From Escherichia coli (GTDB taxonomy: Bacteria > Pseudomonadota > Gammaproteobacteria > Enterobacterales > Enterobacteriaceae), in NCBI RefSeq assembly GCF_041886205.1, contig NZ_CP169029.1: DNA of 64,000 nt; one strand, given 5' to 3'. Below the pieces are notes generated by a model. That model was not told the origin of the DNA and made no database searches. It worked only from the letters and a program-made list of their open reading frames with translations. A program made the translations under genes and the position numbers. Positions 1 through 64,000 of this stretch are shown here, in pieces (the stretch's first letter is position 1; each line of letters begins with the position of its first letter).

Positions 1-480
1 CTTGTCGCCTGTGGTTTTACGGGAGATCACCGCGCCTGCGTTGGATTCTGAACCGGTTGCTGGCAGCGTCAGCACACAGCCCATCGGGATGGCGCTTTTA
101 ATCTCTTTACCGCCCGTTTGCAGAATGTGCCACGGATCGATATTTTCCGGATAGTTAGCCGCTGCGGCGATAAATTTGGTGCCGTCCAGTACAGAACCGC
201 CGCCAACCGCCAGCAGGAAAGTCACTTTCTGTTCGCGAACCAGTTTCACGGCGTTCATCAGCGTTTCATAAGCCGGGTTTGGCTCAATACCGCCAAATTC
301 CAGCACGTCCATGCCTTTCAGGGCATCCAGAACTTGATCGAGAACGCCGGTTTTTTTCACGCTGCCGCCGCCGTAGGTAATCAATACGCGAGCATCGTGA
401 GGAATTTGTTCGCGTAAACCAGCGATTGCGCCTTTACAAAACAGAATGCGGGTTGGGGTGTGCAGATTAAAGTTGTTCAT
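1..480 (-). CDS. yqhD: NADPH-dependent aldehyde reductase YqhD, N-terminal 160 codons (gene continues past the window edge)
   Basis: Reverse complement of 451-480 reads ATG AAC AAC TTT AAT CTG CAC ACC CCA ACC ([10 protein letters not shown]), the recognised YqhD N-terminus. The frame stays open to position 1. Confidence 0.9.
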
Positions 481-616
481 TACTTGCTCCCTTTGCTGGG
501 CCAATATGAGGGCAGAGAACGATCTGCCTGATGTTTTTCATTGTGATCGCCAGCGCCCTGGCTCTCAATGCTCATTTCTGCCAATGTCTTGCCTATTTCT
601 CCAGAGTGCTGGAGAA

Positions 617-1573
617 ATGCTACAAAATTGCGCACAATCAAATTGCCGCATTATTCCTAAGAAATTACGCGATATGAAACGTGAAGAGATTTGCCGCTTG
701 CTGGCGGATAAAGTTAATAAACTGAAAAATAAAGAAAATAGTTTGTCAGAACTGTTGCCCGATGTGCGTTTGTTGTATGGCGAGACGCCTTTCGCACGTA
801 CACCGGTGATGTACGAGCCTGGCATCATAATTCTCTTTTCCGGGCATAAAATCGGTTATATCAATGAACGCGTGTTTCGTTATGATGCCAATGAATACCT
901 GCTGCTGACGGTGCCGTTGCCGTTTGAGTGCGAAACCTATGCCACGTCAGAGGTGCCGCTGGCAGGGTTGCGTCTCAATGTCGATATTTTGCAGTTACAG
1001 GAACTGTTGATGGACATTGGCGAAGATGAGCATTTCCAGCCGTCGATGGCAGCCAGCGGGATTAACTCCGCCACGTTATCAGAAGAGATTTTATGCGCGG
1101 CGGAGCGGTTACTCGACGTGATGGAGCGACCACTGGATGCGCGTATTCTCGGCAAACAGATCATCCGCGAAATTCTGTACTACGTGCTGACCGGACCTTG
1201 CGGCGGCGCGTTACTGGCGCTGGTCAGTCGCCAGACTCACTTCAGTCTGATTAGCCGCGTGCTGAAACGGATTGAGAATAAATACACCGAAAACCTGAGC
1301 GTCGAGCAACTGGCGGCAGAAGCCAACATGAGCGTATCGGCGTTCCACCATAATTTTAAGTCTGTCACCAGTACCTCGCCGTTGCAGTATTTGAAGAATT
1401 ACCGTCTGCATAAGGCGCGGATGATGATCATCCATGACGGCATGAAGGCCAGCGCAGCAGCGATGCGCGTCGGCTATGAAAGCGCATCGCAATTTAGCCG
1501 TGAGTTTAAACGTTACTTCGGTGTGACGCCGGGGGAAGATGCGGCAAGAATGCGGGCGATGCAGGGGAATTAA
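617..1573 (+). CDS. yqhC: AraC-family transcriptional activator YqhC (318 aa)
   Basis: Sits in ORF 446..1573. The internal ATG at 617 ([10 protein letters not shown]...) gives the recognised 318-aa protein. C-terminal AraC HTH region ([10 protein letters not shown]...[12 protein letters not shown]). Divergent from yqhD as in E. coli. Confidence 0.9.
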
Positions 1574-1612
1574 ATACGTTCCCGGTACAGCAACCGGGAA
1601 CAGGGAAAATCG

Positions 1613-2272
1613 TCAGGCGTTACAGTATTTTTTTTTAATCACCACAAACAGCGTGCCTAACAAGCCAGCGGTTAACAAGGCAATTGGCAGGATCATCAGG
1701 AACGTCATTACCTGATCTTCATGGCGTTTAACGAACGGAATCATACTTAAGGCATAGCCGAAACTGGTTACCACGCTGACCCACAGCAATCCGCTTAACC
1801 AGTTGAAAAACTGGAAACGGCGGTTTGGCAGACCGGAAATTCCCGCCATGGTTGGCAGCAGCGTACGGACAAATGCAAGAAAACGTCCAGCCAGCAGCGC
1901 CAGCAGACCGTGGCGGTCAAACATGCAGGTGGCGCGCTGGTGATATTTAGCAGGAAGCTGTGCCAGCCAGCCTTTCACCGTTTTGGTATTCCCTAACCAG
2001 CGCCCCTGAATATAACTTAGCCAGCAGCCCAGACTTGCTGCGGCGGTCAGAATCGCAATCGTAGGCAGAAAATCCATAACCCCCTGGGCAATCAATGCGC
2101 CTGCCAGTATCAACAAGCTGTCGCCTGGCAAAAATGAGGCGGGCAGCAGGCCGTTTTCTAAAAACAGCGTGGCAAACATGACAAAGTAAACAACGCTAAC
2201 AATATGAGGATCCGCCAGCGCGGCAAAGTCGTGTTGCCAGAGCGCAGCGATGATATCTTGAATAACAGCCAT
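1613..2272 (-). CDS. yghB: DedA-family inner membrane protein YghB (219 aa)
   Basis: 219-aa multi-TM ORF recognised as YghB, in conserved synteny between yqhC and metC. Confidence 0.9.
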
Positions 2273-2411
2273 GGACTTTCCTGTGGAACAGCGTTTAAGC
2301 CTTTATCTGCCTATTGTACTCCTGATTCGTCCGGGACGCCTTGATCCCGGACGCAACAATTTAAGACTTTTCACAATTAAATGTCTGCAAAATTGTCCAA
2401 AAGTGGCAATG

Positions 2412-3599
2412 TTATACAATTCGCGCAAAACCGGCGTCCAGATCGGCAATCAGATCGTCGACATCTTCCAGACCAATATGCAGGCGAATCAAGGTCCCGC
2501 TAAAATCGATCTCGCCTTGTGGGCGAATGGCGGCGATATGTTCTGGTTGATTCGCCAGGATCAACGATTCATACCCGCCCCACGAGTAGGCCATGCTGAA
2601 TAAACTGAAGTTATCCAGATAGTTCGCCAGCTCTTCATTACTGAGTTTTTTCTTAAGCACAAAGGAAAATAGCCCGCTGCTACCTGTAAAGTCTCGTTTC
2701 CAAAATTCGTGGCCTTTACTGCCAGGCAGAGCAGGGTGGTTAACTCGCGCAACTTGCGGATGTTCTGCCAGCCATTCAGCCACTTTCAGACTGCTTTCAT
2801 GATGTTGACGCAAACGCACACCTAATGTGCGCAGGCCACGGCTGGTTATATAGGCGGTATCGGCATCGACCATCTGGCCCATCAGATAGGCGTTTTCCCG
2901 TAGCTGCTCCCAGCAACGGGCATTGCACACGGCAGTGCCAATCATCGCATCTGAATGCCCAACCAGATATTTGGTGGCGGCTTGAATAGAAACATCGATG
3001 CCAAAATCCAGCGCCTTAAACAGCACACCGGCTGCCCAGGTGTTGTCGATCATAATGATGGCATCCGGCACCACACTGCGTACGGCGGCAACAATCGCCG
3101 GAACGTCGTGGACTTCCATGGTGATGGAGCCTGGCGATTCCAGAAACACGATTTTAGTGTTTGGCTGCAGATGCTTAACGATATCGGCACCAATCAGCGG
3201 ATCAAACCACGATGTCGTTACGCCCAGTTTGCTGAGGATTTTGCTACAGAAATCCTGACTCGGTTCATAGGCGGTGTTGGTCATCAACACATGATCGCCC
3301 TGTTCGACAAAAGCAAGAATCGAATTAGCAACCGCTGCCGCCCCGCAGGGAAATAGCGCGCAGCCTGCGCCACCTTCCAGTTCACACATCGCTTGTTGTA
3401 AGGAAAAATGGGTTAACGTTCCGCGCCGTCCATAGAACAACTCGCCATTGGCGCGATTGCGCGTCGCGTGCTTTTTGGCTTCCATACTCTCAAATACCAG
3501 CGAAGAAGCGCGCTGAATCACGCTATTTACCGCGCCAAGAGTGTATTTTTTGCTGCGTCCTGCATTCACCAGTTGAGTATCAAGCTTTTTGTCCGCCAT
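2412..3599 (-). CDS. metC: Cystathionine beta-lyase MetC (395 aa)
   Basis: Sits in ORF 2412..3734. The true start [15 protein letters not shown] is at 3599 (CAT at 3597-3599). PLP-enzyme sequence recognised as MetC; the longer ORF is a 5' over-extension. Confidence 0.93.
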
Positions 3600-3617
3600 G
3601 TCGGGATTCCTGTTTTT

Positions 3618-3641
3618 ATACGTCTGGATGTCTAAACTAGC
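3618..3641. promoter_or_regulatory. Candidate MetJ operator (tandem met boxes) upstream of metC
   Basis: Tandem 8-mers ATACGTCT GGATGTCT (plus a weaker AAACTAGC) resemble the AGACGTCT met-box consensus. They lie about 20-40 nt upstream of the metC start. Confidence 0.55.
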
Positions 3642-3850
3642 ATGAATATTCGCGGGCGCATCCTGAAGAATTGGCATAAAGCAGAAAATTTTCGCAAATG
3701 GCGTGCTGGTGACTTTTTTACTGCGTAAACGCAAGGAAAAGAAAGCAAAGGTACGGCAGTATGCAAATAGTAATGAGAACGACTATCAATTCGACGTCAT
3801 TTTGATATTATTATGCGCAGATTTTGTGACTTGCGTCCTGGAGATACACA

Positions 3851-4585
3851 GTGGGTAATAATTTGATGCAGACGGACCTTTCCGTCTGGGGTATGTATCA
3901 GCACGCCGATATTGTCGTTAAGTGCGTGATGATTGGGCTTATTTTGGCCTCCGTAGTCACTTGGGCAATCTTCTTCAGTAAGAGCGTAGAATTCTTCAAT
4001 CAGAAGCGTCGCCTTAAGCGCGAGCAGCAACTGCTGGCTGAAGCGCGTTCCTTAAACCAGGCCAACGATATCGCCGCTGATTTTGGTAGCAAAAGCTTAA
4101 GCCTGCATTTGCTCAATGAAGCGCAGAATGAGCTGGAACTGTCAGAAGGCAGCGACGATAACGAAGGTATTAAAGAACGTACCAGCTTCCGTCTGGAGCG
4201 TCGGGTCGCCGCAGTGGGTCGTCAAATGGGCCGCGGTAACGGCTATCTGGCAACCATCGGCGCGATTTCTCCGTTCGTTGGTCTGTTTGGTACGGTCTGG
4301 GGCATCATGAACAGCTTTATTGGTATCGCGCAAACGCAGACCACTAACCTGGCAGTCGTTGCGCCGGGTATCGCAGAAGCTCTGTTAGCAACGGCAATCG
4401 GCCTCGTGGCAGCGATTCCTGCGGTCGTTATCTATAACGTATTTGCACGCCAGATTGGCGGCTTTAAAGCGATGCTGGGTGATGTTGCAGCGCAGGTATT
4501 GTTGCTGCAAAGCCGTGACCTGGATCTGGAAGCCAGCGCCGCTGCGCATCCGGTTCGTGTCGCACAAAAATTACGCGCAGGATAA
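3851..4585 (+). CDS. exbB: TonB-system proton channel ExbB (244 aa, GTG start)
   Basis: MGNNLMQTDLSVWGMYQHADIVVKCVMIGL... recognised as ExbB. MotA/TolQ/ExbB family with 3 TM segments. Confidence 0.95.
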   Translation: MGNNLMQTDLSVWGMYQHADIVVKCVMIGLILASVVTWAIFFSKSVEFFNQKRRLKREQQLLAEARSLNQANDIAADFGSKSLSLHLLNEAQNELELSEGSDDNEGIKERTSFRLERRVAAVGRQMGRGNGYLATIGAISPFVGLFGTVWGIMNSFIGIAQTQTTNLAVVAPGIAEALLATAIGLVAAIPAVVIYNVFARQIGGFKAMLGDVAAQVLLLQSRDLDLEASAAAHPVRVAQKLRAG

Positions 4586-4591
4586 TATCCG

Positions 4592-5017
4592 ATGGCAATG
4601 CATCTTAACGAAAACCTCGACGATAACGGCGAAATGCATGATATCAACGTGACGCCGTTTATCGACGTGATGTTGGTTCTGCTGATTATCTTTATGGTGG
4701 CGGCACCGTTAGCGACGGTAGATGTGAAGGTGAACTTGCCTGCTTCTACCAGCACGCCGCAGCCGCGCCCGGAAAAACCGGTTTATCTGTCGGTGAAGGC
4801 AGACAACTCGATGTTTATCGGTAACGATCCGGTCACCGATGAAACAATGATTACGGCGTTGAATGCGTTAACCGAAGGCAAGAAAGACACCACCATCTTC
4901 TTCCGGGCGGACAAAACCGTCGATTACGAGACGTTGATGAAGGTAATGGATACGCTGCATCAGGCGGGTTACCTGAAGATAGGTCTGGTCGGCGAAGAAA
5001 CCGCCAAAGCGAAGTAA
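4592..5017 (+). CDS. exbD: TonB-system protein ExbD (141 aa)
   Basis: MAMHLNENLDDNGEMHDINVTPFIDVMLVLLIIFMV... recognised as ExbD, starting 6 nt after exbB. Confidence 0.95.
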   Translation: MAMHLNENLDDNGEMHDINVTPFIDVMLVLLIIFMVAAPLATVDVKVNLPASTSTPQPRPEKPVYLSVKADNSMFIGNDPVTDETMITALNALTEGKKDTTIFFRADKTVDYETLMKVMDTLHQAGYLKIGLVGEETAKAK

Positions 5018-5026
5018 AGTAGAATT

Positions 5027-5222
5027 GCCTGATGCGCTACGCTCATCAGGCCTACAAAATCTATTGCAACATGTTGAATCTTCGTGCGTTTGTAGGCCGG
5101 ATAAGGCGTTCACGACGCATCCGGCATTAGGTGCTCAATGCCTGATGCGCTACGCTTATCAGGCCTACAAAATCTATTGCAACATGTTGAATCTTCATGC
5201 GTTTGTAGGCGGATAAGGCGTT
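5027..5222. repeat. REP/BIME-type extragenic palindromic repeats: two near-identical ~83-bp units with a 113-bp period
   Basis: GCCTGATGCGCTACGCT(C/T)ATCAGGCCTACAAAATCTATTGCAACATGTTGAATCTTC(G/A)TGCGTTTGTAGGC(C)GGATAAGGCGTT occurs at 5027-5110 and 5140-5222, with a further GCATCCGGCA REP between the copies. Confidence 0.85.
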
Positions 5223-5256
5223 TTCGCCACATCAGGTAAGAGTGAATTCACAATGA

Positions 5257-5290
5257 TGCCCGGTTGCTTTTCACAACCGGGCATTTTTTT
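5257..5290 (+). terminator. Rho-independent terminator after exbBD (abuts the yghA stop)
   Basis: TGCCCGGTTG (5257-5266), loop CTTTTCA, CAACCGGGCA (5274-5283), followed by TTTTTTT (5284-5290). Confidence 0.7.
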
Positions 5291-6173
5291 AACCTAAATG
5301 CTCGCCGCCGCACACGCCGTGCACTTCTGCGGTGACGTAGCTCGACTCCTGACTTGCCAGATAAACATATACAGGGGCCAGTTCCGCCGGTTGCCCCGCA
5401 CGTTTCATCGGCGTTTGCTGACCAAACTGCGGGATCTTATCCTGCGTTTGTCCGCCGGAAATTTGCAGTGCTGTCCAGATCGGGCCTGGCGCGACAATAT
5501 TCACCCGAATACCTTTCTCCGCGACCTGTTTTGCCAAGCCACGGCTGTAGTTCAGAATCGCCGCCTTCGTAGCCGCATAGTCCAGTAAATGCGGACTTGG
5601 CTGGTATGCCTGGATTGACGAAGTGGTGATGATACTTGCACCTTTCGGTAGCAGGGGGATCGCTTCCTGGGTTAGCCAGAACAGCGCGAAAACGTTAATG
5701 GCAAAGGTCTTTTGAAACTGTTCGCTGGTGAGGTCTGCAATATCCGGAATGGCAACCTGTTTCCCGGCGACCAGCGCCATAATATCCAGCCCGCCTAACG
5801 CCTTGTGCGCTTCGTGAACCAGCGAACGGGCAAATTTCTCATCGCTTAAATCGCCTGGCAGCAGAACGGCTTTGCGTCCGCATTCTTCAATGATCTTTTT
5901 CACATCCTGAGCGTCTTCTTCTTCCACGGGAAGATAACTGATCGCCACGTCAGCCCCTTCACGCGCGTAAGCGATGGCGGCAGCGCGACCTATTCCGGAA
6001 TCGCCCCCTGTCACCAGTGCTTTACGATCTTTCAGGCGACCGCTACCAACATAGGTTTTCTCGCCGCAATCCGGTACCGGTGTCATCTTCGCCTGGATGC
6101 CTGGCGTCGGTTGTTTCTGTTTGGGATATTCACCAGTGTAATACTGCGTGGTCGGGTCTTTTAAATGAGACAT
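5289..6173 (-). CDS. yghA: Short-chain dehydrogenase/reductase YghA (294 aa)
   Basis: [10 protein letters not shown] Rossmann motif. Sequence recognised as YghA. Confidence 0.9.
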
Positions 6174-6294
6174 CGTTTTTCTCCCTTCAGGTTCAACGTC
6201 CTTTAAGGGTAGACGTTCTCGATGCGTTGATAAGGGAACCAGGAAGATCCCTAAACCTCAGAATTATGCGACAAAGGTTTAACGTATATGTTGA

Positions 6295-6858
<564 letters not shown>

Positions 6859-6897
6859 TCTGATTCGGGCGCGGTTCTCGCGCCCGTTATTAACAGG

Positions 6898-7938
6898 TCA
6901 TTTATCGGAAGACGCCTGCCACAGATTCAGCTCGCCATCGGCGATATGCTGATCAATCTGCGCCAGCTCCTCGGTGCTAAATGTCAGATTATTCAGCGCC
7001 TGCACGTTCTCCTCTAGTTGCTCCGCGCGGCTGGCACCAATCAATACCGACGTCACGCGATCATCTTTCAGCAACCAGCTTAACGCCATTTGCGCCATTG
7101 ATTGTCCACGCTGCTGTGCCATTTCATTCAATAAGCGCAGGCTGTTGAGGTTGGCTTCGGTAAGCATTTTCGGCGTCAGACCACGAACTTTATTCCCTTC
7201 ACGATGCATCCGTGAATCTTGCGGAATGCCGTTGAGATATTTTCCGGTCAGCAATCCCTGAGCCAGAGGAGTAAAGGCAATACAGCCCACGCCGTTATTT
7301 TGCAGGGTATCCAGCAGGCCGCTTTTATCCACCCAGCGGTTCAGTAAATTGTACGAAGGTTGATGAATTAAAAGCGGAATTTTCCACTCGTGCAGCAACT
7401 CGACCATTTTTTGCGTCCGCTCTGGCGAGTAAGAGGAGATCCCGACATACAGCGCCTTACCGCTTTGTACCGCATGAGCCAGCGCAGAGGCGGTTTCTTC
7501 CATCGGCGTATTTTCATCGACGCGATGAGAGTAAAAGATATCGACATACTCAAGCCCCATACGCTTCAGGCTTTGGTCGAGGCTGGCGAGCAGGTATTTA
7601 CGTGAACCGCCAGAGCCGTAAGGGCCGGGCCACATATCGTAGCCAGCCTTGGTAGAGATAATCAGTTCATCGCGATAAGCGGCAAAATCCTCCCGCAGCA
7701 GGCGACCAAAGTTCTCTTCTGCGCTTCCTGGAGGCGGCCCGTAATTGTTGGCTAAATCAAAGTGCGTAATGCCTAAATCAAACGCTTTACGCAGGATTGC
7801 ACGCTGTGATTCCAGCGCGTTAACGTGACCGAAATTGTGCCATAAACCGAGCGATAACGCGGGCAGGCGTAAACCACTTTTTCCGCAATAGCGGTATTGC
7901 ATCTGCCCGTAACGTTCGGGATTCGCTAACCAGACCAT
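6898..7938 (-). CDS. gpr: Aldo-keto reductase, L-glyceraldehyde-3-phosphate reductase Gpr/YghZ (346 aa)
   Basis: MVWLANPERYGQMQYRYCGKSGLRLPALSLGLWHNFG... recognised as YghZ. AKR family. Confidence 0.92.
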   Translation of the reverse strand: MVWLANPERYGQMQYRYCGKSGLRLPALSLGLWHNFGHVNALESQRAILRKAFDLGITHFDLANNYGPPPGSAEENFGRLLREDFAAYRDELIISTKAGYDMWPGPYGSGGSRKYLLASLDQSLKRMGLEYVDIFYSHRVDENTPMEETASALAHAVQSGKALYVGISSYSPERTQKMVELLHEWKIPLLIHQPSYNLLNRWVDKSGLLDTLQNNGVGCIAFTPLAQGLLTGKYLNGIPQDSRMHREGNKVRGLTPKMLTEANLNSLRLLNEMAQQRGQSMAQMALSWLLKDDRVTSVLIGASRAEQLEENVQALNNLTFSTEELAQIDQHIADGELNLWQASSDK

Positions 7939-8095
7939 GACCTCTCCTTTCCACCGTTCAATTTCGAAACAATGTTTCTAGTTTAGCGATTCGCCAGCGC
8001 GTATCCCGTAGTCTGGCTCACAGAGTGACGAAAAACTGGGCAAAAACACGTGCTTATGCTTTGCTTAAAAAAAACACCAACTGAGGAGTGCAACG

Positions 8096-8983
8096 ATGCC
8101 GCGTTTAACCGCCAAAGATTTCCCACAAGAGTTGCTGGATTACTATGACTATTACGCTCACGGGAAAATCTCGAAACGTGAGTTCCTCAACCTTGCGGCG
8201 AAGTATGCGGTAGGCGGGATGACGGCATTAGCGTTGTTTGATTTGCTCAAGCCAAATTATGCGCTGGCGACTCAGGTAGAGTTTACCGACCCGGAAATTG
8301 TTGCTGAGTACATCACGTATCCTTCGCCAAATGGTCACGGCGAGGTGCGGGGTTATCTGGTGAAGCCCGCAAAGATGAGCGGCAAAACGCCAGCCGTAGT
8401 GGTGGTGCATGAGAATCGTGGACTGAATCCGTATATCGAAGATGTGGCACGGCGAGTGGCGAAGGCGGGGTATATCGCCCTGGCACCTGACGGCTTAAGT
8501 TCCGTTGGAGGTTATCCGGGAAATGATGATAAAGGTCGTGAGCTGCAACAGCAGGTTGATCCAACCAAACTGATGAATGATTTCTTTGCCGCAATTGAGT
8601 TTATGCAACGCTATCCGCAAGCGACAGGCAAAGTGGGTATTACCGGATTTTGCTATGGCGGTGGCGTATCGAACGCGGCGGCTGTCGCGTATCCGGAACT
8701 GGCCTGCGCGGTGCCGTTTTATGGTCGTCAGGCACCCACTGCCGATGTGGCGAAGATTGAAGCGCCTTTACTACTCCACTTCGCGGAACTGGACACCCGA
8801 ATCAACGAGGGCTGGCCTGCTTACGAGGCGGCGTTGAAAGCCAATAATAAGGTTTATGAGGCGTATATCTATCCGGGGGTTAATCACGGATTCCATAATG
8901 ATTCCACGCCCCGTTATGACAAATCTGCCGCCGATCTTGCCTGGCAAAGGACACTGAAATGGTTCGATAAATATCTCTCCTGA
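8096..8983 (+). CDS. yghX: Dienelactone hydrolase-family protein, intact YghX (295 aa)
   Basis: A single uninterrupted 295-aa ORF with the alpha/beta-hydrolase nucleophile context GITGFCYGG and a C-terminal NHGFHND. Confidence 0.8.
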   Translation: MPRLTAKDFPQELLDYYDYYAHGKISKREFLNLAAKYAVGGMTALALFDLLKPNYALATQVEFTDPEIVAEYITYPSPNGHGEVRGYLVKPAKMSGKTPAVVVVHENRGLNPYIEDVARRVAKAGYIALAPDGLSSVGGYPGNDDKGRELQQQVDPTKLMNDFFAAIEFMQRYPQATGKVGITGFCYGGGVSNAAAVAYPELACAVPFYGRQAPTADVAKIEAPLLLHFAELDTRINEGWPAYEAALKANNKVYEAYIYPGVNHGFHNDSTPRYDKSAADLAWQRTLKWFDKYLS

Positions 8984-9101
8984 TAGGTTTATCTCTTACG
9001 GGATTACGTCTTAAACAAGCATGAAAAAATAGCGTGCGCAAAAGTCGTTCTTTGCCTAAAATATCGCTATATATGGCGATATATAGCGAATGAGGTGAAC
9101 G

Positions 9102-9389
9102 ATGAATAACCATTTTGGTAAAGGCTTAATGGCGGGATTAAAAGCAACGCATGCCGACAGTGCGGTTAATGTGACAAAATTCTGTGCCGATTATAAACGC
9201 GGTTTTGTATTAGGCTACTCACACCGGATGTACGAAAAGACCGGAGATCGCCAGCTTAGCGCCTGGGAAGCGGGTATTCTGACGCGCCGCTATGGACTGG
9301 ATAAAGAGATGGTAATGGATTTCTTTCGTGAGAATAATTCCTGTTCTACGTTGCGCTTTTTTATGGCCGGTTATCGCCTCGAAAATTGA
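9102..9389 (+). CDS. yghW: Small conserved protein YghW (95 aa)
   Basis: [35 protein letters not shown]... recognised as YghW. RBS GAGG 7 nt upstream. Confidence 0.85.
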
Positions 9390-9577
9390 TCAAACATACG
9401 TATTATCTTGCTTTAATTAATTACACTAATGCTTCTTCCCTTCGTTTTAGCGCCCCGCCGCAGTATCATGATATCGATAACCATAATAAATGTGTGGTAA
9501 ATGGCGCATCGATCGCATTATTGATTTTGCGATTGAGGCAAAATATATGCCAGGTCTTCGCAACGGAATAACTATAA

Positions 9578-10696
9578 ATGACTGGAGATAACACCCTCAT
9601 CCATTCTCACGGCATTAACCGTCGTGATTTCATGAAGCTTTGTGCAGCATTAGCCGCCACCATGGGGTTAAGTAGCAAAGCCGCTGCAGAGATGGCCGAA
9701 TCGGTTACTAACCCGCAGCGTCCGCCAGTTATCTGGATTGGCGCGCAGGAGTGCACCGGTTGTACGGAATCTCTGCTTCGTGCAACGCATCCAACGGTAG
9801 AAAACCTCGTACTGGAGACTATCTCTCTGGAGTATCACGAAGTGCTTTCCGCCGCCTTCGGTCATCAGGTCGAAGAGAACAAACATAACGCTCTCGAGAA
9901 GTACAAAGGGCAGTATGTGTTAGTGGTGGATGGTTCCATCCCATTAAAAGATAACGGTATTTATTGCATGGTTGCCGGTGAGCCGATTGTGGATCACATC
10001 CGCAAAGCGGCGGAAGGCGCAGCAGCCATTATCGCTATCGGTTCCTGCTCTGCGTGGGGCGGTGTTGCCGCAGCTGGAGTTAACCCAACTGGCGCAGTCA
10101 GCCTGCAAGAAGTTCTGCCAGGCAAAACCGTTATCAATATTCCGGGCTGCCCGCCGAACCCGCACAACTTCCTCGCGACCGTTGCGCACATCATCACTTA
10201 CGGCAAACCGCCGAAACTGGATGACAAAAACCGTCCGACCTTCGCCTATGGCCGTCTGATTCACGAACACTGCGAACGTCGCCCGCACTTCGATGCTGGT
10301 CGTTTTGCCAAAGAGTTCGGTGATGAAGGCCACCGCGAAGGCTGGTGCCTGTACCACCTCGGCTGTAAAGGGCCAGAAACTTACGGCAACTGCTCAACGC
10401 TGCAATTCTGCGATGTTGGCGGTGTGTGGCCGGTGGCGATTGGTCACCCGTGCTATGGCTGTAACGAAGAAGGTATCGGCTTCCATAAAGGCATCCATCA
10501 GCTTGCCAACGTCGAAAATCAAACTCCGCGTTCACAGAAACCGGATGTTAACGCTAAAGAGGGCGGCAACGTCTCTGCAGGCGCTATTGGTTTGCTCGGC
10601 GGTGTGGTTGGGTTGGTTGCCGGTGTCAGCGTGATGGCGGTGCGTGAACTGGGTCGTCAGCAAAAGAAAGATAACGCTGACTCACGGGGAGAATAA
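9578..10696 (+). CDS. hybO: Hydrogenase-2 small subunit HybO (372 aa)
   Basis: Tat signal [25 protein letters not shown]. FeS cysteine motifs (CTGC, GSC, GCPP). C-terminal TM anchor. Confidence 0.96.
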
Positions 10697-10698
10697 CC

Positions 10699-21881: not shown

Positions 21882-22595
21882 GTGAATCAACGTAATATGT
21901 CAATAATTAATTCCACGCCAGTGCGTGTTATTGCCATTGTAGGATGTGATGGTTCAGGTAAATCGACCCTCACGGCAAGCCTGGTAAATAAACTGGCAGC
22001 AAGAATGCCAACAGAACACATTTATCTCGGGCAATCGTCCGGGCGAATTGGCGAATGGATTTCACAGCTCCCTGTTATTGGCGCACCTTTTGGGCGTTAT
22101 TTGCGAAGTAAAGCGGCACATGTACACGAAAAGCCCTCAACACCGCCTGGCAATATTACTGCACTGGTTATCTATCTGCTTTCCTGCTGGCGGGCGTACA
22201 AGTTTCGCAAAATGTTGTGTAAAAGCCAGCAAGGCTATCTGCTCATCACCGACCGCTACCCGCAGGTTGAAGTGCCGGGTTTTCGCTTTGATGGCCCGCA
22301 ATTGGCAAAAACCACGGGCGGTAACGGTTGGATAAAAATGTTAAGGCAGCGCGAGTTGAAGCTGTACCAATGGATGGCGTCTTATTTACCCGTATTGTTG
22401 ATTCGTCTTGGCATTGATGAACAAACCGCGTTTGCGCGTAAACCTGACCACCAACTGGCAGCGTTACAGGAAAAAATCGCCGTTACGCCGCAACTGACGT
22501 TCAACGGTGCCAGGATCCTTGAACTGGATGGTCGGCAACCAGCCGATGAAATTCTGCAAGCGTCACTACGCGCAATTCACGCCGCGCTTTCCTGA
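21882..22595 (+). CDS. yghS: P-loop NTPase/kinase-like protein YghS (237 aa)
   Basis: Walker A IAIVGCDGSGKSTL. Contains DRYPQ and ARKPDH. Paralog of YghT and YghR. Confidence 0.88.
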   Translation: MNQRNMSIINSTPVRVIAIVGCDGSGKSTLTASLVNKLAARMPTEHIYLGQSSGRIGEWISQLPVIGAPFGRYLRSKAAHVHEKPSTPPGNITALVIYLLSCWRAYKFRKMLCKSQQGYLLITDRYPQVEVPGFRFDGPQLAKTTGGNGWIKMLRQRELKLYQWMASYLPVLLIRLGIDEQTAFARKPDHQLAALQEKIAVTPQLTFNGARILELDGRQPADEILQASLRAIHAALS

Positions 22596-22626
22596 TCACC
22601 AAAATGGATAGGGGATGATTTAACGA

Positions 22627-23385
22627 ATGGATGCACTACAAACACAAACTGTTAATAGTACAACCGCGCCGCAGCCCAACTACATTCCGGGGCTGATTGC
22701 GGTGGTCGGGTGTGATGGCACCGGTAAATCCACACTGACCACTGACCTGGTGAAATCGCTGCAACAACACTGGCAAACTGAGCGGCGCTATCTGGGGCTG
22801 CTCTCCGGCGAAGACGGCGACAAAATCAAACGATTGCCGTTGGTTGGCGTCTGGCTGGAACGGCGACTGGCGGCCAAATCCTCGAAAACCCAAAGCATGA
22901 AAACCAAATCTCCGGCGCTATGGGCGGCGGTGATTATGTACTGCTTTTCGCTGCGAAGAATGGCGAATCTACGCAAGGTTCAGCGACTGGCGCAAAGTGG
23001 CGTTCTGGTGGTCAGCGATCGCTTCCCGCAGGCTGAAATTTCGGGCTTTTATTATGACGGACCGGGGATCGGCGTCGAACGTGCGACCGGGAAAATCAGC
23101 ATGTTTCTGGCGCAGCGCGAACGGCGTTTATACCAAAAAATGGCGCAATACCGTCCTGAATTAATCATTCGTTTGGGGATTGATATTGATACTGCCATCT
23201 CCCGCAAGCCTGACCATGACTATGCCGAGCTGCAGGACAAAATCGGCGTCATGTCGACGATTGGCTATAACGGCACAAAAATTCTTGAGATTGATGCCAG
23301 AGCGCCCTACAGCGAAGTGCTGGAACAGGCACAGAAGGCGGTTTCTCTGGTTGCCATCGTTTCTGACCGCCGAAGTTTAACTTAA
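22627..23385 (+). CDS. yghR: P-loop NTPase/kinase-like protein YghR (252 aa)
   Basis: Walker A IAVVGCDGTGKSTL. Contains DRFPQ and SRKPDH. Paralog of YghS and YghT. Confidence 0.88.
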   Translation: MDALQTQTVNSTTAPQPNYIPGLIAVVGCDGTGKSTLTTDLVKSLQQHWQTERRYLGLLSGEDGDKIKRLPLVGVWLERRLAAKSSKTQSMKTKSPALWAAVIMYCFSLRRMANLRKVQRLAQSGVLVVSDRFPQAEISGFYYDGPGIGVERATGKISMFLAQRERRLYQKMAQYRPELIIRLGIDIDTAISRKPDHDYAELQDKIGVMSTIGYNGTKILEIDARAPYSEVLEQAQKAVSLVAIVSDRRSLT

Positions 23386-23430
23386 GGCTGGCGGGATACT
23401 TTTTACTATCAACGATAAGGTCAGGCTGAA

Positions 23431-24780
23431 TTGGCGGGTTTTAACATCAAACATTGGTTTGCAGATGGCGCGTTTCGCACCATTATTCGCAATAGCGCCT
23501 GGTTAGGCTCCAGTAATGTCGTGAGCGCCTTGCTGGGGCTGTTGGCGCTCTCGTGTGCCGGTAAAGGGATGACGCCCGCCATGTTTGGCGTACTGGTGAT
23601 TGTGCAATCGTACGCCAAGTCGATCAGCGATTTTATTAAGTTTCAGACATGGCAGTTGGTGGTGCAGTACGGAACGCCAGCCTTGACCAACAATAATCCG
23701 CAGCAATTTCGCAATGTCGTCTCATTTTCCTTCTCGCTGGATATCGTCAGCGGCGCGGTGGCGATTGTCGGCGGCATTGCCTTACTACCATTCCTTTCCC
23801 ATTCATTAGGTCTGGATGACCAAAGTTTTTGGCTGGCGGCGCTGTATTGCACGCTCATTCCTTCAATGGCTTCCTCCACGCCGACCGGCATTCTGCGTGC
23901 GGTAGATCGCTTCGATTTAATTGCTGTACAGCAGGCGACGAAACCTTTTCTGCGCGCAGCGGGGAGCGTCGTAGCCTGGTATTTTGACTTTGGTTTTGCG
24001 GGTTTTGTTATTGCCTGGTACGTGTCGAATCTGGTTGGCGGCACCATGTACTGGTGGTTTGCAGCGCGCGAATTACGCCGCAGAAATATCCATAATGCCT
24101 TCAAATTGAATCTGTTTGAGTCTGCCCGACACATCAAAGGCGCGTGGAGTTTTGTCTGGTCAACCAACATTGCCCACTCCATCTGGTCGGCGCGTAACTC
24201 GTGCAGCACAGTGCTGGTGGGGATCGTGTTAGGACCCGCTGCCGCCGGGTTATTTAAAATCGCCATGACATTCTTCGACGCCGCCGGAACGCCAGCGGGT
24301 TTGCTGGGTAAAAGTTTTTACCCAGAGGTGATGCGTTTAGATCCGCGCACCACCAGACCGTGGTTGTTAGGTGTGAAGTCCGGTTTACTGGCGGGCGGAA
24401 TCGGTATTCTGGTGGCGCTCGCGGTGTTGATCGCCGGCAAGTCGCTCATTTCGCTGGTGTTTGGCGTTAAGTATCTCGAAGCGTATGACCTGATTCAGGT
24501 GATGCTGGGCGCAATTGTGATTTCGATGCTGGGTTTCCCGCAGGAGTCATTGCTATTGATGGCGGGAAAACAGCGCGCTTTTCTCGTGGCGCAAACCATC
24601 GCCTCAATCGGCTACATCGTATTGCTGTTCATGTTCTGTCATCTGTTTGGTGTGCTGGGAGCAGCGTTTGCCTACTTCGGTGGGCAATGTCTGGATGTGG
24701 TGCTCTCGTTAATTCCAACTTTAAAGGCATTTTTTCAGCGTCATTCCTTGCTTTATAACGCAGCCGGAGAGAAATCCTGA
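23431..24780 (+). CDS. yghQ: Polytopic MOP/Wzx-like flippase-family membrane protein YghQ, full-length form (449 aa from a TTG start)
   Basis: About 12 hydrophobic segments throughout. The start is uncertain: TTG at 23431, with the next in-frame ATG in GKGMTPAMFG. Confidence 0.75.
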   Translation: MAGFNIKHWFADGAFRTIIRNSAWLGSSNVVSALLGLLALSCAGKGMTPAMFGVLVIVQSYAKSISDFIKFQTWQLVVQYGTPALTNNNPQQFRNVVSFSFSLDIVSGAVAIVGGIALLPFLSHSLGLDDQSFWLAALYCTLIPSMASSTPTGILRAVDRFDLIAVQQATKPFLRAAGSVVAWYFDFGFAGFVIAWYVSNLVGGTMYWWFAARELRRRNIHNAFKLNLFESARHIKGAWSFVWSTNIAHSIWSARNSCSTVLVGIVLGPAAAGLFKIAMTFFDAAGTPAGLLGKSFYPEVMRLDPRTTRPWLLGVKSGLLAGGIGILVALAVLIAGKSLISLVFGVKYLEAYDLIQVMLGAIVISMLGFPQESLLLMAGKQRAFLVAQTIASIGYIVLLFMFCHLFGVLGAAFAYFGGQCLDVVLSLIPTLKAFFQRHSLLYNAAGEKS

Positions 24781-25604
24781 TGATGAGAAAATATTTCCCG
24801 CTTGAGGCGAGCGAGCGTCTATTTGTTGCGATTGAGGAAGATGATGTCGTTGATGCCCAGGTCAGTTTGCCGCCGACTATTGCACTAAGTTGTACCACCG
24901 AAATCATCCATGATAATTACGCGTTATGCCTGCAGTTCTGGCTCAATGGCGTTAATCGTCAGGAGTTACTGCGTTTAATTCGCAAACAGACCAAAGGCGA
25001 TGAGCTGACGACAGACGAGCGCAAACAGTTTAAATACATGCGAGCGCGCTACAAGCATCTGCGTTTTGCGCAACGGCTATATTTAAAGAAGCATCAGGCC
25101 GGATTTTTATTCGGCAAAACGACCGTTTTTCTGGGGCGTTTTCAGGACGGCTTTCGTAACGGTAAGAAAAATATTGTGTCGTATTACGGTAACCTGTTAC
25201 GGATTTATTTAAGCTCTCCGGTCTGGTCGTTGGTGAACTATTCATTACGCCATAGCCAGTTAGAAAGCGTAAGCGGTTTTATTGCCTATCGGCAAAAGCA
25301 AATGCATGCCCTGAAAGAGATAATTGCCAAACCGCGACTAACCGGCAGGGAATTTCATGATGTGCGAAAAATCATCAGCCAGCAGGTTTCTTATTACGAC
25401 ACCTTAAGATCGCTTGATCCTGAAAATAAAGAGGCGTTACAGGTTTCCCGCTTCCTCGCCGCCATTAATGGCCTGATGGGGGATAAACACGACGACATGG
25501 TGGCGGATGATATGGAAAACCGCCAGTCGTATGATGCACCGGTGGCGCTGGATAGCGATATTCGCCAGCGCTTAGAGCTGCTGATTTCGCGTTTTCCGCT
25601 ATAA
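24780..25604 (+). CDS. Hypothetical soluble protein (274 aa), translationally coupled to yghQ
   Basis: Its ATG overlaps the yghQ TGA (TGATG). Basic and helical with no TM segments. I recognise no family. Confidence 0.6.
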   Translation: MMRKYFPLEASERLFVAIEEDDVVDAQVSLPPTIALSCTTEIIHDNYALCLQFWLNGVNRQELLRLIRKQTKGDELTTDERKQFKYMRARYKHLRFAQRLYLKKHQAGFLFGKTTVFLGRFQDGFRNGKKNIVSYYGNLLRIYLSSPVWSLVNYSLRHSQLESVSGFIAYRQKQMHALKEIIAKPRLTGREFHDVRKIISQQVSYYDTLRSLDPENKEALQVSRFLAAINGLMGDKHDDMVADDMENRQSYDAPVALDSDIRQRLELLISRFPL

Positions 25605-25612
25605 CCGGAGCA

Positions 25613-26176
25613 ATGATGTCATCTCGTTTGATTATTGCGCTGATTATCATGCTCTTAGCCCCGGGTGCGCAGGCACACAATTTCGTCACTGGCAAAACGG
25701 TTACCCCTGTTTATATTCAGGAAGGCGGCGAGCTGCTTCTGAATAGCGACGACGAAATTCACTACCAAAAGTGGAAAAGCACACAATTGGCGGGAAAAGT
25801 CCGCATTATTCAGTATATCGCCGGGCGTAAGTCGGCGAAGAAAAAGAACTCACTGTTAATTAAAGCGGTTGAAGCGGCAAACTTTCCGCAGGATCGTTTT
25901 CAGCCCACCACCATTGTGAACACCGATGATGCCATCTTTGGTACTGGCTATTTTGTTGTTGGCAAAATCGAAAAAAATAAACGCCGCTATCCGTGGGCGC
26001 AATTCGTTATTGACGGCAATGGACTGGGACGCATTGCCTGGCGCTTGCCGGAGCAGAGTTCAACCATTCTGGTGCTGAATAAAGCCGGGCAAATTCAGTG
26101 GGCAAAGGACGGCAGCCTGACGCCGGAAGAGGTAGATCATGTCATTGCGCTGGCGCAGAAGCTGATCAATGAATAA
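25613..26176 (+). CDS. YtfJ-like periplasmic protein with signal peptide (186-187 aa)
   Basis: Signal peptide MMSSRLIIALIIMLLAPGAQA/HN. The rest resembles the YtfJ family. The GGAG RBS favours the second ATG, at 25616. Confidence 0.7.
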   Translation: MMSSRLIIALIIMLLAPGAQAHNFVTGKTVTPVYIQEGGELLLNSDDEIHYQKWKSTQLAGKVRIIQYIAGRKSAKKKNSLLIKAVEAANFPQDRFQPTTIVNTDDAIFGTGYFVVGKIEKNKRRYPWAQFVIDGNGLGRIAWRLPEQSSTILVLNKAGQIQWAKDGSLTPEEVDHVIALAQKLINE

Positions 26177-26205
26177 AAATTCAAAGGATTGAGGGCGTTA
26201 GTGAG

Positions 26206-27276
26206 ATGAAGCTGGTTGAACACTACATCATGCGTGGTACGCGCCGTCTGGTGCTGATTATCGTCGGTTTTCTGATCTTTATTTTCGCCAGCTACTCCGC
26301 ACAGCGTTATCTGACCGAAGCGGCAAATGGGACATTAGCTCTTGATGTTGTGCTGGATATCGTTTTCTACAAAGTGCTGATTGCACTGGAGATGTTGTTA
26401 CCTGTTGGTCTGTATGTGTCAGTTGGCGTGACGCTAGGGCAGATGTATACCGACTCGGAAATTACCGCTATCTCTGCGGCGGGGGGCAGTCCGGGACGCT
26501 TGTACAAAGCCGTTCTTTATCTGGCGATACCGCTAAGTATTTTTGTCACCCTTCTGTCGATGTATGGTCGTCCGTGGGCTTATGCGCAGATTTATCAACT
26601 GGAGCAACAGTCGCAGTCGGAGCTGGATGTTCGCCAGTTGCGGGCAAAGAAATTTAACACTAACGATAACGGACGAATGATCCTTTCGCAGACGGTTGAT
26701 CAGGATAATAATCGCCTGACTGACGCGCTGATTTATACTTCTACTGCCAATCGAACCCGCATTTTCCGCGCCCGTTCGGTTGATGTGGTTGACCCATCAC
26801 CCGAGAAACCGACCGTTATGTTGCATAACGGGACCGCCTATCTTCTCGATCATCAGGGGCGTGACGACAACGAACAGATCTACCGTAATCTGCAATTACA
26901 TCTGAATCCGCTGGATCAAAGCCCTAACGTCAAACGCAAAGCAAAATCGGTCACGGAGCTGGCGCGCTCCGCCTTTCCTGCCGATCATGCCGAACTGCAA
27001 TGGCGACAAAGCCGTGGCCTGACAGCATTGTTGATGGCGCTGCTGGCCATTTCATTAAGTCGGGTAAAACTGCGGCAAGGGCGATTTTCAACATTATTGC
27101 CACTGACGTTGCTGTTTATTGCCATTTTTTATGGCGGCGACGTCTGCCGTACGCTGGTGGCTAACGGCGCGATTCCCCTCATTCCTGGTTTGTGGTTAGT
27201 ACCCGGACTCATGCTAATGGGCCTGCTGATGCTGGTCGCACGCGACTTCTCTTTGCTGCAGAAATTTTCCCGATGA
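26206..27276 (+). CDS. LptF/YjgP-family ABC-type permease paralog (356 aa)
   Basis: Three N-terminal TM segments, a ~150-aa periplasmic beta-rich insert and three C-terminal TM segments, which is the YjgP/YjgQ (LptF/LptG) topology. Confidence 0.75.
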   Translation: MKLVEHYIMRGTRRLVLIIVGFLIFIFASYSAQRYLTEAANGTLALDVVLDIVFYKVLIALEMLLPVGLYVSVGVTLGQMYTDSEITAISAAGGSPGRLYKAVLYLAIPLSIFVTLLSMYGRPWAYAQIYQLEQQSQSELDVRQLRAKKFNTNDNGRMILSQTVDQDNNRLTDALIYTSTANRTRIFRARSVDVVDPSPEKPTVMLHNGTAYLLDHQGRDDNEQIYRNLQLHLNPLDQSPNVKRKAKSVTELARSAFPADHAELQWRQSRGLTALLMALLAISLSRVKLRQGRFSTLLPLTLLFIAIFYGGDVCRTLVANGAIPLIPGLWLVPGLMLMGLLMLVARDFSLLQKFSR

Positions 27277-28352
27277 ATGTTTTCAGTCGCTATTTAATCC
27301 GTCATCTCTTTCTCGGTTTTGCCGCCGCCGCAGGGCTATTGCTGCCGCTTTTTACCACCTTCAACCTGATTAACGAACTGGATGATGTCAGCCCGGGCGG
27401 TTATCGCTGGACTCAGGCGGTGCTGGTGGTGCTAATGACCTTACCGCGCACACTGGTCGAACTTTCGCCATTTATCGCCTTATTGGGAGGGATTGTCGGC
27501 CTGGGGCAGTTATCGAAAAACAGTGAGCTTACCGCCATTCGCAGCATGGGGTTTTCTATCTTCCGTATTGCACTGGTGGCACTGGTTGCAGGGATATTGT
27601 GGACTGTTTCGTTAGGCGCGATAGATGAGTGGGTGGCGTCGCCATTGCAGCAACAGGCGTTGCAAATCAAATCGACCGCCACCGCGTTGGGGGAGGACGA
27701 TGACATTACCGGCAATATGCTGTGGGCCAGGCGTGGTAATGAATTTGTGACGGTGAAATCGCTGAACGAGCAGGGCCAGCCGGTGGGCGTGGAGATTTTT
27801 CATTATCGTGACGATCTCTCGCTCGAATCCTACATTTATGCACGCAGTGCCACCATTAAAGACGACAAAATGTGGATCCTGCATGGTGTGAATCATAAAA
27901 AATGGCTTAACGGTAAAGAAACGCTGGAAACATCAGATAATCTTGCCTGGCAATCTGCCTTCACCAGTATGGATCTTGAAGAGTTATCGATGCCGGGGAA
28001 TACTTTTTCTGTCTGTCAGCTTAATCATTACATCCATTATTTGCAGGAAACCGGGCAACCCAGCAGCGAATACCGCCTTGCACTGTGGGAAAAACTGGGG
28101 CAACCCATCCTGACCCTGGCGATGATTTTGCTGGCTGTACCGTTTACCTTTAGCGCCCCGCGCTCGCCAGGGATGGGTAGCCGTCTCGCTGTAGGCGTCA
28201 TCGTTGGCTTACTCACCTGGATCAGCTATCAAATCATGGTCAATCTGGGATTGCTATTTGCGTTAAGCGCACCTGTTACCGCGCTCGGTTTACCGATAGC
28301 GTTTGTGCTGGTGGCGTTGAGCCTGGTGTATTGGTATGACAGACAACATTAA
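27273..28352 (+). CDS. LptG/YjgQ-family ABC-type permease paralog (359 aa)
   Basis: Sits in ORF 27192..28352. The start MNVFSRYLIRHLFLGF at 27273 overlaps the upstream stop (ATGA). Same 3+3 TM topology with a central periplasmic domain. Confidence 0.75.
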   Translation: MNVFSRYLIRHLFLGFAAAAGLLLPLFTTFNLINELDDVSPGGYRWTQAVLVVLMTLPRTLVELSPFIALLGGIVGLGQLSKNSELTAIRSMGFSIFRIALVALVAGILWTVSLGAIDEWVASPLQQQALQIKSTATALGEDDDITGNMLWARRGNEFVTVKSLNEQGQPVGVEIFHYRDDLSLESYIYARSATIKDDKMWILHGVNHKKWLNGKETLETSDNLAWQSAFTSMDLEELSMPGNTFSVCQLNHYIHYLQETGQPSSEYRLALWEKLGQPILTLAMILLAVPFTFSAPRSPGMGSRLAVGVIVGLLTWISYQIMVNLGLLFALSAPVTALGLPIAFVLVALSLVYWYDRQH

Positions 28353-28353
28353 A

Positions 28354-28380
28354 CCCGCCGTGGCGCAACACCACGACGGG
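28354..28380. terminator. Hairpin in the 34-nt gap between the convergent operons
   Basis: CCCGCCGTGG (28354-28363), loop CGCAACA, CCACGACGGG (28371-28380). One mismatch and no strong T tract. Confidence 0.4.
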
Positions 28381-28386
28381 CTCACA

Positions 28387-29559
28387 TTACTGCTTCAGAG
28401 TAGCAAATGTCTGAATGATGGCATCGATTTGCTCACGACTGTGGGCAGCGTTTACGCTACAGCGCAGCAGCGTAATGCCCGCAGGCGCGGCAGGCGGCAG
28501 GATAAGATTCACATACACGCCCAGCGAGATAAGCTCGCGCCAGATGCGCAACCCTTCCTCTTTCGAACCGATTATTACCGGCACTACCGGGCTAATATGT
28601 GAACTTAACTCATAACCCAGTTTTTGCAGACCGTCATACAGATGGTTGGCGTTATCCATCAGCTTTTGCCGCAGCTCTGGTTGTGAGGCAATGGTTCTTA
28701 ACGATGAGCGCACGGTCGCAATGCAGGACGGAGAAGGAGAGGCGGTAAAAATATACGGGCGGCTGCCGTAGCGCAGCACTTCCATCGCTTCCGAACCGAC
28801 AGCAAAACCGCCAATCGAGGCCAGACTTTTACTGAAAGTACCAACGATAATATCCACATCATCTTCAACGCCGACAGCTTCAGCCAGTCCACGCCCCGTT
28901 GCACCTAACACGCCAAACGAATGCGCTTCATCGACAATCAAATAACCACCGAGACGACGTTTGATATCAACAATTTCCGCCAGCGGCGCAACGTCACCGA
29001 GCATGCTGTAGATGCCCTCAACGATGATAATCGCCTCTTTCGCCCGTTCACCGAGGCGAACCATGCGCCGTTCCAGATCTTTAGCATCGTTATGGCGGAA
29101 ACGAATAATTTCCGCGCCACCGAGAGAACAGGCGTCATAAATACTGGCGTGGCTGTCGGCATCCAGTAACACCACGGCGTTATGGTCGGCAAGTGCGCTG
29201 ATGACGCCTAAATTAGCGGTATAACCGGTTGAAAAAACGATAGCGGTAGGGCGATTGAAAAACTCGGCAATCTCTTTCTCTAACGCCAGGTGCGGCGCAT
29301 AACTGCCGTTTGCCATACGAGAACCGGTGGTGCCGGTGCCTTGGGCCGCTAACGCTGCCTGACCTTCGGCGATGGCATCATGATTAAAGGTTAAACCGAG
29401 ATAATTATTGGTCCCGGCCAGAATCACTTTTTTATTGCCGATCCGACCTTCGGTGGCGGAATACACTTCATCAATACAGGTGCCAAACGGTGTTAACCCG
29501 TTGTCACTAAATTGCAGTCGCTCGCCAGCAAGGCGCGCATATTTATCGTATAGCCCCAT
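28387..29559 (-). CDS. PLP-dependent alpha-oxoamine synthase, serine palmitoyltransferase-like (390 aa)
   Basis: AOS family (BioF/Kbl/SPT). The PLP-lysine motif GTFSKSLASIGGF is closest to the bacterial SPT-type GTFSKS signature. The start overlaps the ACP stop (TAATG). Confidence 0.85.
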   Translation of the reverse strand: MGLYDKYARLAGERLQFSDNGLTPFGTCIDEVYSATEGRIGNKKVILAGTNNYLGLTFNHDAIAEGQAALAAQGTGTTGSRMANGSYAPHLALEKEIAEFFNRPTAIVFSTGYTANLGVISALADHNAVVLLDADSHASIYDACSLGGAEIIRFRHNDAKDLERRMVRLGERAKEAIIIVEGIYSMLGDVAPLAEIVDIKRRLGGYLIVDEAHSFGVLGATGRGLAEAVGVEDDVDIIVGTFSKSLASIGGFAVGSEAMEVLRYGSRPYIFTASPSPSCIATVRSSLRTIASQPELRQKLMDNANHLYDGLQKLGYELSSHISPVVPVIIGSKEEGLRIWRELISLGVYVNLILPPAAPAGITLLRCSVNAAHSREQIDAIIQTFATLKQ

Positions 29560-29807
29560 TATTTATTCTCCAGCCATGGAAGTAGAGCTTCCATTAATTG
29601 CGCAGGGGTTTTGACATCCAGCAGAATATTAATAGGAATGGAAATATCGAATCTGTCTTCCAGCATCATTAAGAGATCCATCACTTTGATCGACTCCAGG
29701 CCAAGATCGTTGACGAGATCGCTGTCGGGCTTAATTTCCACACCGTTTTCGACCAAATCCTGTAAACAGGAAAGGATGTAATCCATTACTATTTCACGAT
29801 TTACCAT
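29559..29807 (-). CDS. Dedicated acyl carrier protein (82 aa)
   Basis: DLGLESIKVMDLLMMLE matches the ACP phosphopantetheine-attachment helix (DLGxDSLxxVEL) with the Ser retained. Small and acidic. Confidence 0.8.
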   Translation of the reverse strand: MVNREIVMDYILSCLQDLVENGVEIKPDSDLVNDLGLESIKVMDLLMMLEDRFDISIPINILLDVKTPAQLMEALLPWLENK

Positions 29808-29838
29808 AGAAACGTTAACACACCTTTAAACAAGACAA

Positions 29839-30753
29839 TCAAAATAGCCCGTTGCGTAATGCGTGTTCCAGGCTAATCCCGGGAAACCAATTAATATCTT
29901 CAGAAATACGGTTATTATTTGCCGACCAGTCGGCGTGGGTTAATTCACGAATTTTCGAGCGGGTCAGCATAGGTTCTTTACCTGCCAGGCGACTCAACGC
30001 AGTACTGATATCCGCAAGGCAGGTGAGTACCGGCAGAGGAATGCCAACCATCCGCACAGAACCACAACGGGCTTCGGCGGCAAGCTGTCGTACGCGTTGC
30101 CAGTCATAGCCGCCAGCGACGCCATCGCATAATTCATAGGTTTGCGTCTGTACAGTTTCGGCGCTTAACCACTGACCCACGGCTTGCGCGAAATCGGTGA
30201 CGTGCAGGAAAGAGAGCTGTGTATCTGGCGCACCAAGTCGTGGCAGCAGGCCGCGCAGCATCCAGTCAAACAGCGGTTTTAACTCTTTATCGCCTGGACC
30301 ATACACGGCTGTCGGGCGAAAAACGCCCAGCGTAATTTCATCAGCCATTGCAGTCAGCCGTTGTTCGGCGACGTGTTTGGAATTTGCGTACCAGGAGAGT
30401 TCGGGATGGCGCGCCGCCAGCGAAGAGATAAACAGAAAACGTTGGCAAAAGCCGCTCTCTTTTGCCGCTTGCATCAGGCGCAGGCTGCCGTCAACGTTAC
30501 AGCGGGTAAAAATCTCTTCTTTGTGCCCGCGCACTTGCCCGGCGCAATGGACCACCGCGCTGGCTCCGGCAACCAGTTCGCTAAGTGAATGAGTATCTTC
30601 CAGCGAACCGCGCACCCAGATGAGATTGTCATTGACGTGAGCGCGGGCAGTACGCGTCAATGCGCGAACGTGAAAGCCGCGGGCGAGCAGGTTATCGATA
30701 ATATATTTACCGATAAACCCGGTAGCGCCCGTCACCGCGACAGTTTGATTCAT
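29839..30753 (-). CDS. NAD(P)-dependent epimerase/dehydratase-family reductase (extended SDR, 304 aa)
   Basis: VTGATGFIGKYI Rossmann motif and YANSK (YxxxK) catalytic motif. The start overlaps the upstream stop (ATGA). Confidence 0.85.
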   Translation of the reverse strand: MNQTVAVTGATGFIGKYIIDNLLARGFHVRALTRTARAHVNDNLIWVRGSLEDTHSLSELVAGASAVVHCAGQVRGHKEEIFTRCNVDGSLRLMQAAKESGFCQRFLFISSLAARHPELSWYANSKHVAEQRLTAMADEITLGVFRPTAVYGPGDKELKPLFDWMLRGLLPRLGAPDTQLSFLHVTDFAQAVGQWLSAETVQTQTYELCDGVAGGYDWQRVRQLAAEARCGSVRMVGIPLPVLTCLADISTALSRLAGKEPMLTRSKIRELTHADWSANNNRISEDINWFPGISLEHALRNGLF

Positions 30754-32471
30754 GCCAGGGATTCCTGCACATGAAGGCTTTCAGCATAAGCCTTCTGATA
30801 ACGTTTTTTCGCTTCCGCATGGGCAGGCTTGCCGGAGGACGTTCGGGGAATACTGTGGGGCGGCAACAGATCGATAGCCGCGGTCACGCCAAATTCGCTT
30901 TGGATCCGTGCTGCCAGCGCGTGGATAAGCTGCCCGCGACGTTCTTCATCGCTGATCCGACACTGGATCTGCAAAATGATTTTTTCCTGGGCGGTAACAA
31001 AAGCAATCGCATCGCCAGAATGAATTTCCGGTTCCTGTTCCGCAATATATTCAATATCCTGCGGCCAGATATTACGGCCACGAATAATAATCAGATCTTT
31101 AATGCGTCCGGTGACATACAGATAACCGTCCAGCAGATAACCGAGGTCGCCGGTGTCTAACCAGCCCGTCGCGGCAATCTCGTCTTGCGAAGCCTGGTCG
31201 CCAAAGTAACCGCTCATCAGGCTAGGGCCGGAGATGCAAATATGGCCTACCACACGTTCCGCGACAGGTATACCTGCTTCATTGCGGATTTCAATGCCAT
31301 GTTCCGGCAACGCTTTACCGCAGTTGACGAAAGTCGATACGGCGCGTGTTTCAGCACCCGGCGCGACGGCTTTACCGTGGTATTCGAGGATGTCGCGATC
31401 CACTTCGTTAACCATAACCCCGGAGGTTTCATCAGAGAAGCTGACAGCCAGCGCATTTTCTGCCAGTCCGTAGCACGGCATGAAAGTTTTATCGTCAAAG
31501 TTAACCTGACGGAAACATTCAGCGAATTGATGGAGTTGTTCTGCGGAGATGGGTTCTGCACCAATACCAGCGACGCGCCAGGAGGAAAGATCCAGTTCTG
31601 CGAGATCTTTTTCATTCACGCGGCGCTGGCACAATTCATAGCCAAACGGCGGCGCAACGGAAACGGTGCCGCGATTTTTACTGATCAATTTAAGCCATTG
31701 CAGAGGACGCATGGCAAAATCCTGAGTGCGCAAATAATCTACTGAAAGCTGCGTGGCGACGGGGGTCAGGAGAAAGCCGACCAGTCCCATATCATGGTAG
31801 AAAGGCAGCCAGGAGACGCAGCGGTCGCCAGGGCGTAATTTAATGCCATCGTGGCTTATAGCACGTAGATTAGCCATCACTTCGCGATGGGTGATAATGA
31901 CGCCACGGGGAAAACGGGTGCTGCCGGAGGTGTATTGGAGGTAGGCGATATCGTCCGGAACTGGGCGCTGGAGCGCAACATCGGCTTCCGGTAATGCCTT
32001 AAACCAGGCGTGGCTTAAAACATGTAATTCGGGATTGTTATGCGTCGCAGCATTGACCAGCGGTAACCACTCATCACCAGTGATAATGGCTGCGGGCTGG
32101 CAACTTGCCAGTAAACCCTGCAGTTTGGCGCTCCAGGAATCCCGCTGACCGACGCCCATTGGAATCGCCAACGGGACGGCGACTAAGCCGGCATACTGGC
32201 AGGCAAAAAAAGCCTCTACGAACCCGCTACTGGTTTCGGCAATCAGCGCCACGCGATCGCCTTTTTTCAGGTTCAGCGATAACAACCGCTTCGCACCAGC
32301 TTCGGCACGCGCTTTTAACGTCTGATATTCCAGTTGATCTTCAAGTTGGCAACGTCTGTCATAAAAATTCATTCCATCGCTACTCAGAGCGGCGTAGTCC
32401 AAAGCATCAACCAGCGTTGGAAAATCGGCATAGCGCATAGGTAGGGAATGCGTAAAGATTTTATTAGACAT
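30750..32471 (-). CDS. Fatty acyl-AMP ligase / acyl-ACP synthetase-type adenylating enzyme (573 aa)
   Basis: Sits in ORF 30750..32498. Start MSNKIFTHSLPMRYADF at 32471. AMP-binding motif YLQYTSGSTRFPRGV. Overall FAAL-like layout. Confidence 0.85.
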   Translation of the reverse strand: MSNKIFTHSLPMRYADFPTLVDALDYAALSSDGMNFYDRRCQLEDQLEYQTLKARAEAGAKRLLSLNLKKGDRVALIAETSSGFVEAFFACQYAGLVAVPLAIPMGVGQRDSWSAKLQGLLASCQPAAIITGDEWLPLVNAATHNNPELHVLSHAWFKALPEADVALQRPVPDDIAYLQYTSGSTRFPRGVIITHREVMANLRAISHDGIKLRPGDRCVSWLPFYHDMGLVGFLLTPVATQLSVDYLRTQDFAMRPLQWLKLISKNRGTVSVAPPFGYELCQRRVNEKDLAELDLSSWRVAGIGAEPISAEQLHQFAECFRQVNFDDKTFMPCYGLAENALAVSFSDETSGVMVNEVDRDILEYHGKAVAPGAETRAVSTFVNCGKALPEHGIEIRNEAGIPVAERVVGHICISGPSLMSGYFGDQASQDEIAATGWLDTGDLGYLLDGYLYVTGRIKDLIIIRGRNIWPQDIEYIAEQEPEIHSGDAIAFVTAQEKIILQIQCRISDEERRGQLIHALAARIQSEFGVTAAIDLLPPHSIPRTSSGKPAHAEAKKRYQKAYAESLHVQESLA

Positions 32472-32842
32472 ATACACCACGAAAAAATTGGATATCAAAA
32501 ATAAAATGACAATAATGCGGTGGATTATATAGGCATAAAAGATAAATGAGATAGTATTTTCATCAGTGTGAAAATGAACATTGATTTATATAATGAGTTT
32601 GAGTTTTTTTGTTTTTATTGTGAATGATATTTAATTTATGAATATATTAAGAAGAAGCCTTGTCCGGTCGCCTTAAATCGACAAAAGGCATTGTGGCGCT
32701 TCTGTGTAGTCGCTGACCCTATCGTAATCATTAATAAATACTATTTATTCGTCGTTTGTATCCATTGGGTTGATTATTAAGGTGCCGTTCGTTGCTGTTG
32801 CAACCTGTTTGTCACCGTTAATTATTTGTTACCCACAGAACT

Positions 32843-33985
32843 ATGGAATGCGATCTGCTGATGATTAAAATTGAAAAAGTAATTAATAAAAATGACCTTA
32901 AGGCATTTATCGCTTTTCCGTCATCACTTTATCCCGACGATCCAAACTGGATACCCCCTTTATTCATTGAACGCAACGAGCATTTGTCTGCGAAAAATCC
33001 GGGGACGGACCATATCATCTGGCAGGCGTGGGTGGCAAAAAAAGCGGGGCAGATAGTTGGGCGTATTACCGCGCAAATAGATACCTTGCACCGCGAGCGT
33101 TACGGCAAAGATACCGGTCATTTCGGCATGATTGACGCCATTGATGATCCGCAGGTTTTTGCCGCGTTGTTTGGCGCAGCGGAAGCGTGGTTGAAGTCAC
33201 AAGGTGCAAGTAAGATCAGCGGTCCTTTCAGCCTGAATATCAATCAGGAAAGCGGATTACTGATTGAAGGTTTCGATACACCACCCTGTGCGATGATGCC
33301 GCACGGTAAACCGTGGTATGCCGCGCATATTGAACAATTGGGTTATCACAAAGGCATTGATTTACTGGCGTGGTGGATGCAGCGAACCGATCTCACTTTC
33401 TCTCCGGCGCTAAAAAAACTGATGGATCAGGTGCGTAAGAAGGTGACCATTCGCTGCATCAATCGCCAGCGGTTTGCCGAAGAGATGCAGATCCTGCGTG
33501 AGATTTTCAACTCTGGCTGGCAGCACAACTGGGGATTTGTGCCGTTTACCGAACATGAATTCGCGACCATGGGCGATCAACTTAAATATCTGGTGCCGGA
33601 CGATATGATCTACATCGCTGAGATTGATTCTGCACCCTGCGCGTTTATTGTCGGCTTGCCAAACATCAACGAGGCGATTGCCGATCTGAACGGATCGCTC
33701 TTTCCCTTCGGCTGGGCAAAATTGCTGTGGCGTTTGAAAGTCAGCGGTGTGCGAACTGCGCGAGTGCCGCTGATGGGCGTGCGGGACGAGTATCAGTTCA
33801 GCCGCATCGGCCCGGTGATTGCGCTGTTATTGATTGAAGCCTTACGCGATCCGTTTGCCCGCCGGAAGATCGATGCGCTGGAGATGTCATGGCTCCTCGA
33901 AACCAATACAGGCATGAATAACATGCTGGAACGCATTGGGGCAGAGCCGTACAAGCGTTACCGATTGTATGAAAAGCAAATTTAA
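32843..33985 (+). CDS. yghO: GNAT-like N-acyltransferase YghO, intact (374-380 aa)
   Basis: Recognised as YghO. The alternative start MIKIEKVINK is at 32861. Divergent from the FAAL operon across an AT-rich region. Confidence 0.8.
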   Translation: MECDLLMIKIEKVINKNDLKAFIAFPSSLYPDDPNWIPPLFIERNEHLSAKNPGTDHIIWQAWVAKKAGQIVGRITAQIDTLHRERYGKDTGHFGMIDAIDDPQVFAALFGAAEAWLKSQGASKISGPFSLNINQESGLLIEGFDTPPCAMMPHGKPWYAAHIEQLGYHKGIDLLAWWMQRTDLTFSPALKKLMDQVRKKVTIRCINRQRFAEEMQILREIFNSGWQHNWGFVPFTEHEFATMGDQLKYLVPDDMIYIAEIDSAPCAFIVGLPNINEAIADLNGSLFPFGWAKLLWRLKVSGVRTARVPLMGVRDEYQFSRIGPVIALLLIEALRDPFARRKIDALEMSWLLETNTGMNNMLERIGAEPYKRYRLYEKQI

Positions 33986-34061
33986 TACCAGATCCTGTTA
34001 AGCGCAGGGGCGGTCCCATCGCCCCTCGGGGAAAGGGTTAGGGTGAGGGGGAAAACTCTGC

Positions 34062-34832
34062 TCACATTCCCACCTTGTTCATCTCCAGCGGCACCGCCGA
34101 GCGAATCAAATGGTGGCCTTCCAGCTCGATATCGTGGAGATTCTTTTTCACGGTCCGCACATGATCGCGTGCTGCGCGCTGGGCGACGTGCGGCAGCCGC
34201 TGCAACACCGCGTTGTAGATCCGCGCATGCTGGCGATCGATCTGCTTTTTTTGCTGTGGTCGATGGTAGAGATTATTTACGCTGGCAAACACTGAATTAA
34301 ACATCAGATCGGTCAATGATTGCAGCGTAAACACCAGCACCTGATTGTGAGAAGCCTGACAAATGGCGAGATGGAAAGCGTGATCCAACTGAGCATGTTC
34401 GATCAGCGAAATCTCTTTGTTGTTCTCACTGGCGGCGAGCATTTTTTCATAACAGCGGGTTATCACAACAAAATCAGCCTGGGTTCCCAGCGTTGCCGCA
34501 AGCCTTGCCGATTCGCCCTCCAGCAATGCGCGAACGTCGAGCAGATCGTACAGCGTTCGCGGCTGCGTGCTGAACAGATGAATTAGCGGGCTGGTGTCCT
34601 GCACCCGATTAAGCCGTGCGACACGAGAATCGCGACCCTGCGCTGTTTCAATAATCCCGCGCCCGCGCAGCACGGTCAGTCCTTCACGCAGTGCGGAGCG
34701 TGAGAAGCCGAGCTTTTCACACAGTCGACGTTCCGAGGGAAGCGGCTGACCGACCTTCAGTACGCCGTCGATAATTAACCGTTCGATACTCTCTGCAACC
34801 ACTTCGCAAATAGGGCGACGTTCATCTTTCAT
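34062..34832 (-). CDS. glcC: GntR/FadR-family glycolate regulator GlcC
   Basis: Sits in ORF 34062..34901. Start MKDERRPICEVVAESIERLIIDGVLKVGQPLPSER at 34832, recognised as GlcC. Confidence 0.93.
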   Translation of the reverse strand: MKDERRPICEVVAESIERLIIDGVLKVGQPLPSERRLCEKLGFSRSALREGLTVLRGRGIIETAQGRDSRVARLNRVQDTSPLIHLFSTQPRTLYDLLDVRALLEGESARLAATLGTQADFVVITRCYEKMLAASENNKEISLIEHAQLDHAFHLAICQASHNQVLVFTLQSLTDLMFNSVFASVNNLYHRPQQKKQIDRQHARIYNAVLQRLPHVAQRAARDHVRTVKKNLHDIELEGHHLIRSAVPLEMNKVGM

Positions 34833-35082
34833 TCCCGGACCTCGTACACAGGTAGGACCAATTTTTCTGTTCTTAACTCGCAAAACACGCACATCACGCA
34901 AGTGATTATGTTACATCGATTTAACATTAAGTTAACCAAGACAAGGTCACAGAGCTGGAAAAAAAATGGTCTGACCGGTAGCTAAAGAGATAGACGAAAA
35001 CGAAAAGCCCGCTTAATAACTGTTCACAGAAGCAGCGCGCAAAAATCAGCTGCCACACAACACAACAAAGCGAAGCCTACTC

Positions 35083-36582
35083 ATGAGCATCTTGTACGAA
35101 GAGCGTCTTGATGGCGCTTTACCCGATGTCGACCGCACATCGGTACTGATGGCACTGCGTGAGCATGTCCCTGGACTTGAGATCCTGCATACCGATGAGG
35201 AGATCATTCCTTACGAGTGTGACGGGTTGAGCGCGTATCGCACGCGTCCATTACTGGTTGTTCTGCCTAAGCAGATGGAACAGGTGACAGCGATTCTGGC
35301 TGTCTGCCATCGCCTGCGTGTACCGGTGGTGACCCGTGGTGCAGGCACCGGGCTTTCTGGTGGCGCGCTGCCGCTGGAAAAAGGTGTGTTGTTGGTGATG
35401 GCGCGCTTTAAAGAGATCCTCGACATTAACCCCGTTGGTCGCCGCGCGCGCGTGCAGCCAGGCGTGCGTAACCTGGCGATCTCCCAGGCCGTTGCACCGC
35501 ATAATCTCTACTACGCACCGGACCCTTCCTCACAAATCGCCTGTTCCATTGGCGGCAACGTGGCAGAAAATGCCGGCGGCGTCCACTGCCTGAAATATGG
35601 TCTGACCGTACATAACCTGCTGAAAATTGAAGTGCAAACGCTGGACGGCGAGGCGCTGACGCTGGGATCGGACGCGCTGGATTCACCTGGTTTTGACCTG
35701 CTGGCGCTGTTCACCGGATCGGAAGGTATGCTCGGCGTGACCACCGAAGTGACGGTAAAACTGCTGCCGAAGCCGCCCGTGGCGCGGGTTCTGTTAGCCA
35801 GCTTTGACTCGGTAGAAAAAGCCGGACTTGCAGTTGGTGACATCATCGCCAATGGCATTATCCCCGGCGGGCTGGAGATGATGGATAACCTGTCGATCCG
35901 CGCGGCGGAAGATTTTATTCATGCCGGTTATCCCGTCGACGCCGAAGCAATTTTGTTATGCGAGCTGGACGGCGTGGAGTCTGACGTACAGGAAGACTGC
36001 GAGCGGGTTAACGACATCTTGTTGAAAGCGGGCGCGACTGACGTCCGTCTGGCACAGGACGAAGCAGAGCGCGTACGTTTCTGGGCCGGTCGCAAAAATG
36101 CGTTCCCGGCGGTAGGACGTATCTCCCCGGATTACTACTGCATGGATGGCACCATCCCGCGTCGCGCCCTGCCTGGCGTACTGGAAGGCATTGCCCGTTT
36201 ATCGCAGCAATATGATTTACGTGTTGCCAACGTCTTTCATGCCGGAGATGGCAACATGCACCCGTTAATCCTTTTCGATGCCAACGAACCCGGTGAATTT
36301 GCCCGCGCGGAAGAGCTGGGTGGGAAGATCCTCGAACTCTGCGTTGAAGTTGGCGGCAGCATCAGTGGGGAACATGGCATCGGGCGAGAAAAAATCAATC
36401 AAATGTGCGCCCAGTTCAACATCGATGAAATCACGACCTTCCATGCGGTCAAGGCGGCGTTTGACCCCGATGGTTTGCTGAACCCTGGGAAAAACATTCC
36501 CACGCTACACCGCTGTGCTGAATTTGGTGCCATGCATGTGCATCACGGTCATTTACCTTTCCCTGAACTGGAGCGTTTCTGA
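35083..36582 (+). CDS. glcD: Glycolate oxidase FAD-binding subunit GlcD (499 aa)
   Basis: MSILYEERLDGALPDVDRTSVLMALREHVPGLEILH... recognised as GlcD. Confidence 0.96.
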   Translation: MSILYEERLDGALPDVDRTSVLMALREHVPGLEILHTDEEIIPYECDGLSAYRTRPLLVVLPKQMEQVTAILAVCHRLRVPVVTRGAGTGLSGGALPLEKGVLLVMARFKEILDINPVGRRARVQPGVRNLAISQAVAPHNLYYAPDPSSQIACSIGGNVAENAGGVHCLKYGLTVHNLLKIEVQTLDGEALTLGSDALDSPGFDLLALFTGSEGMLGVTTEVTVKLLPKPPVARVLLASFDSVEKAGLAVGDIIANGIIPGGLEMMDNLSIRAAEDFIHAGYPVDAEAILLCELDGVESDVQEDCERVNDILLKAGATDVRLAQDEAERVRFWAGRKNAFPAVGRISPDYYCMDGTIPRRALPGVLEGIARLSQQYDLRVANVFHAGDGNMHPLILFDANEPGEFARAEELGGKILELCVEVGGSISGEHGIGREKINQMCAQFNIDEITTFHAVKAAFDPDGLLNPGKNIPTLHRCAEFGAMHVHHGHLPFPELERF

Positions 36583-37634
36583 TGCTACGCGAGTGTGATT
36601 ACAGCCAGGCGCTGCTGGAGCAGGTGAATCAGGCAATTAGCGATAAAACGCCGCTGGTGATTCAGGGCAGCAATAGCAAAGCCTTTTTAGGTCGCCCTGT
36701 CACCGGGCAAACGCTGGATGTGCGTTGTCATCGCGGCATTGTTAATTACGACCCGACCGAGCTGGTGATAACCGCGCGTGCCGGAACGCCGCTGGTGGCG
36801 ATTGAAGCGGCGCTGGAGAGCGCCGGGCAAATGCTCCCCTGCGAGCCGCCGCATTATGGTGAAGAAGCCACCTGGGGCGGGATGGTCGCCTGCGGGCTGG
36901 CGGGGCCGCGTCGCCCGTGGAGCGGTTCGGTCCGCGATTTTGTCCTCGGCACGCGCATCATTACCGGCGCTGGAAAACATCTGCGTTTTGGTGGCGAAGT
37001 GATGAAAAACGTTGCCGGATACGATCTCTCACGGTTAATGGCCGGAAGCTACGGTTGTCTTGGCGTGCTCACTGAAATCTCGATGAAAGTGTTACCGCGA
37101 CCGCGCGCCTCCCTGAGCCTGCGTCGGGAAATCAGCCTGCAAGAAGCCATGAACGAAATCGCCCAGTGGCAACTCCAGCCGCTACCCATTAGTGGCTTAT
37201 GTTACTTCGACAATGCGTTGTGGATCCGCCTTGAGGGCGGCGAAGGATCGGTAAAAGCGGCGCGTGAACTGCTGGGGGGCGAAGAGGTTGCCGGTCAGTT
37301 CTGGCAGCAATTGCGTGAACAACAACTGCCGTTCTTCTCGTTACCAGGTACCTTATGGCGCATTTCATTACCCAGCGATGCGCCGATGATGGATTTACCC
37401 GGCGAGCTACTGATCGACTGGGGCGGAGCGTTACGCTGGCTGAAATCGACAGCCGAGGACAATCAAATCCATCGCATCGCCCGCAACGCTGGCGGTCATG
37501 CGACCCGCTTTAGTGCCGGAGATGGTGGCTTTGCCCCGCTATCGGCTCCTTTATTCCGCTATCACCAGCAGCTTAAACAGCAGCTCGACCCTTGCGGCGT
37601 GTTTAACCCCGGTCGCATGTACGCGGAACTTTGA
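36582..37634 (+). CDS. glcE: Glycolate oxidase subunit GlcE (350 aa)
   Basis: MLRECDYSQALLEQVNQAISDKTPLVIQGSNSKAFLG... recognised as GlcE. Its start overlaps the glcD stop. Confidence 0.96.
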   Translation: MLRECDYSQALLEQVNQAISDKTPLVIQGSNSKAFLGRPVTGQTLDVRCHRGIVNYDPTELVITARAGTPLVAIEAALESAGQMLPCEPPHYGEEATWGGMVACGLAGPRRPWSGSVRDFVLGTRIITGAGKHLRFGGEVMKNVAGYDLSRLMAGSYGCLGVLTEISMKVLPRPRASLSLRREISLQEAMNEIAQWQLQPLPISGLCYFDNALWIRLEGGEGSVKAARELLGGEEVAGQFWQQLREQQLPFFSLPGTLWRISLPSDAPMMDLPGELLIDWGGALRWLKSTAEDNQIHRIARNAGGHATRFSAGDGGFAPLSAPLFRYHQQLKQQLDPCGVFNPGRMYAEL

Positions 37635-37644
37635 GGAGCAGGCT

Positions 37645-38868
37645 ATGCAAACCCAATTAACTGAAGAGATGCGGCAGAACGCGCGCGCGCTGGAAGCCGA
37701 CAGCATCCTGCGCGCCTGTGTTCACTGCGGATTTTGTACCGCAACCTGCCCAACCTATCAGCTTCTGGGCGATGAACTGGACGGGCCGCGTGGGCGCATC
37801 TATCTGATTAAACAGGTGCTGGAAGGCAACGAAGTCACGCTTAAAACACAGGAGCATCTCGATCGCTGCCTCACTTGCCGCAATTGTGAAACCACCTGTC
37901 CTTCTGGTGTGCGCTATCACAATTTGCTGGATATCGGGCGTGATATTGTCGAGCAGAAAGTGAAACGCCCACTGCCGGAGCGAATGCTGCGCGAAGGATT
38001 GCGCCAGGTAGTGCCGCGTCCGGCGGTCTTCCGTGCGCTGACGCAGGTAGGGCTGGTGCTGCGACCGTTTTTACCGGAACAGGTCAGAGCAAAACTGCCT
38101 GCTGAAACGGTGAAAGCTAAACCGCGTCCGCCGCTGCGCCATAAGCGTCGGGTTTTAATGCTGGAAGGCTGCGCCCAGCCTACGCTTTCGCCCAACACCA
38201 ACGCGGCAACTGCGCGAGTGCTGGATCGTCTGGGGATCAGCGTCATGTCAGCTAACGAAGCAGGCTGTTGTGGCGCGGTGGACTATCATCTTAATGCGCA
38301 GGAGAAAGGGCTGGCGCGGGCGCGCAATAATATTGATGCCTGGTGGCCCGCGATTGAAGCAGGTGCTGAGGCAATTTTGCAAACCGCCAGCGGTTGCGGC
38401 GCGTTTGTCAAAGAGTACGGGCAGATGCTGAAAAACGATGCGTTATATGCCGATAAAGCGCGTCAAGTCAGTGAACTGGCGGTCGATTTAGTCGAGCTTC
38501 TGCGCGAGGAACCGCTGGAAAAACTGGCAGTTCGCGGCGATAAAAAACTGGCCTTCCACTGCCCGTGTACCCTACAACATGCGCAAAAGCTGAACGGCGA
38601 AGTGGAAAAAGTGTTGCTTCGTCTTGGATTTACCTTAACGGACGTTCCCGACAGCCATCTGTGCTGCGGTTCAGCGGGAACATATGCGTTAACGCATCCC
38701 GATCTGGCACGCCAGCTGCGGGATAACAAAATGAATGCGCTGGAAAGCGGCAAACCGGAAATGATCGTCACCGCCAACATTGGTTGCCAGACGCATCTGG
38801 CGAGCGCCGGTCGTACCTCTGTGCGTCACTGGATTGAAATTGTAGAACAAGCCCTTGAAAAGGAATAA
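37645..38868 (+). CDS. glcF: Glycolate oxidase iron-sulfur subunit GlcF (407 aa)
   Basis: Sits in ORF 37498..38868. ATG at 37645 (MQTQLTEEMRQNARALEAD). CxxCxxCxxxCP motifs. Confidence 0.95.
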   Translation: MQTQLTEEMRQNARALEADSILRACVHCGFCTATCPTYQLLGDELDGPRGRIYLIKQVLEGNEVTLKTQEHLDRCLTCRNCETTCPSGVRYHNLLDIGRDIVEQKVKRPLPERMLREGLRQVVPRPAVFRALTQVGLVLRPFLPEQVRAKLPAETVKAKPRPPLRHKRRVLMLEGCAQPTLSPNTNAATARVLDRLGISVMSANEAGCCGAVDYHLNAQEKGLARARNNIDAWWPAIEAGAEAILQTASGCGAFVKEYGQMLKNDALYADKARQVSELAVDLVELLREEPLEKLAVRGDKKLAFHCPCTLQHAQKLNGEVEKVLLRLGFTLTDVPDSHLCCGSAGTYALTHPDLARQLRDNKMNALESGKPEMIVTANIGCQTHLASAGRTSVRHWIEIVEQALEKE

Positions 38869-38872
38869 CAAA

Positions 38873-39277
38873 ATGAAAACTAAAGTCATTCTTAGCCAGC
38901 AAATGGCGAGTGCAATTATTGCCGCAGGTCAGGAAGAGGCGCAGAAAAATAACTGGTCTGTTTCCATTGCTGTTGCCGATGACGGCGGTCATCTGCTGGC
39001 GTTAAGTCGCATGGACGATTGCGCGCCGATTGCGGCTTACATCTCCCAGGAGAAAGCGCGTACCGCCGCGCTGGGGCGTCGTGAAACTAAGGGCTATGAA
39101 GAGATGGTGAACAACGGACGTACCGCGTTCGTGACTGCGCCGTTATTAACGTCGCTGGAAGGCGGCGTACCGGTTGTTGTTGATGGGCAAATTATTGGTG
39201 CCGTGGGCGTTTCTGGTTTAACCGGAGCACAGGATGCGCAGGTCGCGAAAGCGGCAGCAGCGGTGTTGGCGAAATAA
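38873..39277 (+). CDS. glcG: GlcG (134 aa)
   Basis: Sits in ORF 38855..39277. Start MKTKVILSQQMASAIIAAGQEEA at 38873. Confidence 0.92.
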   Translation: MKTKVILSQQMASAIIAAGQEEAQKNNWSVSIAVADDGGHLLALSRMDDCAPIAAYISQEKARTAALGRRETKGYEEMVNNGRTAFVTAPLLTSLEGGVPVVVDGQIIGAVGVSGLTGAQDAQVAKAAAAVLAK

Positions 39278-39298
39278 GCGAAAACGAGGAGATAAACA

Positions 39299-41470
39299 AT
39301 GAGTCAAACCATAACCCAGGGCCGTTTACGCATTGACGCCAATTTTAAACGTTTTGTGGATGAAGAAGTTTTACCGGGAACAGGGCTGGACGCTGCGGCG
39401 TTCTGGCGCAATTTTGATGAGATCGTTCACGATCTGGCACCAGAAAATCGTCAGTTGCTGGCAGAACGCGATCGCATTCAGGCGGCGCTTGATGAGTGGC
39501 ATCGCAGCAATCCGGGGCCGGTAAAAGATAAAGCGGCCTATAAATCTTTCCTGCGTGAACTGGGCTACCTGGTGCCGCAACCGGAGCGCGTGACGGTGGA
39601 AACCACGGGCATTGACAGCGAAATCACCAGTCAGGCGGGGCCACAGCTGGTGGTTCCGGCAATGAACGCCCGCTACGCGCTGAACGCGGCGAACGCTCGC
39701 TGGGGCTCACTGTACGATGCGTTATACGGCAGCGACATCATCCCGCAGGAAGGGGCGGTGGTCAGCGGCTACGATCCGCAACGCGGTGAGCAGGTTATCG
39801 CCTGGGTTCGGCGTTTCCTCGATGAATCTCTACCGCTGGAAAACGGCAGCTATCAGGATGTGGTGGCGTTTAAGGTGGTCGATAAACAATTACGCATCCA
39901 GTTGAAAAATGGTAAAGAAACCACGTTACGTACCCCGGCGCAGTTTGTCGGTTACCGTGGCGATGCCGCTGCGCTGACCTGCATTTTGCTGAAAAATAAC
40001 GGCCTGCATATTGAACTGCAAATTGATGCCAACGGGCGGATTGGCAAAGACGATCCGGCGCACATCAACGATGTTATCGTCGAAGCGGCCATCAGTACCA
40101 TTCTCGACTGCGAAGATTCGGTCGCGGCGGTTGATGCGGAAGATAAAATCCTGCTGTACCGCAATCTGCTGGGCCTGATGCAGGGGACTCTGCAAGAGAA
40201 AATGGAGAAAAACGGTCGACAAATCGTGCGTAAACTGAATGACGATCGTCATTACACCGCCGCCGATGGCTCTGAAATTTCTCTGCACGGACGCTCGCTG
40301 CTGTTTATCCGCAACGTGGGTCATTTGATGACCATTCCTGTGATTTGGGACAGCGAAGGCAATGAAATCCCGGAAGGCATTCTTGATGGCGTCATGACTG
40401 GCGCGATTGCCCTCTATGATTTAAAAGTGCAGAAAAACTCGCGCACTGGCAGCGTCTATATTGTGAAACCGAAAATGCACGGTCCGCAGGAAGTGGCGTT
40501 CGCCAACAAACTGTTTACCCGCATTGAGACAATGCTCGGTATGGCACCGAATACCCTGAAAATGGGCATTATGGATGAAGAACGTCGGACCTCGCTGAAC
40601 TTGCGTAGCTGTATCGCTCAGGCGCGCAACCGCGTGGCGTTCATCAATACCGGTTTCCTCGACCGTACCGGCGATGAAATGCATTCGGTGATGGAAGCTG
40701 GCCCGATGCTGCGTAAAAATCAGATGAAATCGACGCCGTGGATCAAAGCCTACGAGCGTAATAACGTGCTTTCCGGCCTGTTCTGTGGGCTGCGCGGTAA
40801 AGCGCAAATCGGTAAAGGCATGTGGGCAATGCCGGACCTGATGGCAGACATGTACAGCCAGAAGGGCGACCAACTGCGTGCCGGGGCAAACACAGCCTGG
40901 GTTCCGTCACCAACCGCTGCTACGCTCCATGCGCTGCACTACCACCAAACCAACGTACAGAGCGTGCAAGCCAACATTGCCCAGACCGAGTTTAATGCTG
41001 AATTTGAACCGCTGCTGGACGATCTGCTGACTATTCCGGTTGCTGAAAACGCTAACTGGTCGGCGCAAGAGATCCAACAAGAGCTGGATAACAACGTGCA
41101 GGGGATTCTGGGGTACGTGGTGCGCTGGGTGGAGCAGGGGATTGGTTGTTCAAAAGTGCCGGATATTCACAATGTGGCGCTGATGGAAGACCGCGCAACG
41201 CTGCGTATCTCCAGCCAGCATATCGCCAACTGGTTACGTCACGGTATTCTGACCAAAGAACAGGTGCAGGCGTCGCTGGAGAATATGGCGAAAGTGGTTG
41301 ATCAGCAAAACGCTGGCGATCCGGCTTACCGTCCGATGGCGGGGAATTTCGCTAACTCGTGTGCTTTTAAAGCTGCCAGCGATTTGATCTTCCTCGGCGT
41401 GAAACAGCCAAACGGTTATACCGAACCGTTATTACACGCCTGGCGTTTACGCGAAAAAGAAAGTCATTAA
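39299..41470 (+). CDS. glcB: Malate synthase G (723 aa)
   Basis: [36 protein letters not shown]... recognised as GlcB. Confidence 0.97.
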
Positions 41471-41824
41471 TAGCGTCAAAAAAGCCCCGGCAAGTTTTAT
41501 TGTCGGGGCTATGATAGTAACTGCGGTAGTACATTTATCCCGGAAATAACCGGAGCGATTATCAGGGTTTAACAATATTAAATACCCGTAGCGCATTACT
41601 AGCGGGCCTAAAACAACAATATGGACATCTTAACGATACTCTGCGCCTGCGTGTGCGGAACAGAAACCCTTACCCGATATACTTGTTATGCCAGAGGTAG
41701 CAATTGCGTTAGCGGCGTACTGTTGCTGTAAAGTATAACGTCTATATTTTACAGTTCAGTCCTCTTTTGCTTATTACAACCTTAAGTATATCAAGCATAT
41801 AAAGATAATAAGAGACTGAACAAT

Positions 41825-43507
41825 ATGGTTACCTGGACCCAAATGTATATGCCAATGGGAGGACTGGGGCTATCCGCTCTGGTCGCCCTGATCCCGATAA
41901 TATTCTTCTTCGTTGCACTCGCGGTATTACGTCTGAAAGGACATGTCGCTGGAGCAATAACCCTTATATTATCTATCCTGATTGCAATATTCGCCTTTAA
42001 AATGCCGATTGATATGGCATTTGCTGCTGCGGGCTATGGCTTTATTTATGGATTATGGCCAATTGCGTGGATTATTGTCGCGGCGGTGTTCCTGTATAAA
42101 TTAACCGTTGCCAGCGGGCAGTTCGATATTATCCGCAGCTCGGTTATCTCCATCACCGACGATCAGCGTTTGCAGGTGTTACTGATTGGTTTCTCCTTTG
42201 GTGCGTTGCTGGAAGGAGCGGCTGGCTTTGGTGCTCCGGTGGCGATTACCGGTGCGCTGCTGGTGGGCCTGGGCTTCAAACCGTTATACGCGGCGGGGTT
42301 GTGTCTGATTGCCAACACTGCGCCAGTGGCGTTTGGTGCGTTGGGCGTGCCGATTCTGGTCGCCGGTCAGGTAACGGGAATCGATCCGTTCCACATTGGC
42401 GCAATGGCGGGACGCCAGTTACCGTTCCTGTCGGTTCTTGTGCCGTTCTGGCTGGTAGCAATGATGGACGGCTGGAAAGGGGTGAAAGAGACGTGGCCAG
42501 CGGCGCTGGTTGCTGGGGGAAGCTTTGCTGTCACTCAGTTCTTTACCTCTAACTATATTGGTCCGGAACTGCCGGATATTACTTCGGCGCTGGTGAGTAT
42601 CGTCTCACTCGCTTTATTCCTTAAAGTCTGGCGGCCGAAAAATACCGAAACGGCAATCAGCATGGGGCAATCCGCAGGTGCGATGGTGGTAAATAAGCCA
42701 TCTTCTGGCGGTCCCGTGCCTTCAGAATATAGTCTGGGGCAAATCATTCGTGCGTGGTCACCGTTTTTAATCTTAACGGTGCTGGTCACCATCTGGACCA
42801 TGAAGCCGTTTAAAGCGTTATTTGCTCCGGGCGGCGCGTTTTATTCACTGGTGATTAATTTCCAGATCCCTCATTTGCATCAACAAGTGTTGAAAGCGGC
42901 ACCCATTGTCGCCCAACCAACGCCAATGGATGCGGTGTTTAAATTCGACCCTCTCTCGGCTGGCGGCACCGCTATTTTTATTGCGGCGATTATCTCTATC
43001 TCCATCCTCGGTGTTGGGATCAAGAAAGGTATTGGCGTCTTTGCCGAAACGCTAATTAGCTTGAAGTGGCCGATACTGTCGATTGGCATGGTGCTGGCGT
43101 TCGCCTTCGTCACCAACTATTCTGGCATGTCCACCACGCTGGCGCTGGTACTGGCAGGTACAGGCGTGATGTTCCCGTTCTTCTCACCGTTTCTCGGCTG
43201 GCTGGGCGTATTCCTTACCGGCTCGGACACCTCCTCTAACGCCCTGTTTGGTTCACTGCAATCGACCACGGCGCAGCAAATCAACGTCTCTGACACTCTG
43301 CTGGTGGCAGCAAATACCAGCGGCGGCGTAACTGGCAAGATGATCTCCCCGCAATCTATCGCCGTGGCCTGCGCCGCGACGGGCATGGTGGGCCGGGAAT
43401 CTGAACTGTTCCGCTACACCGTGAAGCACAGTCTGATTTTTGCCAGCGTTATCGGCATTATCACGCTGTTGCAGGCGTATGTGTTTACCGGGATGTTGGT
43501 AAGTTAA
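41825..43507 (+). CDS. glcA: Glycolate/lactate:H+ permease GlcA (560 aa)
   Basis: [39 protein letters not shown]... LctP family. Confidence 0.96.
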
Positions 43508-43533
43508 TAGAATAGTTATGCCTGACGTTAATA

Positions 43534-43570
43534 CAAACCCAGTCTATCAGACTGGGTTTGTTAGTATTTC
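43534..43570 (+). terminator. Rho-independent terminator of glcA
   Basis: Perfect 12-bp stem CAAACCCAGTCT (43534-43545), loop ATC, AGACTGGGTTTG (43549-43560), followed by a T-rich tail TTAGTATTT. Confidence 0.65.
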
Positions 43571-43815
43571 CGATATCAGACAGGGAAAATGCCTGGTCAG
43601 AAATGGGGCGTAATTCGGTTTTCTCAAAAAAGTAAAAAACGCCTTGTGGGCGGGGGATTATCTTACGACATGTAATTTGTTCCATACTTTTAAACTCCCC
43701 ATTGTTATGAAGTAAAGGCGTTATCTTTTTATCCGTTCAAACTTTAGCTCAAATTTGTAGCATGCAGATTCCGGTATTTTTCCTGATACCAGAAAAAAGT
43801 CACTGGAGGAAAGGT

Positions 43816-43831
43816 TGTGATAAAAATCACA
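43816..43831. promoter_or_regulatory. Candidate CRP-cAMP site (TGTGA-N6-TCACA) upstream of the jet operon
   Basis: TGTGATAAAAATCACA has both consensus half-sites perfect with the correct 6-nt spacer. Its centre lies about 96 nt upstream of the jetA ATG. Confidence 0.45.
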
Positions 43832-43919
43832 AATTAAGTCAGGTTACTGGAGATAAAGTCTGCAACAGAGAATTATCGTAGTCTGTGTACCTCAACCAGT
43901 ATTTTAAAGGCTCTGTTAC

Positions 43920-45416
43920 ATGGAAGAAAACACAAGGCAGCGTACAGAAAATTATATTTCAGCAAAAAACCAGCATCCCGCCTGGATACTCCTTGCCACT
44001 CGCCGTGCTCCACTGGTATTGAGTTGCCTGAAAACGCTTTTTGAAAAATCACATGATGGCATTCCCCTTGAGGAAGCTATTCAGTCTCTTTCCAGTATTC
44101 TCATTGAGCATGTGAGTCAGGAACAGTATGACATTAATCAGGACAATCCATTTCTTCAGGCCAGTCGTGAACTGCGGGAGTGGATTAAACGCCGTTTAAT
44201 TGTCGAACGGGATGGCCGTATTTTTGCTACCGATGCGCTTGAGGTCGCGATTACGTTTGTAGAGTCTCTGGATAATCGTTTTATGACCTCTACGGCTTCC
44301 CGTTTGTCCACCGTTCAGCGAGAAATTGAAAACCTGGAAACACGGCTTAATCCTAACCCGGCAAACCGGGTTGCAACCTTACGTCGTCGTATTTCTGAAC
44401 TGGAACGCGAACTACAGGAGGCAGAAGCCGGGCATATTGAGGTGCTGGAAACGCACCAGGCGGTTGAGCATATTCGTGAGGTCTACAATTTAGCTTCCAG
44501 CCTGCGGGCTGACTTTCGTCGTGTTGAAGACTCCTGGCGTGAGGCTGACCGCGCTCTTCGCCAATCCATTATTGGTGAGCAATATCATCGCGGCGATATA
44601 GTAGAACGCCTGCTCAACGATCAGGACGCGCTGCTTAATACGCCGGAAGGAAGAGTTTTCGACAGCTTTCAGCAACAGCTCCGTCAATCTTCTGAACTTA
44701 AAGCGATGAGTGAACGATTACGTGTGATCCTTAGCCATCCTTCTGCTTCTGATGCGCTTAACCGTCTACAGCGTCACGATCTGCGCTGGCTGGTTAAACG
44801 TCTGGTCGATGAATCGCAAACTGTCCTCCAGGCTCGCGCCCGTAGCGAGCGTGATGTCCGTGGTTTCATGAAAACCGGTCTTGCTGCTGAACATCATCGT
44901 GTTGGTCATTTGCTTAATGAGTTTCTGAATCTGGCGTTAAAACTCGACTGGCAGCGCCAGATGATTCGTAAACAAGAGGTGCCGCTACCTGCCGTTGGTG
45001 TGGCGGTAACAGGCATCCCCGCTATTGAACGTTTACGTTTTAAAGAGGTGGATGATGAAGCAGAGCAGACGTTGGATCTCAGTAATCATGCGGCGGATTT
45101 AACGCAGATTGGCGATGATTTCTGGGATGCCTTCAATGGCCTCGATCGTGAGGTGTTGATTCAGCAGACGTTGCAGCTTCTTGCAAAAGAAAATCGCCCC
45201 GTTGGCCTGGCTGAACTGGCGGCGCTGTTACCCCCGGCTCACGATCTCGAAACATTCGCCGTCTGGATTGGTATGGCAAGAGAAGCGGGTATTGAGGTTA
45301 TTGATTCACAGCGTGAATTTGCAGAGCTTAGTGATGGGGAAGGTCGCCGCTGGCGATTTAATCTGCCCACCACCGGTCTGGAAAGTCAGGCATTAATGGA
45401 TATCGATTGGGAGTAA
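43920..45416 (+). CDS. jetA: Wadjet JetA (DUF3375-like, kleisin-like subunit, 498 aa)
   Basis: First gene of a 4-gene coupled operon. Helical protein of matching size, in the position of JetA/MksF-like DUF3375 proteins. Confidence 0.8.
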   Translation: MEENTRQRTENYISAKNQHPAWILLATRRAPLVLSCLKTLFEKSHDGIPLEEAIQSLSSILIEHVSQEQYDINQDNPFLQASRELREWIKRRLIVERDGRIFATDALEVAITFVESLDNRFMTSTASRLSTVQREIENLETRLNPNPANRVATLRRRISELERELQEAEAGHIEVLETHQAVEHIREVYNLASSLRADFRRVEDSWREADRALRQSIIGEQYHRGDIVERLLNDQDALLNTPEGRVFDSFQQQLRQSSELKAMSERLRVILSHPSASDALNRLQRHDLRWLVKRLVDESQTVLQARARSERDVRGFMKTGLAAEHHRVGHLLNEFLNLALKLDWQRQMIRKQEVPLPAVGVAVTGIPAIERLRFKEVDDEAEQTLDLSNHAADLTQIGDDFWDAFNGLDREVLIQQTLQLLAKENRPVGLAELAALLPPAHDLETFAVWIGMAREAGIEVIDSQREFAELSDGEGRRWRFNLPTTGLESQALMDIDWE

Positions 45417-45421
45417 CAGGT

Positions 45422-46171
45422 ATGACGGGCTTTTTTGACAGGCTGATTAACCGGAGCGTTACCGCAAATGCAGGCTGTGAACCAGAACCATCGGATGAGG
45501 AGGTTACCGATGAGTCGGTTGAAGAAAGTTTGGCCAGTAGTGAAACGCGGACGCTAAAAAAAATACGTGAAGCGACTCAGGAATTGCTCAAATACGGCCT
45601 GCTGGAAGAGGCCAGTAAGCCCAATCTGTACCGCATCGTACTGAGCCATCCTGAAGAGGTTACTCGTATTCTGGAGCCTCTCGATCTGGATATCGGCATT
45701 GATGAGATCCGTGGCCTGCTGTATGTCAAAGTCAGGCTTGATGAAACGCCTGCGCAGGATGAATGGGCCCACCCTCTGGTGAGGCGGCAACGACTAAACC
45801 TGGAACAATCTTTATTAGTTGCCATACTGCGCCAACATTTTGTGGCCTGGGAGCAGGAAAGCGGAACCGGTGCCAGTCAGGCACAGATCGCCATCGATGA
45901 TCTTCTCCCTCAACTCCAGATTTATCTTGGCGACCCGGGCAGTGAATCAAAAGAACGCACCCGATTGCTTACCCTGCTGGATCAATTAAAGGGGCATGGG
46001 CTGGTGACGTCGCCGGATGCACATGAGCGGATCGTCATCCGTCCGATCATTGCTCATCTTGCCGATCCGATCAATCTTCAGGCATTACTGGCATGGCTGC
46101 GAGAGCAAATTGCCCAGCAAACCTCTCCAAATGACGCGCGAGAAAAGGATAGCAGCGAGGAGGACGTATGA
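45422..46171 (+). CDS. jetB: Wadjet JetB (DUF4194-like, MksE/KITE-like subunit, 249 aa)
   Basis: Sits in ORF 45407..46171. ATG at 45422, 8 nt after a GGAG. Acidic N- and C-terminal tails (EPEPSDEEVTDESVEESL, DSSEEDV). Ends in an ATGA overlap with jetC. Confidence 0.8.
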   Translation: MTGFFDRLINRSVTANAGCEPEPSDEEVTDESVEESLASSETRTLKKIREATQELLKYGLLEEASKPNLYRIVLSHPEEVTRILEPLDLDIGIDEIRGLLYVKVRLDETPAQDEWAHPLVRRQRLNLEQSLLVAILRQHFVAWEQESGTGASQAQIAIDDLLPQLQIYLGDPGSESKERTRLLTLLDQLKGHGLVTSPDAHERIVIRPIIAHLADPINLQALLAWLREQIAQQTSPNDAREKDSSEEDV

Positions 46172-49100
46172 ATCAGGTATCTGGCCTGGCTGGAAAGGAA
46201 TCTTTCATTCTTACCCGTATTGAGTTGTTCAACTGGGGCGGTTTTCATGGATTGCATCAGGCAGCAATCCATCAGGATGGTACCGCCGTTATTGGCCCAA
46301 CCGGGAGCGGAAAAACAACGTTGGTCGATGCCCTGATGACTCTGCTTTGTGCCAATCCTCGCTACAATCTGGCCTCAACTGGCGGGCATGAAAGCGACAG
46401 GGATCTTATCTCTTACGTCCGCGGCGTATCCGGTCCTGGCGATGGCGGTGAAGGGCAATCGCATATTGCCAGACCAGGTAAAACCGTGACAGGTATTGCT
46501 GCTACGCTGGAGCGCGAAGGAAAACAGGTCCGTCTGGGGGCGTTATTGTGGTTTGATTCCACCAGTTCCAGCGTGACGGATATGAAAAGGCTCTGGCTGT
46601 TCAGCGATAATCCCGGGCAGACGCTGGAGCATTGGCTAAACGTTTACCATGAGGGAGGTACACGTTTGCTCCGACAGATGGAAAAAGAAGCCATCGGGCT
46701 CTGGACATACCCGAATAAAAAGCAGTATCTGGCGCGCCTGCGGGATTTCTTCGAGGTGGGGGAAAACGCGTTTACGTTGTTAAACCGGGCGGCAGGGTTA
46801 AAACAACTCAACAGTATTGATGAGATTTTTCGCGAGCTGGTGTTAGACGATCACTCCGCCTTTGATCGCGCGGCTGAAGTGGCCAATAGTTTTGATGGTC
46901 TGACTGAGATTCATCAGGAACTGGAAACCGCTCGCAAACAACAGCAGTCTTTACAACCTGTCGCCCTGAGCTGGGAGAAGTACCAAAAGCAAGAGCGTCA
47001 ACTGGCTGACTGGCAGACGCTGGAATCGCTGTTACCCCTCTGGTTTGCACAACAGGCAAACCACCTCTGGCGGGAAAAGATTAACCTTCTTAACGCAAGG
47101 CTCGCTGAGGCACAAACCAGCGAAGAACAGCTCCAGTCACAGCTTGATTTGCAAAAAAAGGTGGTTAGCGACTGTATGCAGCGTTATCTCCAGGTCGGCG
47201 GTGCCAATATTGATGAACTGAACGAGCGTATCAAGGACTGGCAAAAAACGCTCGGCAGTCGAGAGGCATTGGCGCGTCAATATCAACAGCTGACCCGTAA
47301 CCTTGGATTGCCGTCTGATCTGATCCAACCACAGCTGGAGGCGAATCAGCATGAAGCCGCGGCCCTATGTGAGCAGATCGCCGTTGATATAAAGTTGAAA
47401 CAGGAAGAAGCGTATCAAAAAGGTGCGCTTAGCCATCACATTACCGAAGAGCTTCGGGAACGGGAAAATGAACGCGCCGAGATCGCGCGTCGTCCGGATT
47501 CTAACCTTCCCGCACATTATCAGGCGTTTCGTAGCGAGCTGGCAAAAGCGTTGAACGTGGATGAGTCTGAACTGCCTTTCGTCGCTGAACTGATACAGGT
47601 TAAACCGGAAGAGGCGCAATGGCGCGGTGCGATTGAGCGTGCTGTCGGGAGTAACAGGCTGCGTATTCTGGTTGCGCCTGAATCGGCACAGGAAGCGCTG
47701 CGCTGGGTAAATCAGCGCAACAACCGTCTGCATGTGCGGCTACTGGAGGTCAAATTACCGCACTCTCCCGCCCGGTTCTTCGACGATGGCTTTACCCGCA
47801 AGCTGTTGTGGAAAGATCATCCGTGGCGAGAGGCCGTCAAAGCATTACTGGCCGAAAGCGACAGGCATTGTGTTGACAGCCCTGAACAACTGCGTGACAC
47901 GCCTCATGCTATGACGGTGCAGGGATTAATGTCTGGTAAACAGCGTTTTTATGACAAGCATGATCAGAAACGCCTTGATGAAGACTGGCTGACGGGATTC
48001 GATAACCGCGATCGCCTGAACTTCCTTGCTAAAGAAATTACCACGCTTCAGGAGCAGGTTAAAACCGCAAACGCGGCATTTGAGTTTGCGAAAGGCGAGG
48101 TGGGGATTTTGCAAAATCAGGCTGCTTCCTTCCAGAAAATAGAACAAATTGATTTCGATAGCATCGATGTTCCCGGCGCGAAGAGCCAACTGGACGCGCT
48201 CAGGGAGCGGCTGGAAAATCTGACCCGCCCGGATTCTGACGCCAGTGTAGCGAAAGCAAAACTTGATGAGGCTCAAACGGTTGAATCTGAACTCGATAAG
48301 CAGCTCAGAGCTGCCAATAAAGTCACTAACGTGCTGGATACAGAACTCACATCAGCCCGTGCCGCGGAACGTAAGGCCCAGCAAACTGCACAACAAGGTA
48401 TGAAGGAAGAAGAGCGAGAGTTGTGCGCGTCACATTTTCCAGTGGTGACTTTGGAGCAATTGCCTGACATTCGCGATTTAGAACGTCAACATGAGCGGGG
48501 AATTCAGCATGAAATTGAAAGAGTTAAAGCTGAACTACATCGACTGAACATTGAGTTGACCAAACGTATGTCTGAAGCCAAACGTGTGGATACCGGGGCG
48601 CTCGTTGAGGCAGGGACTGATTTGGACGATATTACTGTTTATTTACAGCGTTTGCAGGAACTGACCGAAGAAGCCCTGCCGGAAAAGCTCAATCGCTTCC
48701 TTGATTATCTTAACCGTTCATCCGATGACGGCGTAACACAACTGCTTAGCCATATTGAGCATGAGGTGCTGGTGATTGAGGAGCGCCTCAATGAACTCAA
48801 TGAAACTATGTTCAGGGTTGATTTTCAGCCGTATCGCTACCTGCGTCTGGATACCAAAAAAGTTGTCCATGAAAGCCTGCGCACGCTTGAAAAAGCACAG
48901 CGTCAGCTAAATGCCGCCCGATTTGTTGATGATAATGGCGAGAGCCATTATAAGGCTTTGCAGATACTGGTGGCGCAATTGCGGGATGCTTGTGAACGAA
49001 ACCGTACCCTGGGAGCAAAAGCGCTACTGGATCCCCGTTTTCGACTGGAGTTCGCCGTATCGGTGATGGATCGTCAGAGCGGAAATGTGATTGAGTCTCG

Positions 49101-49455
49101 TACCGGCTCACAGGGTGGTAGCGGTGGAGAAAAAGAGATTATCGCTTCTTACGTGTTAACAGCTTCACTTAGCTACGCACTTTGTCCTGCGGGGAGCCGT
49201 TATCCGCTTTTCGGTACCATTATCCTTGATGAAGCCTTCTCCCGCAGTTCTCATGCGGTGGCGGGTAGGATCATTGCCGCGCTTAGAGAATTTGGCTTAC
49301 ATGCAGTATTTATCACCCCCAATAAGGAAATGCGCCTGCTGCGTGACCATACTCGTTCGGCGATTGTTGTCCACCGGCGCGGTCAGAATTCCAATATGGC
49401 TTCTCTGAGCTGGGAAGAGCTTGAACGACACTACCAGCGACGGGGGAACGCGTAG
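46168..49455 (+). CDS. jetC: Wadjet JetC (SMC/MukB-like ABC ATPase, 1095 aa)
   Basis: Walker A GPTGSGKTT (nt 46294-46320). About 800 aa of E/Q/L/R-rich coiled coil. C-terminal signature-like GGSGGEKE and Walker B TIILDEAF. Confidence 0.88.
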   Translation: MNQVSGLAGKESFILTRIELFNWGGFHGLHQAAIHQDGTAVIGPTGSGKTTLVDALMTLLCANPRYNLASTGGHESDRDLISYVRGVSGPGDGGEGQSHIARPGKTVTGIAATLEREGKQVRLGALLWFDSTSSSVTDMKRLWLFSDNPGQTLEHWLNVYHEGGTRLLRQMEKEAIGLWTYPNKKQYLARLRDFFEVGENAFTLLNRAAGLKQLNSIDEIFRELVLDDHSAFDRAAEVANSFDGLTEIHQELETARKQQQSLQPVALSWEKYQKQERQLADWQTLESLLPLWFAQQANHLWREKINLLNARLAEAQTSEEQLQSQLDLQKKVVSDCMQRYLQVGGANIDELNERIKDWQKTLGSREALARQYQQLTRNLGLPSDLIQPQLEANQHEAAALCEQIAVDIKLKQEEAYQKGALSHHITEELRERENERAEIARRPDSNLPAHYQAFRSELAKALNVDESELPFVAELIQVKPEEAQWRGAIERAVGSNRLRILVAPESAQEALRWVNQRNNRLHVRLLEVKLPHSPARFFDDGFTRKLLWKDHPWREAVKALLAESDRHCVDSPEQLRDTPHAMTVQGLMSGKQRFYDKHDQKRLDEDWLTGFDNRDRLNFLAKEITTLQEQVKTANAAFEFAKGEVGILQNQAASFQKIEQIDFDSIDVPGAKSQLDALRERLENLTRPDSDASVAKAKLDEAQTVESELDKQLRAANKVTNVLDTELTSARAAERKAQQTAQQGMKEEERELCASHFPVVTLEQLPDIRDLERQHERGIQHEIERVKAELHRLNIELTKRMSEAKRVDTGALVEAGTDLDDITVYLQRLQELTEEALPEKLNRFLDYLNRSSDDGVTQLLSHIEHEVLVIEERLNELNETMFRVDFQPYRYLRLDTKKVVHESLRTLEKAQRQLNAARFVDDNGESHYKALQILVAQLRDACERNRTLGAKALLDPRFRLEFAVSVMDRQSGNVIESRTGSQGGSGGEKEIIASYVLTASLSYALCPAGSRYPLFGTIILDEAFSRSSHAVAGRIIAALREFGLHAVFITPNKEMRLLRDHTRSAIVVHRRGQNSNMASLSWEELERHYQRRGNA

Positions 49456-49456
49456 G

Positions 49457-50605
49457 ATGTATTCCCCAGATGAATTGCGTGAAAAGCTTGCCCGGCAGTG
49501 GGATAGCGCAAAACTTCGGGCTGAACGCTTACTGTCCCCCGGTAACTGGCCGCTCTGCCTGCCTATTGGTAAACCTTCCACGAAAATATTTGCAGAGCAG
49601 ACTCAGCGCGTTTTGCAGCACGTACAGCGATGGAGGCAAGTTGCGGTTGGGCACGTGGAATGGGAAGCGGTGAGTTATCGGGCAAGTGATACATCAGTAT
49701 TAATGCCGTTGCGCTGGATTCTGAATAGCCCTTCTGAGTGGATCAACGCCGCTGCGGATCCGGTTGTGAGCCGGGAATTTCGCTTGCTGGAAGGAATTAT
49801 TGAACAAGTTAATCCCATTTTTCACCCGCTGTTGGTAAAGCATCGCTCTCTCTGGCGGCACAAAGATCCGCAGGGCGTCATCAGCGCCGCCACGCTGGCC
49901 TGCCGATTAGAGCCGGGCTGCGCAAAAGGGCTGCCGTTAAGATTGCTTTCCGGGCAAGGAGTGGATACCAAATTTATCGAGAATAATATTTCGTTATTAA
50001 CCCGACTGTTAGACGTGCGGTTTTCAGGAGAAGCCAGCGAGCAGGGATTAACAACTTTTCTTGATGCTTTTGATGAGTCCAGTCACTGGGTTTTAGTTGT
50101 ACCATTATCACCCGGCTTACTTCCTTTTAAAAAATGCCGGGTAACAACGGCGGAACTGGCAGAAACAACATTACCTGCGTCGCAAGTACTGGTGGTTGAA
50201 AATGAGCAGTGTCTGCATCATCTTCCAGCATTATCTGACACTATCGCGATTTTAGGCTGTGGCCTGGACGTGCAATGGCTATCCAGTTCTGTTCTGGATG
50301 AAAAACGCGTTGCTTATTGGGGGGACATGGATAGCTGGGGATTACTGATGCTGGCGAGAGCCAGGCGCTGTCGTCCGACGCTTGATGCCCTGCTCATGAA
50401 CCGTGAGTTGTTTGAGCAGTATGCCAGTCATAGCGCCGTTCCAGAACCGGTCATAGCGAAGGAAGCTGTACCTGATGGCTTGCTTAACGAAGAGGCCGAT
50501 TTTTATCGCTACTTAACCCGTTTACCGTGTGGTCGTCTGGAGCAGGAGTTTTTGCCAGTGGGGATTGCGGAAGAGGTGCTTCTCAGGTGGGGAAAAGAGA
50601 GTTAA
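49457..50605 (+). CDS. jetD: Wadjet JetD (DUF3322/DUF2220-like Toprim nuclease subunit, 382 aa)
   Basis: Sits in ORF 49421..50605. ATG at 49457, 1 nt after the jetC TAG. C-terminal Toprim signature: VVENEQ (around nt 50197) and YWGDMDSWG (DxD, around nt 50331-50351). Confidence 0.85.
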   Translation: MYSPDELREKLARQWDSAKLRAERLLSPGNWPLCLPIGKPSTKIFAEQTQRVLQHVQRWRQVAVGHVEWEAVSYRASDTSVLMPLRWILNSPSEWINAAADPVVSREFRLLEGIIEQVNPIFHPLLVKHRSLWRHKDPQGVISAATLACRLEPGCAKGLPLRLLSGQGVDTKFIENNISLLTRLLDVRFSGEASEQGLTTFLDAFDESSHWVLVVPLSPGLLPFKKCRVTTAELAETTLPASQVLVVENEQCLHHLPALSDTIAILGCGLDVQWLSSSVLDEKRVAYWGDMDSWGLLMLARARRCRPTLDALLMNRELFEQYASHSAVPEPVIAKEAVPDGLLNEEADFYRYLTRLPCGRLEQEFLPVGIAEEVLLRWGKES

Positions 50606-50963
50606 AAAAGTCATGCTTGCTCTGGAAGGTTATTTACGCGGTATTTTGTAGTGGTTGTTGCGAAAGTCTGCGTTGATGGTCCTGATACCTTACCGGGTAG
50701 AGGGACTTTCCATCAGTCAGTTTAGATACTGTGGCAACTGTCGCCTTTAGGTGGACAAATGCATAAATTATTAAACTATTAAATTTCTTGTTTTCAGGCA
50801 GCAGAGAGAAGGTATATCAGAGGGTACTGAGGTGTATAAACGTCACGAACATCCGTGAAAAGGCGAAAAAAACCAGCCAATAGATAATGCTTTGCAATGG
50901 CCAGAAATCTACCGTAGCCAGAAAGTGAAAAAGCCCCGCTTTGCAGCGAGGCCTTATGAATAG

Positions 50964-50985
50964 TGGTGCCGGACTCGGAATCGAA
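50964..50985 (-). other. tRNA-Phe 3'-end fragment: distal att repeat of a pheV/pheU-type genomic island
   Basis: The minus strand reads TTCGATTCCGAGTCCGGCACCA. The E. coli tRNA-Phe 3' end is TTCGATTCCGAGTCCGGGCACCA, so the fragment matches over all 22 nt and lacks one G of the 23-nt tRNA end. No upstream tRNA body is present. Confidence 0.8.
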
Positions 50986-51382
50986 GAATGCTTCTATCAT
51001 GTTGATATTATTTTATTTTGTTTGGTTTGGTGAAATATGTACCCTCTTTTGTACCCGCAGTCCCTTTTGATATCGAAAGGGAATCAAACTCGGGGTCAGG
51101 CTGAGAGCACAGAAGGAAAGTGCCTGGCTATTATATCGTTAATTCTGTCAATCAGCTCCAGCCTTTTGAAAGTGATGTGTGCAGATCCACCCTTCTTAAA
51201 GTATTTAATGATGAACATCTCATCTTCATAGCGTCCTTTACCCTGAACGGACTGTATGTGGTCATCCAGATTAATGGTGATATTCCCTCGGTTGTCGGGG
51301 ATCGGTTTACCGCTGAGCAGATGCAACATTCTTTCCAGGTCAGCCAGGCGATCTGCCTGCATTCCACTGATAAGATGAAATC

Positions 51383-52736
51383 TATGGTCACCCCCGTTTT
51401 TGCAACACTGATTTTTGATTAATGGTTGGCTTGCTTAAATCTATCCGGCGTCTCTGTGGGCAAGGATGCCCGCGCCCCGATGAGTTCCGCACCTGATAAT
51501 CCTAAAAATCCCCTCGGCTTCAGTGAGCCATTTCATCTGTTAGGTTTTTAATCAGGTCGATTTGCCGTTCATGTCATCAATAATCAGTCTTCGCAAAACC
51601 AGAAAGGTAACTTGTATCTTATTGTTTAAAATAAACTAATTGAGTTATATCAGCATCTATATCAGGCCTGATATTCTTTTTTCTGAGTAGTGATTGCCCA
51701 GGCAATTCGAGCCAGTTTATTTGCCAGAGCGCAGGTAACCACATTCGAATGCTTCTTGTTGAGTTGCTCCCGAACCCACTCAGCAAGTTTTCCATGCTTG
51801 CGTTCAAGTCGCATTATGAATGAGCGGGCACACTGAACCAGTAACCGGCGTAAATTTTTATCACCTCGCTTACTGATACCCAACAGAGTCGATTTTCCTC
51901 CAGTGCTATACTGCCGGGGAACAAGTCCTGTGGAAGCTGCAAAATCCCTGCTGCATGAGAACTGTTTCCCGTCACCAAGTTGCGACGATAGTAAGCTGGC
52001 AGTAATCGGACCAACACCAGGAATTGTCATAATGCGCTGAGCGGTATCATCAGCGTTGATTGACTGACTTAATTCTGATTCCAGCTCTGCTATTTGCTCA
52101 ACAAGGTAAAAGTAGTGGGTATGCAACCTCACCAAAAGGCGGCTCAGATATTCGGGGATTTCGTGTTCAGCCAACACGAGAGACAACCGTTTTATTACAG
52201 CATCACCTATCGGCAGGCTGATTCCAAATTCCAGCAAGAAACCGTGGATCTGGTTGGTTGTTTTCACTTTATCTCTGATGAGCGATTCTCTGACCCGGTG
52301 TAACGCCCTCATGGCCTGCTGGGTCTCAGTTCTTGGCTGGACAAAACGCATTGATGGTCGTGAAGCCGCTTCGCATATGGCTTCTGCATCAACAAAATCA
52401 TTCTTATTACTTTTGACAAACGGGCGAACGAACTGTGGAGAAATCAGCTTAGTTTCATGCCCAAAATCAGAGATACAGCGAGCCATAAAGTGTGCACCCG
52501 CACAGGCTTCCATTACAACAACTGAGGGCGGACATGTCGCCAGAAACTGCATCAGTTTAGTACGGGTAAATTTTTTACGCAGAAGAGCCTTACCAGACTT
52601 GTCTTGACAATGAATGTGGAAGGAGTGCTTTCCGAGATCGATACCAATAAGTGTGATGTTCTGCATGATGGTCTCTCCGTTAAAGGGATTTACCTTAACA
52701 GCGTACTGCTGTTAAGGTGGGGGTGACCATATCATT
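51383..52736 (-). mobile_element. IS110-family insertion sequence (~1.35 kb, IS1111-like layout with a long 3' non-coding end)
   Basis: Perfect 13-bp inverted repeats TATGGTCACCCCC (51383-51395) and GGGGGTGACCATA (52719-52731). ATC sits on both flanks (51380-82 and 52737-39). Single DEDD-type transposase ORF. Confidence 0.85.
51662..52666 (-). CDS. IS110-family DEDD transposase/recombinase (334 aa)
   Basis: N-terminal LIGIDLGKHSFH (RuvC-like DEDD). C-terminal IPGVGPITASLL...GLVPRQYSTGGKSTLLGISKRGDKNLRRLL, typical of IS110/IS1111 transposases. Confidence 0.9.
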   Translation of the reverse strand: MQNITLIGIDLGKHSFHIHCQDKSGKALLRKKFTRTKLMQFLATCPPSVVVMEACAGAHFMARCISDFGHETKLISPQFVRPFVKSNKNDFVDAEAICEAASRPSMRFVQPRTETQQAMRALHRVRESLIRDKVKTTNQIHGFLLEFGISLPIGDAVIKRLSLVLAEHEIPEYLSRLLVRLHTHYFYLVEQIAELESELSQSINADDTAQRIMTIPGVGPITASLLSSQLGDGKQFSCSRDFAASTGLVPRQYSTGGKSTLLGISKRGDKNLRRLLVQCARSFIMRLERKHGKLAEWVREQLNKKHSNVVTCALANKLARIAWAITTQKKEYQA

Positions 52737-53121
52737 ATCCCCACTGGTCCCATCTCACCAGATTGTTGACGATAATTTTACTGCCAAATTTACAGGGTGA
52801 GTTGGTTTTGTAATCCCAGCTCAGCCCTTTGAAGACGTTGATCACTCCCCGTTCAAACACTTCATCTTTGTTCTGGTGCAGTTGTTCAAATGTGCTCAGA
52901 ATGTTCGCTTCGCTGATTTCCGGAAAATTATCATATTCCAGTGACCTGGACCTGACTGAGGTGGAGCAGATAACGTCCGTATTCTCGTTGACCACTTCCG
53001 GACGGGAGACTGTGATTTCAGACATAATCGATATTCCTTTTTGCAGATAAATGAAAACGCCAGCCGTGTTCAGGCTGGCGTCAGTGGAATGAAGTCTGGT
53101 GAGTGAGATGATGAGTGAGAC

Positions 53122-53319
53122 TCACCGGTTCTGGTGCTGAAGCTGCAGTTGGCGCAGGGTACGGATATCCTCTCTGGCCTGTTCGATACAGGGCAACAGT
53201 GCTGCTGAATCCGTTTTATCCTCATTGTTGTCAAAGATAATTCCCGATTCGCAGTCGATATTGTCCTGCAGCCACGCAATCAGAATATCCAGCGCTGTTT
53301 CCGTGGTTAATGATTTCAT
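53122..53319 (-). CDS. DUF957-like small island protein (65 aa)
   Basis: Sits in ORF 53122..53364. Start MKSLTTETALDILIAWLQDNIDCESGIIFDNNEDK at 53319. Common at the end of CP4-type islands. Confidence 0.65.
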   Translation of the reverse strand: MKSLTTETALDILIAWLQDNIDCESGIIFDNNEDKTDSAALLPCIEQAREDIRTLRQLQLQHQNR

Positions 53320-53330
53320 GTTGTTTCTGG

Positions 53331-53819
53331 TTACCAGTCGAAAGTGGGTAAACCCGGCAGGCATTCAGCGCTGGCATCCAGATGAATGAGACTGACGCCA
53401 TAACGTCGGGTAAGTGTGACAACCAGACGGCGGAACGTTTTTGACAGCCCCAGGCGTTTAAGCCGCAGAACCGGGTATGACCACGCATCGGTACGTAACA
53501 GATATCCGCTACCTGTGAAATGAATCCATTCTGATTCGCCGGTGTCATTCGTCTGATGTGACAGCGAGTACAGCCAGGCGTTGTCCTTTGCAGTGATATG
53601 CGCGGTACTGCAGCGTATGCCGGTCAGGGCAGCAAATGGTGGCGTGCAGTCTGTTGAGACCCGGTCAGATTCATCAACAACACGAAGGGAGTGGCCATTG
53701 TCGCAGACCACGTTAATCAGTTCAGCGAGATTAACACCATCGACGTCAACGACAATTCGTCCCATGTTCAGCGCCTGCACGTTAACGCTGTCTGCTTCCA
53801 GCGTCAGAGTCAGTTTCAT
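53331..53819 (-). CDS. YeeW-like island protein (162 aa)
   Basis: Lies immediately downstream of and overlapping the CbtA-like toxin gene, where yeeW homologs sit in CP4-44-type islands. Confidence 0.65.
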
Positions 53820-54193
53820 TGTTTCGCCTCCGGATGCTTCCCCTGGGTAATGTTATTTACCGTTCTGTAATTGTCGCGGGTCATCAGGCCGGTCGCCCTG
53901 CGAGCCCGGAGGATATCGATGCTGTTTATTAACTGAGAACGGGTACAGGCACTGAATTCCGGCTGGTCGGTACGCACCAGTGCGTATTTTTCAACAAGAA
54001 AGTTCACTGCATCGCACAGTGAAATGCCAGCTTCAATATGCTGCTCAATCACACATTCATCGGCAAACGGTGTGTCATTCAGTGTGAGGCCATAATGCTG
54101 GTCCAGCAGTCGGATGAGCAGTGTCTGCCAGATGGTGACGGGAGACGGGCAGCGAGATACCTCCCGTACATGTGTGTCGGATAATGTTTTCAT
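53816..54193 (-). CDS. CbtA/YkfI/YpjF-family type IV toxin (125 aa)
   Basis: Sits in ORF 53816..54337. Start [45 protein letters not shown] at 54193. Confidence 0.85.
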
Positions 54194-54239
54194 CTTAAGT
54201 TCTCTGTAACTGGTAGTGCTAAAGGTGAGAGCTTCGGGG

Positions 54240-54614
54240 TTATGAGGTGGTTGCGGGTGTCTGTGCCGGATAAACAGCCAGATAAACGTAACCACAGGAG
54301 CCGAGGGTGTCGGCTTCGCAGGTCTGCCCTTTTGCATACAGCGTGACGGTATGCTGATTTCGGGGATTCAGTTCACCGCTGGTGAGCATGAGCTCCAGTT
54401 GTTTCATCAGCAGCGGAAAGGCCTGGTCCAGATGGTATGCATCTGCGTCGCTGAAGCGGCCTCTGATACCGGCGCGGTCGGCAAGGTAATGCAGGCGGTT
54501 ACCCTCCTGCACCAGACGGGCACCAAAACAGGGCCTCACTGTGCAGGGAAGCCCCCACCAGGGGCGGTCGTGATTGTCGTCGGGATGAGTTATCCCGGAG
54601 AGTTTGTCTGACAC
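54240..54614 (-). CDS. CbeA/YeeU-family type IV antitoxin (124 aa)
   Basis: [49 protein letters not shown]... recognised as the YeeU/YfjZ/YafW family. Lies directly upstream of the toxin. Confidence 0.88.
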
Positions 54615-54776
54615 GATAAAATCCTCTCTGAAAAGTGGTTAAGAATGGTTTAACGATGACAGGTCAGCCGGCGCGCTGACCGGTTTCGGTGAAGATGTAT
54701 GCATTGACAAGAATGGCCTCATCCACAGCGGCGTCTGAGTCCATCTGGTCGTACTCGTTTTCCGGGTGACGGAACA

Positions 54777-54998
54777 TCAGTTCAGGGTGACGCTCATCAG
54801 CCGGACATACGGGCCAAAACTGTCCTTATGGCGTTCAGCAAACACGGCCAGCACACCGGGAATATCCTGCACTTCACGACCGGTATACGCTTCAGTGCTG
54901 CCGTGCCAGCGGTATTTGCCGGTACAGAAAGGAAAAAGACGGGATGCCGGATGTTGTTGGTGAATACGCATGGCTTCACCACGGGTGATGATTTTCAT
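54777..54998 (-). CDS. YeeT/DUF987-family protein (73 aa)
   Basis: MKIITRGEAMRIHQQHPASRLFPFCTGKYRWHGS... recognised as the YeeT family. Confidence 0.8.
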   Translation of the reverse strand: MKIITRGEAMRIHQQHPASRLFPFCTGKYRWHGSTEAYTGREVQDIPGVLAVFAERHKDSFGPYVRLMSVTLN

Positions 54999-55060
54999 AG
55001 TGGGATACCTCTGAAGACAGAAGATAAAAGTGAAAACAGGTGTGATGTGGTTGTGACGGG

Positions 55061-55537
55061 TTAAAGCAGACCATGTTCGGCAAAGGAGAAAACCTGGTTG
55101 CCACCGACTATCAGATGGTCCGGCACCCGGATATCCACCAGGGCCAGTGCCTGTACCAGACGTTCGGTGATAAGCCGGTCTGCCTTACTGGGTGTGACTT
55201 CACCGGACGGGTGATTGTGTGCCAGCACCACGGCAGCGGCATTGTGATACAGGGCGCGTTTAATCACTTCCCGGGGATGGACTTCCGTGCGGTTGATGGT
55301 GCCGGTGAAGAGGGTTTCACCGGCAATCAGCTGATTCTGGTTGTTCAGATACAGCACCCGGAACTCTTCACGCTCCAGTCCCGCCATGTTCAGAATCAGC
55401 CATTCTCGTGCCGCACGGGTGGAGGTGAAGGCCACGCCGGGTTCATGAAGATGGCGGTCCAGGGTTTTCAGGGCCCGTTGAATGAGACTGCGCTCGCCGG
55501 GCGTCATTTCTCCGGGCAGAAAGGAAAGCTGCTGCAT
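55061..55537 (-). CDS. RadC-like JAB-domain protein (YeeS/YkfG/YfjY family, 158 aa)
   Basis: Sits in ORF 55061..55552. Start MQQLSFLPGEMTPGERSLIQRAL. JAMM motif HNHPSGEVTPSKAD. Confidence 0.85.
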   Translation of the reverse strand: MQQLSFLPGEMTPGERSLIQRALKTLDRHLHEPGVAFTSTRAAREWLILNMAGLEREEFRVLYLNNQNQLIAGETLFTGTINRTEVHPREVIKRALYHNAAAVVLAHNHPSGEVTPSKADRLITERLVQALALVDIRVPDHLIVGGNQVFSFAEHGLL

Positions 55538-55552
55538 TGTCCCTGCCTCCAT

Positions 55553-56038
55553 TCAGTCGATGATGCGCATAATGGCGCTGCATTCCGGATGCTGCAGGGC
55601 GTAATCCCGCAGCCGGTAATAATGGACCGTCATGGCATAACACTCCGTACGACAGGCGTGATGACTGTACGTCATCAGACAGGCAGCAATGCCGGCGGCT
55701 TCCGGGCTCATTTCAGCGCGGTTGCCGTTCATGGCATTGAACAGTACCCATGTTTCGTCATCATCGTCATCCGGTTCGGGGGCCATAAATGCCCCGCCGT
55801 TGTTCAGAGTGTACAGATTCCAGATACCACCGCAGTAGTCTTCGCACAGACGGTCCATCCAGCCGAAAACACGGGGCTCCAGGGTCACCCACTGTGGAAT
55901 GAGGCCAAAATGCTGCGGCCAGAAGCTGATGCGCTGTTCATCAGGGACTATGGTGGCAACCAACTGAGGCTGGTCATTCCCTGATGCAGCGGTTACGGAA
56001 ACAGAAGATGTGGTGGAATTATGTGAAATGGTTTTCAT
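55553..56038 (-). CDS. Antirestriction protein (KlcA/ArdB-like, YfjX/YafX family, 161 aa)
   Basis: Sequence and position (between the DUF932 and radC-like genes) match the antirestriction genes of CP4-type islands. Confidence 0.75.
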   Translation of the reverse strand: MKTISHNSTTSSVSVTAASGNDQPQLVATIVPDEQRISFWPQHFGLIPQWVTLEPRVFGWMDRLCEDYCGGIWNLYTLNNGGAFMAPEPDDDDDETWVLFNAMNGNRAEMSPEAAGIAACLMTYSHHACRTECYAMTVHYYRLRDYALQHPECSAIMRIID

Positions 56039-56092
56039 GAAATGACTCCTTAAAGGACAAATAAATGCGTGGTTTTCAGGGTAATGGCTGAA

Positions 56093-56911
56093 TCAGCGCA
56101 GGCTCTCCAGCAGGGTTTCCGCCATCACCCACAATGCGCGGTTGAGCTTAATGTCAGTGTCAATGCTGTGAATGGCACGGGTATGGATACGTTTTCCTTT
56201 AGCGCTGCGACCTGAAATTCCGCCTTTCAGCATATTCTCCTGAATGGTCTGATAAGCACTCCACAGGTCCTTACCGTAATCCTCCCGGCGTCGTGGCGTC
56301 AGAATGTCGGCGGTGGTGACGGGCTGATGTTCGTCACCATAACGGTAAGTCAGTGCCGCCTGTGCCAGCGCCTGGCGTGCCGGTGGCGGCAGAATCAGCG
56401 ACTGCATGGCATCACGCTTTTCCTCAATCCGGTCAAAAACCCCCACCACCTCGTAAGCCCCTTCAATGACTCTGTCCACCACATTTCCCCGGTGCGGAAC
56501 ACGCACTTCCCCCAGAGACTGACCACAGACGCATCCGTTCTGGCAGACGAACCTGAAGTAACCCGGCAGCATCTGGTAGCTGGAGGTACCGTCATGAGAG
56601 TTGAGCAGAATAATTTCAGGGACATGTTCTCCGTTTATCTCTCCGGCCCGCCGCAGACGCAGCATGTGTTTTGTGTATCCCCGGCGGCCCGGGTCGCGCA
56701 CACGGGTCTGGCAGGCGAAGAATGGCTGAAAGCCTTCCCGCTGCAGGCTTTCCAGTACGGTGATGGTGGGGATGTACGTATAGTTCTGGCTTCGGGACGT
56801 GTGTTTATCTTCCCCGAAAATCCCCGGCACATAGTGCATCAGTTCTTTGTGTGTCAGCGGACGGTCACGGCGTATCTGGTTCGCATAACCAAAACGACTG
56901 GCTAGTCGCAT
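56093..56911 (-). CDS. DUF932-family protein (YfjQ/YafZ-like, 272 aa)
   Basis: MRLASRFGYANQIRRDRPLTHKELMHYVPGIFGEDKHTSRS... recognised as the YfjQ family. Confidence 0.8.
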   Translation of the reverse strand: MRLASRFGYANQIRRDRPLTHKELMHYVPGIFGEDKHTSRSQNYTYIPTITVLESLQREGFQPFFACQTRVRDPGRRGYTKHMLRLRRAGEINGEHVPEIILLNSHDGTSSYQMLPGYFRFVCQNGCVCGQSLGEVRVPHRGNVVDRVIEGAYEVVGVFDRIEEKRDAMQSLILPPPARQALAQAALTYRYGDEHQPVTTADILTPRRREDYGKDLWSAYQTIQENMLKGGISGRSAKGKRIHTRAIHSIDTDIKLNRALWVMAETLLESLR

Positions 56912-57010
56912 AATTTGCTCCTTATCGGTGGTTAAGATTTACTGGTGTAATAAATGAAAAAGCCACGTCTCCCGGAGAAGACGCGGCCTGATGGGTGAAA
57001 TGAATGACGT

Positions 57011-57244
57011 TTATTGTCTGAGAAGACCGTCACTGGCGAGCCGCGTATTAAGCACCTTTCCGGCATCGGGTTCAGAATTCCGGCAGCACCAGCGTCGCTG
57101 ACCTTCCGCGTTGCGGATAACCCGACGGAAATGCATTCCCGGGTCATCCTGGATAAACACATTGCGGTAAGCGGTTATGACAGCAACCGCCTGCCCGTAT
57201 GAGAAAGATCCTTCAGCCAGGACATACTCTGTGTAACCCGGCAT
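57011..57244 (-). CDS. DUF905-family small protein (77 aa)
   Basis: [45 protein letters not shown]... resembles the YkfF/YpjJ family. Confidence 0.7.
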
Positions 57245-57322
57245 ATCGGTTTTCTCCTGATAAATAAAAAGCCTCTGCCACGCGTTGTGACAGAGGCTGA
57301 AGCATGAAACTGACTTCAGGGA

Positions 57323-57778
57323 TCAGTTAACGTTTTTTCCGGAAACGGTAATCAGCAGTGGATGGTAGTCCTGGGGATTGAAAACCGATAACGGCAGACT
57401 GACACGATGGCCGTTACTTTCTTCAGTTGCTTTAATGATTTCGGTTGTGGCGACATTTTCCACGCACTCCGTTTCCAGAAATGCGTCTGTGGTTCGCGTG
57501 GCATTACTGTCACCAAAAGCTTCCGTTTCCATTTTTCTGGTCACCAGCGTCTGACCATATTTGTCTTTGAGTTGCAGAGTGATGGTGAGGGGGCCAAATC
57601 CTTCATCGTTTCCGCCATTATCCAGCCGGAACTGGTAAGCACAAATATTTCCCGGGAGCCATATCCTATCTGTATTGCGTATACTGATGTAACGTTGATC
57701 CTGTGCCCGGAGTGGGGCAGACCACGTTAACCCCAGAATGAAGGCGGTAATCATGCAGGTTTTGAACAGGTGAATCAT
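57323..57778 (-). CDS. Small exported protein (151 aa) with signal peptide
   Basis: Signal peptide MIHLFKTCMITAFILGLTWSAPLRA/QD with a beta-rich mature part. I cannot assign the family confidently. Confidence 0.6.
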   Translation of the reverse strand: MIHLFKTCMITAFILGLTWSAPLRAQDQRYISIRNTDRIWLPGNICAYQFRLDNGGNDEGFGPLTITLQLKDKYGQTLVTRKMETEAFGDSNATRTTDAFLETECVENVATTEIIKATEESNGHRVSLPLSVFNPQDYHPLLITVSGKNVN

Positions 57779-57853
57779 GGTATTTACCTCTCTGAGTCAT
57801 GACGATGACACTGACAAATCAGGTGATAAAGCGTAAAAGGCGCAGAATAGCCG

Positions 57854-60376
57854 TTATGCCGGTAACTCCGGGGGTAATGCTTCTTCCAGTCGGTTAACCA
57901 TATTGCCGAGATGGGATGCATCATATTCCATGACGGGGCGTTGCCTGATGATACTGACCACCAGTGGTTTGATTAACATATTGGTCGCGGCCCGTTGTTG
58001 TATACCGGCGGCGAAAATGATCTCCAGAGCATTCTGATCGATAACACGGGCCAGATTCTCGTTCAGATTTTCAATCTCATGTCCGGTCAGCAGGAAACTG
58101 CCGGCAAGCCATGTCACCTGCTCCTGAATCATTGCCAGAATTTTGACGCGATCTTCTTCAACCAGCGCTCCGGCAATTTTTCCTGATACAGCGGAGGCAA
58201 TCATTCCCCCCAGAACACCGCCAACCACACGCCCTGTCAGTGCACCAAATGGTCCCAGTGGACTGAACAGTATCCCGCCCGCCACTGACCCGACAGCTCC
58301 ACCTGCCACACCGGAAGATGCCACGGCAAGATTCCTGATGAACTGCGTACCGGAGATCCGTCCCCGCAACATTTTGATCATGTCAGGGCCGGTTGTGACA
58401 GCTACCAGTGCCAGAGATGTCACCAGCGTACCCTTCATCACTTTGTTCAGGGCACTGATATTTCCTGCACCGGTCCCCTTCTGAAGAGCCAGTCGGACAG
58501 TCGGGCTGGCAGTCGAAAAATCAATGTGCTTCAGCATACCCTGAACAACACTGAGCCGGTGGAGTTGCTGGGTTGTGACGTAGACAGCCAGTGTGCGGGT
58601 GAAGGTTTTTCCTGCCTGGACAGCAGCTGTCTGCAGGGCAGCATCGCGATCGCCGGTGCTGAGCCAGAAGACCGATGCCGTCAGGGCAAAACTGATCCCT
58701 CCGGCCGCCAGACTGACAACCGAACCCTCGGCAATATCATAAGTGACCGATTCGATGGTCCCGAACCGGGTGATATTACGGGCCTGAGTATAAGTCAGAT
58801 GTCCCCGACGAATCAGCCGGGACGCTTCTGCGGGATCGGTTACACCGGGTACTTTACCTTCGCGGATCTTATTCCTCATGGTTTCAACAGCGCCGGCATA
58901 CTGATCACGGGGGACTTCCAGTTGCATGGGGCCATTATTTCCCATGTAACGATACTGTCCGTTTTGTCCGTCGAATGCCGCACCGACGCTACGGGCTGCA
59001 GTTGAACAATATTTCGTCTGGATTTCTGTTCCGCTGACCAGTCTGTCTGCTCCATTTCTGGCATTATTATCACCGAGGATCCGTGCGTTTTTCAGACGGA
59101 CTCTGTCGACAATATGGTTTCCCCGTTCAGCGGCAAACCCATGTCCCTGCCCTCCGGAAGCAAACATTTTCTCATTTGTACTCCAGGTTTCCGGCAGTTT
59201 CATGAGAATCAGACCATTCGCCGTTGCATCGGAAATAAAGCTGTTGTAAGGGCGTTCATAAATTTCCTGACACAGTGTTTCTGTTTCGCGACAAAGAGAG
59301 GAGCAGTACCATTCCGGATCCGGCTTATGATTTTCCGGGGCATGATGTACTTCTGTCAGCCCGCAGGAGGCACAGATACGAAGCTCATCCACGTGATGGA
59401 ATGATACAAAACGGCGACCTTCTGAAAAGGGATACCAGTCACCGCCGTCCAGGCAACGATCGAGAAAATCGTCATTCGCTTCCGGTGATAAATTCAGGCG
59501 GTTCCGGAAGAGCGTTTTCAGTTCATCAGGTGTGAATGACAGGTTCTCTTTCAACTGTTCGTTAAACCCTGCCATGTTTCTTTCATACCAGGCATTGTTC
59601 AGTAACCAGTTTCCGTCTGCCAGTTCAAATTCCCTCAGCTCTCCCCGGGAAATCCGTTGAGAAATGAGCGTCAGCCAGATGCGCTCCGTCAGTGAGTCAG
59701 GAAGGCTGTAATCGTTTTGCAAACTGGTCAGCCACGATTTACTGTTGAGCACCGGTTGTTCTTCCAGTGTCTGGCTGATGGCACAGGTCAGTTTTTTCAG
59801 CGCCTGGATCTGGCTGGCCGCCCATAGCAGCGTCACTAATGCAGCCAGCCAGTACAACAACCCGCCCCACCACATCAGTGACGGTGAAATATCGTACTGT
59901 AACGCGATCAATGGTGCGCATGCAGAACACGCCATAAGGAAAAAGGCAGTATAAAAACAGCAGTAATACCCGTTAATTTCCTTGCTGATATCTTCTGGTG
60001 TGATCCCGTTCTGCTGAATGTTTTTGATCTGCAGGGGAACAGCCAGCAGACCACCGGCGAGAGCGGTGGTCAGAATAAATTTCACAGAGTCAAAGGTGTG
60101 AGCCTCCAGCGCGATATGTTTACCATCAAGTCCCCACATGAAGCTGATGATCATTCCGGCAATCGTCAGAAATACGCCTGCCAGCCAGCGAATATGGAAC
60201 AACCGGGTTATGCGTTCGGTGATATAGCCAGCCAGTAAGGCCGGGCCGAACAGACACAGCAATATGAGCCCTGCCAGCGCAGAAGCCGTGCTGATTAATG
60301 CTCTGAACAAAAGGCGAAGAATGGCAAATCCTGCGATCAGCAGGATCAGCGCGCCGACTATCTGTAACATAGTCAC
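57854..60376 (-). CDS. Large YeeR-like inner membrane protein (840 aa)
   Basis: At least 6 N-terminal TM segments. Central Cys cluster CASCGLTEVHHAPENHKPDPEWYCSSLC. C-terminal glycine-zipper hydrophobic segments (GVAGGAVGSVAGGILF...GGVLGGMIASAVSG). Sits next to Ag43 like yeeR. Confidence 0.75.
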   Translation of the reverse strand: MTMLQIVGALILLIAGFAILRLLFRALISTASALAGLILLCLFGPALLAGYITERITRLFHIRWLAGVFLTIAGMIISFMWGLDGKHIALEAHTFDSVKFILTTALAGGLLAVPLQIKNIQQNGITPEDISKEINGYYCCFYTAFFLMACSACAPLIALQYDISPSLMWWGGLLYWLAALVTLLWAASQIQALKKLTCAISQTLEEQPVLNSKSWLTSLQNDYSLPDSLTERIWLTLISQRISRGELREFELADGNWLLNNAWYERNMAGFNEQLKENLSFTPDELKTLFRNRLNLSPEANDDFLDRCLDGGDWYPFSEGRRFVSFHHVDELRICASCGLTEVHHAPENHKPDPEWYCSSLCRETETLCQEIYERPYNSFISDATANGLILMKLPETWSTNEKMFASGGQGHGFAAERGNHIVDRVRLKNARILGDNNARNGADRLVSGTEIQTKYCSTAARSVGAAFDGQNGQYRYMGNNGPMQLEVPRDQYAGAVETMRNKIREGKVPGVTDPAEASRLIRRGHLTYTQARNITRFGTIESVTYDIAEGSVVSLAAGGISFALTASVFWLSTGDRDAALQTAAVQAGKTFTRTLAVYVTTQQLHRLSVVQGMLKHIDFSTASPTVRLALQKGTGAGNISALNKVMKGTLVTSLALVAVTTGPDMIKMLRGRISGTQFIRNLAVASSGVAGGAVGSVAGGILFSPLGPFGALTGRVVGGVLGGMIASAVSGKIAGALVEEDRVKILAMIQEQVTWLAGSFLLTGHEIENLNENLARVIDQNALEIIFAAGIQQRAATNMLIKPLVVSIIRQRPVMEYDASHLGNMVNRLEEALPPELPA

Positions 60377-60490
60377 TCCGTGATGAATATCATGTTATTG
60401 TTAATGCCAGCGAATGTGGCGTTGAATATCCGTTGCGCCGGTCCGGGTCCCGATCATGATGACCGGGACCACAGAGAGGCGATGGTTCTG

Positions 60491-63400
60491 TCAGAAGGTC
60501 ACATTCAGCGTGGCCTGACCGTTATAGCCTTCAGCGCTGCTGCCGCTGACGCTGTGGACATAACCTGCCTGAACGCCCAGGGTGATATTTTCCCGGACAC
60601 GGGCTTCCAGTCCGGCCTGCAGGTCCAGTGACGTACCATTCTGTGACGGTGAGAACGTCATGTTACTGCCGGCTGCGGCTGTACCCATGCTCATGTCCCC
60701 CCGGGAGCTGAAGGTGCGGATAACAGAAGGCTGTACCCACCAGTTCACCGGCAGTTCACGCACACTGTGTTTGGCACTGCCGCGCAGGGTGTCACGGGAT
60801 GAGGTGCCTTTACCAAAGTTCATATCGTGGTGGCTGCCCAGACGGAAGCCGGCACGCACATGTTGTGCACTGCCATGCCCGAACTTCACATAACCGGCGT
60901 TGTCCTTACCGTCATCCAGGGAAAGTCCCTGCCAGGTATACTGCAGTTGTGGCTCCAGCATCAGGTTGTCAGTGATACTGAAGGGCAGACCGGTTTCCAG
61001 TGAACCCAGCCAGCCCCAACCCCGGGCGCGGAAGTCGTTATTGTCCGTTGACGCTTTCATGCTGTGGCGGGTTCCCAGGGCCACAATGTCAGCCCACAGT
61101 CCGGAGGCGTTGTGTATCAGATTCAGGTATCCGCCCAGGCTGCCGGCATCATCCCGGACCGTGCCGGCACGGGAGCCGTCATCATCCTTAACATCAACGG
61201 AAGAATGGCCAGCAGCACCATATATCCCCGCGGTCACAGACATACCGGCAACCTCTGTTCTCATCAGGTCACCCTCCAGACGGACGAATCCATAGCTGCC
61301 GCTGCTTTCCGGCGTGGCCCCACGGGCAATACCGCCGTTGTTATCGTGACCGAGATGGCCGCCCTGAATGCTGAGACGGACGCTGTTATTTTCACCGTTT
61401 ACACCGGTCTGATGGCTGCGTGAGCCTGCCAGAATCCGGTCATAGTCCATTGCCTGTGTCAGCATGGAGGCATACAGGGGGACTTCTGCACGATAAGCAT
61501 TTTCACTGCGCAGATACCAGCTCTCATCACTGTCCCGGTTGAGGGAGTAGTTAAAGGCACCGGCCTGCAGCTTATTCCCCTGGATAAAGGCCCCTTCCTC
61601 CGTGGTGGCACCGTTAATGGCTTCCACCACCTGAATACCCTTACCGCTGGTCGCCAGCCCCGACGCACTGTTGCCGGCGTTCACCAGGTTCAGGATGGTT
61701 TTTCCGGTTGCCCTGCCACCGTCAATGACCAGTCTGTCAGCATTGTTCTGTGCCATATCCGGGCGTACACGCAGGCTGATGGTGCCATTCTGTCCGTTCA
61801 GGTTTTTCACTTTCAGGGTTGCCGGTACGAACTTCCCTGTGCGGGTGGAGGTGAAATGAATCTGTCCGGCATGGCTGAGGTCATCCACCACCGACTGCAC
61901 CGTGGCGTTATCGGGAATATTCCAGGTGGCACCAGAGGCGAGAGTGACATTCGTGGGGTCAATGGCACCGTTCAGCACAGTGCTGCCGGTCAGCTTCAGG
62001 GCTGTACCGCGCTGAGCAATGACATCCGTGGTGACGGTACTGTCGTTCAGCGTCAGCGTGCCTTCATTCAGGTTGACGGCTTTCTGGGTGAGTGTGGTGT
62101 TGCTGACAGTGAGTGTGCCACTTCCTGATTTTTCCACGCTGCCGTTACCGGTGAGAGAGCCTCCCTGCAGGAGTGCATCGCCTTCACGGATGGTCAGGGT
62201 ATCGTTGTTCACCGTCTTCCCGGAAAGGGTAAGTATGGCGCCGTTATTCAGCGTGGTGGTGCCCGCCAGTGTGCCGCCCCTGGCGGTGAACAGTCCGCCA
62301 TTTACCGTGGTATCCGTGGCCGTATCACCGGCGTTCAGCGTGAATGAACTGCCTTTTTCCAGCATCAGGGCATCCGCCTGACCACCTCCGATACTGAATG
62401 CCTTTCCGTCGCTCCGGGTACCACTGACAGCGGCACCGGAATCGGCCAGCAGTACACCGCCATTTCCCATGGATACGGTGGTGGCGGTGCCACCGTTGCG
62501 GACATCCAGCGTTCCGCCATCATCCACGCGGGTATTAGTGGCTGTGTGTCCGGTCAGCACATCCAGGCGTCCGCCATTTTCCAGTACGACATTATCAGCT
62601 TTACCCTCCACAACAGAGAATGCTCCCAGGCGGTTTATGCCGGTAACGGTTGCAGCCGTACTGGTAACCAGTGCGCCGCCCTGCTTCAGGGTGACATTCG
62701 TGGCTGTACCACCGGCGTCCACCTGCAGTCTGCCCTTCTGATTAACGGTGGTATTCCCGGCCACACCCCCGTTTTTGACAATCTGCCAGCCGTCACTGTT
62801 TACAACAGTGCCAGACGCCGTACCGCCGTTGTGCACATACTGGTACCCCCCATTCAGCGTGGTATCCAGTGCGTGACCATGTACAGTCTGGTCGCCGCCG
62901 GCATAAACCACAGTGGTATTTGCCGTTCCTTCAGCAGCCACAATCTGACGACCATTTTTATTGATGGTGGTGCGTACGGCATCTCCGTAGACGGTCTGCC
63001 CGGTATCACCATTTTCCGCATCCGGTCCCCCTTCCGCGCCGGTATTCACAACCGTGTCGGTTGCCACTGCGCCGGATTTGATGGCCTGCCAGCCCTTCTC
63101 ATTAATGACGGTACCCGTTGCAATCCCGCCTTCATGTACCCACTGCTCACCGCCGTTCAGAGTGGTGTTCACTGCCTGCCCCTGAAGGCTCTGTCCGCCT
63201 CCGGCACTGATAACCGTGTCTGAAACGCTTCCTCCGGCATTCACTCTCTGAAGACCACCACCGGTGACAGTAGTGTTGTTGGCGATACCGCCATTTTGTA
63301 TCCATTGTCCGCCGGTATTGGCCTCGTTATCCGGCCCATACTCCAGACCGGTACTGATGGTCATTCCGTTGGCCGTACCGAGGACAATCTGGTTGTCATG

Positions 63401-63610
63401 ATTTGTCAGTGTTCCGTCGTTCACGGTTTCTCCCGCCTGTACAACCTTGTCAGCAGCCAGTGCCGGGACTGATGTGACAGCAGCAAGAGACAGCGCAACC
63501 GCCACACCGGCGCCTTTTCCCCGTGAGCGGGCCAGTTCGGAGGCCACCACCAGGGTGCCCGTAATGTGATTCCATACCAGCCTGTAGCTGGTGTTCAGAT
63601 GTCGTTTCAT
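60491..63610 (-). CDS. flu: Antigen 43 self-associating autotransporter (1039 aa)
   Basis: Sits in ORF 60491..63685. Start MKRHLNTSYRLVWNHITGTLVVASELARSRGK (extended signal peptide) at 63610. Repetitive beta-helix passenger. Beta-barrel ending ...GQATLNVTF. Confidence 0.93.
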   Translation of the reverse strand: MKRHLNTSYRLVWNHITGTLVVASELARSRGKGAGVAVALSLAAVTSVPALAADKVVQAGETVNDGTLTNHDNQIVLGTANGMTISTGLEYGPDNEANTGGQWIQNGGIANNTTVTGGGLQRVNAGGSVSDTVISAGGGQSLQGQAVNTTLNGGEQWVHEGGIATGTVINEKGWQAIKSGAVATDTVVNTGAEGGPDAENGDTGQTVYGDAVRTTINKNGRQIVAAEGTANTTVVYAGGDQTVHGHALDTTLNGGYQYVHNGGTASGTVVNSDGWQIVKNGGVAGNTTVNQKGRLQVDAGGTATNVTLKQGGALVTSTAATVTGINRLGAFSVVEGKADNVVLENGGRLDVLTGHTATNTRVDDGGTLDVRNGGTATTVSMGNGGVLLADSGAAVSGTRSDGKAFSIGGGQADALMLEKGSSFTLNAGDTATDTTVNGGLFTARGGTLAGTTTLNNGAILTLSGKTVNNDTLTIREGDALLQGGSLTGNGSVEKSGSGTLTVSNTTLTQKAVNLNEGTLTLNDSTVTTDVIAQRGTALKLTGSTVLNGAIDPTNVTLASGATWNIPDNATVQSVVDDLSHAGQIHFTSTRTGKFVPATLKVKNLNGQNGTISLRVRPDMAQNNADRLVIDGGRATGKTILNLVNAGNSASGLATSGKGIQVVEAINGATTEEGAFIQGNKLQAGAFNYSLNRDSDESWYLRSENAYRAEVPLYASMLTQAMDYDRILAGSRSHQTGVNGENNSVRLSIQGGHLGHDNNGGIARGATPESSGSYGFVRLEGDLMRTEVAGMSVTAGIYGAAGHSSVDVKDDDGSRAGTVRDDAGSLGGYLNLIHNASGLWADIVALGTRHSMKASTDNNDFRARGWGWLGSLETGLPFSITDNLMLEPQLQYTWQGLSLDDGKDNAGYVKFGHGSAQHVRAGFRLGSHHDMNFGKGTSSRDTLRGSAKHSVRELPVNWWVQPSVIRTFSSRGDMSMGTAAAGSNMTFSPSQNGTSLDLQAGLEARVRENITLGVQAGYVHSVSGSSAEGYNGQATLNVTF

Positions 63611-63827
63611 CAGCTTTTCCTTACAGAGGGTGAATAAAAAAGCCGGTACCCACAAATGTGGATACCGGCAGGTACAAAACAGCATGGTCAGATAAAGTGG
63701 TTTTTCCCGGACATAAATGCTTCCCCTCTCTCATCCGCCAGAGAAGTATCAGTCCGTTGTGTGCAATTCCGTTCTGCATGATGAAGAGATTCAGCTGCCT
63801 TTTCGCAGACCATTAACCACTATAAAC

Positions 63828-63897
63828 GATCGATAGTAACGATCGATACCTGTTTTATCGATCGTTTTATTCTATTGACAGCAAAGCGGTCACGCAA
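63828..63897 (-). promoter_or_regulatory. flu (agn43) promoter plus the Dam/OxyR phase-variation switch
   Basis: Three GATC sites at 63828, 63841 and 63860 within CGATCGAT-type repeats. On the minus strand, TTGCGT (63897-63892), a 17-nt spacer and TAGAAT (63874-69) lie just upstream of them. Confidence 0.8.
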
Positions 63898-64000
63898 GAG
63901 AAACAGGAGGGGGATGAGGGGTTTGTGTCATGTTTTCAGTTGGTTAACGCAATGTAATCAGGCATTTCCCCTGGCAGAGTGTTCAGAAGAAAATCCAGTT

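What the first reader, a model, noticed from the sequence alone, without database searches (positions are those of the whole stretch)
51521..51538. The IS 3' non-coding region contains a segment matching its own insertion site: candidate guide of a bridge/seek RNA
**Seen in the sequence**
- Plus-strand 51521-51538 is CAGTGAGCCATTTCATCT.
- Its reverse complement, which is what an RNA made in the transposase direction would carry, is AGAUGAAAUGGCUCACUG.
- The reconstructed target is AGATGAAATCCCCACTG.
- The two share 9 contiguous nt (AGATGAAAT), covering the left flank plus the first two nt of the ATC core. They also share a further 5 nt (CACTG) of the right flank, offset by one nt.
- By a rough estimate, a 9-mer match to a given site within about 280 nt on either strand is expected by chance well under 1% of the time.

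**Established knowledge**
- IS110/IS1111 recombinases are programmed by an element-encoded structured non-coding RNA (bridge RNA or seekRNA).
- The loops of that RNA base-pair with the target and with the element ends. In IS1111-type elements it is encoded downstream of the transposase.

**Inference**
- This segment is the target-recognition guide. If so, the insertion in DUF4942 was RNA-specified.
Basis: partly seen in the sequence, partly recalled or inferred. Interest (0 to 1): 0.62.

Follow-up and report, generated by a model that had tools for sequence, protein, structure and literature searches.

The report
ISSfl8 seekRNA target guide, confirmed
The flagged 9 bases are one of two short guide sequences in a small RNA encoded by the insertion sequence ISSfl8 that match the place where the element sits; this fits the RNA-guided targeting already described for this family in 2024, so it is a correct but ordinary finding.

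Summary
The element is ISSfl8, a 1357-bp IS1111-group member of the IS110 family, lying on the minus strand inside a DUF4942 gene. Its 279-nt non-coding region downstream of the transposase carries AGAUGAAAU (51538-51530). That matches the right half of the insertion site, and 303-bp empty sites at 100% identity confirm the site sequence.

The two guides overlap by 4 nt at the insertion point. They flank a conserved hairpin inside an internal loop, with the top-strand match 5' of the bottom-strand match. This is the published IS1111 seekRNA layout.

In 36 related lineages the scaffold is conserved, while exactly these two blocks vary and track each element's own flanks (0 of 5000 permutations reach the observed match). 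The stems show compensatory changes. A near-identical ISSfl8 copy sits at the same 13-bp site in a DUF4942 paralogue whose flanks are only about 79% identical.

Two corrections apply. The 9-mer alone has about a 5% chance expectation, not well under 1%.

Durrant et al. 2024 already list ISSfl8 as having a predicted bridge RNA in its right end. RNA expression was not testable here.

The parts
51381..52737 (-). ISSfl8, 1357 bp, IS1111 group of the IS110 family. The ends follow the 7-bp-left / 3-bp-right extension convention. The exact boundary is ambiguous within the GAT present at both junctions (52737-52739 and 51380-51382), of which one copy belongs to the target.
   Evidence: 100% identical to copies that RefSeq labels 'IS110-like element ISSfl8 family transposase'. 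Junctions read. The empty site has a single GAT.
51662..52666 (-). Transposase/recombinase gene, 334 aa, intact.
   Evidence: Pfam DEDD_Tnp_IS110 (2.4e-20) and Transposase_20 (6.3e-23). C-terminal motif GLVPRQYSTG at residues 247-256 fits the GL-P----S(t)G motif described in PMC11187229.
52719..52731 (-). Left subterminal inverted repeat, TATGGTCACCCCC in element orientation. It is preceded by the terminal extension TAATGA.
   Evidence: Conserved in relatives.
51383..51395 (-). Right subterminal inverted repeat, GGGGGTGACCATA, followed by the extension GA(T).
51383..51661 (-). 3' non-coding region, 279 nt, between the transposase stop codon and the right end. It encodes the guide RNA.
   Evidence: Folds better than all 200 shuffles, z = -4.4. 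The conserved block 51399-51604 aligns across 45 elements at 81% mean column identity.
51486..51568 (-). Target-binding arm, 83 nt: stems P4 and P5, an internal loop holding both guides, and an apical hairpin. Its size is comparable to the 82-nt 'peak' seekRNA of ISEc11.
   Evidence: The only hit of covariance model R1 in the window (91.3 bits; a training sequence). The model also finds relatives that were not used to build it, at 75-93 bits. Structure.
51530..51538 (-). Top-strand guide (T guide), AGAUGAAAU. It pairs with 5'-ATTTCATCT-3' on the element-sense strand, that is AT of the shared GAT plus right flank TTCATCT.
   Evidence: Exact 9-nt match. Unpaired in the consensus fold. The homologous block covaries with right junctions: mean longest exact match 7.34 against a null of 4.72, 0/5000 permutations.
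51516..51529 (-). Apical hairpin GGCU-CACUGA-AGCC separating the two guides.
   Evidence: Conserved in all relatives whatever their target. Stem pairs 77/90 and 80/87 show compensatory changes.
51506..51513 (-). Bottom-strand guide (B guide), GGGGAUUU. It is identical to the element-sense target strand GGGGATTT (left flank GGGGA, shared T, then TT), so it pairs with the opposite strand. It overlaps the T-guide footprint by 4 nt (ATTT) in the target.
   Evidence: The homologous block covaries with left junctions: 5.50 against a null of 2.97, 0/5000 permutations.
51549..51557 (-). 5' strand of stem P4. It pairs with 51491-51499. The short stem P5 is 51542-51544 pairing with 51501-51503.
   Evidence: 5 of the 8 P4 pairs have compensatory double changes, for example UA<->CG in 19 sequences.
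51491..51499 (-). 3' strand of stem P4.
51447..51476 (-). Second conserved hairpin, GGCGC-GGGC...GCCC...GCGCC.
   Evidence: All 4 inner pairs show compensatory changes.
51437..51444 (-). Unpaired AUAGAUUU within the highly conserved stretch GGAUAGAUUUAAG. It is identical to the element's own right terminus ATAGAT plus TT. Candidate donor-end guide (inferred).
   Evidence: ISEc11 carries AUAUAAA at the corresponding place, which matches its own right terminus CATATAAA.
51593..51600 (-). 5' strand of the outer stem P1 (GGUUUUGC). It pairs with GCAAGCC at 51428-51434 and encloses about 173 nt, a candidate 'long' RNA form.
   Evidence: Nearly invariant, so covariation neither supports nor contradicts it.
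51400..51405 (-). TTGCAA, a -35-like hexamer in the right end. In the excised circle it would lie 17 bp upstream of GATAAT (52734-52739), forming a junction promoter (inferred).
   Evidence: TTGCAAA is nearly invariant: 44 of 45 sequences; L005 has TAGCAAA. No sigma-70-like promoter is found within the integrated element.
51373..51379 (-). Right half of the target as it now flanks the element (TTCATCT in element orientation).
52740..52744 (-). Left half of the target as it now flanks the element (GTGGG, continued by the shared GAT).
52740..53025 (-). 5' part of the interrupted DUF4942 gene.
   Evidence: Pfam PF13708, 1.9e-23.
51096..51379 (-). 3' part of the interrupted DUF4942 gene.
   Evidence: Pfam PF13708, 3.4e-25. 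Joining the two parts with one GAT gives an intact 190-aa ORF.

Best explanation
**What it is**
- Window 51381-52737 (minus strand) is an intact copy of ISSfl8, an IS1111-group insertion sequence.
- The RNA transcribed from its 3' non-coding region folds into a stem-loop arm (51568-51486).
- The internal loop of that arm presents two short guides on either side of a small hairpin.

**How the guides read the site**
- The 3' guide, GGGGAUUU, pairs with the other strand of the left half.
- Together they read the 13-bp site GGGGATTTCATCT, with a 4-nt overlap at the crossover point.

**What follows**
- Bound to the DEDD transposase, this RNA directs insertion of the excised circular element into that site without a target duplication.
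- That is why the element sits at this exact position in DUF4942 genes.
- By analogy with ISEc11, the same loop would also recognise the two half-sites flanking an integrated copy during excision.

**Shown here:** the matches, their placement in a conserved, covarying fold, guide-flank covariation across relatives, and recurrent use of the same site.

**Inferred from published work on ISEc11, ISPa11, ISKpn4 and IS621:** that the RNA is made (probably as the 3' part of the transposase transcript driven by a circle-junction promoter), that it binds the transposase, and that it is required.
For: 1. Exact 9-nt and 8-nt matches to opposite strands of the verified empty site, overlapping at the insertion point.
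2. The published IS1111 rule is met: the RNA is encoded downstream of tnp, the top-strand match is 5' of the bottom-strand match, and the matches overlap in the target (PMC11187229).
3. In 45 related non-coding regions the scaffold is conserved, and the two hypervariable blocks coincide with the two guides.
4. Across 36 lineages each block matches its own flank far better than permuted flanks. T guide: 7.34 against 4.72 (sd 0.20). B guide: 5.50 against 2.97 (sd 0.17). No permutation of 5000 reaches either value (anchored version).
5. The IS5075/IS4321-type members in the set (about 70% aa identity; RefSeq label) have guides matching the Tn21-type inverted-repeat target known for those elements.
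6. Consensus fold: 98% of cells paired against 30-43% when partners are slid, and 96 compensatory cells against 31.8 in shuffles. Both guides fall in unpaired columns.
7. Site specificity: 83 genomes carry this junction, against 84 records with the element at >=99% identity.
8. A copy 1356/1357 identical sits at the same site in a DUF4942 paralogue whose flanks are only about 79% identical.
9. A 60-bp left-end remnant of a 93%-identical variant lies at the same site.
10. ISEc11's experimentally validated seekRNA shows the same stem / CCU-AGG / guide-hairpin-guide layout.
11. Durrant et al. list ISSfl8 with a predicted bridge RNA in its right end.
Against: - There is no direct evidence here that the RNA is expressed, processed or bound by the protein.
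- No promoter-like site lies inside the integrated copy.
- Rfam 15 has no matching family.
- My covariance model of the arm does not detect the ISEc11 seekRNA, so the link to the validated RNA is architectural, not demonstrated sequence homology.
- Guide-flank matches are imperfect in several relatives. L001's T guide matches at 4 of the 9 variable positions scored.
- One sibling element (L002) sits at a site that matches neither of its guides.
- The 9-mer alone has about a 5% chance expectation.
Confidence: 0.9

Rival explanations
1. The 9-nt identity is a chance match in an AT-rich non-coding region and has no role in targeting.
For: A match of 9 nt or more to the 23-bp site on either strand arises in 4.9% of dinucleotide shuffles. 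AGATGAAAT also occurs once elsewhere in the window, at 40722.
Against: A second match on the opposite strand, correctly placed and ordered, has a joint chance of 0.34% before any positional constraint is applied. Both blocks covary with flanks in 36 lineages, 0/5000 permutations.
Confidence: 0.02
2. Target choice is made by the transposase protein (or by DNA-DNA pairing of the element's non-coding DNA with the target), and the conserved 3' region serves other roles such as transposase binding sites or the junction promoter. The RNA is not the specificity determinant.
For: Sequence analysis alone cannot tell an RNA guide from a DNA strand of the same sequence. The right end does carry promoter-like and inverted-repeat elements. 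No RNA data exist for ISSfl8.
Against: The stems flanking the guides keep pairing through compensatory changes, which points to selection on a folded single strand. Elements whose whole sequences are 83-96% identical differ in the guide blocks by 1-3 nt and sit at correspondingly different sites. For ISEc11 the RNA co-purifies with the transposase, works in trans, and reprograms the target (PMC11187229).
Confidence: 0.05
3. The match reflects flank capture: a piece of the target was copied into the element by imprecise excision or recombination, rather than a guide that selects the site.
For: The match includes bases of the shared GAT at the junction. Remnants and rearranged copies of this element exist.
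Against: The matching segments lie about 125-150 nt inside the element, in opposite orientations relative to the two target strands and split around a conserved hairpin. The same arrangement recurs with different sequences in every related lineage, which capture events would not produce.
Confidence: 0.02

Closest known systems
seekRNA of IS1111-family elements (ISEc11, ISPa11, ISKpn4; Siddiquee et al. 2024, PMC11187229)
   Same: - Encoded in the long non-coding region downstream of a DEDD transposase, in an element with subterminal inverted repeats.
- Two short matches, one to each target strand, overlap at the insertion point, with the top-strand match 5' of the bottom-strand match.
- The guides sit in an internal loop around a small hairpin.
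- ISEc11's CAGUAUUUU-hairpin-GUGAAAAUA arm has the same stem / CCU-AGG / loop layout.
- Natural retargeting occurs by changes confined to the guide blocks.
- No target duplication is made.
   Different: - The target is different (GGGGATTTCATCT within DUF4942 genes).
- The RNA sequence is too diverged for my covariance model to link them.
- ISSfl8's RNA has not been shown experimentally.
Bridge RNA of IS621/IS110-group elements (Durrant et al. 2024, PMC11208160; Hiraizumi et al. 2024, PMC11208158)
   Same: - An element-encoded structured RNA whose internal loops pair with both strands of the target around a short core.
- The recombinase family is the same.
- A circular intermediate with a junction promoter is expected.
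- Durrant et al. predicted bridge RNAs in the right end of 93% of IS1111 elements and list ISSfl8 as 'RE'.
   Different: - In IS621 the RNA is encoded in the left end, upstream of the gene, and per PMC11187229 the guide order in IS110-type elements is reversed.
- IS621 has a clearly separate donor-binding loop.
- Here a donor-binding function is only suggested: AUAGAUUU at 51437-51444 equals the right terminus, and a CUCAU may pair with the left end. It could not be tested because the ends are invariant in the family.
[quoted passage not shown]
   Same: - About 70% aa identity to the ISSfl8 transposase.
- The terminal architecture is identical (TAATGAG-ATGGTCAC... / ...GTGACCATAGAT).
- The RNA scaffold can be aligned.
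- Their two guide blocks match the flanks seen at their copies, 8 of the 9 variable T-guide positions for most copies. I recognise those flanks from memory as the Tn21-type inverted repeat.
   Different: The guide sequences, and therefore the target, are different.

Membership tests
IS1111 group of the IS110 family | DEDD (RuvC-like) transposase with PF01548 and PF02371 domains | tested here: met
   PF01548 at 2.4e-20 and PF02371 at 6.3e-23.
IS1111 group of the IS110 family | Subterminal inverted repeats of 11-13 bp, with asymmetric terminal extensions (7 bp left, 3 bp right) | tested here: met
   13-bp TATGGTCACCCCC / GGGGGTGACCATA, with extensions TAATGA(T) on the left and (A)GA on the right.
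IS1111 group of the IS110 family | The long non-coding region lies downstream of tnp | tested here: met
   279 nt downstream against 71-73 nt upstream.
IS1111 group of the IS110 family | Site-specific insertion without target-site duplication | tested here: met
   The empty site has a single GAT and matches at 100% over 303 bp. 83 genomes share the junction. There is an independent insertion in a paralogue.
IS1111 group of the IS110 family | C-terminal GL-P----S(t)G motif | tested here: met
   GLVPRQYSTG at residues 247-256.
seekRNA / bridge RNA | [quoted passage not shown] | tested here: met
   AGAUGAAAU (51538-51530) and GGGGAUUU (51513-51506), with a 4-nt overlap. The rule is taken from PMC11187229.
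seekRNA / bridge RNA | Guides exposed in an internal loop of a conserved stem-loop | tested here: met
   The guides are unpaired in the RNAalifold consensus. Stems P4, P6 and P8 show compensatory changes. 98% of cells are paired against 30-43% when partners are slid.
seekRNA / bridge RNA | Guides covary with targets among related elements (natural reprogramming) | tested here: met
   36 lineages; 0/5000 permutations reach the observed match for either guide.
seekRNA / bridge RNA | The RNA is expressed, co-purifies with the transposase, and is required for circle formation and insertion | not testable with these tools
   No expression data are available. No internal promoter was found. A junction promoter TTGCAA-17-GATAAT is inferred.
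seekRNA / bridge RNA | A separate donor-binding loop that pairs with the element ends (bridge-RNA definition) | tested here: inconclusive
   AUAGAUUU (51437-51444) equals the right terminus plus TT, and ISEc11 has the analogous AUAUAAA. The ends are invariant across the 45 aligned relatives, so covariation cannot be scored. The candidate left-end guide CUCAU is predicted instead to pair with GAUGA.
seekRNA / bridge RNA | Detectable sequence/structure homology to an experimentally validated member | tested here: not met
   Model R1 does not hit the ISEc11 locus at E<=1. Rfam 15 has no matching family. The similarity is in architecture only.

The most novel reading that the evidence does not exclude
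The ISSfl8/IS5075 clade RNA may be a true two-function bridge RNA rather than a target-only seekRNA.
- An almost invariant unpaired segment (AUAGAUUU, 51437-51444) would read the element's own right terminus.
- Mis-pairing through this donor-reading part could explain rare off-target events such as L002. There a sibling element sits at GCATAGAT|ATCAATGAG, a mimic of its own joined ends, and is flanked by an unusual 19-bp duplication.
- If so, natural E. coli genomes would hold a record of an alternative, donor-mimic ('half-match'-like) insertion pathway for IS1111 elements.
Probability: 0.15. Interest if true: 0.45.

Novelty: already known. Interest (0 to 1): 0.25.

Why it matters
- It shows that raw sequence alone can pick out the guide of an RNA-guided recombinase.
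- It gives a concrete guide-target assignment for ISSfl8: 13-bp site GGGGATTTCATCT, guides at 51530-51538 and 51506-51513. I did not find this assignment in the nine papers of the held library that mention ISSfl8.
- The E. coli, Xenorhabdus and Burkholderiales relatives form a natural series in which a few guide substitutions go with new insertion sites. This could inform the design rules and mismatch tolerance of IS1111-type programmable recombinases.
- The mechanism itself was established in 2024, and ISSfl8 was already listed with a predicted right-end bridge RNA. This adds detail, not a new kind of system.

Tried and rejected
- **Rfam 15.** A scan of 51200-52900 at E<=10 gave only a spurious snoRNA hit. 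No curated bridge or seek RNA family matched.
- **Promoter and terminator scan.** No promoter-like site lies in the integrated element. The only 'terminator' is the guide-separating hairpin read on the wrong strand.
- **tRNA scan of the island edge.** Nothing found.
- **Covariance model R1 of the target-binding arm.** It recovered held-out relatives but not the ISEc11 seekRNA, so it cannot serve as a homology bridge to the validated RNA.
- **ISEc11 left end.** My first reading (GTGAAA|CTGG) was a coincidental internal look-alike. The inverted-repeat search moved the true end to L089:1342 and gave the published 1443-bp length.
- **Anchored guide-flank scoring.** Scoring in a fixed register under-counts matches, because the hairpin boundary shifts by 1 nt in the Burkholderiales lineages. 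I replaced it with a longest-exact-match statistic.
Rejected as guide sequence.
- **CUCAU (51479-51483) as a left-end guide.** Not supported. Relatives with left end TAATGGG keep CUCAU, and RNAalifold pairs it with GAUGA.
Full report
**1. The observation**

Plus-strand 51521-51538 reads CAGTGAGCCATTTCATCT, and its reverse complement is AGATGAAATGGCTCACTG. AGATGAAAT occurs on the minus strand at 51530-51538 and on the plus strand at 51373-51381, which is the right junction of the element.

- Removing the element and one copy of the GAT found at both junctions joins the two DUF4942 fragments (Pfam PF13708) into an in-frame 190-aa ORF.
- The 303-bp reconstruction matches uninterrupted DUF4942 genes at 100% identity over its full length. 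573 records match at >=99%.

- A match of 9 nt or more between the 279-nt non-coding region and the 23-bp site, on either strand, appears in 4.9% of dinucleotide shuffles.
- The 9-mer alone is therefore only suggestive.

**2. What the element is**

The 1357-bp insertion is 100% identical to copies that RefSeq labels ISSfl8. Its features are:
- a 334-aa transposase (52666-51662, minus strand) with the DEDD_Tnp_IS110 and Transposase_20 domains and the C-terminal GLVPRQYSTG motif;
- 13-bp subterminal inverted repeats (52719-52731 and 51383-51395) with short asymmetric extensions;
- about 72 nt upstream and 279 nt downstream of the gene that are non-coding.

These are the defining features of the IS1111 group as summarised by Siddiquee et al. 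(PMC11187229). Under the 7-bp/3-bp extension convention the element spans 51381-52737. The boundary is ambiguous within the shared GAT.

**3. A second guide and the anatomy of the RNA**

In element orientation the target is ...CCAGTGGG-GAT-TTCATCT....
- AGAUGAAAU is identical to the bottom strand, so it would pair with the top strand over AT plus TTCATCT.
- A search of the whole element for matches to either target strand found a second match: GGGGATTT at 51513-51506. It is identical to the top strand (GGGGA-T-TT), so it would pair with the bottom strand.

The two footprints overlap by 4 nt (ATTT) and together cover GGGGATTTCATCT. They are separated by the hairpin GGCU-CACUGA-AGCC (51529-51516) and enclosed by the stems CCUAA/UUAGG and CCUGAU/AUCAGG.

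This is the arrangement reported for IS1111 seekRNAs: two matches, one per strand, overlapping in the target, with the top-strand match 5' of the bottom-strand match (PMC11187229).

I located ISEc11 in a Shigella plasmid. Its validated seekRNA region reads CAGUAUUUU-hairpin-GUGAAAAUA against the target GTGAAAATACTG, and it folds into the same stem / CCU-AGG / loop layout.

**4. Comparative test**

E. coli genomes hold siblings 83-96% identical at other sites. A scan of one genome per species returned 80 loci with 66-90% aa identity, from Xenorhabdus, Photorhabdus, Burkholderiales and others.
- All loci with complete ends share the termini T|AATGAG-ATGGTC... and ...GACCATAGAT|T.
- Their 3' regions align at 81% mean column identity.
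- There are two hypervariable blocks, and these coincide with the two guides.

Examples, written as reverse complement of the T guide against the right junction, then B guide against the left junction:

| Locus | rc(T guide) / right junction | B guide / left junction |
|---|---|---|
| L034 | ATTTTCATGCT / ATTTTCATGCT | ACACTT / ACACTT |
| L041 | ATTTTAAAGT / ATTTTAAAGT | GAGTTT / GAGTTT |
| L067 | ATTTGAACT / ATTTGAACT | GCGGACAT / GCGGACAT |

The members at about 70% identity carry guides that match the flanks seen at their copies. Plasmid copies at that identity are labelled IS5075/IS4321 in RefSeq. I recognise those flanks as the Tn21-type inverted repeat, the known target of those elements (Partridge & Hall 2003, cited in PMC11187229).

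Over 36 distinct guide pairs:
- The mean longest exact match of the T block to its own right junction is 7.34, against 4.72 (sd 0.20) when flanks are permuted among lineages.
- For the B block and the left junction the values are 5.50 and 2.97 (sd 0.17).
- None of 5000 permutations reaches either observed value. A register-anchored version gives the same verdict.

**5. Structure**

RNAalifold on 45 sequences leaves both guide blocks unpaired. It predicts the enclosing stems, the apical hairpin, a second hairpin (51476-51447) and an outer stem (51600-51593 with 51434-51428). On that structure:
- 98.0% of cells are standard pairs, against 30-43% when partners are slid by 1-3 columns.
- 96 cells carry compensatory double changes, against 31.8 in column shuffles (0/500).
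- The compensatory changes concentrate in P4, the apical hairpin and the second hairpin.
- P1 and P2 are invariant and so say nothing either way.

A covariance model of the 83-nt arm hits the window once (51486-51568, minus strand). It finds relatives not used in training at 75-93 bits, but it does not reach ISEc11. Rfam 15 has no matching family.

**6. Site specificity of ISSfl8 itself**

- 84 records hold the element at >=99% identity, and 83 genomes hold this exact right junction.
- In E. coli 95_0274 the element is 1356/1357 identical to the window copy, while the surrounding DUF4942 gene is only about 79% identical (246/311 and 222/285). The insertion is at the homologous GTGGGGAT|TTCATCTTATCA. 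This is an independent insertion into a paralogue.
- In strain AH65 a 60-bp left-end remnant of a 93%-identical variant lies at the same position.
- No unoccupied copy of the site exists elsewhere in the window.

**7. Exceptions and limits**

- Matches are imperfect in several lineages. L001's T guide matches at 4 of the 9 variable positions scored.
- Some lineages differ by a one-base register shift in T-runs.
- One sibling (L002, E. coli EC5654) sits at a site that matches neither guide. An element with identical guides in strain C5 (L088) has matching flanks, GCGGGCCT|TTTTCTT.
- Nothing here shows that the RNA is made. No promoter-like site lies inside the integrated copy. Joining the ends would create TTGCAA-17 nt-GATAAT. 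This is consistent with the junction promoter described for ISEc11, and with the RNA being the 3' part of the transposase transcript (PMC11187229).

**8. Relation to what is known, and verdict**

RNA-guided targeting by IS110/IS1111 elements was established in 2024 (PMC11187229; PMC11208160; PMC11208158). Durrant et al. predicted bridge RNAs in the right end of 93% of IS1111 elements, and their supplementary table lists 'ISSfl8 RE IS1111'. RefSeq already names relatives 'IS110 family RNA-guided transposase'.

What this work adds is modest:
- the explicit guide-target assignment for ISSfl8;
- the missed second guide;
- the rejection of the CACTG match;
- a quantified natural retargeting series.

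Whether this clade's RNA also reads the element's own ends remains open. The right terminus is mirrored by AUAGAUUU at 51437-51444, with a parallel in ISEc11.

Noticed in passing
L002:1480-2900 (E. coli EC5654, NZ_CP095086.1); also NZ_AP027162.1: An ISSfl8-like element (about 86% identical) sits at a site that matches neither of its guides. It is flanked by a 19-bp direct duplication, TAAATGAAAGTGCATAGAT. The uninterrupted site exists in 4 genomes and reads GCATAGAT|ATCAATGAG, which resembles the element's own joined ends CCATAGAT|AATGAG. This may be an off-target or donor-mimic insertion. A duplication of this length is atypical for the family.
   Followed up: partly
window 51434-51446 (-): A highly conserved unpaired stretch, GGAUAGAUUUAAG (9 of 13 positions invariant, the rest >=90%), lies 3' of the second hairpin. 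It contains AUAGAUUU, identical to the element's right terminus ATAGAT plus TT. ISEc11 has AUAUAAA at the equivalent place, matching its own right terminus, and AUUACAU 5' of its second hairpin, complementary to its left end ATGTAAT. This suggests a donor-reading function, but it could not be tested because the ends are invariant in this clade.
   Followed up: partly
window 51400-51405 and 52734-52739: Joining the right and left ends would place the near-invariant TTGCAA 17 nt upstream of GATAAT, giving a likely circle-junction promoter. The integrated copy has no promoter-like site by the consensus scan.
   Followed up: partly
window 52732-52737 (-): The ISSfl8 left extension is TAATGAT, whereas most related lineages have TAATGAG (a Burkholderiales subgroup has TAATGGG). 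The change lengthens the inverted repeat to 13 bp. It would remove one pair from any CUCAU:ATGAG interaction.
   Followed up: no
L001, L003-L006, L088 (E. coli relatives, 83-96% identical): This is a natural retargeting series within one species. The T guide is AAAUAAAAU, AGAAAAAAU or AGAGAAAAU and the B guide is GGGGCU, GGGUCU or GGGCCU. The insertion sites differ accordingly: next to a type VI secretion cluster, in an IS3-family end, and in the fabF-pabC spacer. At these left junctions the base before the shared T differs from the GAT at the right junction, so only T (or AT) is common to both junctions.
   Followed up: partly
L090:640-760 (E. coli AH65): A 60-bp left-end remnant of an ISSfl8-like element lies at the same DUF4942 site. 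It is followed by unrelated sequence, so the rest of the element and the gene's 3' part have been deleted.
   Followed up: partly
window 46168-50605 (+): JetC (1095 aa; PADLOC E = 0, 1624 bits) and JetD (394 aa; 5e-193) of a type I Wadjet anti-plasmid defence system end about 500 bp from the 3' end of the interrupted DUF4942 gene.
   Followed up: partly
L089:1395-1410 (ISEc11 in a Shigella dysenteriae plasmid): Inside the ISEc11 left end there is a look-alike of the left half of its own target (GGGTGAAA). It first misled my end assignment and is probably coincidence.
   Followed up: no
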